From Flectonema sp. DT1601 (lineage: Eukaryota), in assembly GCA_964019425.1 (NCBI GenBank), contig OZ025783.1, positions 1,674,001 through 1,738,000 on the forward strand: a stretch of DNA of 64,000 bases, in the 5' to 3' direction. A program made the translations under genes and the position numbers. Under the pieces are notes generated by a model, which did not search any database, was not told the origin of the DNA, and saw only the letters and a list, made by a program, of their open reading frames with translations. Numbering within the stretch: the stretch's first letter is position 1; the number at the start of each line of letters is the position of its first letter. Positions 1 to 64,000 of this stretch are shown here, piece by piece.

Positions 1-3000
1 CTCGAAGCTTCCTAATGATGTCGTGTGTGGTAAGAAGCCTGGCTGCGACTGGGATGTTGATAGATGTGTACGAAAGGGTAATAAATGTAACTCTGTTGAC
101 CTATCTACAGCATGCGATGGTGAAGAATGTGAGGGAGTACTTGATTCCTATCTCAAACAGAAGTTGTACAGTAAAGGTTCTTTTATTGATGGTGCTCAAC
201 CAAAGGAAGTTAAAATTAGCAACCCACCCCTTTACGAAGACTTGTCAATTATTTGTACTGGTGACGACTGTGATGTTTGTAAACAAGGTCATCACTTGTC
301 TGGATCAGGTGCTATTCTGAAGTGTGATACTGAAGGGGGAACAGCTACTTTAGTACTTCCATTCTCTGATGATAAAAGAAAACCGTTTTTGTGTGGAAAG
401 AATGGCGAGATTAAGAAACCTCCTCCAACCTTTGCAGACGATTGTTCTACTAATCCCTGCCCAGTAGGACCTGACCTACCAACTGAATGCTTTGATCCTG
501 ACACAGTTCAGAATGGAATATTTAATTGTAAATGTAGACAGCCAATGAAACTAACAAAAGGAGTTGGTGGAGTCGACACCTGTTCAATGATTGGAGTTTG
601 CTCTTTAAAGATGACGGAAATCTGTAAATTAAAACAATCAGAGTGTCAGAAAACTGCAACAGGAACTGAAGAATGTATTGAGACTCTCTGTGATACTAAA
701 CCTTGTCCACCACTCAGCGTGGGTTGTAAAAAGAGTGAAGAAAGAACAGCTGACGGGAAGTGTCTGCTGTTCCCTTGTGAGAATGTTTGCGAAGGTAGCT
801 GCAATGCTGAACTGAAATTAAAATGCCGCGATAAGTCTAGAGAAGAAGGAAAGCACTTCGTTTGTGTTAGCGGCCAATGTGAAGAACAGCCCTGTCGACT
901 TCCTGCATGCGTACAGCCACCAGCTGGTTGTATTCGTGTGAAAGATGATCGTAAGGATGCCTTCGGATGTTTTGCTCTACCTTGTGGTAAGTTGGAATGT
1001 TCAACCGACTGCAGTTCTGAAGATGAGAAACGCTGCGCAACTCAATTTGAAAAACGAATGAAATGTATTGTCGGAGATTTGACTCATTTCCCGAAAGGGA
1101 TTCTTGCGAACCCAACACCCTCGGAGACTGGCGAAAACATGAAGACTGACGAAGACATCGCTCTTTGCCTACCAATCGACTGCCCTCCGGTACAATGCAA
1201 ACCTCCTCCAGGATGTACCTACGCCATGAGATCAACGGCTTCTGGTAATGAAGACTTCACAGATAATACTGGATGGTTTGTATTTATAATGTTAAACCTT
1301 TTGTGTTACTTATTTTGTGAAATTATTTTAAAAAAACAGCCCTAAGGAACCCTGCGGAGAACTAGTGTGCAAGTCTAAATGTAATATGGAGCAGCGAAAG
1401 AAGTGTTGTAACCCCAGAAAGAGGAAGTCGGAATGTAAAGAATGTATTGTTGATTCTGAGGGAGCAGCTCTGTGCATTGAAAAGCCTTGTGATGTGCAAG
1501 CAGCGTGTGCAGCGTCTCCTGGTTGCTCTTATGAAGCGAAAGGTTCTGTAGAAAGATGTAATTCCTGTGGATCTGAAATTTGTGAAGTTTACAACGCGTG
1601 TGATGCGGTAAAATGCAAAGCAGGTAAAGAATGTAAAGTAATAACAAATATCTTAGAGAAAGCTACCCTCGACATGAGTAATGAACACGACGTTGCTGTT
1701 TGTGTTAGAAGGAGATCTGGTTCAAGTGAAGTAAACGATTGCAGTACGAAGATCTGTCCAACAGGAACAACCTGCACTGATATGGAAACAAGACCTCCTC
1801 GATGTGTATCTTCGAAAACAGCCAACTGTGGAGGGTGCGACTCTGGTGAAAATTGCGAGGTTTCCCGCAACAACAGAGAGACGAAGTTTCTCTGCAATAA
1901 ACCAGAGGACAAGGCTCTCTGTGATCTCGATGCATGTGCTTGTAGTGGATCACCCTGTAAAGATGAAGAACAGTGTCACGTCATGAGGAATAAAACTGCG
2001 ATTTGCTTTCAAAAGCATCCAGAAGCTCCTTCTGACATCAAGAGACAATCAGATCGTTGTTCTAAAATAATCTGTCGTAAAGGGAACACTTGTTCTAACT
2101 CACGTGGTGTTGTGAGATGCCGACCTGACCAAGTCAGTCCATGCAGAGGAGTAAAATGTACATCTGGAGAGTATTGCGACGATGAATCCGGTGAGTGCAT
2201 CCAACCAGCTTGTGACCCCTCGTGTGAAGTTGGGAAGAAATGCGTTCACACCGAGGGAGTTGATGTTTGTGTTGCAGCGGATCGCTGTAAAAAGAATACC
2301 TGGACTTGGTTCAAAGATACTTGCATCGGGGGAATTCCAAATGAGTGTGGTGAGGGACGGTACTGCCCACCCGTGGAATCTACCGACTTGTCAGGATGCG
2401 TGTCAGAATATTGTGAGTGCGATCCTCTGACTGGTGAGGCTGCTGAGTGCTCTCCTACTTGTCATCCAGTCTTTAGATATTGTAGTCCTGATGTCTGGTC
2501 TTGTGATGTTAGTGAGAGAGATAGTTGGGAGCCTGAACAGTCACGTTGGTGTTGTTTCGCAAAGAAAATCGGCTGCGCGAAATACAACTGTCACCCGACT
2601 GGTGGCGAAGGACCTGAACTTTGGACTTCCGAAAAGAAGAAGTGGTGTTGTAAAAGAACAGCTGGTCGAATCGGATGTGAACCTGAAGGTGATGTGTACA
2701 ATTGTTATTCAAGAGAGGACTGGTCATTTCGCAAACATAAATGGTGTTGTGAAAACAAGAATTATGAATGCCCAGCTCCACTATTTGATTGCAGAGACAC
2801 TAGAAAGGCTGCCTCCTGGGATGCCGCTCAAAAGAAGTGGTGTTGTGAAAACCGCAGCAAGGTATGTTAATTATTCCTTTTTGTGCCTTATTTACTATCA
2901 CAGAACTCTTTAGCATGAATAAAATAAACACAACCAGGGTTGTCCCGAAGAAGAGGTACCCAAGTATAACTGCACTTCAAGAGAAAGGTGGAGTCGTAGC

Positions 3001-4371
3001 AAGAGGGCCTATTGCTGCAATGAGTTTGGATTGGCGTGTGAGAATAAGAAACCTTTATTTGATTGTGAGGTAACAGAAGGGAGTACCTCCTGGGAAGCAG
3101 ATCAGAAGTCGTATTGCTGTAGAAAGGTATCAGTTGGTTGTAATGAAGACAATGCAACTGAAGGACCATTTGAGTGTGAGGGTTCTTTCAACAACACTAA
3201 CAATATTCGAAGAAGGTGGTGCTGTGCAAATCAGAGGAAGGGATGTAAAACTCAAAAGTATTGTGACAGACGGAAGGTATTCGACAGCATTCTAACAGAA
3301 GGTGAATCCAACAGGTGCTGTTCAACCCAAAACATGGGCTGTAAATACCAATGTCCAAGTGACCCTCTTGAGATTACTAAACTAACGCAATCTAATCCCA
3401 GAGCAATTCAGTATTGTTGTGAAAAGAAAGGAATCGGTTGTCCTGAAGAGGAACTCGAAGTTCAAATCGAAAAAGAGCGAAAGCAGCGCGAAAAGAAACT
3501 CATCGACGAAAAGAAGACGTCGATCGAATTTGTGATCAATTTTGTGGCAAACTGGGATACGGCAACGGAAAATCCCAAAGAGTTCGCAAGGACGTTATTA
3601 AAAACGATGGTCGCTGGATTAGTATCAGCTGACCCTTCAACAAAAGTAGAAGTTGGAATGAAGTCGTTCAGACCGCTGTTTGAAGGAGATGATGGTTCTC
3701 TAAAAGAAAGAACACAAAGAAATACTCAAGAGATTCGTACTCCGTTCTCATGGGAGACTGACCCAGTTAGCGGGTACTCTTGTGGTAGTGCGTCTGACTA
3801 CCATCGACGAGTTGATAAGAACACTGAAGATGAAGAGGGAGTCGAGTATCGCTCTGTTGGAATATTACAATCTGGAGCCTCAACAGAAGGAGGGGAAGCT
3901 ATTCAATCTCGAATGACATTAACTGATACTGCTGACGGTATTACTGCATCAACAGAAGCACTACAGAAGTTAATGGGAGAGGCTTCAAGTGGTGCTGGAC
4001 CACTCAGTAGTAACAATGAGGGAGACACATTATCACTTCAACCTGTTGGAGGGAAGTCAATTGATGTCGGGTTACCAGGACAACCAACTCCTCCTCCATC
4101 AGGAGATTCAGATGATGATATGCCTGCCTGGGTTTACATTATAATCTCACTTGGTGCTGTTTGTATTGCGGGTACTGCTATCGCAGTCTTCGTACATTCA
4201 AAAAGACGAAATGACTCCGGCGTTCCTGACGCAGCAGCCAACTACAGCTTCTCTGCTGTAGCTCGAGACACGGAAATGCTCGACACAAATTATCAAAGTA
4301 CTCCAAGCGACTCAGCTCCAAACTTTGCACCTTCGAGGGCTACTCCCGGAGTAGTTGTCGGTAGGATTTAA
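1..4371 (+). CDS. Large Cys-rich type I membrane (surface) protein, 5'-partial; introns 1276-1339 and 2862-2937
   Basis: Three ORFs (23-1345, 1365-2870, 3031-4371) join in frame through GT...CAG introns (junctions read TGCPKEPC and SKGCPEEE). EGF-like/follistatin-like Cys spacing, repeated W-x5-6-(W/Y)CC-x4-6-GC units, and a single TM helix WVYIIISLGAVCIAGTAIAVFV followed by HSKRR. The frame is open from the window start. Confidence 0.85.
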
Positions 4372-5367
4372 TCATTTACACACTTTGTGGTATTACAGCT
4401 GATGTATTTAGGTATTCGTTGCTCCCTTCCTAGCGCTGCTATTTTATATCTTTAGACGGCTGAATGAAATACAAACACAAACGGAAGTGAAAGTTCAGTT
4501 TTTCTTCCACTCCTTCCCATTTTTTCCCCTTCTTTTTTTTCCTTCCTTCTTAATTTTTTTCTTTTCCAGAAAGAAGCTTTTGGTTTTTTGAAAATGTTTG
4601 TTGTTCCTTCATAGAAGTTCCATTCATTCAAAATTATCCTTTCTTTTTGTAGTAACATGTTGATTATTGTAACTTTTTCTAGCCCTCACAAGTCTGGCCG
4701 GAATACTGTTCTCACAATACACAACAATTCCAACCTTCATTGCCTGTTTTTTTCTTTTCCGAGAAATTTTTTTTTTTAAATTTTTTTGTATCGAATCTTC
4801 AAAAGAATTTACAACACGAAATTAAAAAAAAAAAAAAAAAAAGCTGCTCTTTATTCTTCCCCACCACCACCACCATTTATAGTTCGAAGTGAAGTATTTG
4901 TTGCTAAAGCTAAATTACCCGGCCTATCAAACTACTATGGAGTTACTTAGTTACTTCTTTAGTTAGTACCAGCTTCTTTACTATATTTGAATAGCTCAGA
5001 TGTGTTCTGAGCAGGTGTTGTTGTAATCTTCCTCTCTAATATCGTAGTTTCGCACTTTACCATCCTCCTCCTCCTCCTCTTCCTGCAATACTACTCGTTG
5101 TGTCCTTTTTACGAGTTTTATGTAAAATTATTATTATTGTTGTTGTTGCTGTTTTGATATTTCCACCACAATGAATCCCATCTAAGGTTTGATGTTTTTC
5201 TTCTTTCCACATATTTTATACAACATTGTTGAGGTTAAGGTAATCGTGTTTTCTTTATTTAGTTTCCTTCAACAGCTAACCAACACAGAAGTGACGAGGT
5301 ATTTTTGATTAATTTTGTTCATTATTTTATAAATAAAATCATATTCACTACAGGAGGTGACCCAACG

Positions 5368-8300
5368 ATGGGTCGCCTAGATGGAGATAGAGGAGGTACT
5401 AAAGATATCGAAGGAATGAGATGTGAGATCGCACTCTTAGAATCGAGACTTAAAAAACCCAACATGGTTTTCGGAGCAAATGAATTGTCCACTCGACTAC
5501 TTGACGTGTTGTATGAGTTGGGACTCACTTTCAAAGAAGCAGATGAATTAGAAAGTGCTGTATTTCCATTCTTGAGAGGAATCGAACTAATTGAAGATCC
5601 TCCTCACTGGCTCGTCATTAGAGAAACTAAAAGATGGAAGTGGAGAGTTGATTTCTACTCAACTCTGTCAGATGTTTATGTTTCACTTGGTAGACATACT
5701 GATGCTAGAGTAGGACTCACTTCTGCAGTGAGTGGATGTCTGAAACAAAGTGCGGATATGAAGAAGCGAGGTAAGAGTAATGAAGAAGTAGCAAAGCCAG
5801 CAAGTAATGCTCTCTTCCTTCTCAATAAGAAATCTCACGTGAGGGGAGCAAGGCCGAGCTCTGCTAGCAGAGATGGACAAATGAAACTCACTGCCAGTCG
5901 GTACACTCTTCATAGTGCGCCTCCTGCCACCCGAACGGAAACAAAGCCTCTGACGCCTACCATTCCCAGAATTCCGAAATCTCCTGAATCTGCTTTCGTT
6001 CATCGAGCACCTCGAAAGATATTATCACCTCATTCACCTCCGGGGAGTCCTCCACCACAATTTAGATCACCTCTGGCTGAGAAGCAGAACAGTACTTTCA
6101 CTTCAATGAATACGGCTGCCGTAGTCATACAATCATTTTGGAGAATGGTTCAGGCGGATTCGATTGCTAAACACCGCAAGTCACACTACGTTAAATATCG
6201 AAAGGAGTTACTAAATTGGGAGCACCAGAAAATAGCTCAGCACCTCTCGGAACTTGCGAAGCAACGGAAGAAGCCGAAATCGATCCCAGCGCGTAAGGGG
6301 AAAGCGCAAGCTGCGAAAAAGATCCAAAGTACTTGGAGAATGTTTTTAGCAATTCGACTTGTCTCTCAGATGAGAGTTTGTTACTACCATCGGCTATCAA
6401 CTGCTCACAGAAAGGAGTTGGCCCAAATACGACGAAACAAGGAAGAAGAAGCAGCCACAAGGATTCAAAAAGGAATGCGAAAGGCGCTCAATACGAAACG
6501 AAATTCCGGAGATGAATCGGCTGCCGCAATTGTGATCCAAAAAGCTATCCGAAGATGCCTCGCTACTAAAATAAAAAAGGAACGTCTCTCAGATTACTAT
6601 CAGCACATCACATCACTACACAATACAAATGCCATACAAAACGCTATAAAGATACAGTCTACCTATCGCCGTTATGTAGCAGAGAAGAAACTTCGAATGA
6701 GAATCCAACAATACAATTCTTACATAACAAAATCACATGGAACAAGTAGAGAGAGTAATGTCGTGAAAATCCAATCACAAATAAGAAGGTATTTGGGAGT
6801 AAAGAAATACAAAGTACGACTCTCACAATATCATAATCACATATCTGTTCTTCACAATCGAAATGACCACATGCGAGACAAGGCAGCCATTACAATTCAG
6901 AAGTTCGCAAGAAGATTGCGAGCTAGAAACACATACCTGCACAGACTATCAAAATACGGACAACATATTATGAAGTTACACAGCACAAGTTGCATAAGAG
7001 GGAGGTCTGCAGTTGTAATTCAAAAATACGTTCGAATGATGATCACCAGAAGGAAGTTTGAAGAACGTCTCCAACAGTATCGCAGTTATATTAAAACCCT
7101 TCATGTCGACCTTAGAAGTAACGCAGCAGCAATTGTTATTCAAAGTCTTGCAAGGCAAACAGCAGCTAAAAGTATTGTTCAGAACAGACTACGTCAATAC
7201 CGAGAACACATAGCTTCCCTCCATGGAGGTCAACTATGGCAGTCAGCTATTGTAATCCAGTGTCAGTTTAGAAGATGTTTGGCATTAAATGAGAAGAACA
7301 GTCGACTTCACAAATATCAACAATACGTTTCTAACTTACATTCTAAGAGTACTTTCGGATATCAATCTGCTGTAAAGATTCAATCTCAAATCAGAAGGTA
7401 TTTGGCGATCAAACTAAAATCAAATCGTCTTTCACAACATCGCGAGTACGTTGCAAAACTACACGCGACTTCCTTGACGGGTGATCTTAGAAACCATTCT
7501 GCAGTTAAGATTCAATGTCAAGCAAGGCGATACTTGGCTGTGAAAGTTACTAATAAACGACGAAGTGAATATGCAGCACATATATCGAAATTACACAGCA
7601 ATTCGACTTCCTCTTCAGCAAGTGAACAGGCTGCTGTCAGAATTCAAAGTCAGATTCGCAGGTACCTCTCCGCGAAGTTAGTTGCAGTGAGACTCGTTCA
7701 ATACCAAAAGTACATCAGCAGTTTATACGATGAACCTAACAACCAGAGAGTCAATGCCGCTATTCGTATTCAGACCTTCGCCAGAAGGTTTCTTGCAATG
7801 AAAGCTCTGTCTTCACGACTTTGTAATTATAAACAACATATAAATAAAATACATTCAAGTTGTGATGATGATTTAAAAGTAATTTCTGCAATCAAAATCC
7901 AAACACTTGTTAGAAGATACTCAGCGAGGAATATTATAACAAAGAGAAAGGAAGACTACAGACAACACTTAATAATATTACACAACTCAAATAGTGACGA
8001 CACTCAAGTGTCAGCTGTGAAGATTCAGAGTTGTGCAAGACGATACCTGGCAGTTAGATATAAAGAGGCTCGTCTTGTTGAATATAAAAATCACATCATA
8101 AAATTACATTCAAATACCACCAGTGATGTCATTCAATCTGCCGCCATAACTATCCAACGAGTACTGAAGGGATCTATGGTCCGACTTGCTACTAAGAGAC
8201 GACACGAGATGTACAGAAACTACATCTCGGAATTGCACTCTTCTCCTCCTCTTCAAACTACTTCAACAAACAGTCAATTAGAAAGGGCAGCGCTGATAAT

Positions 8301-9663
8301 ACAAAGAACTATGTGTGGATGGTTCAGTAGAGTAGCTGCTAAGAAACGTAAGAAGCAATACTCTGAGTATATATCTCAACTACATTCTTTACAACAAAAA
8401 GATCTTACTGTTGGACTCGTTACTTCAATTCCAAAACAAGACTACCGTCAAGATCAGAAGACTTTTTTAGCAGCTGTTATAATACAAAAATACTGGAGAA
8501 TGTTCCTCGCAGTCAAAGAAAGAAACAGAAGAAGAGTTGGATATGAGAAACACGTCGCCAACATGTTCGAATGGGAAGTTGCAAACATAACGAAATCAAC
8601 TTCTCGGATAAATGTTAAGAACGTGTTGACGGAATATTCAGAGCAGTGGGAAACTAATCTTTGGAACAGACTTCAATCTGGTGATATAAAGTTAAAACAA
8701 TATTTATCATTAGTGAGAAAAGTTGTTCCTGCTGATGACGAAGATGTGGAAATCCAAAACCAGGTGGCCGTCACTCGTCTTCATCGAAAGCATCACAGCG
8801 CTGCTTATCAAAAGACTTCACCAACTTCATCAACAGTGAAGTGTAAAGTTATTGATAATGTGATTGCTACAACTCCAACTCAGAAATCAAAGAAAGTACT
8901 TCATCTAACCAACATCGACAACATCAGTTGTGCAGTTCCTCCAAGTTGGAAACCTGTTGGTGGAGCTCCAACTAGTATTACATCAGAAGTTATTTGGGAT
9001 CAAAAGACAAGACCAGCTAACTTATCTATTTCAACTGATCTTCGAACTATTTGGAAGACAAGTCATCGCGACTGTGTTGCCATTTCTCAATATCCACTCA
9101 GAAGTCCTTCTTTTAAAGTTAGATGGGTAGTATCTCGTAGTTCACCAGATTCCTTTTCTGAAGCTCTTGTTGGTGTCATTCCGTACGGAGAACCTGGAAA
9201 ACGATTTGGAGTACTCTACCGTGCGAGTGATGGAACACTTAAGAAACAAGGAACTCTAAAGAATATTGGACGTACTTCAAAGAGTAGTCCAGGTGATGTT
9301 TTAGAACTGGCTGTTGACTACAACGAGGGACTGAAATTATTTAAGAATGACTGTTTGATGTTTTCCATGTCAGCCGAAGGTTGTGAACGACATGGCTACG
9401 GAAAGATAACCGGTAACTTCCTCGTGTGTGCAGTCCTTTCTGGTATTCCTGATTGCAGAGTTACATTACTACCGGTTCTTTCTGATGAAGCTGTTGCAGC
9501 AGCCAGAACTATTCAAAAAAATTGGAAGAGACAAAAGGCGATTGAGTTTAAAAGTAGTCTTTGCGGAATATATAAAACTTATGTAAAGAATCTCCACTCT
9601 TGGGAAGCAACAAAACTGGCAGATGGAACACCAGCATCAGCAATCAGCGTGGCTAGTGTGTGA
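5368..9663 (+). CDS. Multi-IQ-motif (calmodulin-binding-type) protein with a C-terminal SPRY-like beta domain
   Basis: About 20 AAxxIQxxxR(R) motifs. The C-terminal region (WDQ..LSISTDL..GVLYRASDG..GDVLELAVDY..LKLFKND) resembles SPRY. First ATG is at 5368, after an AG at 5352-5353. Confidence 0.85.
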   Translation: MGRLDGDRGGTKDIEGMRCEIALLESRLKKPNMVFGANELSTRLLDVLYELGLTFKEADELESAVFPFLRGIELIEDPPHWLVIRETKRWKWRVDFYSTLSDVYVSLGRHTDARVGLTSAVSGCLKQSADMKKRGKSNEEVAKPASNALFLLNKKSHVRGARPSSASRDGQMKLTASRYTLHSAPPATRTETKPLTPTIPRIPKSPESAFVHRAPRKILSPHSPPGSPPPQFRSPLAEKQNSTFTSMNTAAVVIQSFWRMVQADSIAKHRKSHYVKYRKELLNWEHQKIAQHLSELAKQRKKPKSIPARKGKAQAAKKIQSTWRMFLAIRLVSQMRVCYYHRLSTAHRKELAQIRRNKEEEAATRIQKGMRKALNTKRNSGDESAAAIVIQKAIRRCLATKIKKERLSDYYQHITSLHNTNAIQNAIKIQSTYRRYVAEKKLRMRIQQYNSYITKSHGTSRESNVVKIQSQIRRYLGVKKYKVRLSQYHNHISVLHNRNDHMRDKAAITIQKFARRLRARNTYLHRLSKYGQHIMKLHSTSCIRGRSAVVIQKYVRMMITRRKFEERLQQYRSYIKTLHVDLRSNAAAIVIQSLARQTAAKSIVQNRLRQYREHIASLHGGQLWQSAIVIQCQFRRCLALNEKNSRLHKYQQYVSNLHSKSTFGYQSAVKIQSQIRRYLAIKLKSNRLSQHREYVAKLHATSLTGDLRNHSAVKIQCQARRYLAVKVTNKRRSEYAAHISKLHSNSTSSSASEQAAVRIQSQIRRYLSAKLVAVRLVQYQKYISSLYDEPNNQRVNAAIRIQTFARRFLAMKALSSRLCNYKQHINKIHSSCDDDLKVISAIKIQTLVRRYSARNIITKRKEDYRQHLIILHNSNSDDTQVSAVKIQSCARRYLAVRYKEARLVEYKNHIIKLHSNTTSDVIQSAAITIQRVLKGSMVRLATKRRHEMYRNYISELHSSPPLQTTSTNSQLERAALIIQRTMCGWFSRVAAKKRKKQYSEYISQLHSLQQKDLTVGLVTSIPKQDYRQDQKTFLAAVIIQKYWRMFLAVKERNRRRVGYEKHVANMFEWEVANITKSTSRINVKNVLTEYSEQWETNLWNRLQSGDIKLKQYLSLVRKVVPADDEDVEIQNQVAVTRLHRKHHSAAYQKTSPTSSTVKCKVIDNVIATTPTQKSKKVLHLTNIDNISCAVPPSWKPVGGAPTSITSEVIWDQKTRPANLSISTDLRTIWKTSHRDCVAISQYPLRSPSFKVRWVVSRSSPDSFSEALVGVIPYGEPGKRFGVLYRASDGTLKKQGTLKNIGRTSKSSPGDVLELAVDYNEGLKLFKNDCLMFSMSAEGCERHGYGKITGNFLVCAVLSGIPDCRVTLLPVLSDEAVAAARTIQKNWKRQKAIEFKSSLCGIYKTYVKNLHSWEATKLADGTPASAISVASV

Positions 9664-10250
9664 AGTGTTGCTCACGACACACGTCTGTTGGTCACCAAAT
9701 TGTTTGGCATCACAGAGGGGTTCAGACTTTGCATAACAATCGTGAAATGTACAAAAAGTAGCAGAGAATCTTATTTCTTGCGACTTGTTAATTGATATGA
9801 CATCAGTTTACAATCAATGGTGCGTTCTTCTGGTTCTGAAACATCGAACTTCCCCTTTTCATTGTTTAACTTTACCTCATTTCCTAGTGAACAGTTTTCA
9901 TGTGTGCGACTCTTTGAGCAATCGAACACCAAAACTATGTTTCTGTTATTTTATGTTTTGTTATCAGCAGTCAGGTTTTCGTTGCTGAGTTTTTCTTTTC
10001 GGCAACATCTATTTTTATTTTTTATTTTTGTCAGTTTCTTAACGTCGTAAACTGTCCTCTACTGTTGCGTTCTATTTAACGTTTCCCTTTTTTTTTATTT
10101 CTACAAGTACTTCTGTTGTTAGTTGTGACAAGTTTCTTGAAGCCACGAAACTAACGGTTACTGTGTTGCTGTTGTCAAGGTTTCTGTTAAATTATTATTT
10201 TAATTTAATATTTTTTTAGATCGCTTCTTCCAACGTTTGTTTTTGTTAGC

Positions 10251-10536
10251 TTTCTACTCGATTCGTTCTTATATACCAAAGTTACGGTAGCTTCCCTTTG
10301 ATGAGTAAACCTGTTCTTTCGATTCAGAAATGCGATCAAGTTATTGGAAATAATAAAAAGAAGTTTGTAGAAGATTAGATTTTCATTTTATTGAAGTACG
10401 TTTTTGTATAACAATTGTTGTTTTACTAGTTATTATTTTTCTTAGCTCTGCGATATTTCGAAACAAGTTTCTACTCGATTCGTTCTTATATACCAAAGTC
10501 GTTAAGTAGCTTCCATTTGATGAGTATACTGGTTCG
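10251..10536 (+). repeat. Local direct repeat (~65 bp, two copies at 10251 and 10468)
   Basis: 32-bp identical core TTTCTACTCGATTCGTTCTTATATACCAAAGT (10251-10282, 10468-10499), followed by similar GTAGCTTCC.TTTGATGAGTA. Confidence 0.9.
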
Positions 10537-10749
10537 ATCTATTTGTTATATTTTTTTCTTTTTTTTAACGGAAGTATTCGGTGAGTCAAAAATGAAACAG
10601 TGCGAATATGTTGCTAAGTTCATATAGGTTTTTTTTTTTTTTTTTTTTTTTTTGATATTTTAGTTGTAAAATATTTCAGTTGTCTGGTGTCTCTTATATT
10701 ATCTCCTTCCCATCATTTCTTTTTTTTTTTTTTGTTTTTTCAACAACTT

Positions 10750-10845
10750 CTCTGGGTAAGGCTGACAACCCAAGCTATAAAAAAACAATCTCCGTGATTG
10801 GTTGCCTGGTTACCCAGACCCCTCATAGTCATCAGTTCTGGTCTT
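10750..10845 (+). repeat. Dispersed repeat family A, copy 1
   Basis: Shares CTCTGGG.AAGG.TGACA, ACAATCTC..GATTGG, GGTTACCCAGACCCCTC and CAGTCATCAGTTCTGG blocks with ~54454-54585 and ~56716-56815. Confidence 0.75.
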
Positions 10846-11215
10846 CCATTTATTTATAGCTAATACCTAATAGGGGACTGTTTTAAGTGATAAAAGAATA
10901 GACTTTATCCCCTTGCTGAGAGAGCATAGCGATGAGAAGGACAGGCCTGATGCCACACTATCTTTTTTATCTTTGAGGAGGGCTGATGAAGTATTTTTTT
11001 TTTTTAGTTTAAAACTCAGACCATTATTAGCTTGATGTCCTTACGACTTGTTGATTGATTTTTATTAATTTATTTATTAGTGGTAATAACATTCCACTAT
11101 TTATAACAAACAGCAATATGATGCAATGTTGTGTGACTACTACAGTGGTGAGTAAGGATTCTTTATTTCTATTGTCAACAGACCTATCTGTGTAGATAGG
11201 AACAACAAAACACTA

Positions 11216-12001
11216 ATGCGAAACCGTGATAAGCTAGCAGATGCCGTAGCTGACCGAGTCCGCACCATCGCTGGATCGATGGCAGTAAAAGAATTACTCG
11301 ACGATGGTGATTGCGAAGCGCTGATGAAAATCGAACGTCAGAAAATATTAATAAGCAGCTCTGTGATCGATTTTAAATTAATAAATTGTATGGGAGTTGC
11401 TGGAAATCAATTAGCGATGTGGTTGAACTTACCATTCGATCTTCTCATTGAGTGTACGAGTAATGTAGCATGTCACTCAATATGTCGACAGATACCTGGG
11501 AAAAGAGTCGTTCAATTAGAAACAGGAGAGGTATGCGATAATGAAATTCAACTCCGATCGATGACTCAGTTTCGAGATTCACATGAAGTGGGATCACCGC
11601 AGATGTCGGCGTTTTCAGCGTCACCATCTTCGTCAGGTAGTTCTGGCGCCTTTTTAGTACCTCCATCAGTCCAGAGAACACATTACAAGTCTCTTCTCTC
11701 TGGAAGACGACTATCGTCACCTCAGGACTGGTGTCCATTTCATCCCCAACATCCTCAGAAGCTTTCCACTCCTGTTTCGGACACTGCTCGCGCTTCTTCT
11801 CAATCAAATGATCTGGTCACCCTTCACGGGAAGGTGACTCTTGCTAACTCATCGACTTCTTTGTTGGAAAACGCACCTCTGGCTTTGCGTAAACGATTGC
11901 ACCAATCTCTAAGAAAAGATATTGCAGCCTCTCTCGGAGTATCCGAATCCTGGGTTACTGTAGATTTACCCCTCAGCTCTCCATCTCCTGCGAGCAAGTA
12001 A
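11216..12001 (+). CDS. Hypothetical protein; possible extra 5' exon (ATG 11126, intron 11148-11195)
   Basis: 261-aa ORF with coding-like composition. A GTGAGT...TGTAG intron would join MLCDYYSD in frame. No family recognised. Confidence 0.6.
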   Translation: MRNRDKLADAVADRVRTIAGSMAVKELLDDGDCEALMKIERQKILISSSVIDFKLINCMGVAGNQLAMWLNLPFDLLIECTSNVACHSICRQIPGKRVVQLETGEVCDNEIQLRSMTQFRDSHEVGSPQMSAFSASPSSSGSSGAFLVPPSVQRTHYKSLLSGRRLSSPQDWCPFHPQHPQKLSTPVSDTARASSQSNDLVTLHGKVTLANSSTSLLENAPLALRKRLHQSLRKDIAASLGVSESWVTVDLPLSSPSPASK

Positions 12002-12357
12002 ATGGAATTTGAACTTCCTGTTGCATAAATGATTTAATACTCTCAATGGCATTTGTATTACTAAATTAGTTCTGAAAGGTGACAACAGCTGTAATGACAT
12101 ATCTATGACATGCAGTTCTCAACTTAGCGGAACTTAGTAACTGTTTTGTTTCTTCGGCGTTGTTGAAGCAACAAAACACCAAAAAAAAAAGAAAGAAAAA
12201 AAAAGAAGCAGAAAACAAAAGAAAGAAAAGAAAAAAATTAGATGAAATAGCCAGCCATCGAGTTCGGTTTAAATATGTTCCAACATTTGATTATGCCGAG
12301 TCTATTTTTATTTTTTTCAACATTTATTTTATAATTAGAAGTATTCTGACACGAAGT

Positions 12358-14559
12358 ATGTCGCAGGTTTGGAGACCCATTTACTCATCAGGTATTAAGT
12401 ATTGGATAAGACATGTACTTCTTGTTTCATGTATCATTGGTCTACTTACTTATGGTGCGATAAATGTTGCTGACCAATCAACAACTGGAACAGGAGTTAT
12501 TCTTGCGGTAGGACCACCTTGTTGTTTAGTGTTGGTAGTGACATTAGTTTTAATCGAACGGTTTCCTGGAGCAATGCCAACAGGAAAGCAATGGAATAAA
12601 GTTATACCTGACCATGAGTATGAAGAGCGGGGAGTAGTTCAATTTCTGCCATCGATGAGAGAGACAGTTCGGATTAAAAAAATGTTTTATTTATTAATTC
12701 AAACCCTTCCATGTTATATGTTAATCTTAACAACATTTGTAGTAATAATTAGACCCTGTAAAGGTCATCATATCTTCACTTGTGATGCTGATATTCAAAG
12801 AGCAGCTTTAGTAGTGTCGTTAAGTATATCGTTAATCACATGTGTGCTGTTACCTCTTCAACATGTTTCTTTGTTGAGAGACTCGACTGTTAGGAAGTGG
12901 CACAGGTACGGATTCAACAGACCAAAGCCACCACGAAAACTTGTTAGATCTCTCTCAACGACCGAACATGAAATAGATAACCCTTCCACAACAGGAGCTG
13001 CATGTGTGTCTTCAGGATGTCTAATTCTGGGTGTGCTATTAGTTCTTGGTGGCGCAGCTATATCTATGGCTAGTCATTCCTTAACAAAAGTTGCTGTTGA
13101 AGGAGCAGTCCCCATCACAAAAGAAGACTCTTTACTCTATCGATCAATGGCTGATCCTACTGGTGAGAGTCCAGTCTATGAAGAAATCTACTTATTTAAT
13201 TGGACGAACTACGAATATTCGAATGTAAGCAAACCGAGCTTAACAAAGATAGGACCCGTTACGTTTAGAATTATACAACAAAAAGAAGACATCCAATGGA
13301 TTGATGACTCCTACTCAATTGATTACAAATATTACAGTCATCCTATCTTTATAGCAGAGAAGAGTAGAGTCAGTGCTTTGGATATTAATATTATAGCACC
13401 TAATTATATTCTTCAGGGAGCTTTACTTGAAATAAAAAAACTTAAGAACGAATCAGAGTTCAAAAGAATAGCTGCGACAGTTGTACAGCAGGCGATTAGA
13501 AGTGAAAACGATCCGCTCATCTTACGAACAACTGTGAATGGATTACTGTTTGGATGTCATTGTAATTTCGTTAAGGGAATCAACAGCAGAGAGAATATGA
13601 ATCTGACTTATCAAAATGCTCTCATCGGGTATTGGGACACTGATGGAAACAACAGCATTATTACTCCTGCGAGACATTCACATGTTCAGGGAAAGGGAAA
13701 GTGCACAATGAATTCTGGTAAGTCTGCTGCTTCACAAACAGGATTCCTACAGCAATGGGCTGGCTACAAAGAACTCAACTGCTGGGGGACATCAGAAGCA
13801 AACAGTATCTCTGGATCTGATGGATTTATGGTTGGAGCTTATAATGGAAAAGAAAAACATTCAGTCATGGACGACACACTAACAAGACTTGTCCCTTACA
13901 GATATAATGAAGATGTTACTGTTGATGGTGTTCCTTCTTATCGTTATGTTCTCGATGAGGAACAGTTTGATAATTCTATTCCTTTAAACAAGAATGGGTT
14001 TTATCAAAATACTCCAAACGGGGTTTGGAATTCAACTGTCTTGTGGGGATCTTCTGTTTTTATGTCACAGCCGGGATTCTTGGGAGCGGATCCGTTATTT
14101 ATGAATTTGGTCGACATCGAACCTCCAAATCCAACGACAGATGAAACCTATTGGGATATAGAACCACGATCTGGTGTTACGGTTGGGGCTTCAATTAATA
14201 AAATGACTTCTATTCACTTCGATACGAATTTGATGTCAGCTGTTAGTGTCAGTGGATACATTCCGACATCATTTATACCTCTTCAGACTGTTTATTCACA
14301 ACTTAGTATTCCTTACAATATCCTTCATCGATTATCACTTTTGTATGCTCTCGTTGACTCGCTTCCAATTTGTATGTTTTGCGTCATTTTATTTGGAATC
14401 TGTTGTATCATCACGGCATCTCTTTTAAGAAGTGAATCCCTGAGAGGTCATTACGCTGAGTCGATGATTATTAAAATGCAACAAAAAGTTTTATCAAATT
14501 CTCAACATGAACATGAAGACAGCGATGAGGAAACATGCGACCCGGCAACTCTTCCGTAG
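12358..14559 (+). CDS. CD36/LIMP-2 (scavenger receptor class B) family protein with an extra N-terminal multi-TM extension
   Basis: Motifs IYLFNWTN, GPVTFR, CWGTSEANSISGSDG, VFMSQPGFLGADP and YWDIEPRSGVTV are typical of CD36 ectodomains, flanked by TM helices. First ATG at 12358. Confidence 0.85.
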   Translation: MSQVWRPIYSSGIKYWIRHVLLVSCIIGLLTYGAINVADQSTTGTGVILAVGPPCCLVLVVTLVLIERFPGAMPTGKQWNKVIPDHEYEERGVVQFLPSMRETVRIKKMFYLLIQTLPCYMLILTTFVVIIRPCKGHHIFTCDADIQRAALVVSLSISLITCVLLPLQHVSLLRDSTVRKWHRYGFNRPKPPRKLVRSLSTTEHEIDNPSTTGAACVSSGCLILGVLLVLGGAAISMASHSLTKVAVEGAVPITKEDSLLYRSMADPTGESPVYEEIYLFNWTNYEYSNVSKPSLTKIGPVTFRIIQQKEDIQWIDDSYSIDYKYYSHPIFIAEKSRVSALDINIIAPNYILQGALLEIKKLKNESEFKRIAATVVQQAIRSENDPLILRTTVNGLLFGCHCNFVKGINSRENMNLTYQNALIGYWDTDGNNSIITPARHSHVQGKGKCTMNSGKSAASQTGFLQQWAGYKELNCWGTSEANSISGSDGFMVGAYNGKEKHSVMDDTLTRLVPYRYNEDVTVDGVPSYRYVLDEEQFDNSIPLNKNGFYQNTPNGVWNSTVLWGSSVFMSQPGFLGADPLFMNLVDIEPPNPTTDETYWDIEPRSGVTVGASINKMTSIHFDTNLMSAVSVSGYIPTSFIPLQTVYSQLSIPYNILHRLSLLYALVDSLPICMFCVILFGICCIITASLLRSESLRGHYAESMIIKMQQKVLSNSQHEHEDSDEETCDPATLP

Positions 14560-15481
14560 AGTGCAGTAGAAATTCTTTTTATTTATTTTTTTAAGAAATG
14601 AACTGGCGAGTTCCTTCGTTCATTCTTATCTTCCTTGACGAGAATTTTATTTTATTAAAATGCTCGACCCTCACACTCTCTCCGACTAACTATCTTTTGT
14701 TTCTAAAGTACTTTTCTGTTTTGTATTTCCTGATTGTGTTGTGGCGTCTAATAAAAGAGTGTATTTTTACTCTATCGCAGTATTGGGGACCCTTGAAGAG
14801 CTACCCGTTTCTATTTGAGCGTGTAACTCTAACCGACACCCGGTGGTGCTAACTGACCAATTTTAGTTTTGAATTCGTATTTTTTGCAAACCTAACCTCT
14901 CTTTCAACTTTCAGTTCCGTTGTAGAGCTGTTGAACTAATAGTTTAATCTGGTGTTTGATTGACTTTGTTTTTAGAAACTAAAACAAAAAAAATAAAATA
15001 AAATATTTATTATAAAAATATTTTCATAAAGGGAGATGATGTGTCCCCATTCACCTTACCATCTGAAGAATATTATTATTCCAATCAAATTATTAACAAG
15101 AGTGTCGTTTGTGAAATTGAGACGCTTTTGATTCCGTGTGGCCGTGCTAATCGGCATCGTTGTGTTTTCGTTGGTAAAAAGTTTGTAGTAGCTGTTGGAT
15201 AACATCATAAATAATTAAATGAGATGTGAGTGCCATCAGCTTTACTAAGATGACCTCTCACATAACTCGTGTGATGCCTCCTTATGGCAGAGAAGGGGTT
15301 CAGTAACAGAATCTGACTCCTTTGCACTGTACCCGCATTATTTATTTATTTGCAGTCATTTACTACGCTGCCGCTGACAGCCAAGATTGTCGGAGAAATT
15401 GTTGTTCCTTTTGAGCTTTTAGTAATGCAATATCAAATTATCTCCGTTTTCAAGCTGTAACGACCTGGGTCAACGTGTAAT

Positions 15482-15624
15482 GCGTAGTCCCAGTGACAAT
15501 TTGACCTTTCTCTGGTAGTTTATTTAAAGCATGCGATTTTTGTGTGGACGGAATCCAGTTATAATGATTCATGTCTAATTTGTTGCGTGTTAACCCCCCT
15601 TGATTTATTTATCCAAGTCCCCCC
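15482..15624 (+). repeat. Dispersed repeat family B, copy 1
   Basis: CTTTCTCTGGTAGTTTATTTAAAGCATGCGATTTT...GAATCCAGTTATAATGATTCATGTCTAATTTGTTGCGTGTTAACCC...TTGATTTATTTATCCAAGTCCCC, near-identical to 53776-53928. Confidence 0.92.
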
Positions 15625-17842
15625 ATGTGGTAATACAGTATTAATTTACTCGCTTCATGTGTGATTGTTCTTTATTGCAGTGCTGGAGTCTGACTGCTCT
15701 CCGATCAGTTTTAAGTAGACTGCAAACAGTACTCGACTAGTAATTAGTAGTACTACTCATATGATACCATTGCGAGAAATCTTTTGTGAAAAAACTACTT
15801 TGTGGCTTCTCCGTGAAAGAGAGACGAGTCAAAATACGTTCGTTATCTCAGTGTGCTGTTTTTGTTTATATTTTTCACATTTTTTCGCTAATTGTCAAAA
15901 AGATTAATTCGCACGTATGTGTGTTATCAGGCTTCAATACTATTACTATTTCACTACCACTACTACCGTGATGTTCGTTAATTGTTTTGTTTATTAACAT
16001 GTAATGTGCTGTCTCGTTCTCGTCGCTAAAGTTGTGTTGGGAGGTTTGTATTTCACGCGGTTGCTGCTTTTGGATGAACTGATTGAGAGAAATCTGAAAC
16101 TTCTTTTTTTTTTCTCCTCAGTATCATTCTCCCTTTGCTTCGTATGATTTACAACTATTCGACACCACCAGATCGCATCGTGAGACAAGTCGCATCTTTT
16201 GTTTTGATACGTTCCCCTCCCTTTCCAAGTTTTTTTTTTTGCAAGATGACTTCTGATTATGATACTGTTTGTTAATTTATATCTTCTTACCCGTCAATTC
16301 TCTCTTGTGGTGTTATTGGAAGCTAGTTCACGTTCAAAATTATCCGTCTTGAGGGGAGGTACTTGATGCCGGCTTTAGCGAACATCATCCGTCTCTTTTC
16401 TTTCTTATTATTATTAATTAGGAAGGTTGTGTGACAGATTCAATTCGTCTGAAAGGGATGCTACTTCTGTGTGTTACTTCTCATTGCGAAGATCGAATGT
16501 GAGAAAGTAAATAAATTGTCTGCTTTGATATCACAAGAAAGGTATTGGAGTGCTGCTGATTACTTTTGAACATTAGTTTCATCTTTCATGAGGGAAAATG
16601 AATCAGTTCGAAAGTCGAAGTTAAAAATAAATTTGTATCACTCAGAAGTAGGTCCATTGGGTACTGTCGGATCTCGTTATTTTATTTTTCTTTCCTAATT
16701 CGTCCCAACCATTTTGTGTTGAGTTGCTGAGTTCTTCCGTAAATTAAAAGTGTGACATTCGTGGTGATAGTTGAAAAAGTATAAGCTTTAATTTACTTAG
16801 CGATTTCCCTTCTTTTTATTGAGATCGTTTTCTTTTCTTTTCAGTTTTTGTTTTGTTCTGTTTTTTCATATCCAGGCAGGTGTCTATTTAAAGGCAATCT
16901 GCCACTTCTATTTTAGTTGCCTTTTTTTTCGTGAAGTTTTTTTATAATTTCTAGCTAACATTATTTAACTTCCCATTTTCTGATTTAAAAGCTTCTGTAA
17001 GTGTGCGTGACTATCTGCCGATATTTGTATTCTAAATAGACACCACTTGTTGTGTTGCAATTAGAGATCTGTTCTGGTCTGACTTTTGAAAAAGTTGGTA
17101 CACCTGTTGGTGACTGTGGAATTGTGCTTTTCAATACACCTTTTTTTTTTTTTTTTTTTGTATAAAAGTTGTATAAGCGAGCACTTCACGTTGTTAGTTA
17201 TTGAGTCATCGTTAATTAGATAAAAAAGATTTCCCATTTTCGATCTGTTTTTTTCAGTTTTTTTCTACTCTTTTTGACCAACAAACGAAAACTTTTGTAA
17301 TGATTGACGTGCTTCATGAGGCAGCTCTTCAAAGCTGATCTTGCGACTTAAATCTGACAAATCCCAACTAAAAGTATTTTGTGTTTTTGATTATTAATAT
17401 AAATATGGAGGCTCTCAAAACATACATCCTCTCAGGATGACTTGTCTTCAGACCTAAAGAGGTTTCCAAGCTAGAATAGAATCAGCTGTCAATGAGGTTG
17501 TTGTGGAGGGTTTTGGTTATCGATTTGCTATTTCCGTTACGGACTTTAATGTGGTGAATTTATAACTAACAACCCAACAACATTCGTAGTTTAGTAACAA
17601 TCAGATTGTTGTCGCAGTTGGTTGGCTACAGAAGACTGCCTTTGGGAGAATGATCTTTATTAAATCATTACTTCAATACTGACAATAACTTTGGATTATA
17701 ATTTTCACTTCAGATCAAAAATAGTTATGTAAAAAAGGTTGAAAGAATATTGACAACCTTAAGATAGGACAGCTACCACCCTTCACATTAGTATTTAATT
17801 GTTGTCACCTACTTACAGTGTCACAGGACTCGTCAAATAAAA

Positions 17843-18718
17843 ATGGCTTCTGTATTACGTTACACTGCTGCTCTTCTTCTCACTGCTGAGACACTCGCAG
17901 GGAATTATTATTCAGAAGAAGTTCGACAGGATGCAGTTTTTCGTGAGCACAGTTTCTCTGCGCCATTCTTAACTGACTGGTGGCAGGGAGGTGTCAGTAA
18001 TTGGGATCTAATGGGTGATGCAGTAGTAACACAGGATTCAGTAAAGCTCACTGGACACATCCCTAACCAAGTTGGAGGTTTTGTAAACATGATTCCAGTG
18101 AATGCTGAACACTGGCAGTTGATTGTTGAGTTTCGAATTCACAGCAGATCGAATCCGGGTGCTGACGGTTTTGCGATTTGGTACACTAAGTCACCCGCTA
18201 CTTCTGGAGATCTTTGGGGACAAGATCCTGAATTCATTGGAATGGGAATCGTTATCGACACATTTGATAATGACGGTAGGAGGGATAACCCGGCCATTTC
18301 ATTGATCATGAGAAAGGAAGATGATCGTCCTCCAAAGTGGGATGTTCAACGTGATTTGGTATCGACTGCGAAATTCCGTTGTCTTCACGAAATCCGTAAC
18401 GCACCCGAAGGGAAGAATGCGAAGATCCGAATTGTGAATCGCTACAACAGAGTGGAAGTATTCGTCAAACCTCACAACACTCGCGAGTTCTTTTGTGGAG
18501 AGCTCCGATCTGAAAACTTGCCAAAAGAATATTTCTTCTCATTATCTGCAAAGACTGGTACACTTGCTGATAATCACGATATTATTTCATTTCAACTCAG
18601 TCAAGCTCCTGATTTGATTGACAGCGATGGCGGTAAGCATGACTACATTCATGACCCACAACTTGCAAAGAATGAAAGGGCTAAACACAGCGGCGTTGAA
18701 CCCAACCCTGCTGTGTAA
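17843..18718 (+). CDS. L-type (legume-like) lectin, VIP36/ERGIC-53 family
   Basis: Signal peptide; motifs EHSFSAPF, WDLMGDAVV, GADGFAIWY, GIVIDTFDND, SAKTGTLADNHDIIS. Confidence 0.9.
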   Translation: MASVLRYTAALLLTAETLAGNYYSEEVRQDAVFREHSFSAPFLTDWWQGGVSNWDLMGDAVVTQDSVKLTGHIPNQVGGFVNMIPVNAEHWQLIVEFRIHSRSNPGADGFAIWYTKSPATSGDLWGQDPEFIGMGIVIDTFDNDGRRDNPAISLIMRKEDDRPPKWDVQRDLVSTAKFRCLHEIRNAPEGKNAKIRIVNRYNRVEVFVKPHNTREFFCGELRSENLPKEYFFSLSAKTGTLADNHDIISFQLSQAPDLIDSDGGKHDYIHDPQLAKNERAKHSGVEPNPAV

Positions 18719-19087
18719 CCAGCTAGCAAGTCATACGGTACTTGTTAGAAGCAGCAGCTGGAATCCGGACATGTCTTTCACTTGACATGCGAGTATTCCC
18801 AAACCGATGAATCGTCTCCTTTGGAAGTGCTTCGAGACAAGCAAAAAAAAAGAAAGTTATGTACCCGGCAAAAGAAAAAGTAAAACAACACAGTTTCCGC
18901 AATAACAGAGTTGTTCCGTTTCTTTACATCTTTTGCAGATTATTGTACATGAGTGTGAACTCGGATAGTTAGTGAGGCTGTTCACTTACAGACAATTCTA
19001 TTTTTGTTTATCGAAAATGTTTATAAATACTTTCTACAGGGCAACGTGAAATTGCAATCCCGTCTTTTTAATTTCAAATGCTCTGAA

Positions 19088-22000
19088 ATGAAAGGATCAG
19101 CATCAGCGCTGTCTTTCATACCGACCATGAACAGGGACAGAGAGCGGGGCGATGACATGGAGTTGGCACCGCAATCTCTGGAGAATGTAGTAATGGACTA
19201 CTGCGGGTATGTTGATGACTCTCTAGCGGGAGTACCACTCTCCCCAACATTGAGTGTAGAGGAGGAAATGAAAGAAGTCGAGTCTTCTACACCTGTTGTG
19301 ATCCCTGTAAGAAATGCTGCCTTTGTCCCTCTCTTCACTACTCCTGAAGTCAAAACTGCTGCTGATAATTCTCCTCAACAGCCATCAATTACTGCTTCTA
19401 CTTGGGCAGTTCAAAATGAAGCACAGCAATTCCAACGTGCGATGACACCTCCGCCACCTGTTGATGACCTCGGTCGGTTACTTCCCCGACATAATTATCA
19501 TCCAAATGCACTGCCAAAGGAGACAATCTTAACGAAATCTAGTAAACTAGTGCGAAAGAAGATCTCTTTTACGGTTCCGATGTCAAACCCTTCTTTAGAG
19601 AGGGAGCAGTCTCCAGTAAAGGCGATCATGTTACCGAATATCGAAGACTTCGACCCGACTGCCGCGGCAAGCGGTTGGCAGCAGCGTCAAAAGAACATGT
19701 CGCCTAGTAGATTGAAGACAACGCAGAGCTCTACGTCACCGAATAGAACGAGAGAGAGTCCGACGTGTGATTCCCCGGCAGCTAATATGGAAACGCCAAC
19801 AAAACAAAAGAAAGTGTCGCTGCTCTTTAGCAGCCCGTTGATGAAAAATGTGTCTCCAGGTAGCAGCAGTAGGGGAAACAGTCAGTCTCCTGGTAGTTCA
19901 GAAAAGAAGAGATCACCAAAACAGCCGACATTCACACTTCAGAACAGTCCTGTTGATAAAAATAACATCTCAACAGTTGAATCTGAGCACGTGGGATGCT
20001 CACCAGTCTTTGATGATGAAGATATGCAGCCGTCTCTTCAAATATTTAACAGCGCTCAAGCTCCTGTTTCCTCTGACCCATACGAAATGTCTTGCAACGT
20101 CTTTAGCCTTCGACATGTTGTTCCGGCAAACTTGATTGATGACAGCTGTACTCCTGTTACTCCTGAACCAGAGTCTCCTCCACTTCTTTTAATTGACCTC
20201 GCGAGATCAATACGCTCAGAGAAGTTCCCTTTACTGAAGAACACAAAGTCCTCACCAAAGCAGCAGTCAATAGTGGAAATGTTAAACACACCGAAGAAGA
20301 AAAAGAGAGAGCGCCCCTCCTCAGGAGAGAAGGAAGAGAATACCGAAAGGACTGAAGGAGAACAGGAACCGACCAGCAATCTGAAGAAGAAGCAGCCAAT
20401 AAGTAGTAAAAAAGCAGCTAGTGACAACTCAGACAGAACTGTATTGAACGAACAGAATCACTCGAAGCTAGTGGAGTTCGAGGCTACGGGTGCACAGCAT
20501 TCTAAAAAGAAAACTCGCAACTCGATTTCTACCAATGAACTGGTGGCTCTCAACTCGGCACCTGAGAAGTCCGAGAAAAAGTCGGAAAGGACATCCGGAG
20601 ACACTTCTCCAGAAATATGTGAGCTGACAAAGTCAGGAGCTCCAAGCAATGCGAGAAAAGCCCAAATCAGTAGCCAAAGTGGACTGGAAGCTCTTTCTCA
20701 AGAAAGTGTCGATCTCCTCGCGTTTTGCGAGAAATCAAACATTGGCGACATGGCAGACGGATGCGACACTTCAGATACGGAGGCAGCCGAAGCCACTCAC
20801 AACGGTTATCAATCTGACGCTTCTTCTTCTTCTTCCAGCACCATCTGCAGAAGGTCACCAAAAACATATTTACCCGAAGATAATCAATCGTCTCCACTTC
20901 AGCTGTTGGGCGCGACTCAAATGTCATCTGCACCGAAGGCAAAGCTGAAGCGTAGCAAAAGCAGACCAAAAGGTCTGAAGAGAACGAAGTTGGCGAATGA
21001 CAGCGATGATGACATCACGTCAACACGAATAGTAAATAAGAAAACATCATCAGCAACTGGAGTGTCTAAAACTACTTCTAATGATAAGAAGGCTAAACAC
21101 AGCTCACTGGTGAAACGTCCACTTGCGAGTATAAAGACTCCCTCAGCAGCAATCTGCATCTCTCCTGAGACTACTTGTTCTACTTTAAGTAGTTCAACAG
21201 CCTCTTCAATTGATCCTTTAAAACAAACATTACGAGCTAAAGGTATCTCTGCTAGTGTCCCACTCACTATCTCACCAACGAAGAGTCAGAAATCTAAAAA
21301 TAAAAAATCCGATAAGACTCTTGAAGACTCAGTCATCAGCATCTCAGCAACACAAGCGAACAGAAGGAAGGGATTGGTAGACACGCAGGGGATGTCAAAA
21401 ACTACTGGAAGGAGGAAATCCAAGATTATCACAGAAATACCAGTCGAGTCTTCTTCTGTAATATCTGTCTCACTCTCGAGTGGGTTAAAATCAAAGCAAA
21501 CAGACACATCAATTCCATCAGTTGTTTCGATTCCACCACCTCATCGAACTCTCTCTCCTCAAAGGGAAGTACAGAGGAAAGTAGCGAAGGAAAAGAAGAG
21601 CGACAATCTGCCTAAGTCTGGAAAGCAGAGCAAAAACGCTGCTGGTCTGACTCCGCCGCAAACCTTTAACAGCGGGACACCTGACGAGATCATAATCGAT
21701 CCTTCCAACCCTTCTGTTGTTTCTATTCCTCCTCCTCATAATATCAAACCATCTAAAGGAGGAAAGAGAAGTCTTCTTGTAGAGCCATCTGTTGTTGCTT
21801 TGATACCAACTGGTGGGATTCAAAAGAAAACGCCAGTCACTCTCACAGAAGCAAGGAAATCGAAAGAGGCAGTTCAGCTTTCAATTCCTCCGCCAACTAA
21901 CTTTTCGAGGTCTGGGAAATGGAGAAGTAAAGATGACACTAAGGCAACAGTTCTACCACCTGGAGTGAAGGAAATACAGGAGAGGCCACCTGTTGAAGTG

Positions 22001-23722
22001 AAAAGTCACAAAACGGCACTTCTGGATGTACAGCCGTCGATGTTGAGTGTCCCACGTCCTCCAATTGCAATCAACTTATCAGAAAATGATTCTATTATGA
22101 CCGGAGATACTACTCTCACGAGTTTAAATATCCCAAATGATACCTCTCTCACTGCTGTTGAGTTATCTGAACCCATCGCAAGAACCAAACGAGTCTCAAG
22201 GGAGACTTTTTGCGTCCCACCACCGCTGGAAGCTGCTGTCGATGAGAAGATTTCAAAAGGAGTCGTTGAAGTAATCGACCTTGACGAGTCTCCGATTTCG
22301 AAGAATACGCAACAGCAAGCTACGAGTAATGAGGGTACGAAAGATATAAGACCACTTCTACCTCCTCCACTCACCAAAGTAGCTGACATACGTGAGGACA
22401 CTACAGATGATGAAACTCTTAGAAGGTCTTATCGAAGTGGTGCTGCAGCACTGCGAGAGATTCAAACTCTAAGAAATGTTAGCAGCGATGTCGACAAAAC
22501 CAAAAGGAAGTCACCAAATATCTCACCTGTGAAGAGACAAAAAGGAGAGAGAGAACCTGAGAAACCAGTGACACCTGATAACGGATGGAAAGATGTAAAG
22601 AACAAACAGGAATCTGAGAAGAGTAAGAAAAAAAAGTCCGACGGTCGGATATCTGAAGAATCGAAACGTCAAAAAGAAGAAACAATTCCTTCAAAGAATG
22701 ATGACTGGCAATGTAGTGATGATAACTCGTCGGGTAGTTCGTCAACTTCGACATCACCTTCTCCGTCAAAACGTAAGAAGCCTACTTCAAAGCGAAGCAC
22801 TACTGGAGTACATCTTCGCGTCAGTTCAAAAGATTTCAAACCGCTCTTTGATAAACCACCAGGTGTGTACTTCTTGTTTATGAATTGAATTCAACTAATT
22901 GTTATTATTGATCACACGTGAGCTATGAGGACGACTAGTATCCGAATTGAAGATGTAGTGTCTGTGTTTCATTAACCACTTGACTTTATAAATAACAAAA
23001 ACAGAATCGAAATTGAATACATCAGAACCTCTTCCATTGACTCCAGAGAATCAGAAGTCGAGAAGGATGTCGATAACCCCTCCGAGTAAATCAGCAATGA
23101 GCAGCGAACGTCTGCAATCTTTGAAGAAAACTCGAAAAGAAGAACACCGCGAGATGAGAGAACTGGGGGATGAGAAATTAGTATTCGCTGAAGCGACAAA
23201 AGAGTGCGCCCTTTGTAAGATTAACACTGATGATCAATCCAGGCTAGCTAACCTTGGAGAGCTTATGCAGGGGAAGCCACTGAAGGAACACCCAGAGATG
23301 ATTAGAAAATGCGTCGTATGTATTTTATTCAAATAATCTAAGGGATTTCTTGTTATTAAAATACTAACAAGTTGTGGGTAAGTATTCTTTGTTGACTTTA
23401 CATTAACCACACACAGGGGAGACGAAGCCGTCCCATTCCAGTCGGAGCTTTTGACGAAGTGATGTACTTCCATTGGCATTGTCTTCGTTATGCTGGGCTG
23501 TCTGTAGAACGTAAAAGGGATCTCTGCAGGCAATTAATGAACAGCACTTCAATAGATTGTGATGGATGTACTGAATCAGGGGCAACAGTCTGCTGTTCTG
23601 CTGAAGGATGCGAAAAGTATTATCACCTGCCCTGTGCGCTGCTACTCCCAAACGTTTCTCTCAGCAATCGAAAGGGATTGTTGTTCTGCCCAGAGCACTC
23701 ACAACAGAAGGAGGCGAAATAA
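19088..23722 (+). CDS. Large Ser/Pro/Lys-rich disordered protein with a C-terminal extended PHD finger (zf-HC5HC2H-like); introns 22863-23004 and 23316-23416
   Basis: ORFs 19004-22888, 23013-23336 and 23459-23722 join in frame via GT...CAG introns. C-terminus reads CALC...HWHC...CDGCTESGATVCCSAEGCEKYYHLPCA...FCPEH. Confidence 0.8.
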
Positions 23723-24951
23723 GAATTCATCTTCCCGCTGATATTAATTTGATTATCAACAGATGTGAAGTTCAAGTGAGTCATCACTCGTCAGCAGTAC
23801 TATCTCAGGTGTCAATCAAAGTCGTTTTATTATTTAGAGCTTTACGTGCTTAGAATATTTTATTTTATTTAGTTTCTGGTCTTTTCCATTTTTTGTTTTC
23901 TGTTTTTTTGGTAGTTCGGAATTCGTTTCTTTCGGTTGTGATATCGCAAGTGATATGCGTCAGTCATAACAGAGAGAAGTACTCGTCATCGATGAGGAGA
24001 TGCATAACCACCTGAACGTCAAGAAACAGATTTCTTTTTTTAATTAGACTTACCAACTCTTTGGTCATAACTGAAGGGTAATTATTATTACTTTCAAGTA
24101 TTGTTGTTTTCTTTGTTCTTTGTAACGGCGCAAACTAACGCTACGCACGGTGGCTAATCGGCCTCGTGGTAGGTAGTGGGTTGAGAGGATTTGGGCCCAC
24201 ACTGCATCTTGCCGATTGGGGTTTTCAGGAAATAATAGTTCTCCCAGTTAATTCTTTCTGTCTCCTAAAAAGGCTTTTTTTCTCTACCCACTCCCCTTTC
24301 GTATGGAATTTTGTCTGCTGACATTTTTGCTGCTGGAAGTAGTGCCTTCCAAAAATACGGCGCAAAAACGAAGTTTACAATGTAAGAAAAAGAAGTAAAA
24401 GTGAAAGAAAACAAACAACCGACTGAAATAAAACAAAAAAAAGAAGAAACCGATGAGGGTGAGTAGAGTGCGGTAGTACGACTGGCTGTCTAACTTCGCG
24501 CTGTTTGAAAGTCGAATGAGAACTTGTAACCATCTGTCTACTTCTTGCTGTAGTCAGAGTTACTTGTGTAGTATTTCTTAAATCATCTTAGCGAGTTGAT
24601 CTCTCTAACCATTTCAGAATACTTCAGCGCTGGATCTGTTGGTAGTTGGCGCTCATGATAGACTGATAACCCTTCTGTTAATATATTTTGGGTGATCTTT
24701 CCTACACCCATATTGTTGGCTACTTTGTTTGCAGTCATTCAGAAGGGAGGCTTTCCCTTTCTAACACTTGAGGAAGTTCTCGAGTGCAGTTATTATTTTA
24801 TTTGAACCAAAATACTACTTTTGGAGTCTGTCGTTTATCTTCTTATTGCAGTAGTTTCCATAAATATGTTTTATGACGTGATTTGGTATGAAAACTGTGA
24901 TTGTGTAGTTGATTTTCATTCACCAGACACCTGATCACAATATTCACAAGT

Positions 24952-25203
24952 ATGGGTTATCAGAATACAAATGGAAGTGGCTCGTGGTGTGTTAGGGTTC
25001 CTGCACTGCAGCGTATCAATCTACAATCTCTACCAGACAATGATGATATCGAAACAATGTCACTGACGCCTGTCAACACGGCGAGAAAATGCTGCACTTT
25101 TGAATTGGATTACGGTGATGGCTGGACTGAGGAGTCGAAGTCACCAACTTCGAGTATTCCTGACACCCCTGTTGACCCTGGAGACTTGGTTAGCGACTTT
25201 TAA
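24952..25203 (+). CDS. Small hypothetical protein (83 aa)
   Basis: ATG-initiated ORF just after an AG, with coding-like composition inside T-rich spacer DNA. No family recognised. Confidence 0.45.
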   Translation: MGYQNTNGSGSWCVRVPALQRINLQSLPDNDDIETMSLTPVNTARKCCTFELDYGDGWTEESKSPTSSIPDTPVDPGDLVSDF

Positions 25204-27342
25204 GTACTTTTTATATTTTCGCCAATTTTCTGTTTTTACGCGTTTTCGTGAATTTTAGCCTTTTTCAGTCAGTTGGTTCCACTCTTTGCGGATATACTTT
25301 TACAGCTTCTACCTAAGTGTTGAAGTGGTTTGTTGTGCGCTACAATACCAATGTTGCCTTTAAATCATTTATTTGTGAATCTCAGTTCTGTTGTTTTGTT
25401 TCATTTATTGTTGGCTCTCTCTACTTTCGATAGTTTTCGTTGTATCTGTTGTACCAATCAGTTCAAAAATTAGCTGATCTAAGTACACTCCTCTGGAAGG
25501 ACTTGGTTAACAAAACCCAAAAGTCTCCGGAAAACATTCTAATGGTGTGTCTTAAGAGCAATTACTGGACATCGTTCACAGATTATTAAACGAAGTTGTT
25601 GATTTTAATAATCGTGAATGTGATGTTCGGTGGCCTTTCACTCTCCAGTTCCGTTTTTTTTTGTTTTTTTGTTTTTTGTTTTTTTCGCATTTAACAAGTA
25701 AAATCTCCTTTAGCTTTATCAGTTAAAGTCGGTTCACGTTTCGTGCACAAACAAAACATCACAGTTGTTATATTACTGTTTTCTGTATAGTTTAAGATAA
25801 ATCCAATTCTTTTTTTTTTTCCTTGTCAGGATTAAACTATAATTCATCACCCACTTTAACTAATCTTTTGCGCTTTTCTGTCACTTCCCTTGAACAGGAT
25901 GAACAGTACTAACCTAGACAAGTAGAATTGTCTAAGGATTGGATTGTTCACCCACTAACAGGGAACGTTATTTCATCAAAACACTTCATATCTCAGGCTT
26001 TCTGTTTCGTTGAACAACAACTAAATATTTATTCATTTTATCATATTAGTCAGATTCGACTGGTATTTAGGTTCCTGAAATTTATTACTCGTCCAATTTC
26101 TTCAAGCGCTAATTTTTCGACGCTCTACGTGTGTTCGTATTGTTGTTTATTTATTAGTTTTATTTTTATCGTTTTTGCTTTCATTTTTTGTTTTAATGTA
26201 TTCCTTCCTATTTTTTCAATTTCGTTCATTTTTATTCTTTATTTTCGTAGTTTGTTAAAGCTGGGCAAGGTGAGAAAGCTATTGCTGTCCTTTAATTTTG
26301 TAGAGGTGTTATATGGAACAGCAGAACAATTTTATTTAATGTTTTCACTATCTTATTTTTTTTCTCGAAATGTATTTTTTTAATAATCTCATTTTTCTAA
26401 CTAACGTCAAATTTATGTACATACTCTTACCACCGTAGAGTAGGTATGAGGAACTGACGTTTTATCTGCTCAGCACCCCAATGATTAGTTTCTTTTCTTT
26501 TTTTCCGTCGATGGATTTGTGGAAATCGATAAAAATTTAAAAACGATTTCTGGACGTTGACGAGGTTGGTACTCCAATCAACCTCATCTCTTCGTCATGA
26601 TATATTCTTTACTCAGTCCAGACTTGGGCATCCGCACAGAATTGGAAAGTAACAAATAAACAACTGTTTGTTATCCTCTCTCACCAAGAAATAAGCGAAG
26701 AAATACTTTCATTCAGCACAGTTTTCTTTTTTTTTGAAAGAGTGGTCACAAGAACCCATTTCTATTCGTAAGCTGGGCGGAAGGAAAGTTTGATTTCGTG
26801 ATTTGTACAACAAGTACGCCTTTACAGGCGCTACTAACACTCTGTTGAAGTAACAATAAAATGTTTTCATTTATTGATAATGCTGACCTTTCAGCGTCAA
26901 AGTCCAACTGAATAAATAGTTTTTTGTTTAACTTAAATCAGTGGGCTTTCTCTGTCTATTCCCTCAATTCCTCTCCTGATGAATATCTGGACTATTTTAT
27001 CGAAGTGTCGGATGGACCACATTGCCAGGTCCGATAAAGAATCTTCGGCTTGTAAAGTAGGAGAGCAAATAGCTAGAGAACTACCTCCCTTTAGAAATTG
27101 CCTTTCAGACAATTTCTTAAAAGAAATGTCGTACACTTACACAAACAGAATTCCCTGCCCTTTGAAATGAAATAACACTTCTAATCATCGCAGGTTACTA
27201 ATATTTAACTTCTTGTCAGGGAACTCAGCAATAAGAGCTCACTGTTGTGATCACAAGTGAGGTTGTGATGTTAGGAATGGAGAAGTCCTTGTGGAGTAAA
27301 TCTATTTTAATTACTTTCCTCAACAGCCATTTACACAACAAC

Positions 27343-28881
27343 ATGACAATTTTATTTGTAGTCGCAGCGACCATCGCTGATGTGATCATTGGTGGAGAAT
27401 CGCGCCTCACTCTCCACAACACGGAAATCGTAGCGGGTAAATGGATTGATGATGAGTCCTGGTATTGGTCAGGGAATGGTGTGAGGGGTTGCTTTGGAAC
27501 CGAACCGTACTCGCAGGAGAATTGCAAACTGCGGGTTCGATTTGTAGGAGCGAATATAAAAATATTTGGAGATCTCAACGGAAAGGGAATCAGAACACAT
27601 TTCTATATAAACGACGCCGAAGTTTACTCAGCGAAGATCGATGGAAATGACATCGCGAAAAAGAATTTATACTTCACAACAAATGTGAGGGCAGACGAGA
27701 TATTCGAAGAACAGATCCTCGATATTACCATCGCTTCAGACTACACACAGTCTTGGTCAATGCAATCAGATTTGAGGTATCAAAACTACGTCTCAATCTC
27801 ACACGTTGTTGTTGACTCACGCTATTGGTACCCACCGGAAGCTTTTAATTTATTTATTAATGAGAGAGGCTTACAGAGTGCCATGCTAACCCGGGTTCCA
27901 TTTTCGGCGGCCGAGGTCATCACAACCGGACTGGGTGATTCCCGAGGACAGGTATTCCTCGACGACCTGTTTTACAGCTACCTCACTTCAGGACTATCAA
28001 CTTCGGTAAGTACTGAGCAGCCTTCTCATTCTCTCGAAATAGTTTTCGCATCTCATCAAAACTTTACTCAAATTGTTAAAGGCGCCTACGTATCACCTGC
28101 GAAGTCTGGCGCTGCTTTTTCCGTTAATTTTGGTAGCACTAAATCAGTTGCGTACGATGGTGTTTGGTATCGCAGCGATCCTTCTCAAAATTCTAAGAGT
28201 GACTTTTTAAATAGCGGAGAAAGGTTTGTAACGTACTACAGACCCTCATATGATACCCTCTGGGGTGATGATCACCTCTCTGAATTGATGACCACTTGGA
28301 AGGAATCACGTGAGGGGGAGGAGTTGGTTATTCCTTTGGAAGTTAAACCTGGAGGGAGGTATTTATTACATCTGACGTTGGGTATTAATTTGGAAACTTC
28401 CGTTTCCGAAGAAAATGAATATTTTAATATCAACGTTCCCTCTAACGACACTGAGAGCGAACTTCGGTTTTTCCACAAATCGAAGCTCACGAAAGCCAGT
28501 CAGACCCGTTGTACAATTCCTGTTGCTGCTCGTTACTTTGCTGAGGTATCACAAACTGACTTGACCGTTGCGAATGTCGGCAGCTTTCCGACAACCAGAT
28601 TCGACCCATTCATCGGATCGTATTGCAAGTCAGGTTGTCATAGTAACTGGAGGGTTAAATATTTCTGTTCTCCCATCGTGACGCTCTCTGTTGGAGAAGA
28701 TGTTCTCCTCAACGAATTTGAATTGAGCCGCTTCACTGGAGGACTGCACGTTCCCATTTCAATTTATAAAATTATTGAAATCCCTTCTTTTAAATTCTCA
28801 ACTCAGATTTCGATAACTCCGCAACCCGGACATGTGGCCTCCATATTCGGATTATCTCTGAGGGAGATTGGAGGGAAATAA
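27343..28881 (+). CDS. Hypothetical secreted beta-rich protein
   Basis: ATG at 27343 after pyrimidine tract + CAG; hydrophobic N-terminus MTILFVVAATIA; ~510 aa intronless ORF. Confidence 0.7.
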   Translation: MTILFVVAATIADVIIGGESRLTLHNTEIVAGKWIDDESWYWSGNGVRGCFGTEPYSQENCKLRVRFVGANIKIFGDLNGKGIRTHFYINDAEVYSAKIDGNDIAKKNLYFTTNVRADEIFEEQILDITIASDYTQSWSMQSDLRYQNYVSISHVVVDSRYWYPPEAFNLFINERGLQSAMLTRVPFSAAEVITTGLGDSRGQVFLDDLFYSYLTSGLSTSVSTEQPSHSLEIVFASHQNFTQIVKGAYVSPAKSGAAFSVNFGSTKSVAYDGVWYRSDPSQNSKSDFLNSGERFVTYYRPSYDTLWGDDHLSELMTTWKESREGEELVIPLEVKPGGRYLLHLTLGINLETSVSEENEYFNINVPSNDTESELRFFHKSKLTKASQTRCTIPVAARYFAEVSQTDLTVANVGSFPTTRFDPFIGSYCKSGCHSNWRVKYFCSPIVTLSVGEDVLLNEFELSRFTGGLHVPISIYKIIEIPSFKFSTQISITPQPGHVASIFGLSLREIGGK

Positions 28882-29120
28882 TTTCGTCTGACTTATCTGC
28901 TCAGAAATATCTTCTTGTCATTCTTCGCTATTTTACAAGCATCCATTTCATGTTATTTGTTTTTGCTAGTCTAGTTTTGTTCCTCAGCAATCTACTGGGA
29001 CCTTGTCGTTTATATAATTTAATTATTCAACAGACTTACTGAAATCAGTGAGGAGCTGTTGTTGTTAAGTTGTCGTCATTCGTAGTGAATCTTAAAGTTC
29101 ATTCATCTCAGCGGCAAAAT

Positions 29121-32100
29121 ATGTTGTCAGCGGTGGCAATATTACTGAGCGCTGGGGTGGGAGTGGTGCCGCCAACAGTGACGTTAAACCCGAATCCAGT
29201 TGTTGTGGATATGAACAGCGGGTCGCATTCATTTAGTAATTTCTTAACGGGTGACGGTTTAGATTTACCACTAGGCGGAGACACATGTTGCGTTGCTACC
29301 GTCATTTCGAATGGAGCTACGCCACCCGTGGCGGATACAAATGACGGATGTGGTGTACCAAAGCCTTCTCTTTTCTCTTCACAGCCTTCGATAGCTGGAG
29401 GTACTTTATCATTTACAATAAATAACGACTTGTGGGGAACTAAACAATTTAGTGTAATCGCAGTGGACTCATTGGGAGACATAAAAACATTATCGCTGAC
29501 GATTATTATTCGACTGTCTAATAACTACCCCCCGACATACACACTTCGTAACGTTCCGACAGTTGAGATCTACGAGGATTCCTTCGGAGATGTTTTGATG
29601 GGTGATAAGGCAGAATGCCGATCACCTCTACGGGCACAAGGCAGGGCGTGTCAAGGAGAGAGACCTCGTGAATTGCGTATCCACGATTGGGTGGAAACCT
29701 TCGATTTAGGAGGTCAGTGGGAGAATCAACAGCAAACAATGAAATGGATTCTAAAACCAGAACGTGGAGAGTATTTCGTTGCCCCTGCAGATTGTCAGCC
29801 GACTGACTACCCCTGTCCTCAAAACCCAACAATTGATGACGGTGTTTGTCCATTTACTGATGAAATGCGTTATCTTCGTATGACATTAGAACCCCACGCA
29901 GTTGGAACAACTGGTATGCAGGTTTATTGTCAGGATGCAGGGCTACCAGGTCCAATGGACAACTGCCCAGAAACATTTTTTCAAATTCGGATACTGGCTG
30001 TGAACGATCCACCAGACGCATGCCCACTGCTAAATAATTTCCAACACATCGAATGTGCTGAAGTAGGCGGCTGTATACTCGACTTGCGTTGGTTGGCGTA
30101 CATCAATCCAGGTGGTGGTGTCGATGAGTCGAATCAGAAATTAGTTTCTGACTGCACGTGGGGACCTCGTGGTGCTAACGCTGGAGCAACAGAAGTCGAA
30201 TTGTTTTCAACAACTCCTCAGCTCGATGTTCAGAATGGAGAGCTCCATGTCACTTTAAAGGAATACGCGCAAGGCACTGGTTGGGTCACTTGTTCTCTTA
30301 CTGATGACGGAGGTGTCGGACCTGCTTTGCAAGCGAATGGAGATCCTTGCGATATGGACACTTGGTCTTTTACTCTTAATTTTGATATTACTCCCATCAA
30401 TAACGCTCCGCTATTCGATGTTGGTACTGCAACAAACGGAGGAGATATTTCTGTTGAAGAAGATTATGGTCCTCATGAAGTTCTGGGTTGGGCAACTAAA
30501 GTGAGCCCTTCTGGAGATCCTCATGAAAGAGATCAACCGCTACGATTCGAGTGCACTGCGGAAGACACTTCGCTGTTTGTACAGCAGCCAACAGTTTCAG
30601 TGAATGCAAACAGTGAGGGCGACTTGACATTTGAAGCTGCTCCAAATGTTTTTGGAACCGTCAGAGTTACCTGCGAACTCATCGACGTCGATACGCTCTG
30701 CAACGCCCCTCACGACTGCCGCACAGAAAGGACTTTCAAAATCGACATCTCTCCAGTTAACGACAGGCCTTCTTTAACATTTAAGAACAATCCTGTTGAG
30801 GTAGTTCAGGGAACTAATGTCGATCTAAAGGGGGCAGCTATTCCATACCCAGGAGCTGATAATGAATTGGATCAGACGTTTACATACACAGTGAGAACAC
30901 CTGGTAATGCAACTAACTTGTTTGTATCAACTCCTCAGATATTACCTGACGGCAATCTTCAATTTGTTACTGCGAGTGATCAGATTGGAAGTGTTACAGT
31001 CGAAGTGGTTGTTGTCGATTCTGGAGGGCAGCCGAATGACACGTCTTTACCTCAATATCTCACAATTAATGTTGGTGCTGTTAATCACGCTCCTTCATTC
31101 ATCCTTTCAACACACGATATTGTTGCTGACAACAAGGCTGGTGTTGTTACATTGGAGTCCTTTGCTACTAATATTAAGGCTGGGATTGCTGATTACGAAA
31201 ACCAGATGTCTGTTTCCTTTCAAATTACTCCACAGAATCCGATTGAGGCAGCAAATTTATTCACTGAGCTTCCTGAGATATCTCCTGACGGTACGTTGAA
31301 ATTTGCACCAAAATTGGGAACAACAGGGGTTACGGTGTTTTCTGCTATTTTGGTAGACTCCGGACCGTTTTGTTCAGCGACGGAACTTCTTTCGGGATGT
31401 TTACACGAAAATACTTCACCGCCGATTGAATTTGTGATTCAAGTTGGTGATGAACCACCACTTCGATTCACTCCAGGGATGACTATTTCTGTACAAGAGG
31501 ATTCTGATATTTATAATGAGACGAACTGGGCTATCGGAATTGTTAACCAAACTGGGTTTCCAGCTTTCTTTGAGAGCAGTGGGTATCACGAGTCTAAGTT
31601 CTCTGTCCCTCCAGCAATTAGATACGGCGATGGGATGATTTCATTTCAGCCTGGGCCGGATGTGACTGGAACTTTTGAAGTGAAGTTTTGTTTGAAAGTT
31701 TTAAACTCAACAACACTCATCAATTGTAAGTATTCTAAAATAGTAGTCGAGCCAGTTAATGATCGACCGTACTTCGAACTGCGTCAGGACGAAGTGTTTG
31801 TAACTGAAGGGTCGGGAGTCACAGCTATCGGTGAATTGCTAACGGCACTTACTGCTGGACCTTTAGAAGAAGATGTTCAGCAAACAGTTTCACTGTCGGT
31901 AGCGATGTTGGGAAGTTGTTCGTTCATCACTGGAGGTGTTGACATTGACCAAATCGGTGAAATTATTATAATCGTTAATGAAGACAGTACTGATAACTCC
32001 TGTGGGATTAACATCACTGCGACTGACTCTCTTGGTTTGGCGTTCAGTAGAACTTTGATTGTTAACCTTCAAACTGTAAACAACATTCCGACATTCATTC

Positions 32101-33695
32101 CCGGCTCTAGTTTAGTGTGGAGATCTAGTCATGGGATGTTTATTGATACTTGGGCAAGAAATATTTCAGCTGGCTTTACTGAGTCGAATCAAAATATTAC
32201 TTTTGAACTCACTTTTGACAGGACGAAGTCTCAGTTACTGAGTTCTATGTTTGAGATCCTTCCGACGATCGATTCGAAGACGGGAGTGTTGACATTTAAA
32301 CCAAAAGCTAATCAGTTTGGGATCGAAAAAACGAGAATTTTTGTGAAACTGAATGACGCCGGCGTTCCTCCACAATCATCTCCAACCTCGGAGTTTACGA
32401 TAACAATATTAGACAGCGTTGTGTATCTGACTCCAAGTTTCGATATTCTTCAAGGTGATATCATTCAAGTAGATGAAGATTCGGGTTTGAAAGTAATATC
32501 CGAATGGTGTCAGTTGGTGAACTCGACTTTCAATTTTGCGAACTATCCTCACACAGTAACAGTGACAGTGACATCTGGACTTGGAATTTTACAAAACGAA
32601 AAGTTAACCTTCCCACAGATTGACCCTACTACCACTAACCCAACTGTCAATGGAACACTTGCTTTTGAAACCAAAAAAGATCTGAATGGAGAAGTGACAC
32701 TCGATTTCATTTTCGATGATGGGATTACTCAAATCCAAAGAAGTGCACTCATAATTATCCATCCTGTTAATGATAAGCCTTCTTTTAGTATCAATTCTAA
32801 GGACTACCTTCTTCACTACCAGTCTGGTGTAGAACCTGAACAGATAATTAATTTCTTTGCGAAAGAAATTACTGCCGGCCCCGGAGAGGATTCAACGCAA
32901 AGGAATTCACTGAATTTCAGAGTTGATGTACCTGCGAACAGAAATATATTTTCATATGCAACTCCAGGTGCGGAGCCGAGAATGACGAGTGATGGAACCC
33001 TTCGCTTCACTCTCTCAGGAACTACTGGCGCTTCACAAATTCGAGCTGTCTTAAATGATGGAGTAGAAGACAGCGATGAGATTGTATTTTTTGTTGCCGT
33101 TTCACAAAAGGTTACGAAGCTTAGTGCGCGGGTTGCCAGCTCACTTCACGCAGACTCGGTGGCTTTTCGAAAGGCTCTAGCAAGGGACCTCGGAATCTCT
33201 CTTTACAGAATTGCTGTTCACAGTTGGGATGAGTCGAGTCCCGGATTTGCTAACGTCGTATTTTCAATCGTTGATCCAGACTCAGGTGAGCTGGCAGCTA
33301 ATACGGCTGCAGAGACTACTTCTCTTATTTTAGCATCTCCACCTTCTCGATTTCAGAACATTGGAGCATACAATATCACAGCACCACCCGACTTCGTTCC
33401 TACAGCACCGCAACCGCGAACCACACCGGGCAGTAGTAGTGGCTCCGTTCCTTCCAACACTGGAGGTGGTGGCAGCGACAACAAAAAGACGATCGTCATC
33501 GTCTGCGTGTCAGTTCTCGCTGCGGCTTTTATCGCTGGAGGTATTTACTATTGGAAGAGTCTTCAAAGTAAAAAGAGTGAAACTATTAAAACACAACCGG
33601 GAGAAGTTGGCGAGGGAAGCATGCGAGGCCTTCAATCACAAGAAATCTCCGACAACCCGATTAGCGAAGAGTTTCCGAGGGATGGTCAGCAGTAG
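29121..33695 (+). CDS. Type I membrane protein with ~10-11 tandem cadherin-like/Ig-like (VNDxP) repeats
   Basis: Recurrent (P/A)VNDxPxF...V.ED...G..E..Q...F...P.I...G.L.F units of ~100-130 aa; N-terminal hydrophobic stretch; C-terminal TM TIVIVCVSVLAAAFIAGGIYYW. Confidence 0.85.
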   Translation: MLSAVAILLSAGVGVVPPTVTLNPNPVVVDMNSGSHSFSNFLTGDGLDLPLGGDTCCVATVISNGATPPVADTNDGCGVPKPSLFSSQPSIAGGTLSFTINNDLWGTKQFSVIAVDSLGDIKTLSLTIIIRLSNNYPPTYTLRNVPTVEIYEDSFGDVLMGDKAECRSPLRAQGRACQGERPRELRIHDWVETFDLGGQWENQQQTMKWILKPERGEYFVAPADCQPTDYPCPQNPTIDDGVCPFTDEMRYLRMTLEPHAVGTTGMQVYCQDAGLPGPMDNCPETFFQIRILAVNDPPDACPLLNNFQHIECAEVGGCILDLRWLAYINPGGGVDESNQKLVSDCTWGPRGANAGATEVELFSTTPQLDVQNGELHVTLKEYAQGTGWVTCSLTDDGGVGPALQANGDPCDMDTWSFTLNFDITPINNAPLFDVGTATNGGDISVEEDYGPHEVLGWATKVSPSGDPHERDQPLRFECTAEDTSLFVQQPTVSVNANSEGDLTFEAAPNVFGTVRVTCELIDVDTLCNAPHDCRTERTFKIDISPVNDRPSLTFKNNPVEVVQGTNVDLKGAAIPYPGADNELDQTFTYTVRTPGNATNLFVSTPQILPDGNLQFVTASDQIGSVTVEVVVVDSGGQPNDTSLPQYLTINVGAVNHAPSFILSTHDIVADNKAGVVTLESFATNIKAGIADYENQMSVSFQITPQNPIEAANLFTELPEISPDGTLKFAPKLGTTGVTVFSAILVDSGPFCSATELLSGCLHENTSPPIEFVIQVGDEPPLRFTPGMTISVQEDSDIYNETNWAIGIVNQTGFPAFFESSGYHESKFSVPPAIRYGDGMISFQPGPDVTGTFEVKFCLKVLNSTTLINCKYSKIVVEPVNDRPYFELRQDEVFVTEGSGVTAIGELLTALTAGPLEEDVQQTVSLSVAMLGSCSFITGGVDIDQIGEIIIIVNEDSTDNSCGINITATDSLGLAFSRTLIVNLQTVNNIPTFIPGSSLVWRSSHGMFIDTWARNISAGFTESNQNITFELTFDRTKSQLLSSMFEILPTIDSKTGVLTFKPKANQFGIEKTRIFVKLNDAGVPPQSSPTSEFTITILDSVVYLTPSFDILQGDIIQVDEDSGLKVISEWCQLVNSTFNFANYPHTVTVTVTSGLGILQNEKLTFPQIDPTTTNPTVNGTLAFETKKDLNGEVTLDFIFDDGITQIQRSALIIIHPVNDKPSFSINSKDYLLHYQSGVEPEQIINFFAKEITAGPGEDSTQRNSLNFRVDVPANRNIFSYATPGAEPRMTSDGTLRFTLSGTTGASQIRAVLNDGVEDSDEIVFFVAVSQKVTKLSARVASSLHADSVAFRKALARDLGISLYRIAVHSWDESSPGFANVVFSIVDPDSGELAANTAAETTSLILASPPSRFQNIGAYNITAPPDFVPTAPQPRTTPGSSSGSVPSNTGGGGSDNKKTIVIVCVSVLAAAFIAGGIYYWKSLQSKKSETIKTQPGEVGEGSMRGLQSQEISDNPISEEFPRDGQQ

Positions 33696-34845
33696 ACTTC
33701 ACGTTTTGTAAGTCAGATCACATCCTCCTTTTGGTGGTAAACTCAAAACATAAGTTTTGCGTACCTTCTAATCTGACTCTGACTGTTTCAACACTTGTCC
33801 TTCTACTTGGAGTGATTTCTTCACTAATAACACTTTATTAGTATCCGCCCGGTGGGTACAATAATTTGTAGTTAGGTTCTGGTATGTAAGGGATTGGATG
33901 TATTATTACTATTTTTTACATTCTTTTTTATTTCGTAATCTTAAGTAAATTATGGCATAGCGCACTCGGTGTCGCTTGTTTTTGTCTCTCAGTTTAGTTT
34001 TGTTTCGTTCACGCCACCCTGTTGCTGTCGTATTCAATCTCGGGTGGTTCCCATTTTTGCTTCGAGTTGCAGTCGATAATACAATAGTAATCTACCACGT
34101 CTGATAAGTGCTGAGGTGGTGTTTATTTATTTATTATTGTCGCAACTCTTGAAGCGCACGAGGGGATCTACTTCCCTGCCGTCCACTCTCAGTGAGCATC
34201 TGTTTAACTGACGATTGTGGTTGTCGATGTTCCTTTTCTTGTGCCCTTTCAGCACTTGATAGAAATTCGTATCTGAAGGTGATAACTACCAACAGTTGGG
34301 ACTGACTAGGGAATGATAAAACACTTTTCATTATTTTGACAAGTTTTTTAGTTGTCGATTTGAAGGGCTGATTTAGACTGCGTTAAGTAGTCAACATCAA
34401 AGGATCAGTTCTGATTGATCTCAACTATGATTTCTGATTGTGATTATGTTGTCCTTCACATCATCTGATTCACCGTCTTCATCAACACTGAACTGAATAC
34501 CTTGTCCCTGAAGCATCTGAGTCTTCTCTGATTAAATCACTTTTGGTTAACTCAATCACAACATCTCCCCGTCATCATAAACAGTTCAAAGATTTCTTTT
34601 TATCTGAAATTTTTAGCTGAATCTTTTCCCCATACGGATGAATCCGTTTTGTTTCGTAGTGTCCCTCCAGTTCCCCTTTTTGGTATTGTTAGTCACGAAC
34701 GACTCACTAAAAGAGTACAGTAAAGATATCCCTAAAGATATTTATTATTACAGATTGATATGTAAAGTACACTTATGATGTCGATTAGTTGTTATTTAGT
34801 TCAGTTTGTTCTAACTTCAATACCACTCCAGCACTTTGATATAAA

Positions 34846-35385
34846 ATGTTCGGACCATTCGACTCTTCACGTGGTGGTGGTGGAGACAGCTTTGAGAACG
34901 TCTTCGATTCCCTCTTTCGTGATGTGCGGAATTTCTCAGATGCTGCGGAGACCTTTGTAACTACAATTGACGGAGAGACTTTGAGAAGTACAACGAGGAG
35001 TGCTGGTGGGTTTAGAAGTGCTGTTGATATCCAAGACTTGGGAGACTCAATTAGACTACAAGCAGACCTTCCTGGAGTAAAGAAAGATAATATCGATCTC
35101 ACATATGACAACGGACAGCTGTGTCTCCAGGCGAGTAGATCGTTAGATCCATCTCCTTCAGAAGATAGCTTCGCACAGGCGCTCAAGTCGCTGCCGGGAA
35201 CTGAGCAGTCAGCACCGGTGCAGTACCTGAGAAAGGAACGACGAGAGGGTTCCTTCAAAAGATGTTGGAGCCTGCCGTACCAAATTAACAGCCAACCGAC
35301 TTCCAGTTACTTTGATGCCGGCGTGCTGTCAATCGACTTCGATAAGGAAACTAGAGAAGCGCAATCGATAAATATCAACTTCTAG
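34846..35385 (+). CDS. Small heat-shock protein (Hsp20/alpha-crystallin domain)
   Basis: VDIQD...LQADLPGVKKDNIDL...ERREGSFKRCWSLP...FDAGVLSI, with C-terminal IxI motif (SININF). Confidence 0.92.
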   Translation: MFGPFDSSRGGGGDSFENVFDSLFRDVRNFSDAAETFVTTIDGETLRSTTRSAGGFRSAVDIQDLGDSIRLQADLPGVKKDNIDLTYDNGQLCLQASRSLDPSPSEDSFAQALKSLPGTEQSAPVQYLRKERREGSFKRCWSLPYQINSQPTSSYFDAGVLSIDFDKETREAQSININF

Positions 35386-35734
35386 GAAGAAGTTGTCAAC
35401 AGCGAGACAGTAATCAGCTGCAGTCAGTCGCCCAGGTTTTCGGTATTCTTATTTTGTGATTAGGTTTTCGGTGCAACCTGCAAAGAAGTTGATTCAGTTA
35501 CAGCAGGCTCCTACTTGATACATAGTGGATGAGAATAGCCACTTGGGGATGTTTTCTTTTTTTGTTCTTTAGCTCTAACCTTCCTCCGCTTTGATGAGCG
35601 ACTCTTAACTTTCATTCTATTCATTGGTTCTCATGATGTTGTTTACCCCAATTCAGAGAGTCACTATGCTGAGGTCAATTATTGTTTTCAAACTTAAATA
35701 TATTTTAAACAGTTGCAGGCGATAAATCTTTAAA

Positions 35735-37578
35735 ATGCCGCTTCTCCGGATAGTTGGTTCTTCGGAGATTATTTCCAACATATTAACCGACGGCAGAAAA
35801 AACAACCAAATCTGGCATGTGGGAAATGGGAAGTTGGGAATTGAGAATCAGTTGGATGCTTTGAAGAAGATTCTTAATTTGGACAACACCGAGAATGGAT
35901 TTGAAGGGTACGGTGTATTTACTGTTTCGGGTGGTGGAAAGGGAAGGCAAATCGATTTAGAGATGTCACTTTCACAGGTGCAGTCAGAATTCGGGATGCC
36001 AGTAAAAGAAATCTGGGTCGACAGAACAGCACCTCCACCACCCAAACCGACCCCCCCTCCAACACCTCCAACAACAGAACCACCAGAAGCTGACCCGCCA
36101 GCAGAACAACACGAACCACAACCTCCACAACCTCCACCAGCACCTATTCCCACAAGTCCTCAAGACTCCGACTACGAGGGAAACAATTGGATTCCGCTTT
36201 TAGTAAACAAGGAAGGCACTGTGTCCCTGTCCTCTCCTCATCAAGAGAGCTTTTGCAAAACTTGTCGGAAATGTGTAATGGCTAATCAAAATGCTGCTCT
36301 TTGGTCAGAAGTCAGCGAGTTTCCAATCCCACCCGTCGAGAATCGTAAGTTCAAAAGCGATTGGATGCAGAAGTTATCATTTGACAGAAAGAACACTGGG
36401 GAATGGAAAGTGAAGGGCTGGGCAGATGGTTTGGGAGTTAGTTGGAAGGATCGTTATTTCGCAGCTGGTCCTAATGGACTACATTACTATTCAACTCAGG
36501 GGATCGAACAGAAGGATCGCGCTAACGCCGCAAAGAACAGCAAAGTGTTTACTCCAACCACAGTCATCCTCACTGATCCATCTCCAGCTGAGTTTCCGAC
36601 CATCAAGGCAGGCGATGGATATAAATATTTGGGACTTCGCTTTTCATCTAACGAAGCTTTGATAATGAGAGTTAAGAGTGAATCTGATAAGAAAGAATGG
36701 CTATCGTTCTTCGAAACAACTATGAAGCAGCTTATGAAGAATGAAGTTTGGGCAGCTGCCACTGACCCTCCAGCAAGTAAGGTAATTATTATTATTTTAT
36801 GGTTCTGATTGGGTTGTACTTATTATTCATATAGTGAAACCATTAAACTAAAAACAGGACGCTTCCTCGAAATTGTTGGCCAACATGTCGGACTTGGCGG
36901 CCCTCAACGAAGTGAAGAGACACTGTGAGAAGTATGTTTTTATTTATTACTAATGATGGAATGGTACCACCAACTCAAAAGAAACTTTTATGATTACCAA
37001 CAAACAGTGAACGTGCCGAAGCAGTCCTAGCGGGTGGGAAAGCAGCAGCTGCAAAAGCAGAGTGCGAACATCTAATGAGAGGTGCTGACAGAGGTGAGGC
37101 TGAAGTAACTAAAATAATGGCTCAGATAAGAGACATGAAAAAACAACTGGAAACCGAACAGAAGGAGGCTGTCAAATCACAGAATGCCAGTTTGGTTGCA
37201 CTAGCCGATGCAAAATCAATGTACGATTCCTCTGTTGAATTGGTACAAAACATTACCAGCGATGTCAGCTTACGGGAACGGAAGAAGAAAGAGATTCAGG
37301 AGCGCATCAAAGAGCTGAACGGCGAGAAAGAAGAATTTATCGCATCAAAAAGAGCGATCTTTGCCCGATGGAGAAAGTCGGAAGAGCACTACTGCGATAC
37401 GAAGAAGGTTCCGTATTTGGCATTCTCACCTGCGAATTCATCGTGTCATCCACTGACATTTGGAAGCGGAAACTACGACCCCCCATCGTTGTTGTTACAG
37501 TCGGCGAGGTCTCCTTCAATTAGAAAACCAGTTCCTCCTCCAACGATGCCGTCTCCTGCGATATCGTCGCCGATGTGA
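35735..37578 (+). CDS. PH-domain protein with Pro-rich linker and C-terminal coiled coil; introns 36782-36857 and 36932-37007
   Basis: KSDWMQKL...WKDRYF...LHYY...SESDKKEWL is a PH signature. Both GT-AG introns restore the frame into ORF 37075-37578. Confidence 0.8.
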
Positions 37579-37965
37579 AAATATAAATAGTTGGCAGTCT
37601 TCAGAAAGAGGAGCTGAGTTGCCGCCTTTAATATGTGTGTTATTTGTGAAGTTAATATTTCTGTCCCTTTTGCTCCTTTCTTTTTTATAAAAAGGAGCAT
37701 CTTGTTGAACTTTATAAGTTGTACCATCCTCCAAACGTTGTCCTGTATTCGCCGTCTGGTATCTATTTTTTGTTAAGTTGTTGGCAGTAGTTGCATCTTC
37801 GATGCATTCTCCTCATAGATGCCGTTAGTGATTAGCGTTTGTATTTTGTTGTTATTTATCTTCATTCAGGTAAACATAAATAAATTTGTTGTTTCTATTT
37901 TATAAAATACTAAAGACGAGTTACATTTGATTAGTTAAATACTTTCCAACAGCTCGCATGACACA

Positions 37966-38535
37966 ATGTTAGCGACGGATTACCACCAACGGTTTGAAGA
38001 TCTGTCTGAAAATAGTATTCTCCGCCAAGAAGCTGAACATGCCCACCAGGAGAATGAAAACTTGAAACAGCAGCTGTCGCGGATTACGTCTGCTTTTCGA
38101 GAGCTAACTCTAATGACTGAAAGAGAACGTGACTTTCAGTATTCCATCGCAGAATCGCAAGAAATTGAAATCGGCAGCTTGAAGAAACAATTAAAAGAGA
38201 AATGCAACGAACTCGAAGAACATTTAAATGAAATACAAAAAGAGCGAGCGATTGTCGCAAAGGAGAGGACGGCGACAAAAGGTATCATCGAAAATCTTCA
38301 ACAGTCGGTCGAGTCAATTGAAAACGAAGCCGAGGAAATAGCGACTTCTTATGACATTGATTTGCCAGCTCTGAGAAGAAGACGAAGTGCTCGATTTGAA
38401 AAGAAGAATTCTTTTGTTGGCGATTACAAGGAAACGATGGCCCAGTCAATTCGACTTTCGAGAAAAGAAACCATTTCTGACTTATCAATTCAACGAGAAG
38501 TAGAAGCGGATTCAACTGCCGAATCGAACCTTTGA
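37966..38535 (+). CDS. Coiled-coil hypothetical protein
   Basis: 189-aa E/K/Q-rich heptad ORF; ATG preceded by a CAG acceptor. Confidence 0.7.
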   Translation: MLATDYHQRFEDLSENSILRQEAEHAHQENENLKQQLSRITSAFRELTLMTERERDFQYSIAESQEIEIGSLKKQLKEKCNELEEHLNEIQKERAIVAKERTATKGIIENLQQSVESIENEAEEIATSYDIDLPALRRRRSARFEKKNSFVGDYKETMAQSIRLSRKETISDLSIQREVEADSTAESNL

Positions 38536-39271
38536 CTTCTCACCATCGCTATTCCAGTAGTAGCTGTTTCACTTTGGTGGTTTGGTGGTAATAGAAAATA
38601 GTGAATACATTCCTCAGCCGGCACACACTGGTTGAAGTTAGTGAGATTTTGCAAACTTTTGTTGTTCAACTGCGTGATTTCCGTCAACAGTGGAGGGGAG
38701 TAAATGTGGAAGCACCTTTACTCGATACTTACTTCTAATAGCCCTACGAGATCCTTCGGTTTCTCAGATATAATCAGAGCAGATTTCGTGAGTTTTCACG
38801 CACCTGCCCAATGGATTCCTCTGCTTTCTTATTCCTTTTTGTTTTTTGTTATCGTCACTTGCGTTTACACACCTCTCGAATTTTCTGTCTACTACTACGT
38901 CTGCTGAATTGATATTATGACGTTTTGGATAAAAAACAAAAAGGGAACTTTTGTCAGCAAGTGTTAGTTAGTAATGATTTTTGAGGAGTGGATGATAAAC
39001 AGACGCATGTCCGTAGTTGCTTACTTGCAGTAATATTTATATCACCACTTGAATCAAATGTCTTACCCACTTCCTCACTGATTTGTTAATTGACTTCTGT
39101 TTATTCTTTTTAACGAAACAGACATCCTGACCGTTGATATTATTTATCGGATTATGTTTTCCTCCTTGTTGACCGACTTCGACTGAAGTACCAGTCGATT
39201 GCTGTGTACTGAGTACTGTCTTGGGTTACTTCAATACTTTCTCAGGTTTGAACTATCGAAATACAATAAAA

Positions 39272-40944
39272 ATGCCACTCTTAGTGAAGGGAGGAACTGT
39301 TGTAAATGATGACTTTGAAATGGAGTTGGATGTTCTTATAGATGGCGGGAAGATTATTGAAGTGAAAGAAGACATCCCAACAGCAGGTCACGAAGTTGTG
39401 GACGCAACTGGACAGTACGTCCTGCCTGGAGGAATCGATACTCACACTCATATGCAACTTCCATTTATGGGAACTGAAAGTGTGGATGACTTCCATCACG
39501 GAACTCGTGCAGCAGTTGCTGGAGGTACCACCTGTCTGCTTGACTTTGTCCTTCCTTCGAGGGGTACCAGTTTAGTTGAAGCCTACCACCAGTGGAGGAA
39601 GTGGGCTGATCCGAAAGTATGTCCCGTCAGAGCAGGAGACTAATAAATATTTTGTACCAACTCTGTTTAATTCTATTTCTGAATATTTGTTAATAACAAT
39701 CACAATCAGGTAAACTGCGACTACTCATTCCACTGCGCTGTCACCTGGTGGTCTGAAGAAGTTTCCCAACAAATGGGAGAACTTGTTGAGAAGCACGGAG
39801 TAAATAGCTTTAAGATATTTATGGCTTACAAGGGAGTATTTATGTTAAGAGACGATGAGATCTATCAAGTATTCAAAAGATGTAAAGAACTCGGAGCCCT
39901 GGCGCAAGTTCACGCTGAGAACGGTGACGTTATTGATACCCAAATGAAGAATCTTTTACAGATGGGAATCACTGGACCAGAGGGCCACTGCATGTGCAGG
40001 CCTGCTGACGTTGAGGGTGAAGCAACCAACAGAGCGATTATGATTGCTGACCAAGTGAATACTCCGGTATGGTTATTATATTTTAAAAGTAACTCCTGTC
40101 TGGTATCGAATCTAACAAATCCAACGCAGTTGTACATCGTTCATGTGATGAGTAAGGAAGCCTGCGATGCCATTGCTCGCAACAAGGCGGCGGGGAAGCT
40201 TTGCTTCGGAGAGCCAATCGCTGCAGGTCTCGGAACTGATGGTACCAACTGCTGGAATGAGGATTGGAGACATGCGAGTGCCTACGTTATGGGACCTCCA
40301 CTAAGACCAGATCCAACAGTAAAAGAGTACTTGATGAAAGGATTGGCATCTGGTATGCTCGCCTGTGTTGGTACCGACAACTGCACCTTCAATGCTGATC
40401 AGAAAGCGATGGGAAAAGACGACTTCTCAAAGATTCCAAACGGTGTGAACGGAATTGAAGACAGGATGTCAATTGTTTGGGAAAAGGGAGTAAAGACTGG
40501 AATCTTAACCAGGTATGTGTCGTTTTATTTTAAGAAAGAGTCGTCTCTTACGTATATTTTACTAATTCTAATTAAAACAGGAAACAATTTGTGAGCGCGA
40601 CAACAACCGCAGCAGCGAAAATCTTCAACTTGTACCCGCAGAAGGGAAGAATTGCTGTTGGCAGTGACGCCGATGTTGTAGTGTGGAAAGACGTGCCTCG
40701 TACTATTTCAAAGAATACTCACCACCACGCTGTTGACTTCAACATCTTTGAAGGAATGTCAGTTCACGGTGTCGCAACGACAACCATAAGCAGGGGAGTA
40801 GTAGTTTGGCAAGACAACAAGTTAAAGACCACTCCGGGTTCAGGAAGATTTATTCCTCGCAAACCATTCGGTCCGGTCTTTGACAGCGTCGCAATCAGAG
40901 ATGCTGAACGTGATCCTCTCAAGAGGAAGGTTGAAAGAAAGTAA
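39272..40944 (+). CDS. DPYS: Dihydropyrimidinase (D-hydantoinase); introns 39617-39709, 40067-40129, 40513-40580; 3' end uncertain
   Basis: Motifs [65 protein letters not shown]. The introns restore the frame exactly. Confidence 0.95.
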
Positions 40945-41673
40945 TTTTCTAATAATGTTCTGATCAGTCATAAATATAAAACACCAATCGTATGACACCA
41001 ATCCAGTCGGAGTAGTCGATGTTTCAAACGGAGTACAATAAACTTTTCAAACAATTTCAAGACACAAAATAAAAATCCTATTTTTTTGTGTAACTTAATT
41101 AATTTGGGATCAGTAGAGCGGTTGTGCTTTCTTAGATCCTGGGCGTAAGTTCCTAAGTGGCGTTTTTAAATATTCTTACCTGGTGGGCTCTTTATATTTT
41201 ATATTTTGTATTTTCATAATTCCTGTTTGTGTTTATCACTAAAACCAATACGTTGCTCTGTCAGTGATGATACTCACAAGCACTCAATTTATTTTCTTAG
41301 GTCGTTTTATCTTTCCTTACACTGAACAACTTGTCAGAAGTAAAAAGGAAGGCACCAGGCGTTCGTATGATTCTCGGTATCCTCGTCCACCTTAAAAAGT
41401 GTTTTTTTATAACCTGCTTGCGAGGAAAAAATCTTTTCATTTTTAGCTCGCTGAGCTTCACGTGGAAAAGTGAGGTAAAGTGCAAAAAGAAAACAAAATT
41501 TGTGTTTACACGTTTTTGAGAATGATAAGAAGTGAGGTAGTGAACTAATTCTTAATTTCAACTACAGCCAAGTACCTGAAACAGATACATCTTCGTCAGA
41601 AGATTACCAGCCTCCGACTTTAAAGAAATCAAAATATTTATATTCTCAACTTCAGGGACATCGTAGTGGAAAT

Positions 41674-42853
41674 ATGCAGCAAAGAGAACCAATGCGTGCT
41701 CGGCCTGGATTCAGGCAGGTGAAGGGAGGAGGTATGTCAATGAGTCAGAGAGAAGAGATGTTGAGAGCAAGGCAACACATTGCACTTCAGAATATTAGCA
41801 GCGCGTCAGGAGGAAACCTCGCTGATGGGGACATCATTGACACATCCAAACACCATGTTGGGTCTGGTTTTAGAACCCTCTTTTGGATAGCAGTGTTCGG
41901 ATTCATTGTTCTTATTATGGGAATTAAACTTTATGGTGAGATTGGTCTCAGACCTGAATCAGAGCTCCGTCAGGAGGCCGAAGAGCGTGAAGACTTGACA
42001 CAACAGTACTTCGACAGTATAAATAAAGGTGACGCACGAGAGGCAAGGGCTAAGGATGGAGAAATTAAGAGCGAAGATCGTTCGGAGAGATATCGCCGTG
42101 AGCGTGTTGCCAGAAGAGAAATGGAAAAGGCGCACAACAGCTTCATGGATGACATGAACTCTGGAAATTGTGATGACGAGTGCCTCGCAAGTATGAAAGC
42201 CGTTCAGGTTAAGTTTGACCAACTGCAAACTAAACCAATTGAACCTTATGGTAGTGTACTTGGTGTTAAGAACACAATGGACAAGAGAGATATTCGTGAG
42301 AAGTACAACGACCTGAAACAAAAAATTGAAGAAAACGACCCTGATGTTCTCCAGTCAGGTCTCGACATGGCTGAAGTTCAGGAGGCTTACGGAGTGTTGA
42401 TGAACAACGAAGCTCGTGCCTACTACAACTTGTACGATGAAAGACCTCCAGCACACATGAGATCGAACGCTCGTATCGCAATCCACGGTGGGTGGGGTCT
42501 TGAGATGCAGCTCCAATCTTGGAAGGCAAAGCTCATGCTCTCTTGGTTGGAATACTTTAACAACAAGTACGCTGACTTTGGAGCACTTTTTATGCTCGCA
42601 TTCGTTACCGCCCTTCCGATTATTGTTAACATTCGTTCCTTCATTCGTATGGTTCGTGGAGCCTTCCCAGAGATTGACCCGGAGACTTCCCAAGAACACA
42701 GTGAGAAGATGGCTGAGGTTTGTTATTTCTATTGGAACTTGTCTTGAGTCACATTTGCTTTAGTTTTGTTTTAATTTATCTTCTCCGAGTCATAATCCTA
42801 ACAAAATAAAACAGTTGAGACGTATCCAGCGCCGAGGAGTTCACCGTCGGTAG
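41674..42853 (+). CDS. Membrane protein with a degenerate DnaJ (J-like) domain; intron 42718-42814
   Basis: PYGSVLGV...DIREKY...DPD...EVQEAYGVLMNNEARAYYN follows the J-domain pattern, with DPD in place of HPD. Two TM helices flank it. Confidence 0.75.
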
Positions 42854-44559
42854 TCTGGTTCCGTGAAAGTGCTGAGAGAACATCGAAGGGGTGTCTGGGG
42901 AATGATTAATCAAAAGAAAATAAAATAAGAGAAAGAAATCTCGAAATTGGCATATTTCCTGTCCAAAGAAACAAGAAGGCAAGAAATAATAAAAAGAAAC
43001 GATCATTTAAAAGAAAGATTGCGTGCCAGGTGGATGTTCTTAAAACGTCCGAACTTTTTTTTTTTTTTTTTGTATTTTAGTATCCTACCTTTCCCTTGGA
43101 TTTCAACGTACCGAACCTACTCCTGAGTATCGGTTCTTGTGAGATGGTAACTGTTGCTATTAGACGATAGTACTAACAGTTAAGTACTTCTCACATTAGT
43201 TTCTAACGGTCGGAATACTGTTTGAGATGCTGTTCTCAATTAGGTTTCAATCTATTTTTTATTTGATATGACTAACTTCCTATTTGTGTTGCAGCTTTCG
43301 GAACACTTATCAAATTAGTGTCGTCGCTCAATTTGTTGCAACCAAAGTGAAGAAGTAAACATCGATACGCTTGTTCTTCCTGCTGTCGACTAACTTATTT
43401 ACAACTTCTGTGATAGTTTTGAAATAATTTGTTTAGTTAGTTTATTTTCATCGAAGCGCAGGATCGCTTTCTTATAAAATTGTGGAGGCTCTCCCTGGAG
43501 CTGGAAGCGTATTTCCCTGACTGGATAAATACGTCTCTTGTTGAGGATGAGCTATGTCAATATCAAAATATCGTATCGTGTCTATGACTGTATTTCATAC
43601 TATCACCGTAGTCATTACTCAGACGTAAGTTAATGAGCTTCACTTCTGAGAGTGAACAACTCGGATTATGTCTCCGGATTGGGTCCTCTGTTACTTAGCA
43701 CAGTAACGTTTTGGATTATATAACTAAGTAACTTATTGACTGTTTTCTTTTGATTGACTGATAATTATTAATACTCCAGCGTCATTCAATTGGATTTCCC
43801 GCCCTCTCCCCTTCTTTTGACTGATAACCATTAATACTAACTCCAGCGTCAAACATCTTAAATATATATTTTGGAAATCATAACATTCTGTCTGCTATTT
43901 CTACTTCTCGTGACACTCGCACTCAGATCGTTCATAGCAACGCAGTTGTGACAGCTCTAAAGAAATGGACGTAACGCAGAAGTTGTGTGTTCGTGGTTCA
44001 CTTTCTTCATGTTTTTATTATGCTTTTTTTGTGATTGAAAGAGTAGTTACCTGTTTTCCAAAACGGGTTGCTCTCGCGCAGGTAAGGCAACTCATCAACT
44101 AAGTGAAGATAGTTTCCTGAGTCCCACATTCAGGTTCTAATTGTGCAAAGAAAAGGAAGAAAAGAAAAAAAAAAGACAGAAAAAAAAAATGGGAAAAAAA
44201 CGTGATGTACTGAACATAGCGAGCAATACATCGTTTTACTTTTCTTTCCGTTGTTGTTTTTTTGTTTTAATTTATTTTTTTATTTTTATTTTCGTTTTTT
44301 TATCTTTTCCCAAAAGAAGGAATAATGAGAAATGCATCATCCCCTCTGTTCTCTCAGCCATGCGCGTTAAGAGGGATGCTTCGTGTAGCTGAAAGTGTGC
44401 TCATCTGTCCAGTACTAAATATTTGTCATTTCAGTAGTGAGATATCTCATGAAGATAATAAAACATATTTCTATTCGTCAGGTTTGTTTAACGATGAAGC
44501 CACAGTTTTTGTTTGTTACGTTTCCCTCAATTTAATGAAACAGTTTGTTGCTCAGTAAA

Positions 44560-45465
44560 ATGAAAACAAACATGGTAAGGGCTCCAGTTCGATATGGAGA
44601 TATCGATGACAGTCAAGAAGTGCATGACGAGATCCGGGAAGTTGGATCTAAAATTCAAAAAAGAATAGCAGAGAATCGAATGCCTGGTAGCGAGTCAGCA
44701 ATGCTGAGCAACATGCGAGAACACGGAGCTGCACCTGGCGGTAAGAAGCTGATGGACAATGAAATGGCTGCTGCTTTATGGTCAATTGAGAGTGGCATTT
44801 ATGTAACCTTTCAGTCGTCAAATGGAAATGACTGCTGCAGAGTTGGTCCAGCAACGAGGTGCTTTTGTGGACACTCACTTGAAACACACGGAGCTGGGAA
44901 CCTTTTGCGAAAAACATCTTGTAGTCAGTGTAAGTGTAGATATTTTAATTATATTCCAACTCGTCCTGAAGAGATTGGAATGGGTCACCTTCCAAGAAGG
45001 AAAAACTTCAACATCCATGAGTGGTCACCAGGATGTAAATGTCAACATGGATCAGCTGAACACCGTACAGGGAGATGTAATAAGTGCGGCTGCTGCAGCT
45101 ACCAGTCAGATTGGCTTTGCGTTGCATGTGATCAGCACCTTGAAGATCACATGACTGTTGTAGAAACTGAAGAAGAAAGAAGACAACAAGGGAAACCAGT
45201 TGGAAATCAATACAAACCATTAGCAACTGTGAATCCAGAGTTCGCTTCTCTTGTTTTCGGAAGCGCTCCGATGAGCGCTCATCAGAAAGTAATTAAAAGA
45301 CCTTCTCAGAAAGTGACTTCTACTTCGCGACGCATTGCGCCATCCGCTTCGTCTTCATCTTCTGCTCCAACCGCCAGAAGCGCAACCTGCGACAGTTGCT
45401 CAACACCTTTCAGCACACCCACAGCAAAGTTTTGTTCAGAATGTGGAACTCGAAGGAACCCGTGA
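44560..45465 (+). CDS. FAM221: FAM221-family Cys/His-rich protein with C-terminal zinc ribbon
   Basis: CRVGPATRCFCGH..H, CKCRYFNYIPTRPEE, CKCQHGSAEH, CVACDQHLEDHMTVVETEEER; terminal CDSC...KFCSECG. Confidence 0.8.
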   Translation: MKTNMVRAPVRYGDIDDSQEVHDEIREVGSKIQKRIAENRMPGSESAMLSNMREHGAAPGGKKLMDNEMAAALWSIESGIYVTFQSSNGNDCCRVGPATRCFCGHSLETHGAGNLLRKTSCSQCKCRYFNYIPTRPEEIGMGHLPRRKNFNIHEWSPGCKCQHGSAEHRTGRCNKCGCCSYQSDWLCVACDQHLEDHMTVVETEEERRQQGKPVGNQYKPLATVNPEFASLVFGSAPMSAHQKVIKRPSQKVTSTSRRIAPSASSSSSAPTARSATCDSCSTPFSTPTAKFCSECGTRRNP

Positions 45466-45776
45466 GAACATATGTTCGTGGTCTTCTTCATTTAGAATAA
45501 AGAAGAGAAATACTCCTCCTGTTTTAAGATTGAATTACTTGTGTTGCCTTCTGACGTTCGACTTGAGTTATTTTCTACTGAGAATTTGCAAAGGATCGCC
45601 TCCTGATTTCCTGAATAATCGGGATCAGCATCTTTACGAACAGCAGCCATGTGACATACACTCCCCTACCCTAGCCTGTTTCATTAATTAGTAAGGATTT
45701 ATTAGACACATTTATGGGTTTTAATATTTAATTTCATAACTAAAAAACTTCTTACCCGCAGGGGGTGACACAATAA

Positions 45777-47460
45777 ATGTATCACGGCTCAATTGCCGAG
45801 ACTCTCGGGACGAGTCTGCCGAGCATCATGCCGGGAGGAGTCAGCGACGATTTGGAAATTCCAAACACAACGAAAAGTAGCAACTTGGATGCGTTACTTT
45901 CGAAAGCGCAGTTAAGTACTTCTGCACAACGGGGTTCTCAGCAAGTGCCGCAAAGTTTTTGTTTACAGCAGCCAACAAATATCCTGCCAGCCGCTCCAAT
46001 GGCGCCGATCCAGCAGATCGCTTCTCCGATGCAATTGAACGCACCTCCAGCTGCGGTCACACAATTATTGCAACCTATTCATCAGGTACAGCAACCTATT
46101 CATCAGGTACAGCAACCTATTCATCAGGTACAGCAACCTATTCATCAGATACAGCAACCTATTCATCAGGTGCAGCAACCGGCAGCTATGCCGCAAGCCT
46201 CCGTTCCGCAGGCGTCTTTCGTACCTGTTCAGCCTTCTGCTGTTTCGGATGTTGCACTTGAGGCGCAAATGCTGCAGCACCAATTAGCCCGTCAAACTGG
46301 TGATATGCAGAATTTTCTGAAGTCGGAATTAAACAAACTATCAGCTGCCATGCGTTCCATCTCACTCTCTCCGCCAAGGATGGGATCAGTTGCACAACCG
46401 ACGACTGGACTATTGGCACAGAACTCGCAGCCTTACGCAGTTCCACCTCACGTGTTGTCTCAAGAGTTGCAATTACAGGATCTCACTTCTGTGACAGCAA
46501 TACAACCGTCTGCAGTGTCAATGAGAGCTCAGCATGTGAGTCAGCCTGTTTTGAGTCAGCCGGTGGCTTACGCGACCCCAGTGAGAGTCGTAACATCTGA
46601 AATGGTGACAGAGGCCCAGAAGCGGGTTGCAAGTCCTGTCTGGGACTCAGAATTTGTAAACAACTCAGACGATAATCAAACGAGAGGACTGACTGCCCCT
46701 ATGCTGGCAAGATTCGCTGAGAATTTCAGTGAAGCGACTACTTCCATGCCAACCATCAGAGGACTGAATGATTCAGTTGCCGATCAGAATATCGAACTCA
46801 TTAACCCGCCTTCTGAGTCTACTCACGTAGTAGATCCTGAGGTGGTGAGAGAACATTATTTTAAATTGAAGAGGTCGCTTAGTCATGTTGAAGAAGCCCC
46901 AAGTGCTATGCAGCACGCCAACAATCTCGGGGCTTTGAGTTTCGAAACCCTAATTGACGTCCTTCACGAGCAATATCCAACTTTAGAGAGAAAAGAAGTG
47001 GCGCTGACGTGGAGATCACTGGTCACTGCTTATCAACAGGCTGGGGCTAACTTTGCAGCAAGACCTGCCGGAAAGCCTTCAAACCCAAAGCACTACGAGT
47101 TGGACGAGTCTCCACCTCCAACTCCAAAGAGTAGTGCGAAGTCTAACTTGTCGGAAGAGTACACCACCAACAACTATGAGACTACTCTCAAAGAAGTGAT
47201 GAGTTTTATCGACAAACGTATGTATTTTATGTTAAAGAACTCTTGTGAGTATCAAAGTATCGAATTACAAGTTTTCTAATAAATAAATTAAAATTAGCAA
47301 CACAGCGCTGAGTCCGAAGTCAATCCAGCGTATTACGAGAGTTCGCCGTAAGACAGACGTAACTGCTGGAGAGCAGACTATCCCAGCGAATGCCACGGCA
47401 GCGTATCCCATTCCGTTTCAAGAAACCCAACTGCCAGTTGTACCGCAGGGATATTACTAA
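45777..47460 (+). CDS. Gln/Pro-rich hypothetical protein; intron 47218-47305
   Basis: 500-aa ORF plus a GTATGT...CACAG intron giving a 51-codon last exon ending TAA at 47458-47460. Confidence 0.7.
46071..46180 (+). repeat. Coding minisatellite, 5 x 21 bp (CAACCTATTCATCAGGTACAG), encoding QPIHQVQ
   Basis: Directly visible; units differ at only 1 position in copies 4 and 5. Confidence 0.95.
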
Positions 47461-48458
47461 ACATTCGCAGTCAACTGATGTATGAAATAGTGAAGTGGTC
47501 TCATTGTACGAGTAGCTGGTCGGCGAGTATTTATCAGTCGGTTCTCCTTTTTAAAAGAACAAGGAAGAAATCCTTCCCAACTGTCATTAGCAATTGTATT
47601 TTGTTACATTGGTAGTCTCCTTTAAGAAGCCTTTATTCCAAACAAAAGAGGAATGTTTTAGAGCCTCCGTTCTGCAGCTGTTTTTTTTTGTTTATTCTTT
47701 CCGCATTCTGATTGCCGATGATGTTGTGTTGTATGTGTCCCGTGGAGGTTCGCTTTAAATAGCCTGTTGAACCTAAACTACTGGCTGTAGGTAAAGACTC
47801 TGTACTGTTGGTGCAGAGTACAGTTCATCTCTAGTGTTCGTTTGCTTCTTCACAGATCTCTGTGAACTTCTTGAGACATGTCTCTCACGTTCTTTAGATA
47901 CAATTCTCCTTTCGTATTTGTAGAGGCGTCTTAAGTAGGCTGGCTACAACTTTATAACATGCGACGAATACGAGGTGGTCTTGTTTAGCGCAGTCTCCTC
48001 GGAGAATATTTGCGATGAAAAAGCATAAGCTTTTTTCCTCGTGTAGAAGGAACTATGGTACCACATAGAGAGAGAGAGAACTCAACGACGTGTTTTTCAG
48101 CTAAAATGAAATACTTAACCTGTACACACTCTCCATATGTCACCCAGGACATAAAATGTTCTTCAGTTCCAATGGCCTGTTTGTGATGCGCACTATTAGT
48201 ACCCGCCTTTCTCCGCTCCGCATTTTATTGTTTCCTTTCTTTACCTGATGTGTATCTCACCCCCTCGTAATCCCCAATTCGCATATCGATCTGTACTTCA
48301 GCGTTTGTTACTTTTATTGCCATCAAATTAATCTCCATTTCGATTTTCCAGTTAAGAGGGAGTCAGGCTTTACGAGATGATGTCGTTGTCTGAGTAGTTC
48401 GAGAGCAACACACTTTGTCTGGTTATTACAATCCATTCCCTTCAGTTGCCAACAAATA

Positions 48459-48944
48459 ATGAAAACTGATCCCTCTTGCGATCTTTCGGAGCTGTCGCTC
48501 TCTCAATTGCGCGCGATTTCTGAAAATGAAGAGGCCTATAATTTATTCTTGGAAGGAACTGTGACTTCGGAAGATATCCGAAGGAACGAAGGAGAGATGG
48601 AAACAGAGTTGGCAGACTTAGAAACGTGCAGGAAGGATGTTAGTAAGATTCAAGAGACTCTTCAGGGGAAGTTGACAGAATTGAAGACGTCAGCACGTAA
48701 CAAACATGAAACACTCAGTCGGTTGTCAGCTGTTTACATTGACGACGCCATGAAAGACAACGTCTCTGAACTTGAGGCTTCTTCGGACAAACTCCTCACC
48801 GAATTTACTGAATCTCGACTTTCTATCGACGAGTTTCTTTCTAAATTCGTTAAGGAAAGAAAACAATTTCACATTAATAACCATAAATACAAGGACAAAG
48901 AGCGCCTTGCAAAGCAGTTAATTGGAGCCATACAAACGGAATAG
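48459..48944 (+). CDS. VPS37: ESCRT-I subunit Vps37 (Mod(r) domain)
   Basis: N-terminal LSELSLSQL..L..N, coiled coil, and C-terminal E.SSDKL..EF....LSIDEFLSKFVKERKQFH. Confidence 0.75.
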   Translation: MKTDPSCDLSELSLSQLRAISENEEAYNLFLEGTVTSEDIRRNEGEMETELADLETCRKDVSKIQETLQGKLTELKTSARNKHETLSRLSAVYIDDAMKDNVSELEASSDKLLTEFTESRLSIDEFLSKFVKERKQFHINNHKYKDKERLAKQLIGAIQTE

Positions 48945-49297
48945 TGTTAGTTTTTACTATTCTGCATGTAGTGGAACTTTCTTGATGTGATCTTTGTGCT
49001 GGTACAGCAAGTAAAATAAATTTTGTGATTCGCTCTTCGTATCTTTTTGTTTTGTTTCGTATTTGTTTTCTTCTTGTTCTCAATAAGAAGTTGATTGGGT
49101 AGTTAAATTCGTAATATTTCTGACATCCCACTAAAGAACTTTTAGTCTACACTGACCACCAGTTAATTCGATTGGGGTTTAGTAATTATTATCAGAAACC
49201 TATTTTAGTTTCAGTCCTAAAATGTTTACAATGCGGAGTTCTTGTTAAATATTATTGAGTTGTGTGAGGTTTCTTATTCCTATTCTTTACAGCTACG

Positions 49298-50068
49298 ATG
49301 GGGTGTGCCGTAAACCCTCCATTAAAAGAAAATGATCCGATCGAAGTAAAAGTAGTCGGGTACTACCCAGAGGGAGGTTTTTATGCTGTTCGTCTGCTGG
49401 CAAGTTGTGACGTGAGGATGAGACCAGGAGAAATACGAAGAATTACTTTTGGAAGGGGTGGTATGGATGTCGCAATAATGAGAGAAGATGAGAATGGAGG
49501 TCATGCTCACTCAGTAATATGTTGGGGAATAATAAACACTCCTGAGATAGCTGCAGTTGTGAAGTCATCCGGAATTGTGAAGCTCCACAAACCTTCGGCT
49601 TGTTTTGGATTCCTCGCGAATCCTCCAAACACAAAGGTAGTCCTCCTGATAGTATCTGGACTCGGGATATCAAGAATCTATCCGTCACTTAGACAACTTA
49701 TGACAGGAGAAGAAGTCTGTGAGCCGATGGACATCCAGCTATTCTTCGCAGCCGAGAATCGATCAGATCTCGCGTTCACTTCCGATTTGGACGCTTGGGA
49801 AGCAGATCAGTTCAGGAACAGCGCTCCTCACTCACACTACCTGTCAGTTCAATACGTCATCTTAGAACCAGATTCTGAATGGGGTGGTCTCACTGGTACC
49901 GTAACTTCTAAAACTCTCTTAACTTGTTGTGAAGTTGTTTCAGCGACTTGTTATGTGTCTGGTGATGATGATTTTGTGACTGATGTTTGTGAAGAGCTGG
50001 CATTCTGCGGGGTGTCGAGAGAAATGATTTACACATCAGCAGTTACAAATAATCAAACGGGAGAATAG
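49298..50068 (+). CDS. Ferredoxin-reductase-like NAD(P)-binding domain protein (divergent)
   Basis: VLLIVSGLGISRIYPSL, IQLFFAAENRSDLAF, WGGLTGTVT and CYVSGDDDFV..V.EEL..CGV..EMIY echo the FNR/cytochrome-b5-reductase NAD-binding fold. Confidence 0.7.
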   Translation: MGCAVNPPLKENDPIEVKVVGYYPEGGFYAVRLLASCDVRMRPGEIRRITFGRGGMDVAIMREDENGGHAHSVICWGIINTPEIAAVVKSSGIVKLHKPSACFGFLANPPNTKVVLLIVSGLGISRIYPSLRQLMTGEEVCEPMDIQLFFAAENRSDLAFTSDLDAWEADQFRNSAPHSHYLSVQYVILEPDSEWGGLTGTVTSKTLLTCCEVVSATCYVSGDDDFVTDVCEELAFCGVSREMIYTSAVTNNQTGE

Positions 50069-50628
50069 TTTTAACTCTGAGATAACAATATCTGGTGAGA
50101 AAACACAATTCCTCGGATACGAACAGCTATCTGAAGTCAACTGTTTTACACATTTACACATTATTCCCTTCGCATGTTTGCCTTTTGTTTGGTTTTTTTT
50201 AACTATTCTAAATATTATTTTACTGTTCTTTCAGTTTTAGTTGATAACATTTTATTGTGGTTTGCATTATCCTTCTCGCCGCCTATTTATTTTTCATCCC
50301 CCTCTGTAAGACCTGACGTCACAAATATTTTATTGCAATTATTGGTATCGTTCTTACGAGTCGGTACTCATATTCACAATGGTCTTCTTATAGCTCACTT
50401 TATTTAAAATAGTTACTTGATACGTTAACATCTCATTAAATGATTTGTTTGTTTTTGTTGATATTCGTGGTGTGCTTTTTAATTAAATCCTTGCAGTGCT
50501 TTGATTTGTCCCCCTCCCGGGTATTAGTATCAAGTTACCTCCTGTCCCGGGGTTGTGTGGTACTTCTTGCAGAAAGTAGTTTTAGTATTATACGTACATC
50601 GTGTTTATGAATATTTCTCAAAGTACCC

Positions 50629-51633
50629 ATGCCCAGCCCTCTTGTTATTCGAATGAAAATGTTGTTACGGAATCGTGTTGGGGGTATTCTTGTCGCATTA
50701 GTTGCTGTAGCGTTGGTGTCGGTGTTATTTTATGTGCCTTCTGTCAGGGCAATGACAGATTCTTACGAAAATACCAGCAGCAGTAAAAGAGAACAACTGC
50801 GGTTGTTGAGAAGGGCATTGAAAGAAAATATGGAGGAATACCTAGGGAAGGGTGTCGGGAGTACCTTTATTCCTGACGGGAAGGTCGCAACTCTCACAAA
50901 AGTCAGCGCAGAGGTTTACACGGATCACGTTATGAGCAGCAGGCCATTCATAATAAGTAATCCAGATCTGTACAAGTGTACGAAGACAAAGTGGACTCTT
51001 GATTTCATAGATGAACAAGCCGGAGATGACGTTGTCGGTATTGAAACATCTAAAAATAATCGTTTTTACAGCAATGAGGGGCTCGTAAAAGCACGGATGT
51101 CTGTTAGTGAATTTCTTAAAACATTTCGAAACAAAGACAGGAAGCGAGATTTCTATCTTGCTGAGGAATCTATGAAGCAATTTCCTCGGTTAGAAGAAGA
51201 CGTTGCTGAGCCTTCATATTCGTCAGCGTACAGCCTCGATAAGACTCAACTGTGGATTGGCGCCGGCGGTCAAGTGTCTCCTTTACATCACGACCAGTGG
51301 GATAACGTTTTGTGTCAGATTGAGGGAAATAGAACAGTTACTTTGTTCGATCCTCTCCAGTCTGATTATTTATATCCGAAAACTGGTATCAATCGACACT
51401 TTTCTCAACTTGATCCTTCTAAACCCGATTTCTCAAGATTCCCGAATTTTAGGAATGCGAAATCGTTCTCTGCTACCTTACGAGCAGGTCAGCAACTCTT
51501 TATTCCAGCTGGTTGGTGGCATCAAGTTCACCACCAAGCATCAGTGAATATTGCGGTTAATTTCTGGTACATGCCAAACATAATGACTGAACTGCTATTG
51601 GATAGCATACTACCTGCTGGGTACAACTACTAG
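50629..51633 (+). CDS. JmjC (cupin-8) 2-oxoglutarate/Fe(II) oxygenase with N-terminal membrane anchor
   Basis: LWIGAGGQVSPLHHDQWDNVLCQIEG, LRAGQQLFIPAGWWHQV, IAVNFWY; HxD...H metal triad intact. Confidence 0.92.
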   Translation: MPSPLVIRMKMLLRNRVGGILVALVAVALVSVLFYVPSVRAMTDSYENTSSSKREQLRLLRRALKENMEEYLGKGVGSTFIPDGKVATLTKVSAEVYTDHVMSSRPFIISNPDLYKCTKTKWTLDFIDEQAGDDVVGIETSKNNRFYSNEGLVKARMSVSEFLKTFRNKDRKRDFYLAEESMKQFPRLEEDVAEPSYSSAYSLDKTQLWIGAGGQVSPLHHDQWDNVLCQIEGNRTVTLFDPLQSDYLYPKTGINRHFSQLDPSKPDFSRFPNFRNAKSFSATLRAGQQLFIPAGWWHQVHHQASVNIAVNFWYMPNIMTELLLDSILPAGYNY

Positions 51634-51880
51634 GAGTGTCGCCTTACCGTAAGCGAAATAATTTAATGACGCCATCCAACGATGGTATTAGTATGTCACT
51701 GTAGTAGTGCGTGAGGAATTTCCAATTTCTCTAAATTGTTTTTCACCCATTTGCTTCATATAATGTTTTATGTGGAAGCAGGATGCGATCAGCTCGTATC
51801 CTCAGAGAAAGGTTTTTTTAATTTTGAAATTCTTGATTTTAATTCCCATAACAGTTTCTAATTAACTCTTCTCAATAATA

Positions 51881-52408
51881 ATGAAGATCACGTCAACTGC
51901 TTCCCGTCCTTCACACAAGTCACACAGTCTTTACAGTCGGCCTTCACGGGGTTGCAATCACAACAACTGGGACAACGTGAGAGCAGCGAGTAGGATGGTA
52001 ACGCTGCGTTGCCGTGTTTGTCAAAAGCAGAAAAGAGTCATTTCGTTTGTCGGCTGGAAGTGCAGAGCGTTCATGTCCGCAGAGGGTTGCGGTGAGTCAG
52101 CTTGCTCTAAGTACCATGTCAATTACAAGAAGCAATGTCTTGAAGAGAGAGTCAAGAATCACGGTGTAGCTGTAATGCACAAGGTCAGAGTAGAACATGT
52201 CAGGTCAACAAACAACTCTTATGACACTGAAACTGATTGCACTCGAGGACTAGATGGGTCTTATTCAGGAAGCGAATGCTGCCCATCGAGTCCTCAGGAA
52301 ACAGGATCTACCTGCTCAAGTGAGCAATCATTGTCTTCAACAAGAGAAACTACTGCTCAGTACTGCAACAATCCGTACAGTTGGACTACTTCATTAATTT
52401 ACGTCTAA
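51881..52408 (+). CDS. Small Cys/His zinc-finger-like protein
   Basis: CNHNNWDNVR...LRCRVCQ...C..F....C....C.KYH...KQCLEERV..HG, then a Ser/Thr-rich tail. Family not named with certainty. Confidence 0.7.
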   Translation: MKITSTASRPSHKSHSLYSRPSRGCNHNNWDNVRAASRMVTLRCRVCQKQKRVISFVGWKCRAFMSAEGCGESACSKYHVNYKKQCLEERVKNHGVAVMHKVRVEHVRSTNNSYDTETDCTRGLDGSYSGSECCPSSPQETGSTCSSEQSLSSTRETTAQYCNNPYSWTTSLIYV

Positions 52409-53775
52409 TAACCTGTAAAGCTCAGTTGAAGGCTCCCACGGGTGAGATCTTTCAGTTCGTTCACATGGTTATGTACTCCCGCATTCATTTAAACTCAATC
52501 ATCACTTAGCATTCCAATTCCCGATCTTGTGCTTCAATCCTGGGCGAGAATTAGGGATCTTGGAATTGCTTTTCTTATTTCTATGTTTTCTTATTTCTTT
52601 CCTGTACTTCTACAATTGGAATACCGTGCGGATACCCTCCAACCGGACCTTGCTCCTCATGGCCGTCACTTTAGTGTCGGTAACCAGATACTTTCCCCTA
52701 AATCTGGGCCATAAGGATGAGTTGAAGGTAAATCTACGAGGAGCCACGGTTTCTTGTTTTCTTTCCCTGTTTTATTTTGTTATGTTTGTTATCAATAGTT
52801 ATCAATAATCGCTTGCGGGGTTGATTCGGTACACAGATATCTTTGTGAGCAGTCTGTTTACAATTCTGGACCCGCTTCCGTATGTCTTCCCAACACAACT
52901 TATATTTTTTGTTCTTGAGATATGATATTTGATATTGCTTCACATATTCTTTCCTCTGTGGTTGAGACCTAACCGCAAACATAAAGAGGATCGCATTCTT
53001 ATTTCCTCTCAAATGCAGTGGAACTGAAACAACGGTTCAGATGTCGATATTGCATCACGAGGGTGTTTTAGTTCTCAAGAGAAGCTGTAATAATATGGAT
53101 TCTACCTCGCGTGGTTATATTTATGTAGTAGTCGGTTGATTGCATTTGGTGGATTCGTTCACCGCAATTTTGCCTGTGTATTGTCTTTCTCGAAACCTTT
53201 ATATTTTATTATTTTTACTTGACACTTTCCTTTTGCTTACTTTTTTTTGGTTGATATTTCATTTGGTTTTGTTGTTTTCCTCCTCTCAGTTTTACTCTCA
53301 ACGAGTGATCACAGCAACTGGCGGATGATCTACAGTACAATTTGTTTCCATTTTTTAGAATTCTATTCAATAATCCTGCTCGGCTTCAGAGGCAATCGGT
53401 GATGGACAAAAGACTTGCAGTCTTTGACTAGCTCATCCTCTTTGCTCTGATGTTAGCAGAGGATACCAACCGACACTTTAGTCCTGTTAACAGTCAACAG
53501 GTCCGATTTTTATTTATGTTGCAGACCTCAAGCATGAGCATTTACTTTTAGGTCAAGAACTGGTGGACTGATGTGTCGTTGGTGAGACATTTGAACATTA
53601 AATGGTTTAGCAAGTAGATTATTTCTTTGGATCGACTTTCCCTGCAAATATCTTTGTTCCCTTCCCGCACCCATTTATTTATCCAAGTCCCTCCACGAAC
53701 CAGCGTATTCTTGTCATGTTGTTTTTCTTTTCTTTTTTTCTCACCCCGTTACTACCCACCCAGATAATTTATTGG

Positions 53776-53928
53776 GCGTGGTCCCGGGTCAATTTGACTT
53801 GACAGCATTTCTTTCTCTGGTAGTTTATTTAAAGCATGCGATTTTGTGGACAGAATCCAGTTATAATGATTCATGTCTAATTTGTTGCGTGTTAACCCTT
53901 GATTTATTTATCCAAGTCCCCCCCCCCC
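53776..53928 (+). repeat. Dispersed repeat family B, copy 2 (partial third copy of its 3' end at 53673-53691)
   Basis: Near-identical to 15482-15624, 38 kb away, same orientation. Confidence 0.92.
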
Positions 53929-54090
53929 GTACATATTTTTGGTAACATTAAAGGGGTCTGTCAGCCTCAGGTTTTCTGATTTTGACTGGCATTGCAGCAC
54001 GTAATTTTTTCAAACCCTGCACTACTCCAATCACGGCTCAAACTATTTTGACCCATTTTTCAATTTTATTTTTTTTGAAGCCAGAACGGG

Positions 54091-54585
54091 AGCAGTTAAG
54101 ACCTAACTGACTGTCTGAGCTGTTACCCAAGTTTTGTGAGGAATGCCTTGAGGCGCAAATCATCAGCTTGCACTGCTTACGCCTGCCATTTGTACACTGC
54201 CCGTTGTGCCGATTGGCTGAAAAACTTTCGGTAAGCCCCCTTTGACAGGAATGTCTTCATTAATACTTGATTAGGGGTGAACGTCAGTGTTTAGAGTTTT
54301 TGTTTTCTTTTCGTGGTATGGCTGCATTAGACACATGTGTCTATTTTAAGAAAGGCTTTATATCAGTCATTTTATATGAATATTTTATTTATTACTCCAA
54401 TCTCCAATGATGCACCCGTGATCATTTCTTTCTTTTGTTTTCAACCTGTTAGTCTCTGGGAAGGTTGACAGCTGGGTATTGATCCAGTCAAAGCTACAAT
54501 AACACAATCTCTGCGATTGGGTCCTCCACTGCGGTTACCCAGACCCCTCGCAGTCCTGGACTTGCTAACTAACTAACCGACTAAG
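54091..54585 (+). repeat. Dispersed repeat family A, copy 2 (longer, ends in an (ACTA)n-like tail)
   Basis: AGCAGTTAAGAC...AACTGACTGTCT, GGTAAGCCC, GCTGGG.ATTGATCC and ACACAATCTC.GCGATTGGGT blocks are collinear with 56391-56815; tail GCTAACTAACTAACCGACTAA. Confidence 0.7.
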
Positions 54586-56390
54586 AAATTAAATAAATTG
54601 CGTAAGAAACCCTTATGTTGAGACCAGTCAAATTGCCGGACCAGACAGTTGGTACGGAAGATTTGCTTGAGCTGGCTCGCTCACCCTCATTTTCTTTTTG
54701 GTTTGGGTGTCGAGTGTTTCCTTGGTGCTACTGAATAGTTGCATCCCTTTCCTTTCGCTTTTGCTTTCTTCGACTTGACCTAAACCCTCATACGCTACAT
54801 GTAGCCAAGCTGCGTACTATTGAGGATCCAGTTTCCGTTATCAGCAATACGGAATTAGTCGTGAGCTTCTGCGTCATATTCGTTAATTAATCCTCTGCGG
54901 AGCCATTCTTGATAGATGGTAAACACCAATAAAAAGAGAGGGCCTCTGAAGTGCTTTGTGCGGTGATCATGTTGCTCACAAATAACTAGTGAGGCCTTCT
55001 TAGTTTTACAACGTAGCTTTTTAATCTAAGAGAGCCAAAACATTCAATTAATTACTGACAACATCGCAAAATATATATACGACGGTTCTAACCAAAGCAA
55101 TCAAAACATGATCTACATCCTTTTGTTGACGTTATTACTTTCGAGAACTCTAATATAAATCATCACGCACTCTTCAGCATTTTTTTGTGATCGATTTCGT
55201 ACTACTAAAATATCAATTCTACATTTCAATTCTACATTTATTTTTCGTTAGACTGACGCTGTGATTCTGTCAATCTCAATATTCCTGAAGACGGAGCAAA
55301 GAGAATTTCAGATCTGTGTCGAGCCGTGCGGCTATTTTTTTAAGGCCGCTTCGTAATATTTCCAATCGACAATTAGATTTCAAAACTGTTCAAATCTTTC
55401 TATCACAGTAGCGAATTGTTTACAGGCCATGTTCTATTACCCAACGAATGTCAACCATAAATACAATATCAACAATAGCAAGAACTTGACGTTTTCAGCG
55501 CGGAAGCTGAGTCGCTGTCGGTGTCGCGAGGCAATCATGAAATTAATGTTCAGGAAAAGTAAAATGCAACAAAAAGCAATATGAAACAAAAGCTCGTCAC
55601 ATTACCACTCACTGCGACTTATATTCGACACTCTCCCCTGGTAAGTGACTGCTTTGTTTACTTTTTATAGTTTTGTTATTTTTCACACCTGTCTTACTGA
55701 TTCTCATACCCTTCCAATATTCAACTACTACTCTTGCTGAAAACTTTAATTGTTCACCGTAACTCGTCTCTAACAACGATTCGGAGAACAATCGTAACGG
55801 ATTCATTTGCAAGAACACGGAAAACTTTTTCCTGCACGTCTGCAAAGTTGTGCAAATAACTACGAGTCGAATTCTTATCTGAACATGTTGTTTTGCCGCG
55901 AAGAGTGGTCTGGATCGAGTAGGTTGAGAATGTTTGCTGCGATCATTTATGAATCCTTTGTGAACATCGGGATCGAATATCCCACCGTGCTAACAATGCG
56001 CTATCAGTGCATTCCGTTGCAAAAACTCAAACTATTTGTCGTTCGTAGATCACTCGCCACGAATATAATAATATGTAGGTTGGATTAGTTCTTTGTATGT
56101 TTCTTTATTAATTCCCTTTCCTATTACTTATATTTTATTCTACACATATTGTCTTTCTTTCTCAATCCTTCACTCGATGGTTCGCGCTTAGAGCAAGATA
56201 ATAACGATAAGTAGTCTCCGGACCACTACCGTGACTATTCTTGATTCATGTGTTGGGGGCAGTTATTGGGGTGAGTTCCGTGCATGTCAAAAGTACATAG
56301 TAAAATATTATTTATTTTAGTGCATTTCTCGGAACAACGTCAATAAGGTTCCTAAGCGAATTTTATCGTCCGATCAAAAATACAGTCTGA

Positions 56391-56815
56391 AGCAGTTAAG
56401 ACTTAAAACTGACTGTCTCTCCCTACAGATTGGAATAGTTATTCGTGTTGCCAAAACCTTATGGTATATCTTTTAAAGCCTTTGGTAAGCCTTACACTAT
56501 TGGCAACGACCGTTGTGTCCCGATTTTTTTTATTTTGGGCGGCATTTGGCACACGTGACTATTGCATGAAGGAGGTGGAATGGAAAAGATATTTTATTTA
56601 TTACCCTACGATCATTTTGATTTTGATTTTTGTATATCGCAAGGTTTTTACTGTTTTTACATTGTCAAAGCTTTCCCTTCATCATTTCTTTTTTTTTTCT
56701 TCTACTTGTGTTTCTGCTGGGAATTGATCCTCTCAGCTGAACCTATAAAAACACAATCTCGCGATTGGGTTCTCTACTGGTGCGGGCTATGCCCGCAGTC
56801 ATCAGTTCTGGACTT
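56391..56815 (+). repeat. Dispersed repeat family A, copy 3
   Basis: Collinear blocks shared with 54091-54562 and 10750-10845. Confidence 0.7.
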
Positions 56816-58360
56816 AGAGCCAGATGATCTGCGATTCCGTCTTTCTTCCTTTTGTAATTTATTGGAGGAAGAAGAATAATTACATTGCTCTTCTGAAGTC
56901 CGTATCTTTTACTAACTTACGACAATATTAACGTTCGTGCGTTCACTTTGCTAATCCCACAGAGTTCTTTTCATTGCTCTGAGGGAAACCTTCACAATAA
57001 ATGAATTCTTTCCAAATTAACCCGAAAAAAGAAAACCGAGTTAATTATCTCAAACAATAAATATCAATATCAAGTACTAACATAGTAGCAACAACGCAAA
57101 AAGAAGTTACATCTCGTAACTCCCTGTCCCTTCAATTCAAACTGCAAGGAAGCCCACGCAATTATCAGTTGCTTCCATTCAGAGATTCTTGTGCGTTTTG
57201 TGGAACCAAGGATTAAGAAAGCTTTTCTTTGCCCTACACTGTCTTAATCCTATCTGCATTCTGGAATGCATCTCGAAATGGAAGCTTTTGAAGTGCTAAT
57301 GCTGTTTGCGCCGTTTGAATCTGAAAACCTGTACACAAGGTGGGATTGATAAAAATCTCGTGGCAAAACAAGTTTCTTTATAATACACTTGGCTGCTGAT
57401 CACTATCTAACCTTAGACATGTTGACAATCTTTAATACTGCATTATCCCCTCTTCATTTTCCTAAAACACCTGCTTACTTGTAGAAAAGTTAGCTGTCAT
57501 TCGGGCTGCTCTCTTGTAAAAACACGAGGAAGCATTATTTCCGTTATAATTTCTTTTGGACAAGGTTCCTATTATTTGTTAGTATCCTGAATTATTGTGA
57601 GTAAGTTGCCTGTACCACTCTCCACTCTTGCTCCAAGCAAGGTGAGGCAGCAGTTTAGTCACGTAAAGACAATCCCGAGTTAACTTATCTAACAACCTGA
57701 CCAACTACTTCTTTCTGCAATTTGCTATTCTTTATTCTTTTCGGGTCATACTTGCATAGATTCGATTTGAGCTATTTAAAATACAAACTCTTTCCTGTCT
57801 AGAGCATACGCTTGCTCGATACGCGATCTTCAGTACCGATCCACGGTGCGAAAGCATGGCCTAACGATCCTTTGGTCTCGCTTCGTATTAAAGAATAGTT
57901 GATCGGTGCGGAGAAGGGTTGGCGAGGTGTTGTTTTGTTTGACGGTCGATTTCTTGTCTGAATTCGTTTCTCGATATTTCATAAGATCACGCCTTTTTTT
58001 CATGTGTTTAAAAAAAATAAAAAAATAAAATTAAACTTTTCTCTCGATATTTCATAAGAAGAATATTCCGTTGTTGTTTTATGGCGACCTTTTTTTTCAC
58101 TCGCCTGTGCGACGGTTAAATTCAAAGTCTTGCTTTCCCAAGGAATCTATTTTTTATTTATTCCTAATGAATGAATCCTTTTGTTTGAGAATGGTATAGT
58201 GCTGAAACTGTGGAGTTATGTGTAGTTGTAAAGGGAATCGAAGCAAGTATTCAAAACATGCTTCCTGTATCCATAGCACCTTACCTTCAGAAAAACAACT
58301 ACATTTGTACAAATAGTCCTCTAAACTCCGTTCGAGTAACTCTTGCTTACGAACAAACTA

Positions 58361-58412
58361 ACTAGCTCCCTGTGTGGAATATAAATGCTCATCATGGAGC
58401 CTTTGAAACCGC
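58361..58412 (+). repeat. 52-bp perfect direct repeat, copy 1
   Basis: ACTAGCTCCCTGTGTGGAATATAAATGCTCATCATGGAGCCTTTGAAACCGC, identical to 61059-61110. Confidence 0.97.
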
Positions 58413-60797
58413 TACTCTACTTGCAATTGCAGTACTCAAGAACTGAATAGTTTAAAATACAACGGCCATTCTTGCGGACTCGCTATTGATTTACCAGTCT
58501 CAGAAGAACTAAGAGACTTCTTCGCACGAGGTCAAAAATTTAGAGTCCCAGTGCACCCATCAGCTGCATTAGAATCACTTGAAAATGATATTACTGAATA
58601 TATAACTCACGCATACAAGAACGTTGGCGATAACTTTAAATCGATCTTTAAAAACACAATTCTTAAACAATTGCAGCTTAAATTAAGTAAAGACTTAAGC
58701 TTTCTTGACTCACCATTATCAAATAAAGCATGGACTGAACTTCAGAATCTTCAATCTCAGTTTGTGTTTCTTAAAGTTGACAAAGGACAGCACGATATTG
58801 GTTACATGTGTAAAATAAATTATTTGCTTTTACTTCGAGAGCAGCTACAAAGTGATTCTTATGAACGCATCACATCAGACGAACCAACTCTACTAGCCAA
58901 CCTCAAGAACATGAACATTTCAATCAATGCCCGCCACTCTGATCGACTCCCACACCTATATGGAATGATTAAATTACACAAATCAGCTATCGGGATGAGA
59001 TGGATTACTGGTGTCTCATCCTTCACGGGTACAGCAGAACAACGACAATACGATAAGGATCATAATCTTGCACCTGCAACAGCAACAACATATGCGCACC
59101 AACATCTCTCTAGTATCCTTAAAAATGCGATGACTATATTGAAAGAGAAAGATATGCATTCACGGTTCAAACGATACTGGATTGTGGAATCAGATGATGA
59201 AGTCTCTAGTTCGATTAAACAGAATTTGATGGTTTTGAAAAAATTATCCCCTAAGACTTTTGATTTTACAACAATGTACACCCGCCTACCACACAACGCT
59301 ATTAAAACTAAAGTAAGTGAAGCACTGCAAGAAGCCTTTAGTTTCAAAAATATCTTACGTCTTGAATCGAGTGACCCTACACGATTCCCTTCTCTTGCGC
59401 TTGCAGAATGTCAAAAATTACTTGAATTCTGTATTGACTCCTCCTTTATTGCATTAAGAGGTTATATTTGGAGACAAACAATAGGCATTCCAATGGGTGG
59501 CAACGCCAGTAGCGATATAGCAAATCTCTACTGCTATAGAGTTGAATCCGCATATATCGATTCTTTAATTGAAGCAAAAAATCTAGACTTAGCTCGGCAA
59601 CATGACCACTCGTGTAGATACATCGACGACTTCCTCACCTGGAGTTGCGACCCTCCACCAGCAAGTCTATACTCAATGGATTACACTGATACTTCGAATA
59701 ATATTGATGATGTCTCTTATATAGGAATTCGTATCCGAATAGAGATCACTAACACAAATAAACGATGGATTCGTTTAAGTGTTAATGACAAAGCCAGGGG
59801 TTGGCATATTACGCCAACAAGGTTTACTCATCAGCATTCCGCAGCTCAAGAATCAATGGGTTCAGGTATCTTTACCACCATGATCTTACGAGCTCTAAAA
59901 ATCTGCAACAACCAGGCAGACTTTTTACAGGAACTTGAAGCGGTAACTTATAGATTACTCAACCGGGGCTATAAATCTGACAATATCAGAGCAGCATGCC
60001 TCCGCTTCATTAGCTCTCACATTGATGATGGTAATACAGCAGCTGCAATGCGTCGACGTATCAACCTTACTTTTGAGAAGTTTAGTCACAAAGTCCCATT
60101 AAGCATCGAAAAGGATACAATTAACCACACAGGCTCTACAAGCCATTCCTTGGATAAACGATTTCCACCATCCCTACATCAAACATCAGGAGAAGGTCTT
60201 CTCGGTGGAGAATGCGGATGGGCAGCGCTCAACTTCATTGCAGATCATTTATATATCGATAGAATTAACTTCAGTTTTCTGCAAAACTACCAACAGCGAT
60301 TTTATGAAGAATCTCTTAAAGTAGAACCGAACAACTCAGAGCATAAACCATCACCAGATGGTTGGTTCTCGCTACAAGTACTTAACATGGCTTGCATGAC
60401 TAAATTCAACAGAAGAATCGAGTACTTCGTTAACCCAGCAGATTTCGATTATCCTGAAGCAGCCGCAGCACTTATTCTACATAAAGCGAAAACAAGGATG
60501 ACTCACTTTATTGTTGCGCTAGTCTCATTTGAGTCCATGATCATCCGAGACATTCTTAAAGGCACAAAAGATTTAAGACTCCCTTTCGATCATTTTGACA
60601 AGATGTACCGAACTACAGAGTATAGTTTCCATATGATACCATTAAAAGCTCAGACTGATATGGATGTTACGATGACACCAGCGAATATAGGACCTTTGAT
60701 GATATGCGAAGATAAAGTAAAACGCAAATTGGATGACGACTCATCCATTAACTCGACTGTAATAGTGAAACGATCAGACGTCAAAAATTCAAATTGA
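58407..60797 (+). CDS. PLE reverse transcriptase fused to a C-terminal Josephin-like cysteine protease; open frame starts at 58407 with no ATG until 58806
   Basis: RT motifs VDKG, LPHLYGMIKLHK...MRWI, TFDFTTMYTRLPH (Asp at 59262), QTIGIPMGGNASSDIANLY, RYIDD (59616-59630), SYIGI, and thumb ending LLNRGY. Protease-like region 60171-60641. Confidence 0.88.
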   Translation, partial: NRYSTCNCSTQELNSLKYNGHSCGLAIDLPVSEELRDFFARGQKFRVPVHPSAALESLENDITEYITHAYKNVGDNFKSIFKNTILKQLQLKLSKDLSFLDSPLSNKAWTELQNLQSQFVFLKVDKGQHDIGYMCKINYLLLLREQLQSDSYERITSDEPTLLANLKNMNISINARHSDRLPHLYGMIKLHKSAIGMRWITGVSSFTGTAEQRQYDKDHNLAPATATTYAHQHLSSILKNAMTILKEKDMHSRFKRYWIVESDDEVSSSIKQNLMVLKKLSPKTFDFTTMYTRLPHNAIKTKVSEALQEAFSFKNILRLESSDPTRFPSLALAECQKLLEFCIDSSFIALRGYIWRQTIGIPMGGNASSDIANLYCYRVESAYIDSLIEAKNLDLARQHDHSCRYIDDFLTWSCDPPPASLYSMDYTDTSNNIDDVSYIGIRIRIEITNTNKRWIRLSVNDKARGWHITPTRFTHQHSAAQESMGSGIFTTMILRALKICNNQADFLQELEAVTYRLLNRGYKSDNIRAACLRFISSHIDDGNTAAAMRRRINLTFEKFSHKVPLSIEKDTINHTGSTSHSLDKRFPPSLHQTSGEGLLGGECGWAALNFIADHLYIDRINFSFLQNYQQRFYEESLKVEPNNSEHKPSPDGWFSLQVLNMACMTKFNRRIEYFVNPADFDYPEAAAALILHKAKTRMTHFIVALVSFESMIIRDILKGTKDLRLPFDHFDKMYRTTEYSFHMIPLKAQTDMDVTMTPANIGPLMICEDKVKRKLDDDSSINSTVIVKRSDVKNSN

Positions 60798-60876
60798 GCA
60801 AAAGCAAATAAACATTGCTAGCCCTATCCTGGCGAGCTCCGATGGATTTTTATCTTTGAACGATAGCAACTTCAAC

Positions 60877-60963
60877 ATAGAATGAAGTCCCTTAGAACTT
60901 ACTGATGAAGGCCTAAAAAGGGACAAGTAGTATAAGATTAAGGCCTGAAACTACATATTCTAT
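60877..60963 (+). ncRNA. Putative hammerhead ribozyme with rearranged (non-circularly permuted) strand order
   Basis: CUGAUGA 60902-60908; stem II AGGCCU 60909-60914/60941-60946; GAAA 60947-60950; stem III CUAC 60951-60954/GUAG 60927-60930; UA at 60931-60932; stem I CUUA 60898-60901/UAAG 60933-60936; extra helices 60887-60893/60918-60924 and 60877-60883/60957-60963. Confidence 0.7.
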
Positions 60964-61058
60964 TACCCTTTGATGTTAGGAAACTGCAGAAATGAATACT
61001 TTTCTTTTATTGATCTCTACTTTTCTTATTCTCACTTTTCTGTTCTAAAATTAATGAT

Positions 61059-61110
61059 ACTAGCTCCCTGTGTGGAATATAAATGCTCATCATGGAGCCT
61101 TTGAAACCGC
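61059..61110 (+). repeat. 52-bp perfect direct repeat, copy 2
   Basis: Identical to 58361-58412. Confidence 0.97.
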
Positions 61111-61453
61111 ATCCTCTTTTCTCTCTCTTTTACTACGGATCTTGGATGACGCGCAAAAGGAGGGTTCTTTCACTTTTTGTTGTCGGAATCTTGTCTGTCT
61201 ATCCATCCTGAAAGTTTGATCTATGATTCGTGAGTTGGTGGATTGTACTATTTTTCAACCAGCAAAACTAATCATAACAATGAAGGGTGGATAACAAGAT
61301 GAAATGGAACTCATGCCGTTTTAGGGATGCAGCAATGATTCTGGTGTCGATCAGGTCTTTCTTTTTTTTAATCGCGTTAATACCTTTTCTTTTTTCATGA
61401 AAATAATTTTGTAACCTGTACTTAATTACTTGACTCCTCAGCATCAAAAGAAA

Positions 61454-61885
61454 ATGGGAAAGCCACGTGGTATTAACACAGCGAGAAAGCTGAAGACCAG
61501 AAGAAGAACCCAGAAGTGGGCTGACAAGGACTGGAAGAAGGCTCACTTGAGCGTTTCAATTAAGGCGAATGTATTCGGAGGATCTTCCCACGTTAAAGGA
61601 ATCGTTTTAGAGAAGATTGGTGTCGAAGCGAAGCAGCCGAATTCGGCCATCAGAAAGTGCGTTCGTGTTCAGCTAATTAAAAACGGAAAGAAAATCCTCG
61701 CGTTCGTTCCAAACGATGGTTGCCTTCACTTTGTTGAGGAAAACGACGAAGTTCTTGTTGCAGGTCTTGGGCGTTCTGGTCACGCTGTTGGAGACATTCC
61801 CGGAGTTCGTTTCAAGATCAGTAAAGTTTCGGGTGTAGGTCTATTTGCCCTGTACCGTGAGAAGAAGGAGAAGCCACGTTCTTAG
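61454..61885 (+). CDS. RPS23: 40S ribosomal protein S23 (uS12)
   Basis: [13 protein letters not shown]...[25 protein letters not shown]...GDIPGVRFK...KKEKPRS. ATG at 61454 after pyrimidine tract + CAG. Confidence 0.98.
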
Positions 61886-62631
61886 ACTAGCAATCACCCA
61901 TCAAACGCTCTGGCTCAACATCATCTACGCCAGCTACTCTCAACTCAAATCACAGAAACTGTTCTTCAAATCTTTCGGTGATTTCATTGTTGCTTACGAG
62001 CCATGTGGTTTTAAGGGGCAATGGAATACTTAAGATGAAGTGGTATCATTAATCATCAAAGACCGGCTTGATGCCATCGCGGAGTGCCTAGTATGGCTGT
62101 CAGTGCGTTTGTATTGTTGTTCCGCATTCAGCGAAATAAATAGTCTTTGTTACAGGAAAAACAAACATAGCAGTGAGCGAGGCGGTTTTAATTGGTTGTC
62201 TGAACAATTCTGTGTATTGTGTCAAGGTAATTAGAATATTTTATTATTTACAGGTTACCCCTAGAGACAGAATAACCCGACTTTTGTAAGCACGAGGTTT
62301 CTTCGCATTTACCTCTGAACTCTTTTATAACCCTATTTCTAGTTTAGGAAGTAACACACGTAGAGAATAATAAAATCAACTTCCTTTCATCTACTCCCAC
62401 AGTAGCCATACTTATGATGATAGAATAGAGTTAAAGAGGTAACCTAAGTTCACTTTAAAAAGCTGCAGTACAATTAATTCTATAAACCCCTCCACAGAGT
62501 AGATTCAGTACGACGTCTCGAGACGGTTAGCCTTGGCGAGCTCTAGTTAACGTTTCCACTTTTTGCTACAGTTTCAACACTAGCCGTGTCAACATCCCGT
62601 CTTGTTTTACAGGAAATTACTTAAAACAACA

Positions 62632-64000
62632 ATGCAGGTTTCTGTGACATGTCCGGATTTGGGATTCGCTGCAGTGTCAGTCACGGTTAGTGTTGATTCC
62701 CTTGTGAGCGAAGTCTTGACATCGGCGGCTGGGGAGTGGGATGTCGATACGGAGGAAGTTGAACTGTCGTTCGCTGGTGACACCCTTTGCGAAGGTGAGC
62801 GACTAGCAGATCGTGGAGTGGGTGGAGACAGCGAGTTGGAGATGTGGAAGAAGCGGTTTCGTATATTCAGTAAATGCTGGTTTGTTAATGATTCAAAACG
62901 GGAGAAGCTGCTTCGTTGGATAAGAGAACACAATGAGGAATACTTATACCTTGACACCACAACATTCACAGAGGATGGTTGCCTCGATATTGAGGATGAT
63001 TTGCTTCCTTCTGATGCCGAACGGGTTTCTTTCCGCAATTCAAATTCCGTCGCCTCAGCCATCTCACAAGTTGTCACTATTGGAGAATATTTCTTGTCTT
63101 CCTGTTCACAAATCACTTGGGATCACGACACCTGCCTCCTCGCGGCGGTCCCGGACGACTTCGATAGGGGTCGACAAGACGGTGTCAAACGCAAGGGATG
63201 CGAACAACATCAACACCAACCACCACATCAAGAGCATCCGAACACTGGATGTTTCTTATCCAACAAAGAAAGAAACAGGCTGGCCCATGCCTTGAATGGC
63301 AATGGTGGAACAAGGAAGGACAGCAGAGACCGACGCCCGCGGGACGACACTCGCGACAGGGACGAGGACCGCACGGACAAGGAAGAACGCCGGCTGGCGA
63401 AACTCGAGAAGGAAAAACTCGAGTCGCTAGACGAAATCGAGGAAGAGAAGCAGCGGCTGGGGCAACAGAGAATGGCCATGGAGCAGCACCACCACCAGAA
63501 GGAAACCAACCTTCAAGGACAAGAAAAACAGTTGGAACAGCAACGCCAACACCAACAACAAGAACTGCAAAGTCAGTACCACCAACAACAGCAGCAACTG
63601 CAAAGCCACCATCAGCTGAAGGAAACGGAAAGTCTCCAGAAGGAGCAAAACCTACAGGCTCAACTCAAAGAGCAACATCAGCACCAACAGAAGGATTTGG
63701 AGAAGCAATACCGCCAACGACAACAGCAACTGGAAAGCCAGCAGCAGAAGAAGGACGCCGAGTCCGAACAGCAAGCACATTTGACTCGGTCACAACTACA
63801 GAAGGAAAAGGAATCCTTCCAGACGGAGAAGGAACGGCTCCACCTCCAGCTGGATCAGCAGCTAAGGAATGAGAAGGACCACCTCCACCGAAAGCTCAAG
63901 GAGCAGATTGGACAAGAAAAAGTCCAACAACAACAAAAGCTCCAACAGAAGGAAGACGAGATCCAACGGCGTGAGGAAGAGGTGAACCGAGGACAGCAGC
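62632..64000 (+). CDS. Open frame running off the window: ubiquitin-like domain + start of BspA-type LRR (62632-63118) fused in frame to Gln/Glu-rich coiled coil (from ~63119)
   Basis: Hand translation from ATG 62632: MQVSVTCPDLG...VSEVLTSAAGEWDVDTEEVELSFAGDTLCEGERLADRGVGGDSELEMWKK...VVTIGEYFLSSCSQIT, then ...KEERRLAKLEKEKLES...QQRQHQQQELQSQ..., no stop to 64000. Missing from the ORF track because it has no stop in the window. Confidence 0.75.
   Translation, partial: MQVSVTCPDLGFAAVSVTVSVDSLVSEVLTSAAGEWDVDTEEVELSFAGDTLCEGERLADRGVGGDSELEMWKKRFRIFSKCWFVNDSKREKLLRWIREHNEEYLYLDTTTFTEDGCLDIEDDLLPSDAERVSFRNSNSVASAISQVVTIGEYFLSSCSQITWDHDTCLLAAVPDDFDRGRQDGVKRKGCEQHQHQPPHQEHPNTGCFLSNKERNRLAHALNGNGGTRKDSRDRRPRDDTRDRDEDRTDKEERRLAKLEKEKLESLDEIEEEKQRLGQQRMAMEQHHHQKETNLQGQEKQLEQQRQHQQQELQSQYHQQQQQLQSHHQLKETESLQKEQNLQAQLKEQHQHQQKDLEKQYRQRQQQLESQQQKKDAESEQQAHLTRSQLQKEKESFQTEKERLHLQLDQQLRNEKDHLHRKLKEQIGQEKVQQQQKLQQKEDEIQRREEEVNRGQQ
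63119..63186 (+). ncRNA. Putative HDV-like self-cleaving ribozyme
   Basis: P1 GGGAUC 63119-63124/GGUCCC 63147-63152; P2 GACACC 63127-63132/GGUGUC 63181-63186; P3 GCC 63134-63136/GGC 63144-63146; L3 UCCUCGC; GG 63153-63154 for P1.1; P4 63156-63162/63167-63173; candidate catalytic C at 63175. Confidence 0.78.
63119..64000 (+). mobile_element. Probable 5' end of a non-LTR retrotransposon inserted in the UBL-LRR gene
   Basis: Abrupt change to GC-richer, T-poor sequence starting exactly at an HDV-like ribozyme, followed by coiled-coil coding sequence. RT/endonuclease are not within the window. Confidence 0.55.

Follow-up and report, generated by a model that had tools for sequence, protein, structure and literature searches.

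A predicted Josephin-fold protease domain in an exchangeable C-terminal slot of Chlamys-type Penelope-like elements, and a putative type-CSG hammerhead in the same element

INTRODUCTION

The fusion of a Josephin domain to a Chlamys-type Penelope-like element (PLE) is not new as such: Craig et al. 2021 (PMC8557442) described Josephin in three Chlamys families of Chara, so a Josephin domain in a PLE is less unfamiliar than the preliminary description of the DNA studied here had assumed. Chara braunii Chlamys-1_cBra and Chlamys-4_cBra have, like the family reported below, an N-terminal GIY-YIG endonuclease (EN) without CCHH, a CxC motif and a DK-x motif, and the Chara elements also resemble it in being 5'-truncated, in the greater length between motifs A and B, and in a C-terminal extension that includes a Josephin-like domain. 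The main text of that paper mentions neither diplonemids nor euglenozoans.

Deubiquitinase (DUB)-type domains are also fused to the transposition proteins of Dualen/RandI LINEs (Josephin) and Helitrons/Helentrons (OTU, VTD), and there too DUB classes interchange (PMC9741609; PMC6431247; bioRxiv 10.64898/2026.06.17.732966). The VTD domains of Helitrons have DUB activity, and in these elements one DUB class can stand in for another (PMC9741609).

Here we analysed a 64-kb stretch of DNA (the window) that holds a PLE with a C-terminal protease domain. Compared with the Chara elements as described in PMC8557442, the family has a shorter ORF (1,350 aa versus ~1,800 aa), shows no extra C/H-rich domain, carries a predicted Josephin of a separate subfamily and has a putative permuted hammerhead; its relatives swap in OTU or USP, neither of which is mentioned in the text or supplement of that paper. 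In contrast to Dualen/RandI and the Helitrons, a PLE is the carrier here, and its slot, which follows the thumb on the C-terminal side, is seen with Josephin, OTU and USP.

RESULTS

A 5'-truncated copy of a young PLE family

The ORF at 58416-60797 is a truncated member of a young, multicopy family of Chlamys-type PLEs with proteins of ~1,350 aa. By tblastn it was 99.4% identical to the full-length family protein P0026 over 793 aa; identity to P0020 was 100%, also over 793 aa. It lacked the ORF start and the N-terminal GIY-YIG EN and began at aa 558 of P0026 (1,350 aa). The EN is absent, and this copy could not move autonomously. All motifs quoted in the preliminary description lie 3' of the RT thumb in a single open frame (58407-60797). 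The features of the insertion are as follows.

58361..58412, forward strand: first copy of a perfect 52-bp direct repeat, 3 nt 5' of the truncation point (sequence)
58416..60797, forward strand: 5'-truncated Chlamys-type PLE ORF, corresponding to aa 558-1350 of P0026 (tblastn)
58422..58430, forward strand: CxC motif, diagnostic of Naiad/Chlamys (sequence; definition in PMC8557442)
58779..58787, forward strand: DKG motif, DKA in Naiads (sequence)
58953..60149, forward strand: TERT/PLE-like RT core and thumb (sequence, 796-aa model)
from 59262, forward strand: RT motif A, DFTTMY
from 59484, forward strand: RT motif B, GIPMGG
59619-59630, forward strand: RT motif YIDD
60150..60653, forward strand: predicted divergent Josephin-fold papain-like cysteine protease domain, aa 582-749 (alignment, fold prediction)
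60714..60728, forward strand: basic KVKRK stretch 3' of the protease domain, putatively NLS-like
61059..61110, forward strand: second copy of the 52-bp direct repeat, closing the insertion at its 3' end (sequence)

The 52-bp repeats that flank the insertion are either a short pLTR/tail or a long target-site duplication. A basic stretch comparable to KVKRK followed the protease domain in all six proteins examined. As a separate observation, all 21 long ORFs of the window lie on one strand, a layout that resembles euglenozoan polycistrons.

The preliminary description had placed the protease in the usual position of the GIY-YIG EN and had seen no EN. In this clade, the EN is N-terminal (aa ~238 of 1,350) and is not visible in the window because the copy is 5'-truncated. 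The full-length copies P0020, P0026 and P0030 carry a GIY-YIG EN, recognised by motif, in the same ORF (Pfam E 0.14, 0.15 and 0.007, respectively), which rules out a replacement of the EN by Josephin. The EN of P0026 (VIYALFRRSDQKVVYVGQ) has no Cys pair, the CxC motif of the family protein reads TCNC, and the family has DKG; an EN without CCHH and CX2-5CxxC and a DK without a fixed Ala distinguish Chlamys from Naiad. Naiad-like loci had CxxC in the EN and DKA, and formed a clade separate from the Chlamys-like loci in RT trees that were midpoint-rooted and built only from the sequences collected in this analysis. The distance from motif A to motif B was 74-75 aa, longer than the 64 aa of one PLE with a C-terminal EN and shorter than the 80-89 aa of other clade members, indicating at the sequence level that the IFD is present but short.

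The assignment of the RT to the PLE type held: the RT was closest to telomerase RT, and Foldseek PDB matches 1-17 of the 796-aa model were all TERTs (best E 1.6e-10). Related proteins occurred in the named organisms Flectonema neradi, Diplonema japonicum and Lacrimia lanifica. The host of the element is probably a diplonemid, and with this family the range of Chlamys-type elements appears to reach diplonemids. None of 35 candidate stretches in viral contigs contained a relative. Eleven matches in prokaryote MAG contigs, all of them on short contigs, were read as likely eukaryotic contamination and not as prokaryotic PLEs.

The protease domain retains a Cys-His-Asp triad

The proposed Cys, His and Asp are all present (TGC at 60213, aa 603; CAC at 60504, aa 700; GAC at 60549, aa 715), with the His-Asp spacing of 15 residues, and a DGWFS motif starts at 60357. 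Of the 11 sequences in alignment A1, 10 retain the Cys. Ten rows extend as far as the His and Asp, and 9 of these retain them. Three families carry the window-type domain, indicating that it is not a one-off capture, and of the 23 proteins that span it, 22 have an intact triad (9/10, 6/6 and 7/7 per family); one family-1 copy had His changed to Arg. When two families were compared, identity was 65% in the protease domain, 66% in the EN, 71% in the RT, 50% in the N-terminus and 41% in the C-tail.

Josephins share the motif HExQ..LC, and their oxyanion Gln stands a few residues before the catalytic Cys. The match to this motif claimed for the window was not clean: H591-Q592 are present, 11-12 residues before the Cys, and no oxyanion Gln was conserved among the 11 sequences of A1. 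Another residue may take its place.

Among 1.84 billion representatives, the domain had 15 matches at E<=1e-3. Neither the window domain nor its family matched Pfam Josephin, and the weak Pfam matches of the window domain were to Longin (E 0.02) and Peptidase_C39 (E 0.11). Sister elements did match Pfam Josephin (P0007, E 3e-10; P0089, 1e-9). Against a profile built from six Josephins carried by PLEs, the window domain reached only 8.8 bits; hhalign of A1 against the PLE-borne Pfam Josephins gave 95.7% over 125 columns. In searches of the PDB, the sole match of the A1 profile was ATXN3L (E 0.3), phmmer with the single window domain returned nothing useful, and the A3 profile gave one weak RT match. 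A 'longer' homologue search with A1 recovered the two known families only.

The domain model resembles Josephins

An AF2 model of the domain, built from A1 (which has no Josephin-labelled rows), reached pLDDT 83 and pTM 0.82; within the 796-aa model the domain was of low confidence. Against 48,161 chains in VIA-align, JOSD2 ranked first (Z 13.0, rmsd 2.8, 129 aligned) and ATXN3L scored Z 12.6 (3.0, 143 aligned), with BpJOS at 10.1 and PcJOS at 10.0; the best non-Josephin reached 9.4, and non-DUB papain proteases were close behind (Z 8.5-9.4). Foldseek ranks 1-7 were all Josephins. Look-alikes in the ESM Atlas were C39-type clusters (0.92, 141-146 shared features) with no Josephin among them. 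The placement of the triad on the predicted secondary structure fits Josephin. Thus, the proposed Josephin (papain-like) fold is supported by the model, and because of the 15 matches, the retained triad and the best structural fit to Josephins, the motifs of the domain go beyond chance.

Compared with the Josephin/MJD DUBs ATXN3, ATXN3L (3O65) and JOSD2 (6PGV) and with the bacterial Josephins/clippases BpJOS, PcJOS and PaJOS (bioRxiv 10.1101/2024.07.24.604956), the window domain shares the predicted fold (Z 9.2-13.0) and the D-G-x-F-S motif, and its His is likewise followed by an aromatic residue; as in those enzymes, the Cys opens a helix in the model and the His and Asp sit on adjacent strands. 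It differs in its low identity (8-15%, below Pfam detection), a longer pre-Cys segment and the lack of a conserved oxyanion Gln.

Co-folding with ubiquitin gave a weak pass with a score of 0.45 (best control 0.00; at least 95% of contacts agreed between runs; partner pLDDT at least 72), to be set against a calibration in which 51 of 78 solved pairs and 2 of 108 mismatched pairs reached the mark, and in which passes at <=0.60 included only 5 of the 78 solved pairs but all 4 passing mismatches of 180. The domain may therefore bind ubiquitin, although the pass could stem from similarity to Josephin-ubiquitin complexes of solved structure.

Josephin, OTU and USP occupy the same slot

The 23 rows of the Chlamys-like clade comprised 7 Pfam Josephins, 4 window-type domains, 2 USPs, 2 OTUs, 3 tentative OTUs (labelled by motif and sub-threshold Pfam scores: E 0.058, 0.021 and none), 1 C39-like domain (L023, E 1.6e-4) and 4 without an assigned domain. 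In some relatives, P0073, L013, L021 and L009, the tail was unassignable or degenerate. USP domains also occurred in a separate Naiad-like subclade. Most Naiad-like relatives had no C-terminal domain, so a DUB is dispensable for transposition. In AU tests, done once a first tree was already known, a single clade was rejected both for USP carriers (p-AU 0.001) and for OTU carriers (p-AU 2e-79). Related elements thus carry Josephin, OTU or USP at one and the same position, and the RT tree shows that these were swapped repeatedly, an exchange of which we found no earlier description in the literature for one PLE slot. The window-type domain was also found N-terminal to a diplonemid APE-RT LINE (P0084) and in the short proteins P0083 and P0085 with no other Pfam domain, indicating that it can function without a PLE RT.

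A predicted type-CSG hammerhead in the 3' UTR

Downstream of the ORF, the window contains all parts of a type-CSG hammerhead, in the order CUGAnGA, cleavage-site block and GAAA, together with stems I-III and the interaction helix.

60887..60954, forward strand: predicted type-CSG (non-circularly permuted) hammerhead (motif and helices; type defined in PMC10085705)
60887-93 (GTCCCTT) with 60918-24 (AAGGGAC), forward strand: interaction helix
60898-901 (CTTA) with 60933-36 (TAAG), forward strand: stem I
60902-08, forward strand: core CTGATGA
60909-14 with 60941-46 (AGGCCT), forward strand: stem II
60927-31 (GTAGT) with 60950-54 (ACTAC), forward strand: stem III
after A60932 (GUA), forward strand: predicted cut site

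Type CSG has been known from two similar metagenomic sequences and from no known organism (Eckert et al. 2023, PMC10085705). The window motif shares with these the C-S-G block order, the intact core and the additional helix that links stems I and II; all four helices differ in sequence, and whereas the main text of that paper draws no link to retroelements, the motif here lies in loci of N-terminal-EN PLEs. With helices counted by script, a type-CSG hammerhead was detected in 8 of 89 sequences scanned and in no shuffled sequence; paired sequences differed among the hits and the stems covaried. Rfam found no hammerhead in 54000-64000, as expected of a permuted form, and returned one chance snoRNA match (E 4). 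Minimum-free-energy folding of the single strand, by a program without pseudoknot modelling, did not form the ribozyme (z -1.1). No CSG hammerhead was found in 11 other Chlamys-like DUB loci; a lone CTGAnGA 3' of the ORF, with nothing more, was present in 4 of these 11 and in 5 of 6 USP Naiad-like loci. We found no earlier literature report of a type-CSG hammerhead in a PLE 3' UTR. The motif may be the ribozyme that the Naiad and Chlamys clades were said to lack.

DISCUSSION

We interpret the window ORF as a truncated copy of a young Chlamys-type PLE whose predicted Josephin-fold domain is probably a DUB that frees its own RNP (or host proteins) of ubiquitin. In the full-length protein, an N-terminal GIY-YIG EN is followed by the telomerase-like RT and the C-terminal Cys-His-Asp domain. 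The EN of full-length copies would nick DNA and the RNA would be copied by target-primed reverse transcription, while the hammerhead could free element RNA from read-through or tandem transcripts. The protease domain would remove ubiquitin from the protein-RNA particle, or from host proteins that it meets, and so let the particle survive until insertion. As different DUB families are interchangeable in the slot, selection would act on ubiquitin removal as such. These data are best read as a role in countering ubiquitin-mediated degradation; that the element's own protein is protected in cis we can only infer.

The domain could instead be an active DUB/Ubl protease that acts in trans on host targets such as chromatin, DNA-repair or silencing factors where the element inserts, or stalled ribosomes. 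The Josephin fold and the cargo swapping are consistent with such a role too, as are the NLS-like stretch after the domain and its presence in LINE P0084 and the short proteins P0083 and P0085, apart from a PLE RT. We consider it unlikely, since none of our analyses indicated a host target and the one-chain fusion with the RT would favour activity near the particle.

Less likely still is that the Josephin-fold protease cleaves something other than ubiquitin, for instance to mature an EN-RT-protease polyprotein. The weak C39 match in place of Pfam Josephin, the C39-like look-alikes, the C39-like domain of L023 and the unclear oxyanion Gln point in this direction, but the top structural matches are ubiquitin-specific Josephins and the slot is otherwise occupied by USP and OTU. 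Polyprotein processing, put forward in the preliminary description, found no support: the domain junctions have no conserved diGly site, and a purified full-length PLE protein is reported to transpose in vitro as a single chain (PMC11167929). That the domain is merely a passenger, a host DUB gene captured by 3' read-through with no benefit to the element, is improbable: it would fit the many Naiad-like elements without such a domain, the degenerate tails and the His-to-Arg copy, but the domain is conserved like the EN between families whose tails are down to 41% identity, and independent captures repeatedly yielded DUB-type domains.

Taken together, and tentatively, N-terminal-EN PLEs may have an interchangeable DUB slot behind the RT thumb that was filled independently many times; the diplonemid domain may form a new, Pfam-invisible Josephin subfamily that PLEs and LINEs have in common, and it may be a eukaryotic clippase; and the pseudoknotted type-CSG hammerhead may be the ribozyme that Naiad/Chlamys supposedly lacked.

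Type-CSG hammerheads, formerly two orphan sequences, would thereby gain a biological home and far more covariation, and the form may account for the 'HHR_half_core' cases, 8 families, left unfitted by Craig et al. Why transposons repeatedly capture ubiquitin proteases has only been speculated on (PMC9741609). A compact single-ORF family in which three DUB classes are exchanged at one position is a natural experiment on this point, and because near-identical full-length copies exist (P0020, P0026), a catalytic mutant is directly testable. If true, a dedicated DUB slot would reveal that hosts in general use ubiquitin in defence against retroelement particles.

The element and its reverse transcriptase

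The feature in the window is real. A single stop-to-stop frame of 796 codons contains reverse transcriptase (RT) motifs A, B and YIDD, then the thumb and then the protease motifs quoted in the preliminary description, whose triad was confirmed in frame (Cys 60213, His 60504 and Asp 60549, with a His-to-Asp spacing of 15 residues). The features discussed here are:

58361-58412 and 61059-61110: perfect 52-bp direct repeat
58407-60797, + strand: 796-codon frame
60150-60653, + strand: predicted Josephin-fold domain
60887-60954, + strand: predicted type-CSG hammerhead in the element's 3' UTR
61454-61885, + strand: intronless host gene for ribosomal protein S23 (Pfam E 1.5e-45)
62632-64000, + strand: ORF that runs off the window

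Since the window protein matched neither RVT_1 nor Josephin in Pfam, both labels needed testing. With a model of the 796 aa, the 17 best Foldseek matches were all telomerase RTs; the RT, as modelled, is TERT-like.

The 90%-identity cluster of the window protein has 59 members, and the 15 listed are 93-100% identical to it (the full-length P0020: 100% over 793 aa); the family is therefore young and multicopy. Among the named relatives are proteins of Flectonema neradi, Diplonema japonicum and Lacrimia lanifica, which, together with the one-strand layout of all ORFs of at least 200 aa in the window, makes a diplonemid host likely. Full-length proteins of this family (P0026, 1,350 aa) and of a sister family (P0030, 1,367 aa) carry an N-terminal GIY-YIG endonuclease (EN) without CCHH, followed by CxC and DKG; an N-terminal GIY-YIG without CCHH, CxC and DK-x are Chlamys features according to Craig et al. 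2021 (PMC8557442). The window copy starts at aa 558 of the full-length protein and has therefore lost its EN through 5' truncation. One copy of the 52-bp repeat lies 3 nt upstream of the truncation point and the other 261 nt beyond the stop codon; either a short pLTR/tail or a long TSD would fit, and Craig et al. describe tails of 30-40 bp.

The C-terminal domain has a predicted, divergent Josephin fold

Fifteen matches were obtained among 1.84 billion representatives, and these yielded an 11-row alignment in which no row was labelled Josephin. The structure prediction and Foldseek comparison proposed in the preliminary description point to a papain-like/Josephin fold; in the model of this alignment (pLDDT 83), the Cys opens a helix and the His and Asp lie on adjacent strands. 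Among 48,161 chains, JOSD2 ranked first (Z 13.0, rmsd 2.8, 129 aligned); ATXN3L reached Z 12.6 (rmsd 3.0, 143 aligned), the bacterial Josephins BpJOS and PcJOS Z 10.1 and 10.0, and other papain proteases Z 9.4 and lower. Foldseek ranks 1-7 were all Josephins. The alignment profile had a single match among PDB sequences (ATXN3L, E 0.3) and matched the Pfam Josephins borne by other Penelope-like elements (PLEs) with 95.7% probability. The earlier label thus stood by predicted fold but not by PF02099 membership: the domain had no Josephin match in Pfam, reached 8.8 bits against a local profile of Josephins, had C39-like Atlas look-alikes, showed no conserved oxyanion Gln and lay apart from the Pfam-positive type in a domain tree. 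Because of this combination, we infer from the model that it is a divergent Josephin-fold subfamily and not a PF02099 member.

The C-terminal slot is occupied by different domains among relatives

Relatives came from protein searches (12 + 17 matches), 77 metagenome loci and 11 MAG-contig loci. A tree built rapidly from 62 RT cores (omitting four proteins without the core pattern, locus L075 and loci with cores <230 aa) separated Naiad-like rows (EN CxxC, DKA) from a 27-row Chlamys-like clade that includes the window family. A careful tree comprised 37 rows selected from these, 23 of them Chlamys-like.

Domains in the 23 Chlamys-like rows
Pfam Josephin: 7 (E 3e-10 to 8e-4; that of L010 in another frame)
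Window-type domain: 4 (one partial)
USP: 2
OTU: 2 (protein P0064 above cut-off; locus L005 by E 0.004 and OTU structures in phmmer)
Tentative OTU-like motif: 3 (Pfam score sub-threshold or none)
C39-like: 1
No class given: 4

Most Naiad-like rows end ~155-190 aa past YxDD without an extra domain; one subclade carries USP, with E values no higher than 1e-25 for L018, L040 and L041, while L038 is truncated. On the 37-row tree, in AU tests run after a first tree had been inspected, a single clade was rejected both for USP carriers (p-AU 0.001) and for OTU carriers (p-AU 2e-79, three OTU labels being tentative), and labels changed at least seven times. Contigs of matching length suggest that three window-type families and one OTU family come from the same assembly.

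Six Naiad-like loci (L018, L040, L041, L050, L057 and L199) have a C-terminal USP with Cys and His boxes (E 1e-25 to 1e-29); L050 and L057 are absent from the careful tree. In L005 (850-5124), OTU, a Cys-rich finger and DnaJ (E 9e-23) come after a Chlamys-like RT. In P0095, a PLE-like protein with an N-terminal EN, a PCIF1_WW-like match (E 5e-5) precedes the GIY-YIG. Short PLE-bearing contigs binned into bacterial or archaeal MAGs (L198-L208) are probably eukaryotic contamination, and identical repeats at both contig ends of L003 (127 bp) and L043 (123 bp) probably reflect assembler circularisation of tandem copies.

A predicted permuted hammerhead in the 3' UTR

The predicted ribozyme combines CTGATGA with a stem II of 6 bp and GAAA. 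Its cleavage strand (GTAG-TA-TAAG) sits inside loop II and makes stems III and I by pairing with sequence outside that loop; a fourth helix has 7 bp. This C-S-G block order is that of Eckert et al. 2023 (PMC10085705), who found in vitro cleavage for two similar sequences from metagenomes, describe a helix connecting stems I and II, and deem the type-CSG evidence weaker, covariation lacking. Scanning all six permutations in 88 PLE loci and the window element gave eight sense-strand matches, all CSG, and one weak antisense match, compared with none in five rounds of shuffled loci and 0/200 for the shuffled window element. Stem sequences vary among the matches yet still pair, and a fourth helix, 6-14 bp long, is present in every match. 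Predicted hammerheads whose four helices covary occur in L019, L025, L028, L035, L036, L043, L060 and L201; L035 differs from L036 in a mismatched pair of stem III and is not recovered by the strict scan. Four matches fall in Naiad-like rows and three are unplaced. The form is not universal, because none was found in the other Chlamys-like loci with a deubiquitinase (DUB), although many contigs may stop before reaching it. Craig et al. report that most Naiad/Chlamys elements are without a canonical hammerhead and that eight 'HHR_half_core' families have halves 35-50 nt apart; since the gaps here are 38-57 nt, the type-CSG form may explain those families.

All 21 ORFs of at least 200 aa in the window (1-64000) lie uninterrupted on the + strand, as in euglenozoan polycistrons, and encode, among others, IQ-repeat, CD36, L-lectin, PH, DnaJ, FAM221, NAD-binding and JmjC/cupin domains. 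The S23 gene starts 343 nt past the 3' repeat, and the cut predicted for the ribozyme would be on the same strand, 521 nt ahead of the gene's ATG. The ORF at 62632-64000 has a short LRR-like stretch, a Gln-rich coiled-coil and an N-terminus that appears ubiquitin-like by eye, with no Pfam match.

Possible role of the domain

We consider it fairly probable that the full-length protein would bind its own element RNA, nick DNA and then prime reverse transcription, while the Josephin-fold domain would rid the particle of ubiquitin. Element RNA would be released from read-through or tandem transcripts by the hammerhead; for a different PLE, insertion in vitro did not need hammerhead cleavage (PMC11167929).

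That the domain acts in trans, on host proteins, is unlikely. A window-type domain also occurs N-terminal to an APE-RT LINE ORF (P0084, Flectonema neradi), a Dualen-like position, and in two short proteins (P0083 and P0085) without other Pfam domains. Less likely still is a non-ubiquitin or maturation protease.

In the favoured reading, ubiquitin is suggested as the substrate because the predicted fold is that of Josephins and different DUB families were repeatedly chosen for one slot. A co-fold with natural ubiquitin scored 0.45 (best of three controls, 0.00), with at least 95% of contacts shared between runs and partner pLDDT of at least 72; the tool's mark is reached by 51/78 solved and 2/108 mismatched pairs, but at ≤0.60 only 5 solved pairs reach it, as do all 4 of the 180 mismatched pairs that pass. 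The co-fold hints that the domain binds ubiquitin, and its pass may reflect likeness to solved complexes.

It is very improbable that the domain is a passenger. It looks maintained at the sequence level, because identity between two families is 65% in the domain (EN 66%, RT 71%, N-terminus 50%, tail 41%) and the triad, whose conservation the preliminary description proposed to check, is intact in 9/10, 6/6 and 7/7 spanning proteins of three families (15 members listed from each cluster of 59, 24 and 35, plus three representatives).

Relation to published elements

In a literature search without Repbase and with few subscription papers (including bioRxiv 10.64898/2026.07.22.740005 and PMC7599744), we found no publication on OTU or USP in PLEs, PLEs in diplonemids or type-CSG hammerheads in PLEs. 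Josephin in PLEs, thought unfamiliar at first, is already in print for three Chara Chlamys families with weak homology (Craig et al. 2021). DUBs are known on Dualen LINEs and Helitrons (bioRxiv 10.64898/2026.06.17.732966, PMC6431247, PMC9741609; Kojima and Fujiwara 2005 cited there), and Josephins in bacteria (bioRxiv 10.1101/2024.07.24.604956). The fusion alone is thus not new, and the interest of this element family rests on the swapping of its cargo together with the permuted ribozyme.

Follow-up and report, generated by a model that had tools for sequence, protein, structure and literature searches.

All the parts of a hammerhead were found at 60877–60963 of the window (the whole stretch of DNA that was analysed, 64 kb in length), where the blocks lie in the order C-S-G within the 3′ tail of a Penelope-like element (PLE). 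On its sequence this hammerhead is predicted, with good confidence, to be a self-cleaving ribozyme that likely cuts after A60932. The type of ribozyme is already known, and its setting in Naiad/Chlamys elements is new to the literature found.

Structure of the motif

The hammerhead can be divided into blocks C, G and S, which are arranged as CGS, GSC and SCG in types I–III, the non-circular orders being SGC, CSG and GCS (Eckert et al., 2023, PMC10085705, in the part available). The blocks of the window motif read C-S-G, an order outside types I–III as the earlier note had claimed, and correspond to type CSG of that paper; the note had described rearranged hammerheads as a rare class. Every core part and helix that the note had placed within the motif was found on reading the sequence:

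60877..60963, + strand: predicted type-CSG hammerhead, whole motif (from the layout as in CSG-1 and CSG-2, descriptor scans and shuffles)
60877–60884 with 60956–60963, + strand: outer closing helix, 7 Watson-Crick pairs and one G-U
60887–60893 with 60918–60924, + strand: helix X, 7 bp, closing hairpin 1 (60887..60924), whose 24-nt loop is block C, made up of the stem I 5′ strand, CUGAUGA and the stem II 5′ strand
60898–60901 with 60933–60936, + strand: stem I, 4 bp
60902..60908, + strand: core strand CUGAUGA (C3–A9), from the sequence
60909–60914 with 60941–60946, + strand: stem II, 6 bp, the same self-complementary hexamer on both sides
60927..60954, + strand: hairpin 2, stem III with U16.1–A15.1 (pair probability 0.94–0.99), whose 18-nt loop is blocks S and G, made up of A17, the stem I 3′ strand, a 4-nt linker, the stem II 3′ strand and GAA
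60927–60930 with 60951–60954, + strand: stem III, 4 bp
60931, + strand: U16.1, which pairs with A15.1 at 60950
60932..60933, + strand: predicted cleavage site, 3′ of A60932 (H17, GUA triplet), by analogy with the hammerhead core
60947..60950, + strand: core strand GAAA (G12–A15.1), from the sequence

The invariant core positions (CUGA-GA, GAAA, UH and the A15.1–U16.1 pair) are all intact, stems I, II and III adjoin the core strands, and the gap between the two core halves is 38 nt. G10.1–C11.1 is a conserved hammerhead pair outside the invariant core positions; in the window motif this pair is A-U, which is Watson-Crick and not the usual G-C.

The host element and its insertion

The motif lies on the same strand as a truncated ORF, in an insertion with the following parts:

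58361..58412, + strand: left copy of a perfect 52-bp direct repeat
58416..60797, + strand: 5′-truncated Chlamys-type PLE ORF (CxC, DKG, reverse transcriptase, C-terminal Josephin-like extension)
60798..61062, + strand: 3′ UTR/pseudo-LTR part, the contigs of two separate runs both ceasing to match at 61062
61059..61110, + strand: right copy of the perfect 52-bp direct repeat, its first 4 nt overlapping the element 3′ end

The ORF corresponds to residues 558–1350 of a full-length member and is 99–100% identical to two such members over the shared part (99.4% to P0024, 100% to P0018). It begins with CNC, the CxC motif before the reverse transcriptase (RT), and contains DKG, the DK motif. The GIY-YIG endonuclease is missing from the truncated window copy and was located by motif N-terminal to the RT in P0024 and P0018, the order in the full-length relatives being GIY-YIG, CxC, DKG and RT. 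A sister family (P0028) gave a weak Pfam match to GIY-YIG that fell below the cut-off (E 0.007), and the window ORF itself was not recognised by Pfam. No zinc finger (CCHH or CX2-5CxxC) was seen at the GIY-YIG of P0024 and P0028, where there are isolated cysteines only; the absence of a zinc finger at the endonuclease separates Chlamys from Naiad. By its motifs the element is a Chlamys-type (CxC) PLE, and the CxC-type identity given in the earlier note is borne out by CNC, DKG and a GIY-YIG without zinc-finger cysteines in near-identical full-length members. The P0001 cluster has 59 members, and among the 15 members listed, possibly from more than one genome, 14 match the window ORF at 93–100%. 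One relative came from the diplonemid Flectonema neradi and others from Diplonema papillatum. Two D. papillatum proteins, P0073 (‘Kinesin-like protein 3’) and P0075 (‘Ubiquitin carboxyl-terminal hydrolase 26’), are by score near relatives of the window RT and probably represent unrecognised Chlamys-type elements.

The C-terminal extension (window 60150–60680) aligns to regions of P0005, P0009 and P0010 that include Pfam Josephin matches (HHalign probability 76.8, E 2e-5), and its Cys, His and Asp line up with theirs; a pairwise BLAST comparison of the extension with a Josephin-hit protein gave no significant match (E 0.11). Other relatives have UCH or OTU protease domains at the same place, which suggests that these elements acquired deubiquitinase-like domains on several occasions.

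The window copy is single and 5′-truncated. Its motif starts 80 nt past the stop codon and the predicted cut lies 130 nt before the element end. The 52-bp repeat is likely a target-site duplication because the contigs of two runs end their match at 61062; these contigs cease matching 4 nt into the repeat, which makes it unlikely that the repeat is element sequence. The 4-nt overlap of the right repeat with the element 3′ end is possibly microhomology. A duplication of 52 bp is long for a target site, and 3 bases at the 5′ junction (58413–58415) are unassigned. An intact ribosomal protein S23 gene lies on the same strand at 61454–61885, about 340 nt downstream of the right repeat, and its protein clusters with diplonemid proteins. 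Together with the relatives from F. neradi and D. papillatum, this identifies the host as a diplonemid. Elsewhere in the window, 54415–54531 and 56675–56793 are approximately 70% alike, with more short matches about 2.2 kb apart, suggesting an old local duplication or a repeat.

Chance, folding and standard searches

Using a descriptor of stems I–III and helix X the window motif scored 53, while the best type-CSG score in 60 whole-window shuffles, both strands included, was 35 and none of the 60 reached 53. A pattern search with core-only descriptors in six block orders, of the kind that the earlier note had proposed, returned this motif as the sole match in the 64-kb window. The note had also described two additional helices as clamping the fold. 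Helix X was matched in 0 of 500 shuffles; the outer helix is present in the window sequence but was only marginal against shuffles (p 0.08) and was not above chance in the other 10 CSG matches described below. The outer helix was rejected on that ground as a general clamp and as a feature of the class, and is probably specific to the family of this element.

Folding with ViennaRNA predicted a nested scaffold of the outer helix, helix X and stem III with pair probabilities of mostly 0.8–1.0, including 6 of the 7 pairs of helix X; the program is unable to show stems I and II, which cross this scaffold. The overall folding z-score was only −1.5, and stem I is weak (4 bp, duplex −0.8 kcal/mol).

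Standard searches miss the motif, as the note had supposed. Rfam gave no hammerhead in window positions 54000–64000, nor in 20 of the 88 related loci (see below) that were picked as motif carriers. The core search of Craig et al. (2021, PMC8557442, in the part available) allowed 7–17 nt between the halves, compared to 38 nt here, and the published CSG descriptor, which needs a G after CUGAUGA and a C before GAAA, would reject the motif because of A10.1–U11.1.

Recurrence in related elements

An alignment of 12 RT proteins was used as the query for related elements and retrieved 88 loci, 77 from metagenomes and 11 from genome bins; a scan of viral contigs with the RT alignment found no relatives. 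The 11 genome-bin loci (L078–L088) are eukaryote-type PLE contigs under bacterial or archaeal MAG titles, and are probably misbinned eukaryotic contigs and not prokaryotic elements. One of them (L078) matches a metagenome locus (L017).

A core-only scan of the 88 loci in six block orders on both strands gave eight CSG and two SGC-like matches, all on the sense (RT) strand, and no hammerheads of types I–III; the control of 10 dinucleotide shuffles gave 0.3 matches per set. The two SGC-like matches (L017 and L078, one element) were not kept as type SGC, a core-opened layout giving a better fit. This second layout was seen on reading the UTRs and runs in the order stem II 5′ strand, X, block S, block G, X partner, stem I strand and CUGAnGA. 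Past A9 the chain exits via a closing helix, and a hairpin precedes stem II. The layout is that of CSG with the chain opened anew between A9 and position 10.1, where two additional helices lie at the break.

An extended descriptor with a score of at least 45 gave 10 CSG and 18 core-opened matches in the 88 loci, with none antisense and none in six shuffled sets, the descriptor and the cut-off of 45 having been written after the data were viewed and the pairing in the matches being partly by construction. Examples of the core-opened layout are L001, L003, L011, L012, L014, L017, L018, L023, L040, L041, L042, L050 and L057 (3′ UTR/pseudo-LTR). Removal of the near-duplicates L002, L004, L007, L078 and L079 from the 28 matches, and addition of the window, gave a non-redundant set of 24. 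Across this set two to six pair types occur at each position of stem I, stem II and stem III, and strands pair with their own partners at 92–99% compared to 49–59% across loci. The earlier note had made its claim depend on conservation or covariation of the short stems I and III among copies; among these relatives stems I, II and III covary. The G10.1–C11.1 pair, which the descriptor does not impose, is present in 23 of the 24, the window having the sole A10.1–U11.1. Pairs were counted at anchor positions because MAFFT misaligned the window motif against the 10 CSG relatives. Tests of helix X gave p ≤0.006 in 7 of 11 cases and were not significant in 3, in matches that already required X, and for the opened layout only 5 of 13 closing helices reached significance individually (p <0.05).

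The motif lies 109–1049 nt past the ORF stop in 26 of the 28 matches. In L043 and L003, whose contigs assembled into circles (as did that of L087), it lies ahead of the ORF, a placement that fits with tandem units. A scored motif is present in 20 of the 41 loci that have at least 500 nt after the stop and is not universal; three loci without one (L015, L035 and L062) have what appear by eye to be cut or worn copies. When one mismatch in the core was allowed in the 60 loci lacking a match, L087 and L065 were the only convincing additions, and the scan was noisy, with an antisense match scoring 57. An RT tree was built with FastTree from 90 sequences and 508 columns, with 10 short loci left out and no named reference elements. 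Both layouts occur in this tree among loci with the Naiad-type endonuclease and among loci without it, and the window element stands apart from the loci with the Naiad-type endonuclease, named Chlamys being absent from the tree.

Conservation within the family

A 709-nt marine metatranscriptome contig spans 60289–60991 with 43 other letters and 8 gaps (approximately 6% diverged). No change is listed for this contig at 60877–60960, the nearest being at 60876, in a listing from which 6 of 18 differences near the contig ends are absent. The contig also has A10.1–U11.1. The chance of finding no change over the motif is about 0.003 at the mean rate of the contig and about 0.11 at the rate of the adjacent UTR (60800–60876, 2 listed changes in 77 nt), and the invariance of the motif sequence lends modest support to its conservation. 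No compensatory change within the family was seen in this one diverged contig. A contig of run X1 matches 36 nt at 60925–60960 and continues with 94 unrelated letters; it may come from a copy that ends within the outer helix, or from a sister family whose ribozyme has the same 3′ half.

Published Naiad and Chlamys elements

The earlier note had stated that CxC-type PLEs were described as lacking canonical hammerheads, and this is stated for Naiads and most Chlamys in the available part of Craig et al. (2021, PMC8557442). The same paper marks eight ‘HHR_half_core’ cases, with halves 35–50 nt apart. In a partial survey of its supplement both layouts are visible by eye in the published Naiad consensus sequences. 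A complete CSG layout closes the records just before Naiad-3_Nbra, Naiad_Hcon, Naiad_Asuum and Naiad_Lpol, which the table order assigns to Naiad-2_Nbra, Naiad-3_Nbra, Naiad_Hpol and Naiad_Smim; the last three of these are ‘HHR_half_core’ entries. The opened layout closes the records before Naiad_Aacu, Naiad_Ovul and Naiad_Omin. Several other passages show by eye a core half without a layout that could be completed, and the algal Chlamys passages of the surveyed supplement gave no clear case by eye.

In the literature covered, which included few subscription journals, no link of scrambled hammerheads to Naiad or Chlamys and no hammerhead opened between A9 and stem II was found, and Eckert et al. 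was the sole primary source found for non-circular or rearranged hammerheads. In the available part of that paper a chain break between A9 and stem II was assumed to be impossible (PMC10085705). Permuted ribozymes are not mentioned in the available part of a 2026 retrozyme preprint (10.64898/2026.07.22.740005).

It is considered fairly probable that, across animals and protists, scrambled hammerheads have one of their main natural homes in Naiad/Chlamys elements, in two circularly permuted layouts (type CSG, and that opened between A9 and stem II), that these ribozymes account for the ‘HHR_half_core’ entries of Craig et al., and that the orphan soil CSG ribozymes may stem from nematode Naiads. 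As the scrambled layout recurs in elements reported to be without hammerheads, these related elements likely cut their own RNA.

Proposed mechanism and alternatives

The window motif is judged to be a real and probably active type-CSG variant in a Chlamys-type element of a new host group. Two hairpins, closed by helix X and by stem III, would fold as the RNA is made, and their loops would kiss through stems I and II to give an ordinary hammerhead active site, with helix X standing in for the usual tertiary contact between stem I and stem II. The chain would be cut after A60932. Hammerhead cleavage chemistry produces 2′,3′-cyclic phosphate and 5′-OH ends, which would here be carried by A60932 and U60933 respectively. 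It has been proposed that pseudo-LTR hammerheads trim precursor RNA into unit-length pieces, which may then circularise (PMC4209133, in the part available). By analogy, cuts in successive pseudo-LTRs of tandem copies may yield unit-length element RNA from read-through transcripts. Since the window copy spans an intact cut site and continues for 130 nt beyond it, the template of this copy had likely stayed uncut, been re-ligated (circular) or been bridged through a template jump. The outlying A10.1–U11.1 pair and the weak 4-bp stem I suggest that the window ribozyme may be slow.

These same features could instead reflect a CSG-derived fold that is attenuated or silent in this family and is retained in the pseudo-LTR as a signal for protein binding or for reverse transcription. 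The A10.1–U11.1 outlier is shared by the diverged copy, stem I is weak, the inserted DNA is intact across the cut site, and many PLE hammerheads have low activity in vitro, with other functions left open (PMC4209133, in the part available). However, the invariant core positions are retained, the 10.1–11.1 pair is still Watson-Crick and the family looks young, with ORFs 93–100% identical, and attenuation is regarded as improbable. It is quite unlikely that the ribozyme works as a dimer, with its self-complementary stem II strands pairing across two transcripts or two tandem units, and no support was found for the suggestion in the earlier note that the palindromic stem II might permit dimeric folding: both strands do form the same palindrome, that of L012 is palindromic too, and dimeric PLE hammerheads are known, the minimal ones dimerising via a palindromic stem III (PMC4209133, in the part available), but stem II is non-palindromic in most relatives, the monomer already has a complete stem III and does not need a partner, and CSG-1 and CSG-2 cleaved as single constructs (PMC10085705, in the part available). 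That short motifs and short helices merely came together by chance in an AT-rich UTR, as the 4-bp lengths of stems I and III, the z-score and the lack of an Rfam match might suggest, is highly improbable and is largely refuted by the scans, shuffles and pair counts, no window shuffle having reached the motif score and the layout recurring in the 3′ UTRs of many relatives on the sense strand, never antisense, with different covarying stems.

Implications of a predicted type-CSG ribozyme in a retrotransposon

The window motif places type CSG, until now two soil sequences without a known biological setting, in a eukaryotic chromosome. The type gains 11 scored examples whose stems differ, and a role in a retrotransposon becomes plausible for it. 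This bears on the puzzle raised by Craig et al. (2021), where the clade with an N-terminal endonuclease was seemingly without the hammerheads of other PLE clades yet contained ‘half cores’ 35–50 nt apart. Chlamys-type PLEs are extended to diplonemids, and a kissing-loop hammerhead of two hairpins in less than 90 nt is a good target for structure work.

Comparison with known hammerheads and elements

In the available part of Eckert et al. (2023, PMC10085705) type CSG comprises two unique sequences (5 hits) from soil metagenome DNA, for which the host or element is not stated there. CSG-1 and CSG-2 cleaved in vitro at the predicted site, with slow rates of 0.004 and 0.026 per min, and the covariation of the published type was modest. 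Like both, the window motif has the C-S-G order, a complete core and, at the same location, a helix that connects the stem I side to the stem II side; stem III is preceded by a 2-nt linker and the stem II 3′ strand by a short one. It differs from them in its A10.1–U11.1 pair, its stem I of 4 bp, its GUA site and its additional outer helix, and in lying in the UTR of a retrotransposon in a eukaryotic chromosome, whereas CSG-1 and CSG-2 are from soil DNA. Type SGC (HRIMA-1 and variants in the same available part of that paper) has the same cyclic block order and a stem I–II helix, types CSG and SGC being circular permutations of one another; in type SGC the chain ends elsewhere, and it was found beside hairpin ribozymes in RNA data and is not reported there in retrotransposons.

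The canonical PLE hammerheads (Cervera and de la Pena, 2014, PMC4209133, in the part available) likewise sit in the terminal repeat of a PLE and are proposed to cut precursor RNA to unit length. They are type I (C-G-S), often minimal and dimeric, while the window motif is modelled as a pseudoknotted monomer. Among the elements described by Craig et al. (2021, PMC8557442, in the part available) the window element is like Chlamys, especially Chlamys-1_cBra, in the N-terminal GIY-YIG without CCHH or CxxC zinc fingers, and shares with Chlamys the CxC motif, the DK motif, frequent 5′ truncation and a C-terminal Josephin-like extension. The known hosts of Chlamys given there are green algae, spike mosses and a slime mold, whereas the window element is in a diplonemid (Euglenozoa); and Chlamys are described as being without canonical hammerheads in all but two subclades, whereas the window element has a scrambled one.

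What the first reader, a model, noticed from the sequence alone, without database searches (positions are those of the whole stretch)
63119..63186. HDV-like ribozyme exactly at a compositional junction inside a host gene
Seen: a nested double pseudoknot with L3 UCCUCGC closed by P3 GCC/GGC (matching the hepatitis delta core), a GG for P1.1, a 7-bp P4 and a C in J4/2. Its first G (63119) coincides with the point where the LRR-like protein sequence stops making sense. Deviations: P1 has 6 clear pairs rather than 7, and J4/2 (ACAAGAC) is longer than usual. Established: HDV-like ribozymes define the 5' ends of R2, RTE, L1Tc/ingi and other non-LTR elements. Inference: a full-length, probably young retrotransposon starts here and can free its 5' end from host read-through RNA.
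Basis: partly seen in the sequence, partly recalled or inferred. Interest (0 to 1): 0.8.

Follow-up and report, generated by a model that had tools for sequence, protein, structure and literature searches.

The report
Ribozyme-headed retroelement targeting leucine-rich repeats
An RNA fold predicted to cut itself marks the exact start of a young multi-copy insert, likely a jumping gene, that sits at the same letter of a leucine-rich repeat in three different protein genes (and likely a fourth), so it would be one of the few such elements aimed at protein-coding repeats.

Summary
Confirmed and extended. 63119-63186 forms the full HDV-like double pseudoknot. It is the only descriptor hit in the window (0 of 2,212 shuffles) and aligns weakly but end to end with Rfam's HDV model, C63175 on the catalytic C. 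G63119 is a true insertion boundary: BspA leucine-rich-repeat (LRR) paralogues match up to it, and a related run holds both the empty and the filled site. Three other copies start with the same ribozyme-coded 23 residues. Two sit at the same phase of the LRR unit in different BspA genes; the third does when its flank is read in another frame. The two comparable host genes are 70% identical and not a clade, while copies are 96-98% identical, so insertions are independent and recent. The reading frame runs unbroken from the host gene through the ribozyme into a ~980-aa ORF with no early AUG. A second, different insert ends 4 of 26 paralogues at the same phase. Best reading: a sequence-specific non-LTR retroelement with a 5' processing ribozyme. 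Reverse transcriptase, endonuclease, 3' end and cleavage were not seen; this copy is frameshifted beyond the window. Closest precedent: ingi/RIME in trypanosome RHS genes.

The parts
62632..63118 (+). 5' part of the host gene: BspA-type LRR family member (N-terminal domain plus first LRR unit, 162 codons and one base)
   Evidence: 26 paralogues with PF13306, 48-75% identical; alignment; tblastn of P0002 to 62632-63117
63100..63118 (+). Upstream half of the target site, coding S-C-S-Q-I-T and the first base of the next codon; the empty site continues as S-L-D-L-S
   Evidence: X1 contig matching 63075-63118 then running on as LRR sequence; same phase in P0031, P0036
63119..63186 (+). HDV-like ribozyme fold at the exact 5' end of the insert; predicted cleavage between U63118 and G63119; predicted catalytic C63175
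   Evidence: 23 of 23 encoded residues identical in 3 of 3 other copies
63119..64000 (+). 5' part of the element's ORF1-like frame, open through the ribozyme and in frame with the host gene; Gln-rich, likely coiled coil; runs past the window (977-995 aa in intact copies)
63472..63480 (+). First in-frame AUG codons of the element (63472, 63478), 118 codons after the junction; only the second Met is kept in all four copies

Best explanation
63119 is the first base of a young multi-copy insert, likely a non-LTR retrotransposon, that begins with an HDV-like fold predicted to cut it free from the host transcript and that likely recognises one fixed position in the ~75-bp leucine-rich repeat of the BspA gene family. 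Shown: the fold, the boundary, at least seven contigs with element protein, the shared LRR phase (three copies directly), the unrelatedness of the host paralogues, the open frame. Inferred steps: (1) the BspA gene is transcribed and read-through RNA enters the element; (2) the ribozyme cleaves at U63118/G63119, giving every copy the same 5' end, as shown for R2 and L1Tc; (3) the ORF, which lacks an AUG for 118 codons, is translated either cap-independently from the ribozyme-headed RNA (the route proposed for R2 and L1Tc) or from uncut RNA as a BspA-ORF1 fusion; (4) a downstream ORF with reverse transcriptase and a sequence-specific endonuclease, not seen here, copies the RNA into a new LRR unit by target-primed reverse transcription. 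A family of at least 27 genes with several repeats each offers many redundant targets, as rDNA does for R2.
For: Fold and chance test. Empty and filled site in run X1, boundary to the base. Four proteins show the 5' junction: P0001, P0031, P0036 read C-x-x-I-T then the ribozyme peptide, after 0, 3 and 7 counted LRR units; P0028's flank read in the -1 frame fits the LRR profile at offset 0 (2 of 3,000 shuffles as good), with the frame shifted at the junction. Host N-domains of P0001 and P0036 are 70% identical and are rejected as one clade (AU p 4.6e-9); P0036's host is 97% identical to the empty paralogue P0008; element ORFs are 98% (P0031/P0036) and 96% (P0001/P0031, first 340 aa) identical. 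Ribozyme segment is the most conserved part: 23/23 residues against 26-29/37 in the next stretch (Fisher p 0.002-0.015); in X1, 2 differences in 68 nt against 83 in 812 overall (p 0.025). No protein starting at the element's own first Met, as an intact copy in non-coding DNA would give, among the 2 hits or the 6 cluster members. P1 of 6 bp and P2 mismatches are within the R2 range (PMC3774820 section 16).
Against: No reverse transcriptase, endonuclease, 3' tail or target duplication was seen; the DNA beyond 64000 was out of reach. The ORF has no Pfam or PDB match. Copies were found through predicted proteins, which favours in-frame insertions into genes; the flanks of P0032, P0034 and P0035 are unknown. 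J4/2 is atypical: two extra bases, and G63178 where the HDV model has A; the codon over it reads Asp in all four copies, so that G is the family's norm. No compensatory change was seen; X1's G63181A breaks or shifts the top pair of P2, and that contig has depth 2 only. The Rfam score is far under threshold. That the proteins come from one assembly is inferred from shared source and contig lengths.
Confidence: 0.65

Rival explanations
1. A dispersed ribozyme-headed LINE with only a loose target consensus; the LRR unit is one hot spot among many sites, as RHS genes are for ingi/RIME, and the protein-based search shows only the copies that landed in frame in a gene.
For: Ascertainment through proteins; 3 fragment copies have unknown flanks; precedent in PMC7563717 (passages).
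Against: 4 of 4 visible junctions are in the LRR at one phase, including one out of frame; the X1 relative has the same junction; no protein starting at the element's first Met was found.
Confidence: 0.17
2. A non-autonomous or ORF1-only element (or a mobile element of another class) that carries the ribozyme and this one ORF and is moved by an enzyme encoded elsewhere, possibly by the second insert seen at the same phase.
For: The 977-995-aa ORF ends without a Pfam RT or endonuclease hit and without a [YF]xDD motif by inspection; a second insert type uses the same phase in 4 of 26 paralogues.
Against: Two-ORF LINEs keep RT in ORF2, which a search with ORF1 cannot show. Atlas neighbours of the C-terminal half are DUF4780, PRE_C2HC, RRM_1 and zf-CCHC clusters, which I recall as typical of LINE ORF1 proteins, but at 0.76-0.85 they are leads only.
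Confidence: 0.13
3. A host fusion gene (BspA N-terminus plus a coiled-coil C-terminus) spread by recombination between LRR repeats after one old event; the fold is a relic or chance.
For: The frame is open across the junction in 3 of 4 copies; LRR arrays recombine readily (general knowledge).
Against: The LRR unit differs right up to the junction in each copy while the insert is 96-98% identical; hosts are not a clade; one junction is out of frame and several copies are broken; the fold starts exactly at the junction and is absent from shuffles.
Confidence: 0.05

Closest known systems
ingi/RIME and L1Tc/NARTc of trypanosomes, with the RHS hot spot (PMC7563717, PMC4035085, PMC5814959; passages)
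   Same: HDV-like ribozyme starting at base +1 of the element, releasing it from host co-transcripts; repeated insertion at one site in the coding region of a protein multigene family (RHS).
   Different: Target here is a tandem LRR unit present several times per gene; precise insertions keep the frame open, whereas RHS insertions are described as giving nonsense or frameshift; L1Tc has one ORF with AP endonuclease, RT and RNase H, while this element opens with a ~980-aa ORF lacking those matches.
R2 and R4/Dong site-specific elements (PMC3774820 sections 15-16 and passages; PMC12203849, PMC6765202 passages)
   Same: One fixed site in a redundant host repeat; predicted release by an HDV-like ribozyme at the precise junction; P1 of 6 bp; translation start proposed to depend on the ribozyme.
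   Different: Target is protein-coding, not rDNA; a long separate first ORF instead of a single ORF; endonuclease type unknown.
CRE clade: SLACS, CZAR, CRE1/2 (PMC12278014 passages)
   Same: Fixed-position insertion in a repeated gene of a protist whose window shows one-strand, uninterrupted ORFs.
   Different: CRE elements hit spliced-leader RNA genes and mostly have a single RT-RLE ORF; the passages read tie the ribozyme to ingi's Pr77, not to CRE.
Target-specific non-LTR elements in general (PMC4640811 passages)
   Same: Use of multicopy targets.
   Different: [quoted passage not shown]

Membership tests
HDV-like ribozymes (structural class) | Nested double pseudoknot with P1, P2, P3, P1.1, P4 | tested here: met
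   All five can form; P1 of 6-7 bp and P2 of at least 5 bp are the R2 norm
HDV-like ribozymes (structural class) | Conserved L3 and GG for P1.1 | tested here: met
   L3 UCCUCGC and GG align with the RF00094 consensus
HDV-like ribozymes (structural class) | Catalytic C in J4/2 followed by the conserved adenines | tested here: inconclusive
   C63175 aligns with the model's J4/2 C; the last A is G63178 (A in run X1) and two extra bases follow
HDV-like ribozymes (structural class) | Covariation supporting the helices | tested here: inconclusive
   Only one other DNA version seen; 2 changes, none compensatory
HDV-like ribozymes (structural class) | Self-cleavage 5' of G1 | not testable with these tools
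   Needs an assay; no RNA run was available
Rfam RF00094 (the viral family itself) | Gathering score of 50 bits | tested here: not met
   16.5 bits, E 1.4; not filed as a member of this Rfam family
Non-LTR retrotransposons | Multiple dispersed copies sharing one 5' end, empty sites exist | tested here: met
Non-LTR retrotransposons | Reverse transcriptase and endonuclease (APE or RLE) | not testable with these tools
Non-LTR retrotransposons | 3' tail and target-site duplication | not testable with these tools
Non-LTR retrotransposons | ORF1 with coiled coil and RRM-type RNA-binding domains | tested here: inconclusive
   Gln-rich N-half; Atlas leads to RRM-like clusters at 0.76-0.85; models of pLDDT 34.5 and 43.7 were uninformative
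Sequence-specific non-LTR elements (R2, R4, NeSL, CRE, Tx1, R1 types) | Independent insertions at one position of a repeated target | tested here: met
   4 of 4 visible junctions at one LRR phase (one by inferred frame); two comparable hosts not a clade; genome-wide share not measured
CRE clade | Insertion in spliced-leader RNA genes | tested here: not met
   Target is a BspA LRR coding repeat
Ingi/L1Tc clade | Single ORF with APE, RT and RNase H after the ribozyme | tested here: not met
   The ORF after the ribozyme ends at 977-995 aa with no such Pfam hit and no [YF]xDD motif; caveat: Pfam also missed the RT-like ORF at 58407-60797
Ingi/L1Tc clade | Pr77 sequence hallmark | not tested
   No Pr77 sequence was fetched for alignment

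The most novel reading that the evidence does not exclude
A strictly sequence-specific retrotransposon lineage has made a protein-coding leucine-rich repeat its home and is built to be read in the host's frame: the ribozyme doubles as coding sequence, uncut read-through mRNA lends the host's start codon to make BspA-ORF1 fusion protein, cut RNA becomes the insertion template, and a second element competes for the same phosphodiester position, so that the pair truncate and remodel a large LRR gene family.
Probability: 0.2. Interest if true: 0.85.

Novelty: new variant of a known kind. Interest (0 to 1): 0.63.

Why it matters
What raises it is the target. Site-specific non-LTR elements are listed as using RNA genes, transposons, microsatellites and telomeres (PMC4640811); the one protein-gene case I found is the RHS hot spot (PMC7563717). 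An element that finds one phase of a degenerate LRR coding unit would bring a new target specificity, of interest for R2-type genome insertion tools, and a source of truncation in an LRR family: 4 of 26 paralogues returned end in the second insert and three more genes are fused to this element. The open frame through the ribozyme also makes a long-standing question directly testable, namely how AUG-less, ribozyme-headed retroelement ORFs are translated.

Tried and rejected
No genome held for the window, so copy number, 3' end and ORF2 stayed open. Sequencing runs: no RNA holder listed; two runs with small shares, X2 matched only the CAG-like repeats. Exact 24-nt ribozyme pattern in metagenome contigs: 0. 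BspA alignment in metagenome contigs: 139 pattern matches, none confirmed. ORF1 C-half in viral contigs: 4 pattern matches, none confirmed. Pfam and PDB sequence searches of the ORF: nothing significant. Single-sequence structure models were poor (pLDDT 34.5 and 43.7) and fold searches gave nothing usable (no Foldseek hit at E 0.001, best Z 4.8). Atlas scores were all under 0.9. P0029 and P0030 are weak, unrelated hits and were dropped. A third X1 contig matching 36 nt at 63203-63238 was set aside as low-complexity. P0021 also changes character after an L-T near its end, but I did not count it as a junction. A 7-bp P1 starting at U63118 was considered and rejected because it leaves G-A for P1.1 and would put a host base in the element. 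The open frame as proof of design was rejected: the ribozyme's 24 codons are stop-free in 47% of shuffles, the stretch to 63330 in 5%, to the first Met in 1.7%, and in-frame copies are the ones a protein search finds. A match of the second insert's back-translated motif in the window was at chance level (35 of 100 shuffles). Earlier scan findings: none for this genome or sequence. Literature searches that found no report of an LRR- or BspA-targeting retrotransposon: (listings and abstract starts; open-licence library only). The original RHS paper is not held and is cited through PMC7563717.

Full report
1. The observation. The 68 bases at 63119-63186 are as described: P1 63119-63124 with 63147-63152 (6 bp), J1/2 AC, P2 63127-63132 with 63181-63186, a spare U63133, P3 GCC/GGC closing L3 UCCUCGC, GG at 63153-63154, a 7-bp P4 with two U-G pairs, and J4/2 ACAAGAC. 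A descriptor scan, written after I had seen the motif, found only this locus in the window and nothing in 2,212 whole-window, 52,698 local and 20,000 68-mer shuffles. Rfam gave no HDV hit in a 4-kb or whole-window scan. In a 101-nt scan its only hit among 4,227 families was RF00094 HDV_ribozyme, full model length, 16.5 bits against a threshold of 50, E 1.4, with C63175 on the J4/2 cytosine, G63178 on the last conserved A and two inserted bases. The nested fold is no more stable than shuffles (z 0.42); the two nested halves of the pseudoknot tie at -19.8 kcal/mol, and in context P2, P3 and P4 have pair probabilities of 0.90-0.98 (the program cannot form P1 at the same time). For R2 ribozymes P1 is typically 6 or 7 bp and P2 at least 5 bp with frequent mismatches (PMC3774820 section 16), so the 6-bp P1 is not a defect. 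The J4/2 oddity is real and unresolved.

2. The junction. 62632-63999 is one open frame, held in the database as the 588-aa P0001. Its first 200 residues found 26 paralogues, all with the BspA-type LRR family PF13306; 20 of 26 align over 162 residues, and P0002 matches the window from 62632 to 63117. Base composition shifts at the same place (T 29% before, 9% after the ribozyme). Run X1, a related organism or strain, holds both states: an 84-nt contig follows the window to 63118 and continues with LRR sequence (S-L-D-L-S), and a 1,070-nt contig carries the same junction and about 770 bases of the insert, with 83 differences over the 812 bases aligned. G63119 is therefore the first inserted base.

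3. Other copies. A search with the 140 residues after the junction found P0028; a search with the Gln-rich part found P0031, whose cluster holds P0032-P0036. That is 8 proteins on 7 contig lengths; P0033 shares the contig length of P0001 and is probably a later piece of the window's own copy. That they come from one assembly is inferred from the shared source and from contig lengths shared with BspA paralogues. Four proteins show the 5' junction. P0001, P0031 and P0036 read C-x-x-I-T and then the ribozyme-coded peptide, after 0, 3 and 7 counted LRR units. P0028 has a flank that looks unrelated, but read in the -1 frame it fits the LRR profile built from 147 repeats at offset 0 (2 of 3,000 shuffles as good), so it is likely the same site with the frame shifted at the junction. 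Four independent hits on one phase of a 75-bp unit have a chance of 2.4e-6, or about 6e-5 if only in-frame positions could be seen (my arithmetic). The insertions are independent: on a tree of 28 BspA N-domains the two element-bearing hosts with that domain (P0001, P0036; P0031 and P0028 lack it and were left out, as were three near-duplicates) are 70% identical and rejected as a clade (AU p 4.6e-9), and P0036's host is 97% identical to the empty P0008, whereas the element ORFs are 96-98% identical (one search was a first run that dropped rows through a pattern error). The ribozyme is the most conserved part: 23 of 23 encoded residues are identical in each of three other copies against 26-29 of the next 37, and X1 differs at 2 of 68 bases (p 0.025 at the overall rate). 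Those two changes are G63178A, which gives the canonical J4/2 adenine, and G63181A, which breaks or shifts the top pair of P2; neither is compensatory and the contig has depth 2.

4. A second insert at the same phase. Their hosts are not a clade either (at least three events). The W codon again implies host T plus GG. The sequence differs from this element's 5' end and I could not reach its DNA, so its nature is open.

5. The encoded protein. Intact copies give 977-995 residues from the junction: a Gln-rich, likely coiled-coil first half and a globular-looking second half. There is no Pfam or PDB match and no [YF]xDD motif. Atlas neighbours of the second half are DUF4780, PRE_C2HC, RRM_1, zf-CCHC and ZCCHC3 clusters at 0.76-0.85, in the noise range but of the kind I recall for LINE ORF1 proteins. 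Structure models failed. The window's copy leaves this frame at about residue 503 and P0033 ends early, so it is probably broken, by mutation or assembly error in the repeats. The first in-frame AUG lies 118 codons after the junction, although the stretch before it reads like protein. An open frame through the ribozyme alone is unremarkable (47% of shuffles); to the first Met it is 1.7%.

6. Host. 31 of 34 ORFs of 120 aa or more lie on one strand, uninterrupted, and the ribosomal protein at 61454 scores best, by 5 bits only, against chain 6zj3_SP, which I recall as Euglena. A euglenozoan-like protist with polycistronic transcription is a weak inference; if right, read-through transcription into the element is the default.

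7. Mechanism. Shown: fold, boundary, copies, shared phase, independence, open frame. Inferred: read-through transcription, self-cleavage at U63118/G63119 as in R2 and L1Tc (PMC3774820, PMC4035085, PMC5814959 passages), translation of the AUG-less ORF by a cap-independent route as proposed for those ribozymes (PMC12203849, PMC6765202 passages) or as a host fusion, and insertion by an unseen RT and sequence-specific endonuclease. I put 0.65 on this whole reading, 0.17 on a loosely targeted LINE seen through a biased lens, 0.13 on a non-autonomous or other element, 0.05 on a host fusion gene.

8. Comparison. It works like R2 (fixed site in a redundant repeat, 5' ribozyme) and most like ingi/RIME in RHS genes, a ribozyme-headed LINE with a hot spot in a protein family (PMC7563717 passages; the original paper is not held). 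It is not filed under ingi (different ORF layout) or CRE (different target; PMC12278014 passages), and membership of the non-LTR class awaits the RT. The target list in PMC4640811 (passages) has no host protein-coding repeat. Nine searches of the open-licence library found no report of an LRR-targeting element (a tenth, concerned translation). PMC10161547 (passages) names SLACS, LINE-1, R2-like, TATE and other elements in Diplonema without targets; its supplements were not read and may bear on novelty. PMC13565253 (passages) added nothing.

9. Verdict. Observation confirmed; interpretation right in outline but incomplete. New variant of a known kind, interest 0.63: the ribozyme is ordinary, the protein-repeat target, the open frame and the second insert at the same phase are not.

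Noticed in passing
window 58361-61110 (+): A 796-codon open frame (58407-60797) with RT-like motifs by eye (IPMGG, RYIDD), bounded by an identical 52-nt direct repeat (58361-58412, 61059-61110); looks like a Penelope-type element. Pfam and PDB gave no significant match. Its C-terminus resembles a Josephin-like cysteine protease by eye (recalled motif, unsupported by Pfam).
   Followed up: partly
window 60898-60955 (+): Hammerhead-like core: CUGAUGA at 60902, palindromic AGGCCU stem II, GAAA; strands that could form stems I and III with a GUA triplet lie inside the stem II loop, an unusual strand order (by eye). Not found by Rfam; nested fold z about -1. Related contigs exist in run X1.
   Followed up: partly
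   Followed up: partly
window 54050-54580 and 56320-56820 (+): Two diverged non-coding repeats with patchy similarity, best at their 3' ends, each with a GC-rich hairpin; the first is followed by CTAA repeats. Possibly old retroelement ends.
   Followed up: partly
window 15506-15624 and 53811-53923: A ~120-bp dispersed repeat, 96-100% identical in its three matched pieces.
   Followed up: no
window 46049-46201: Six tandem 21-nt units inside the ORF at 45777-47279.
   Followed up: no
whole window: 31 of 34 ORFs of 120 aa or more are on the + strand and uninterrupted, with long T-tracts between them, as in polycistronic protist genomes.
   Followed up: partly
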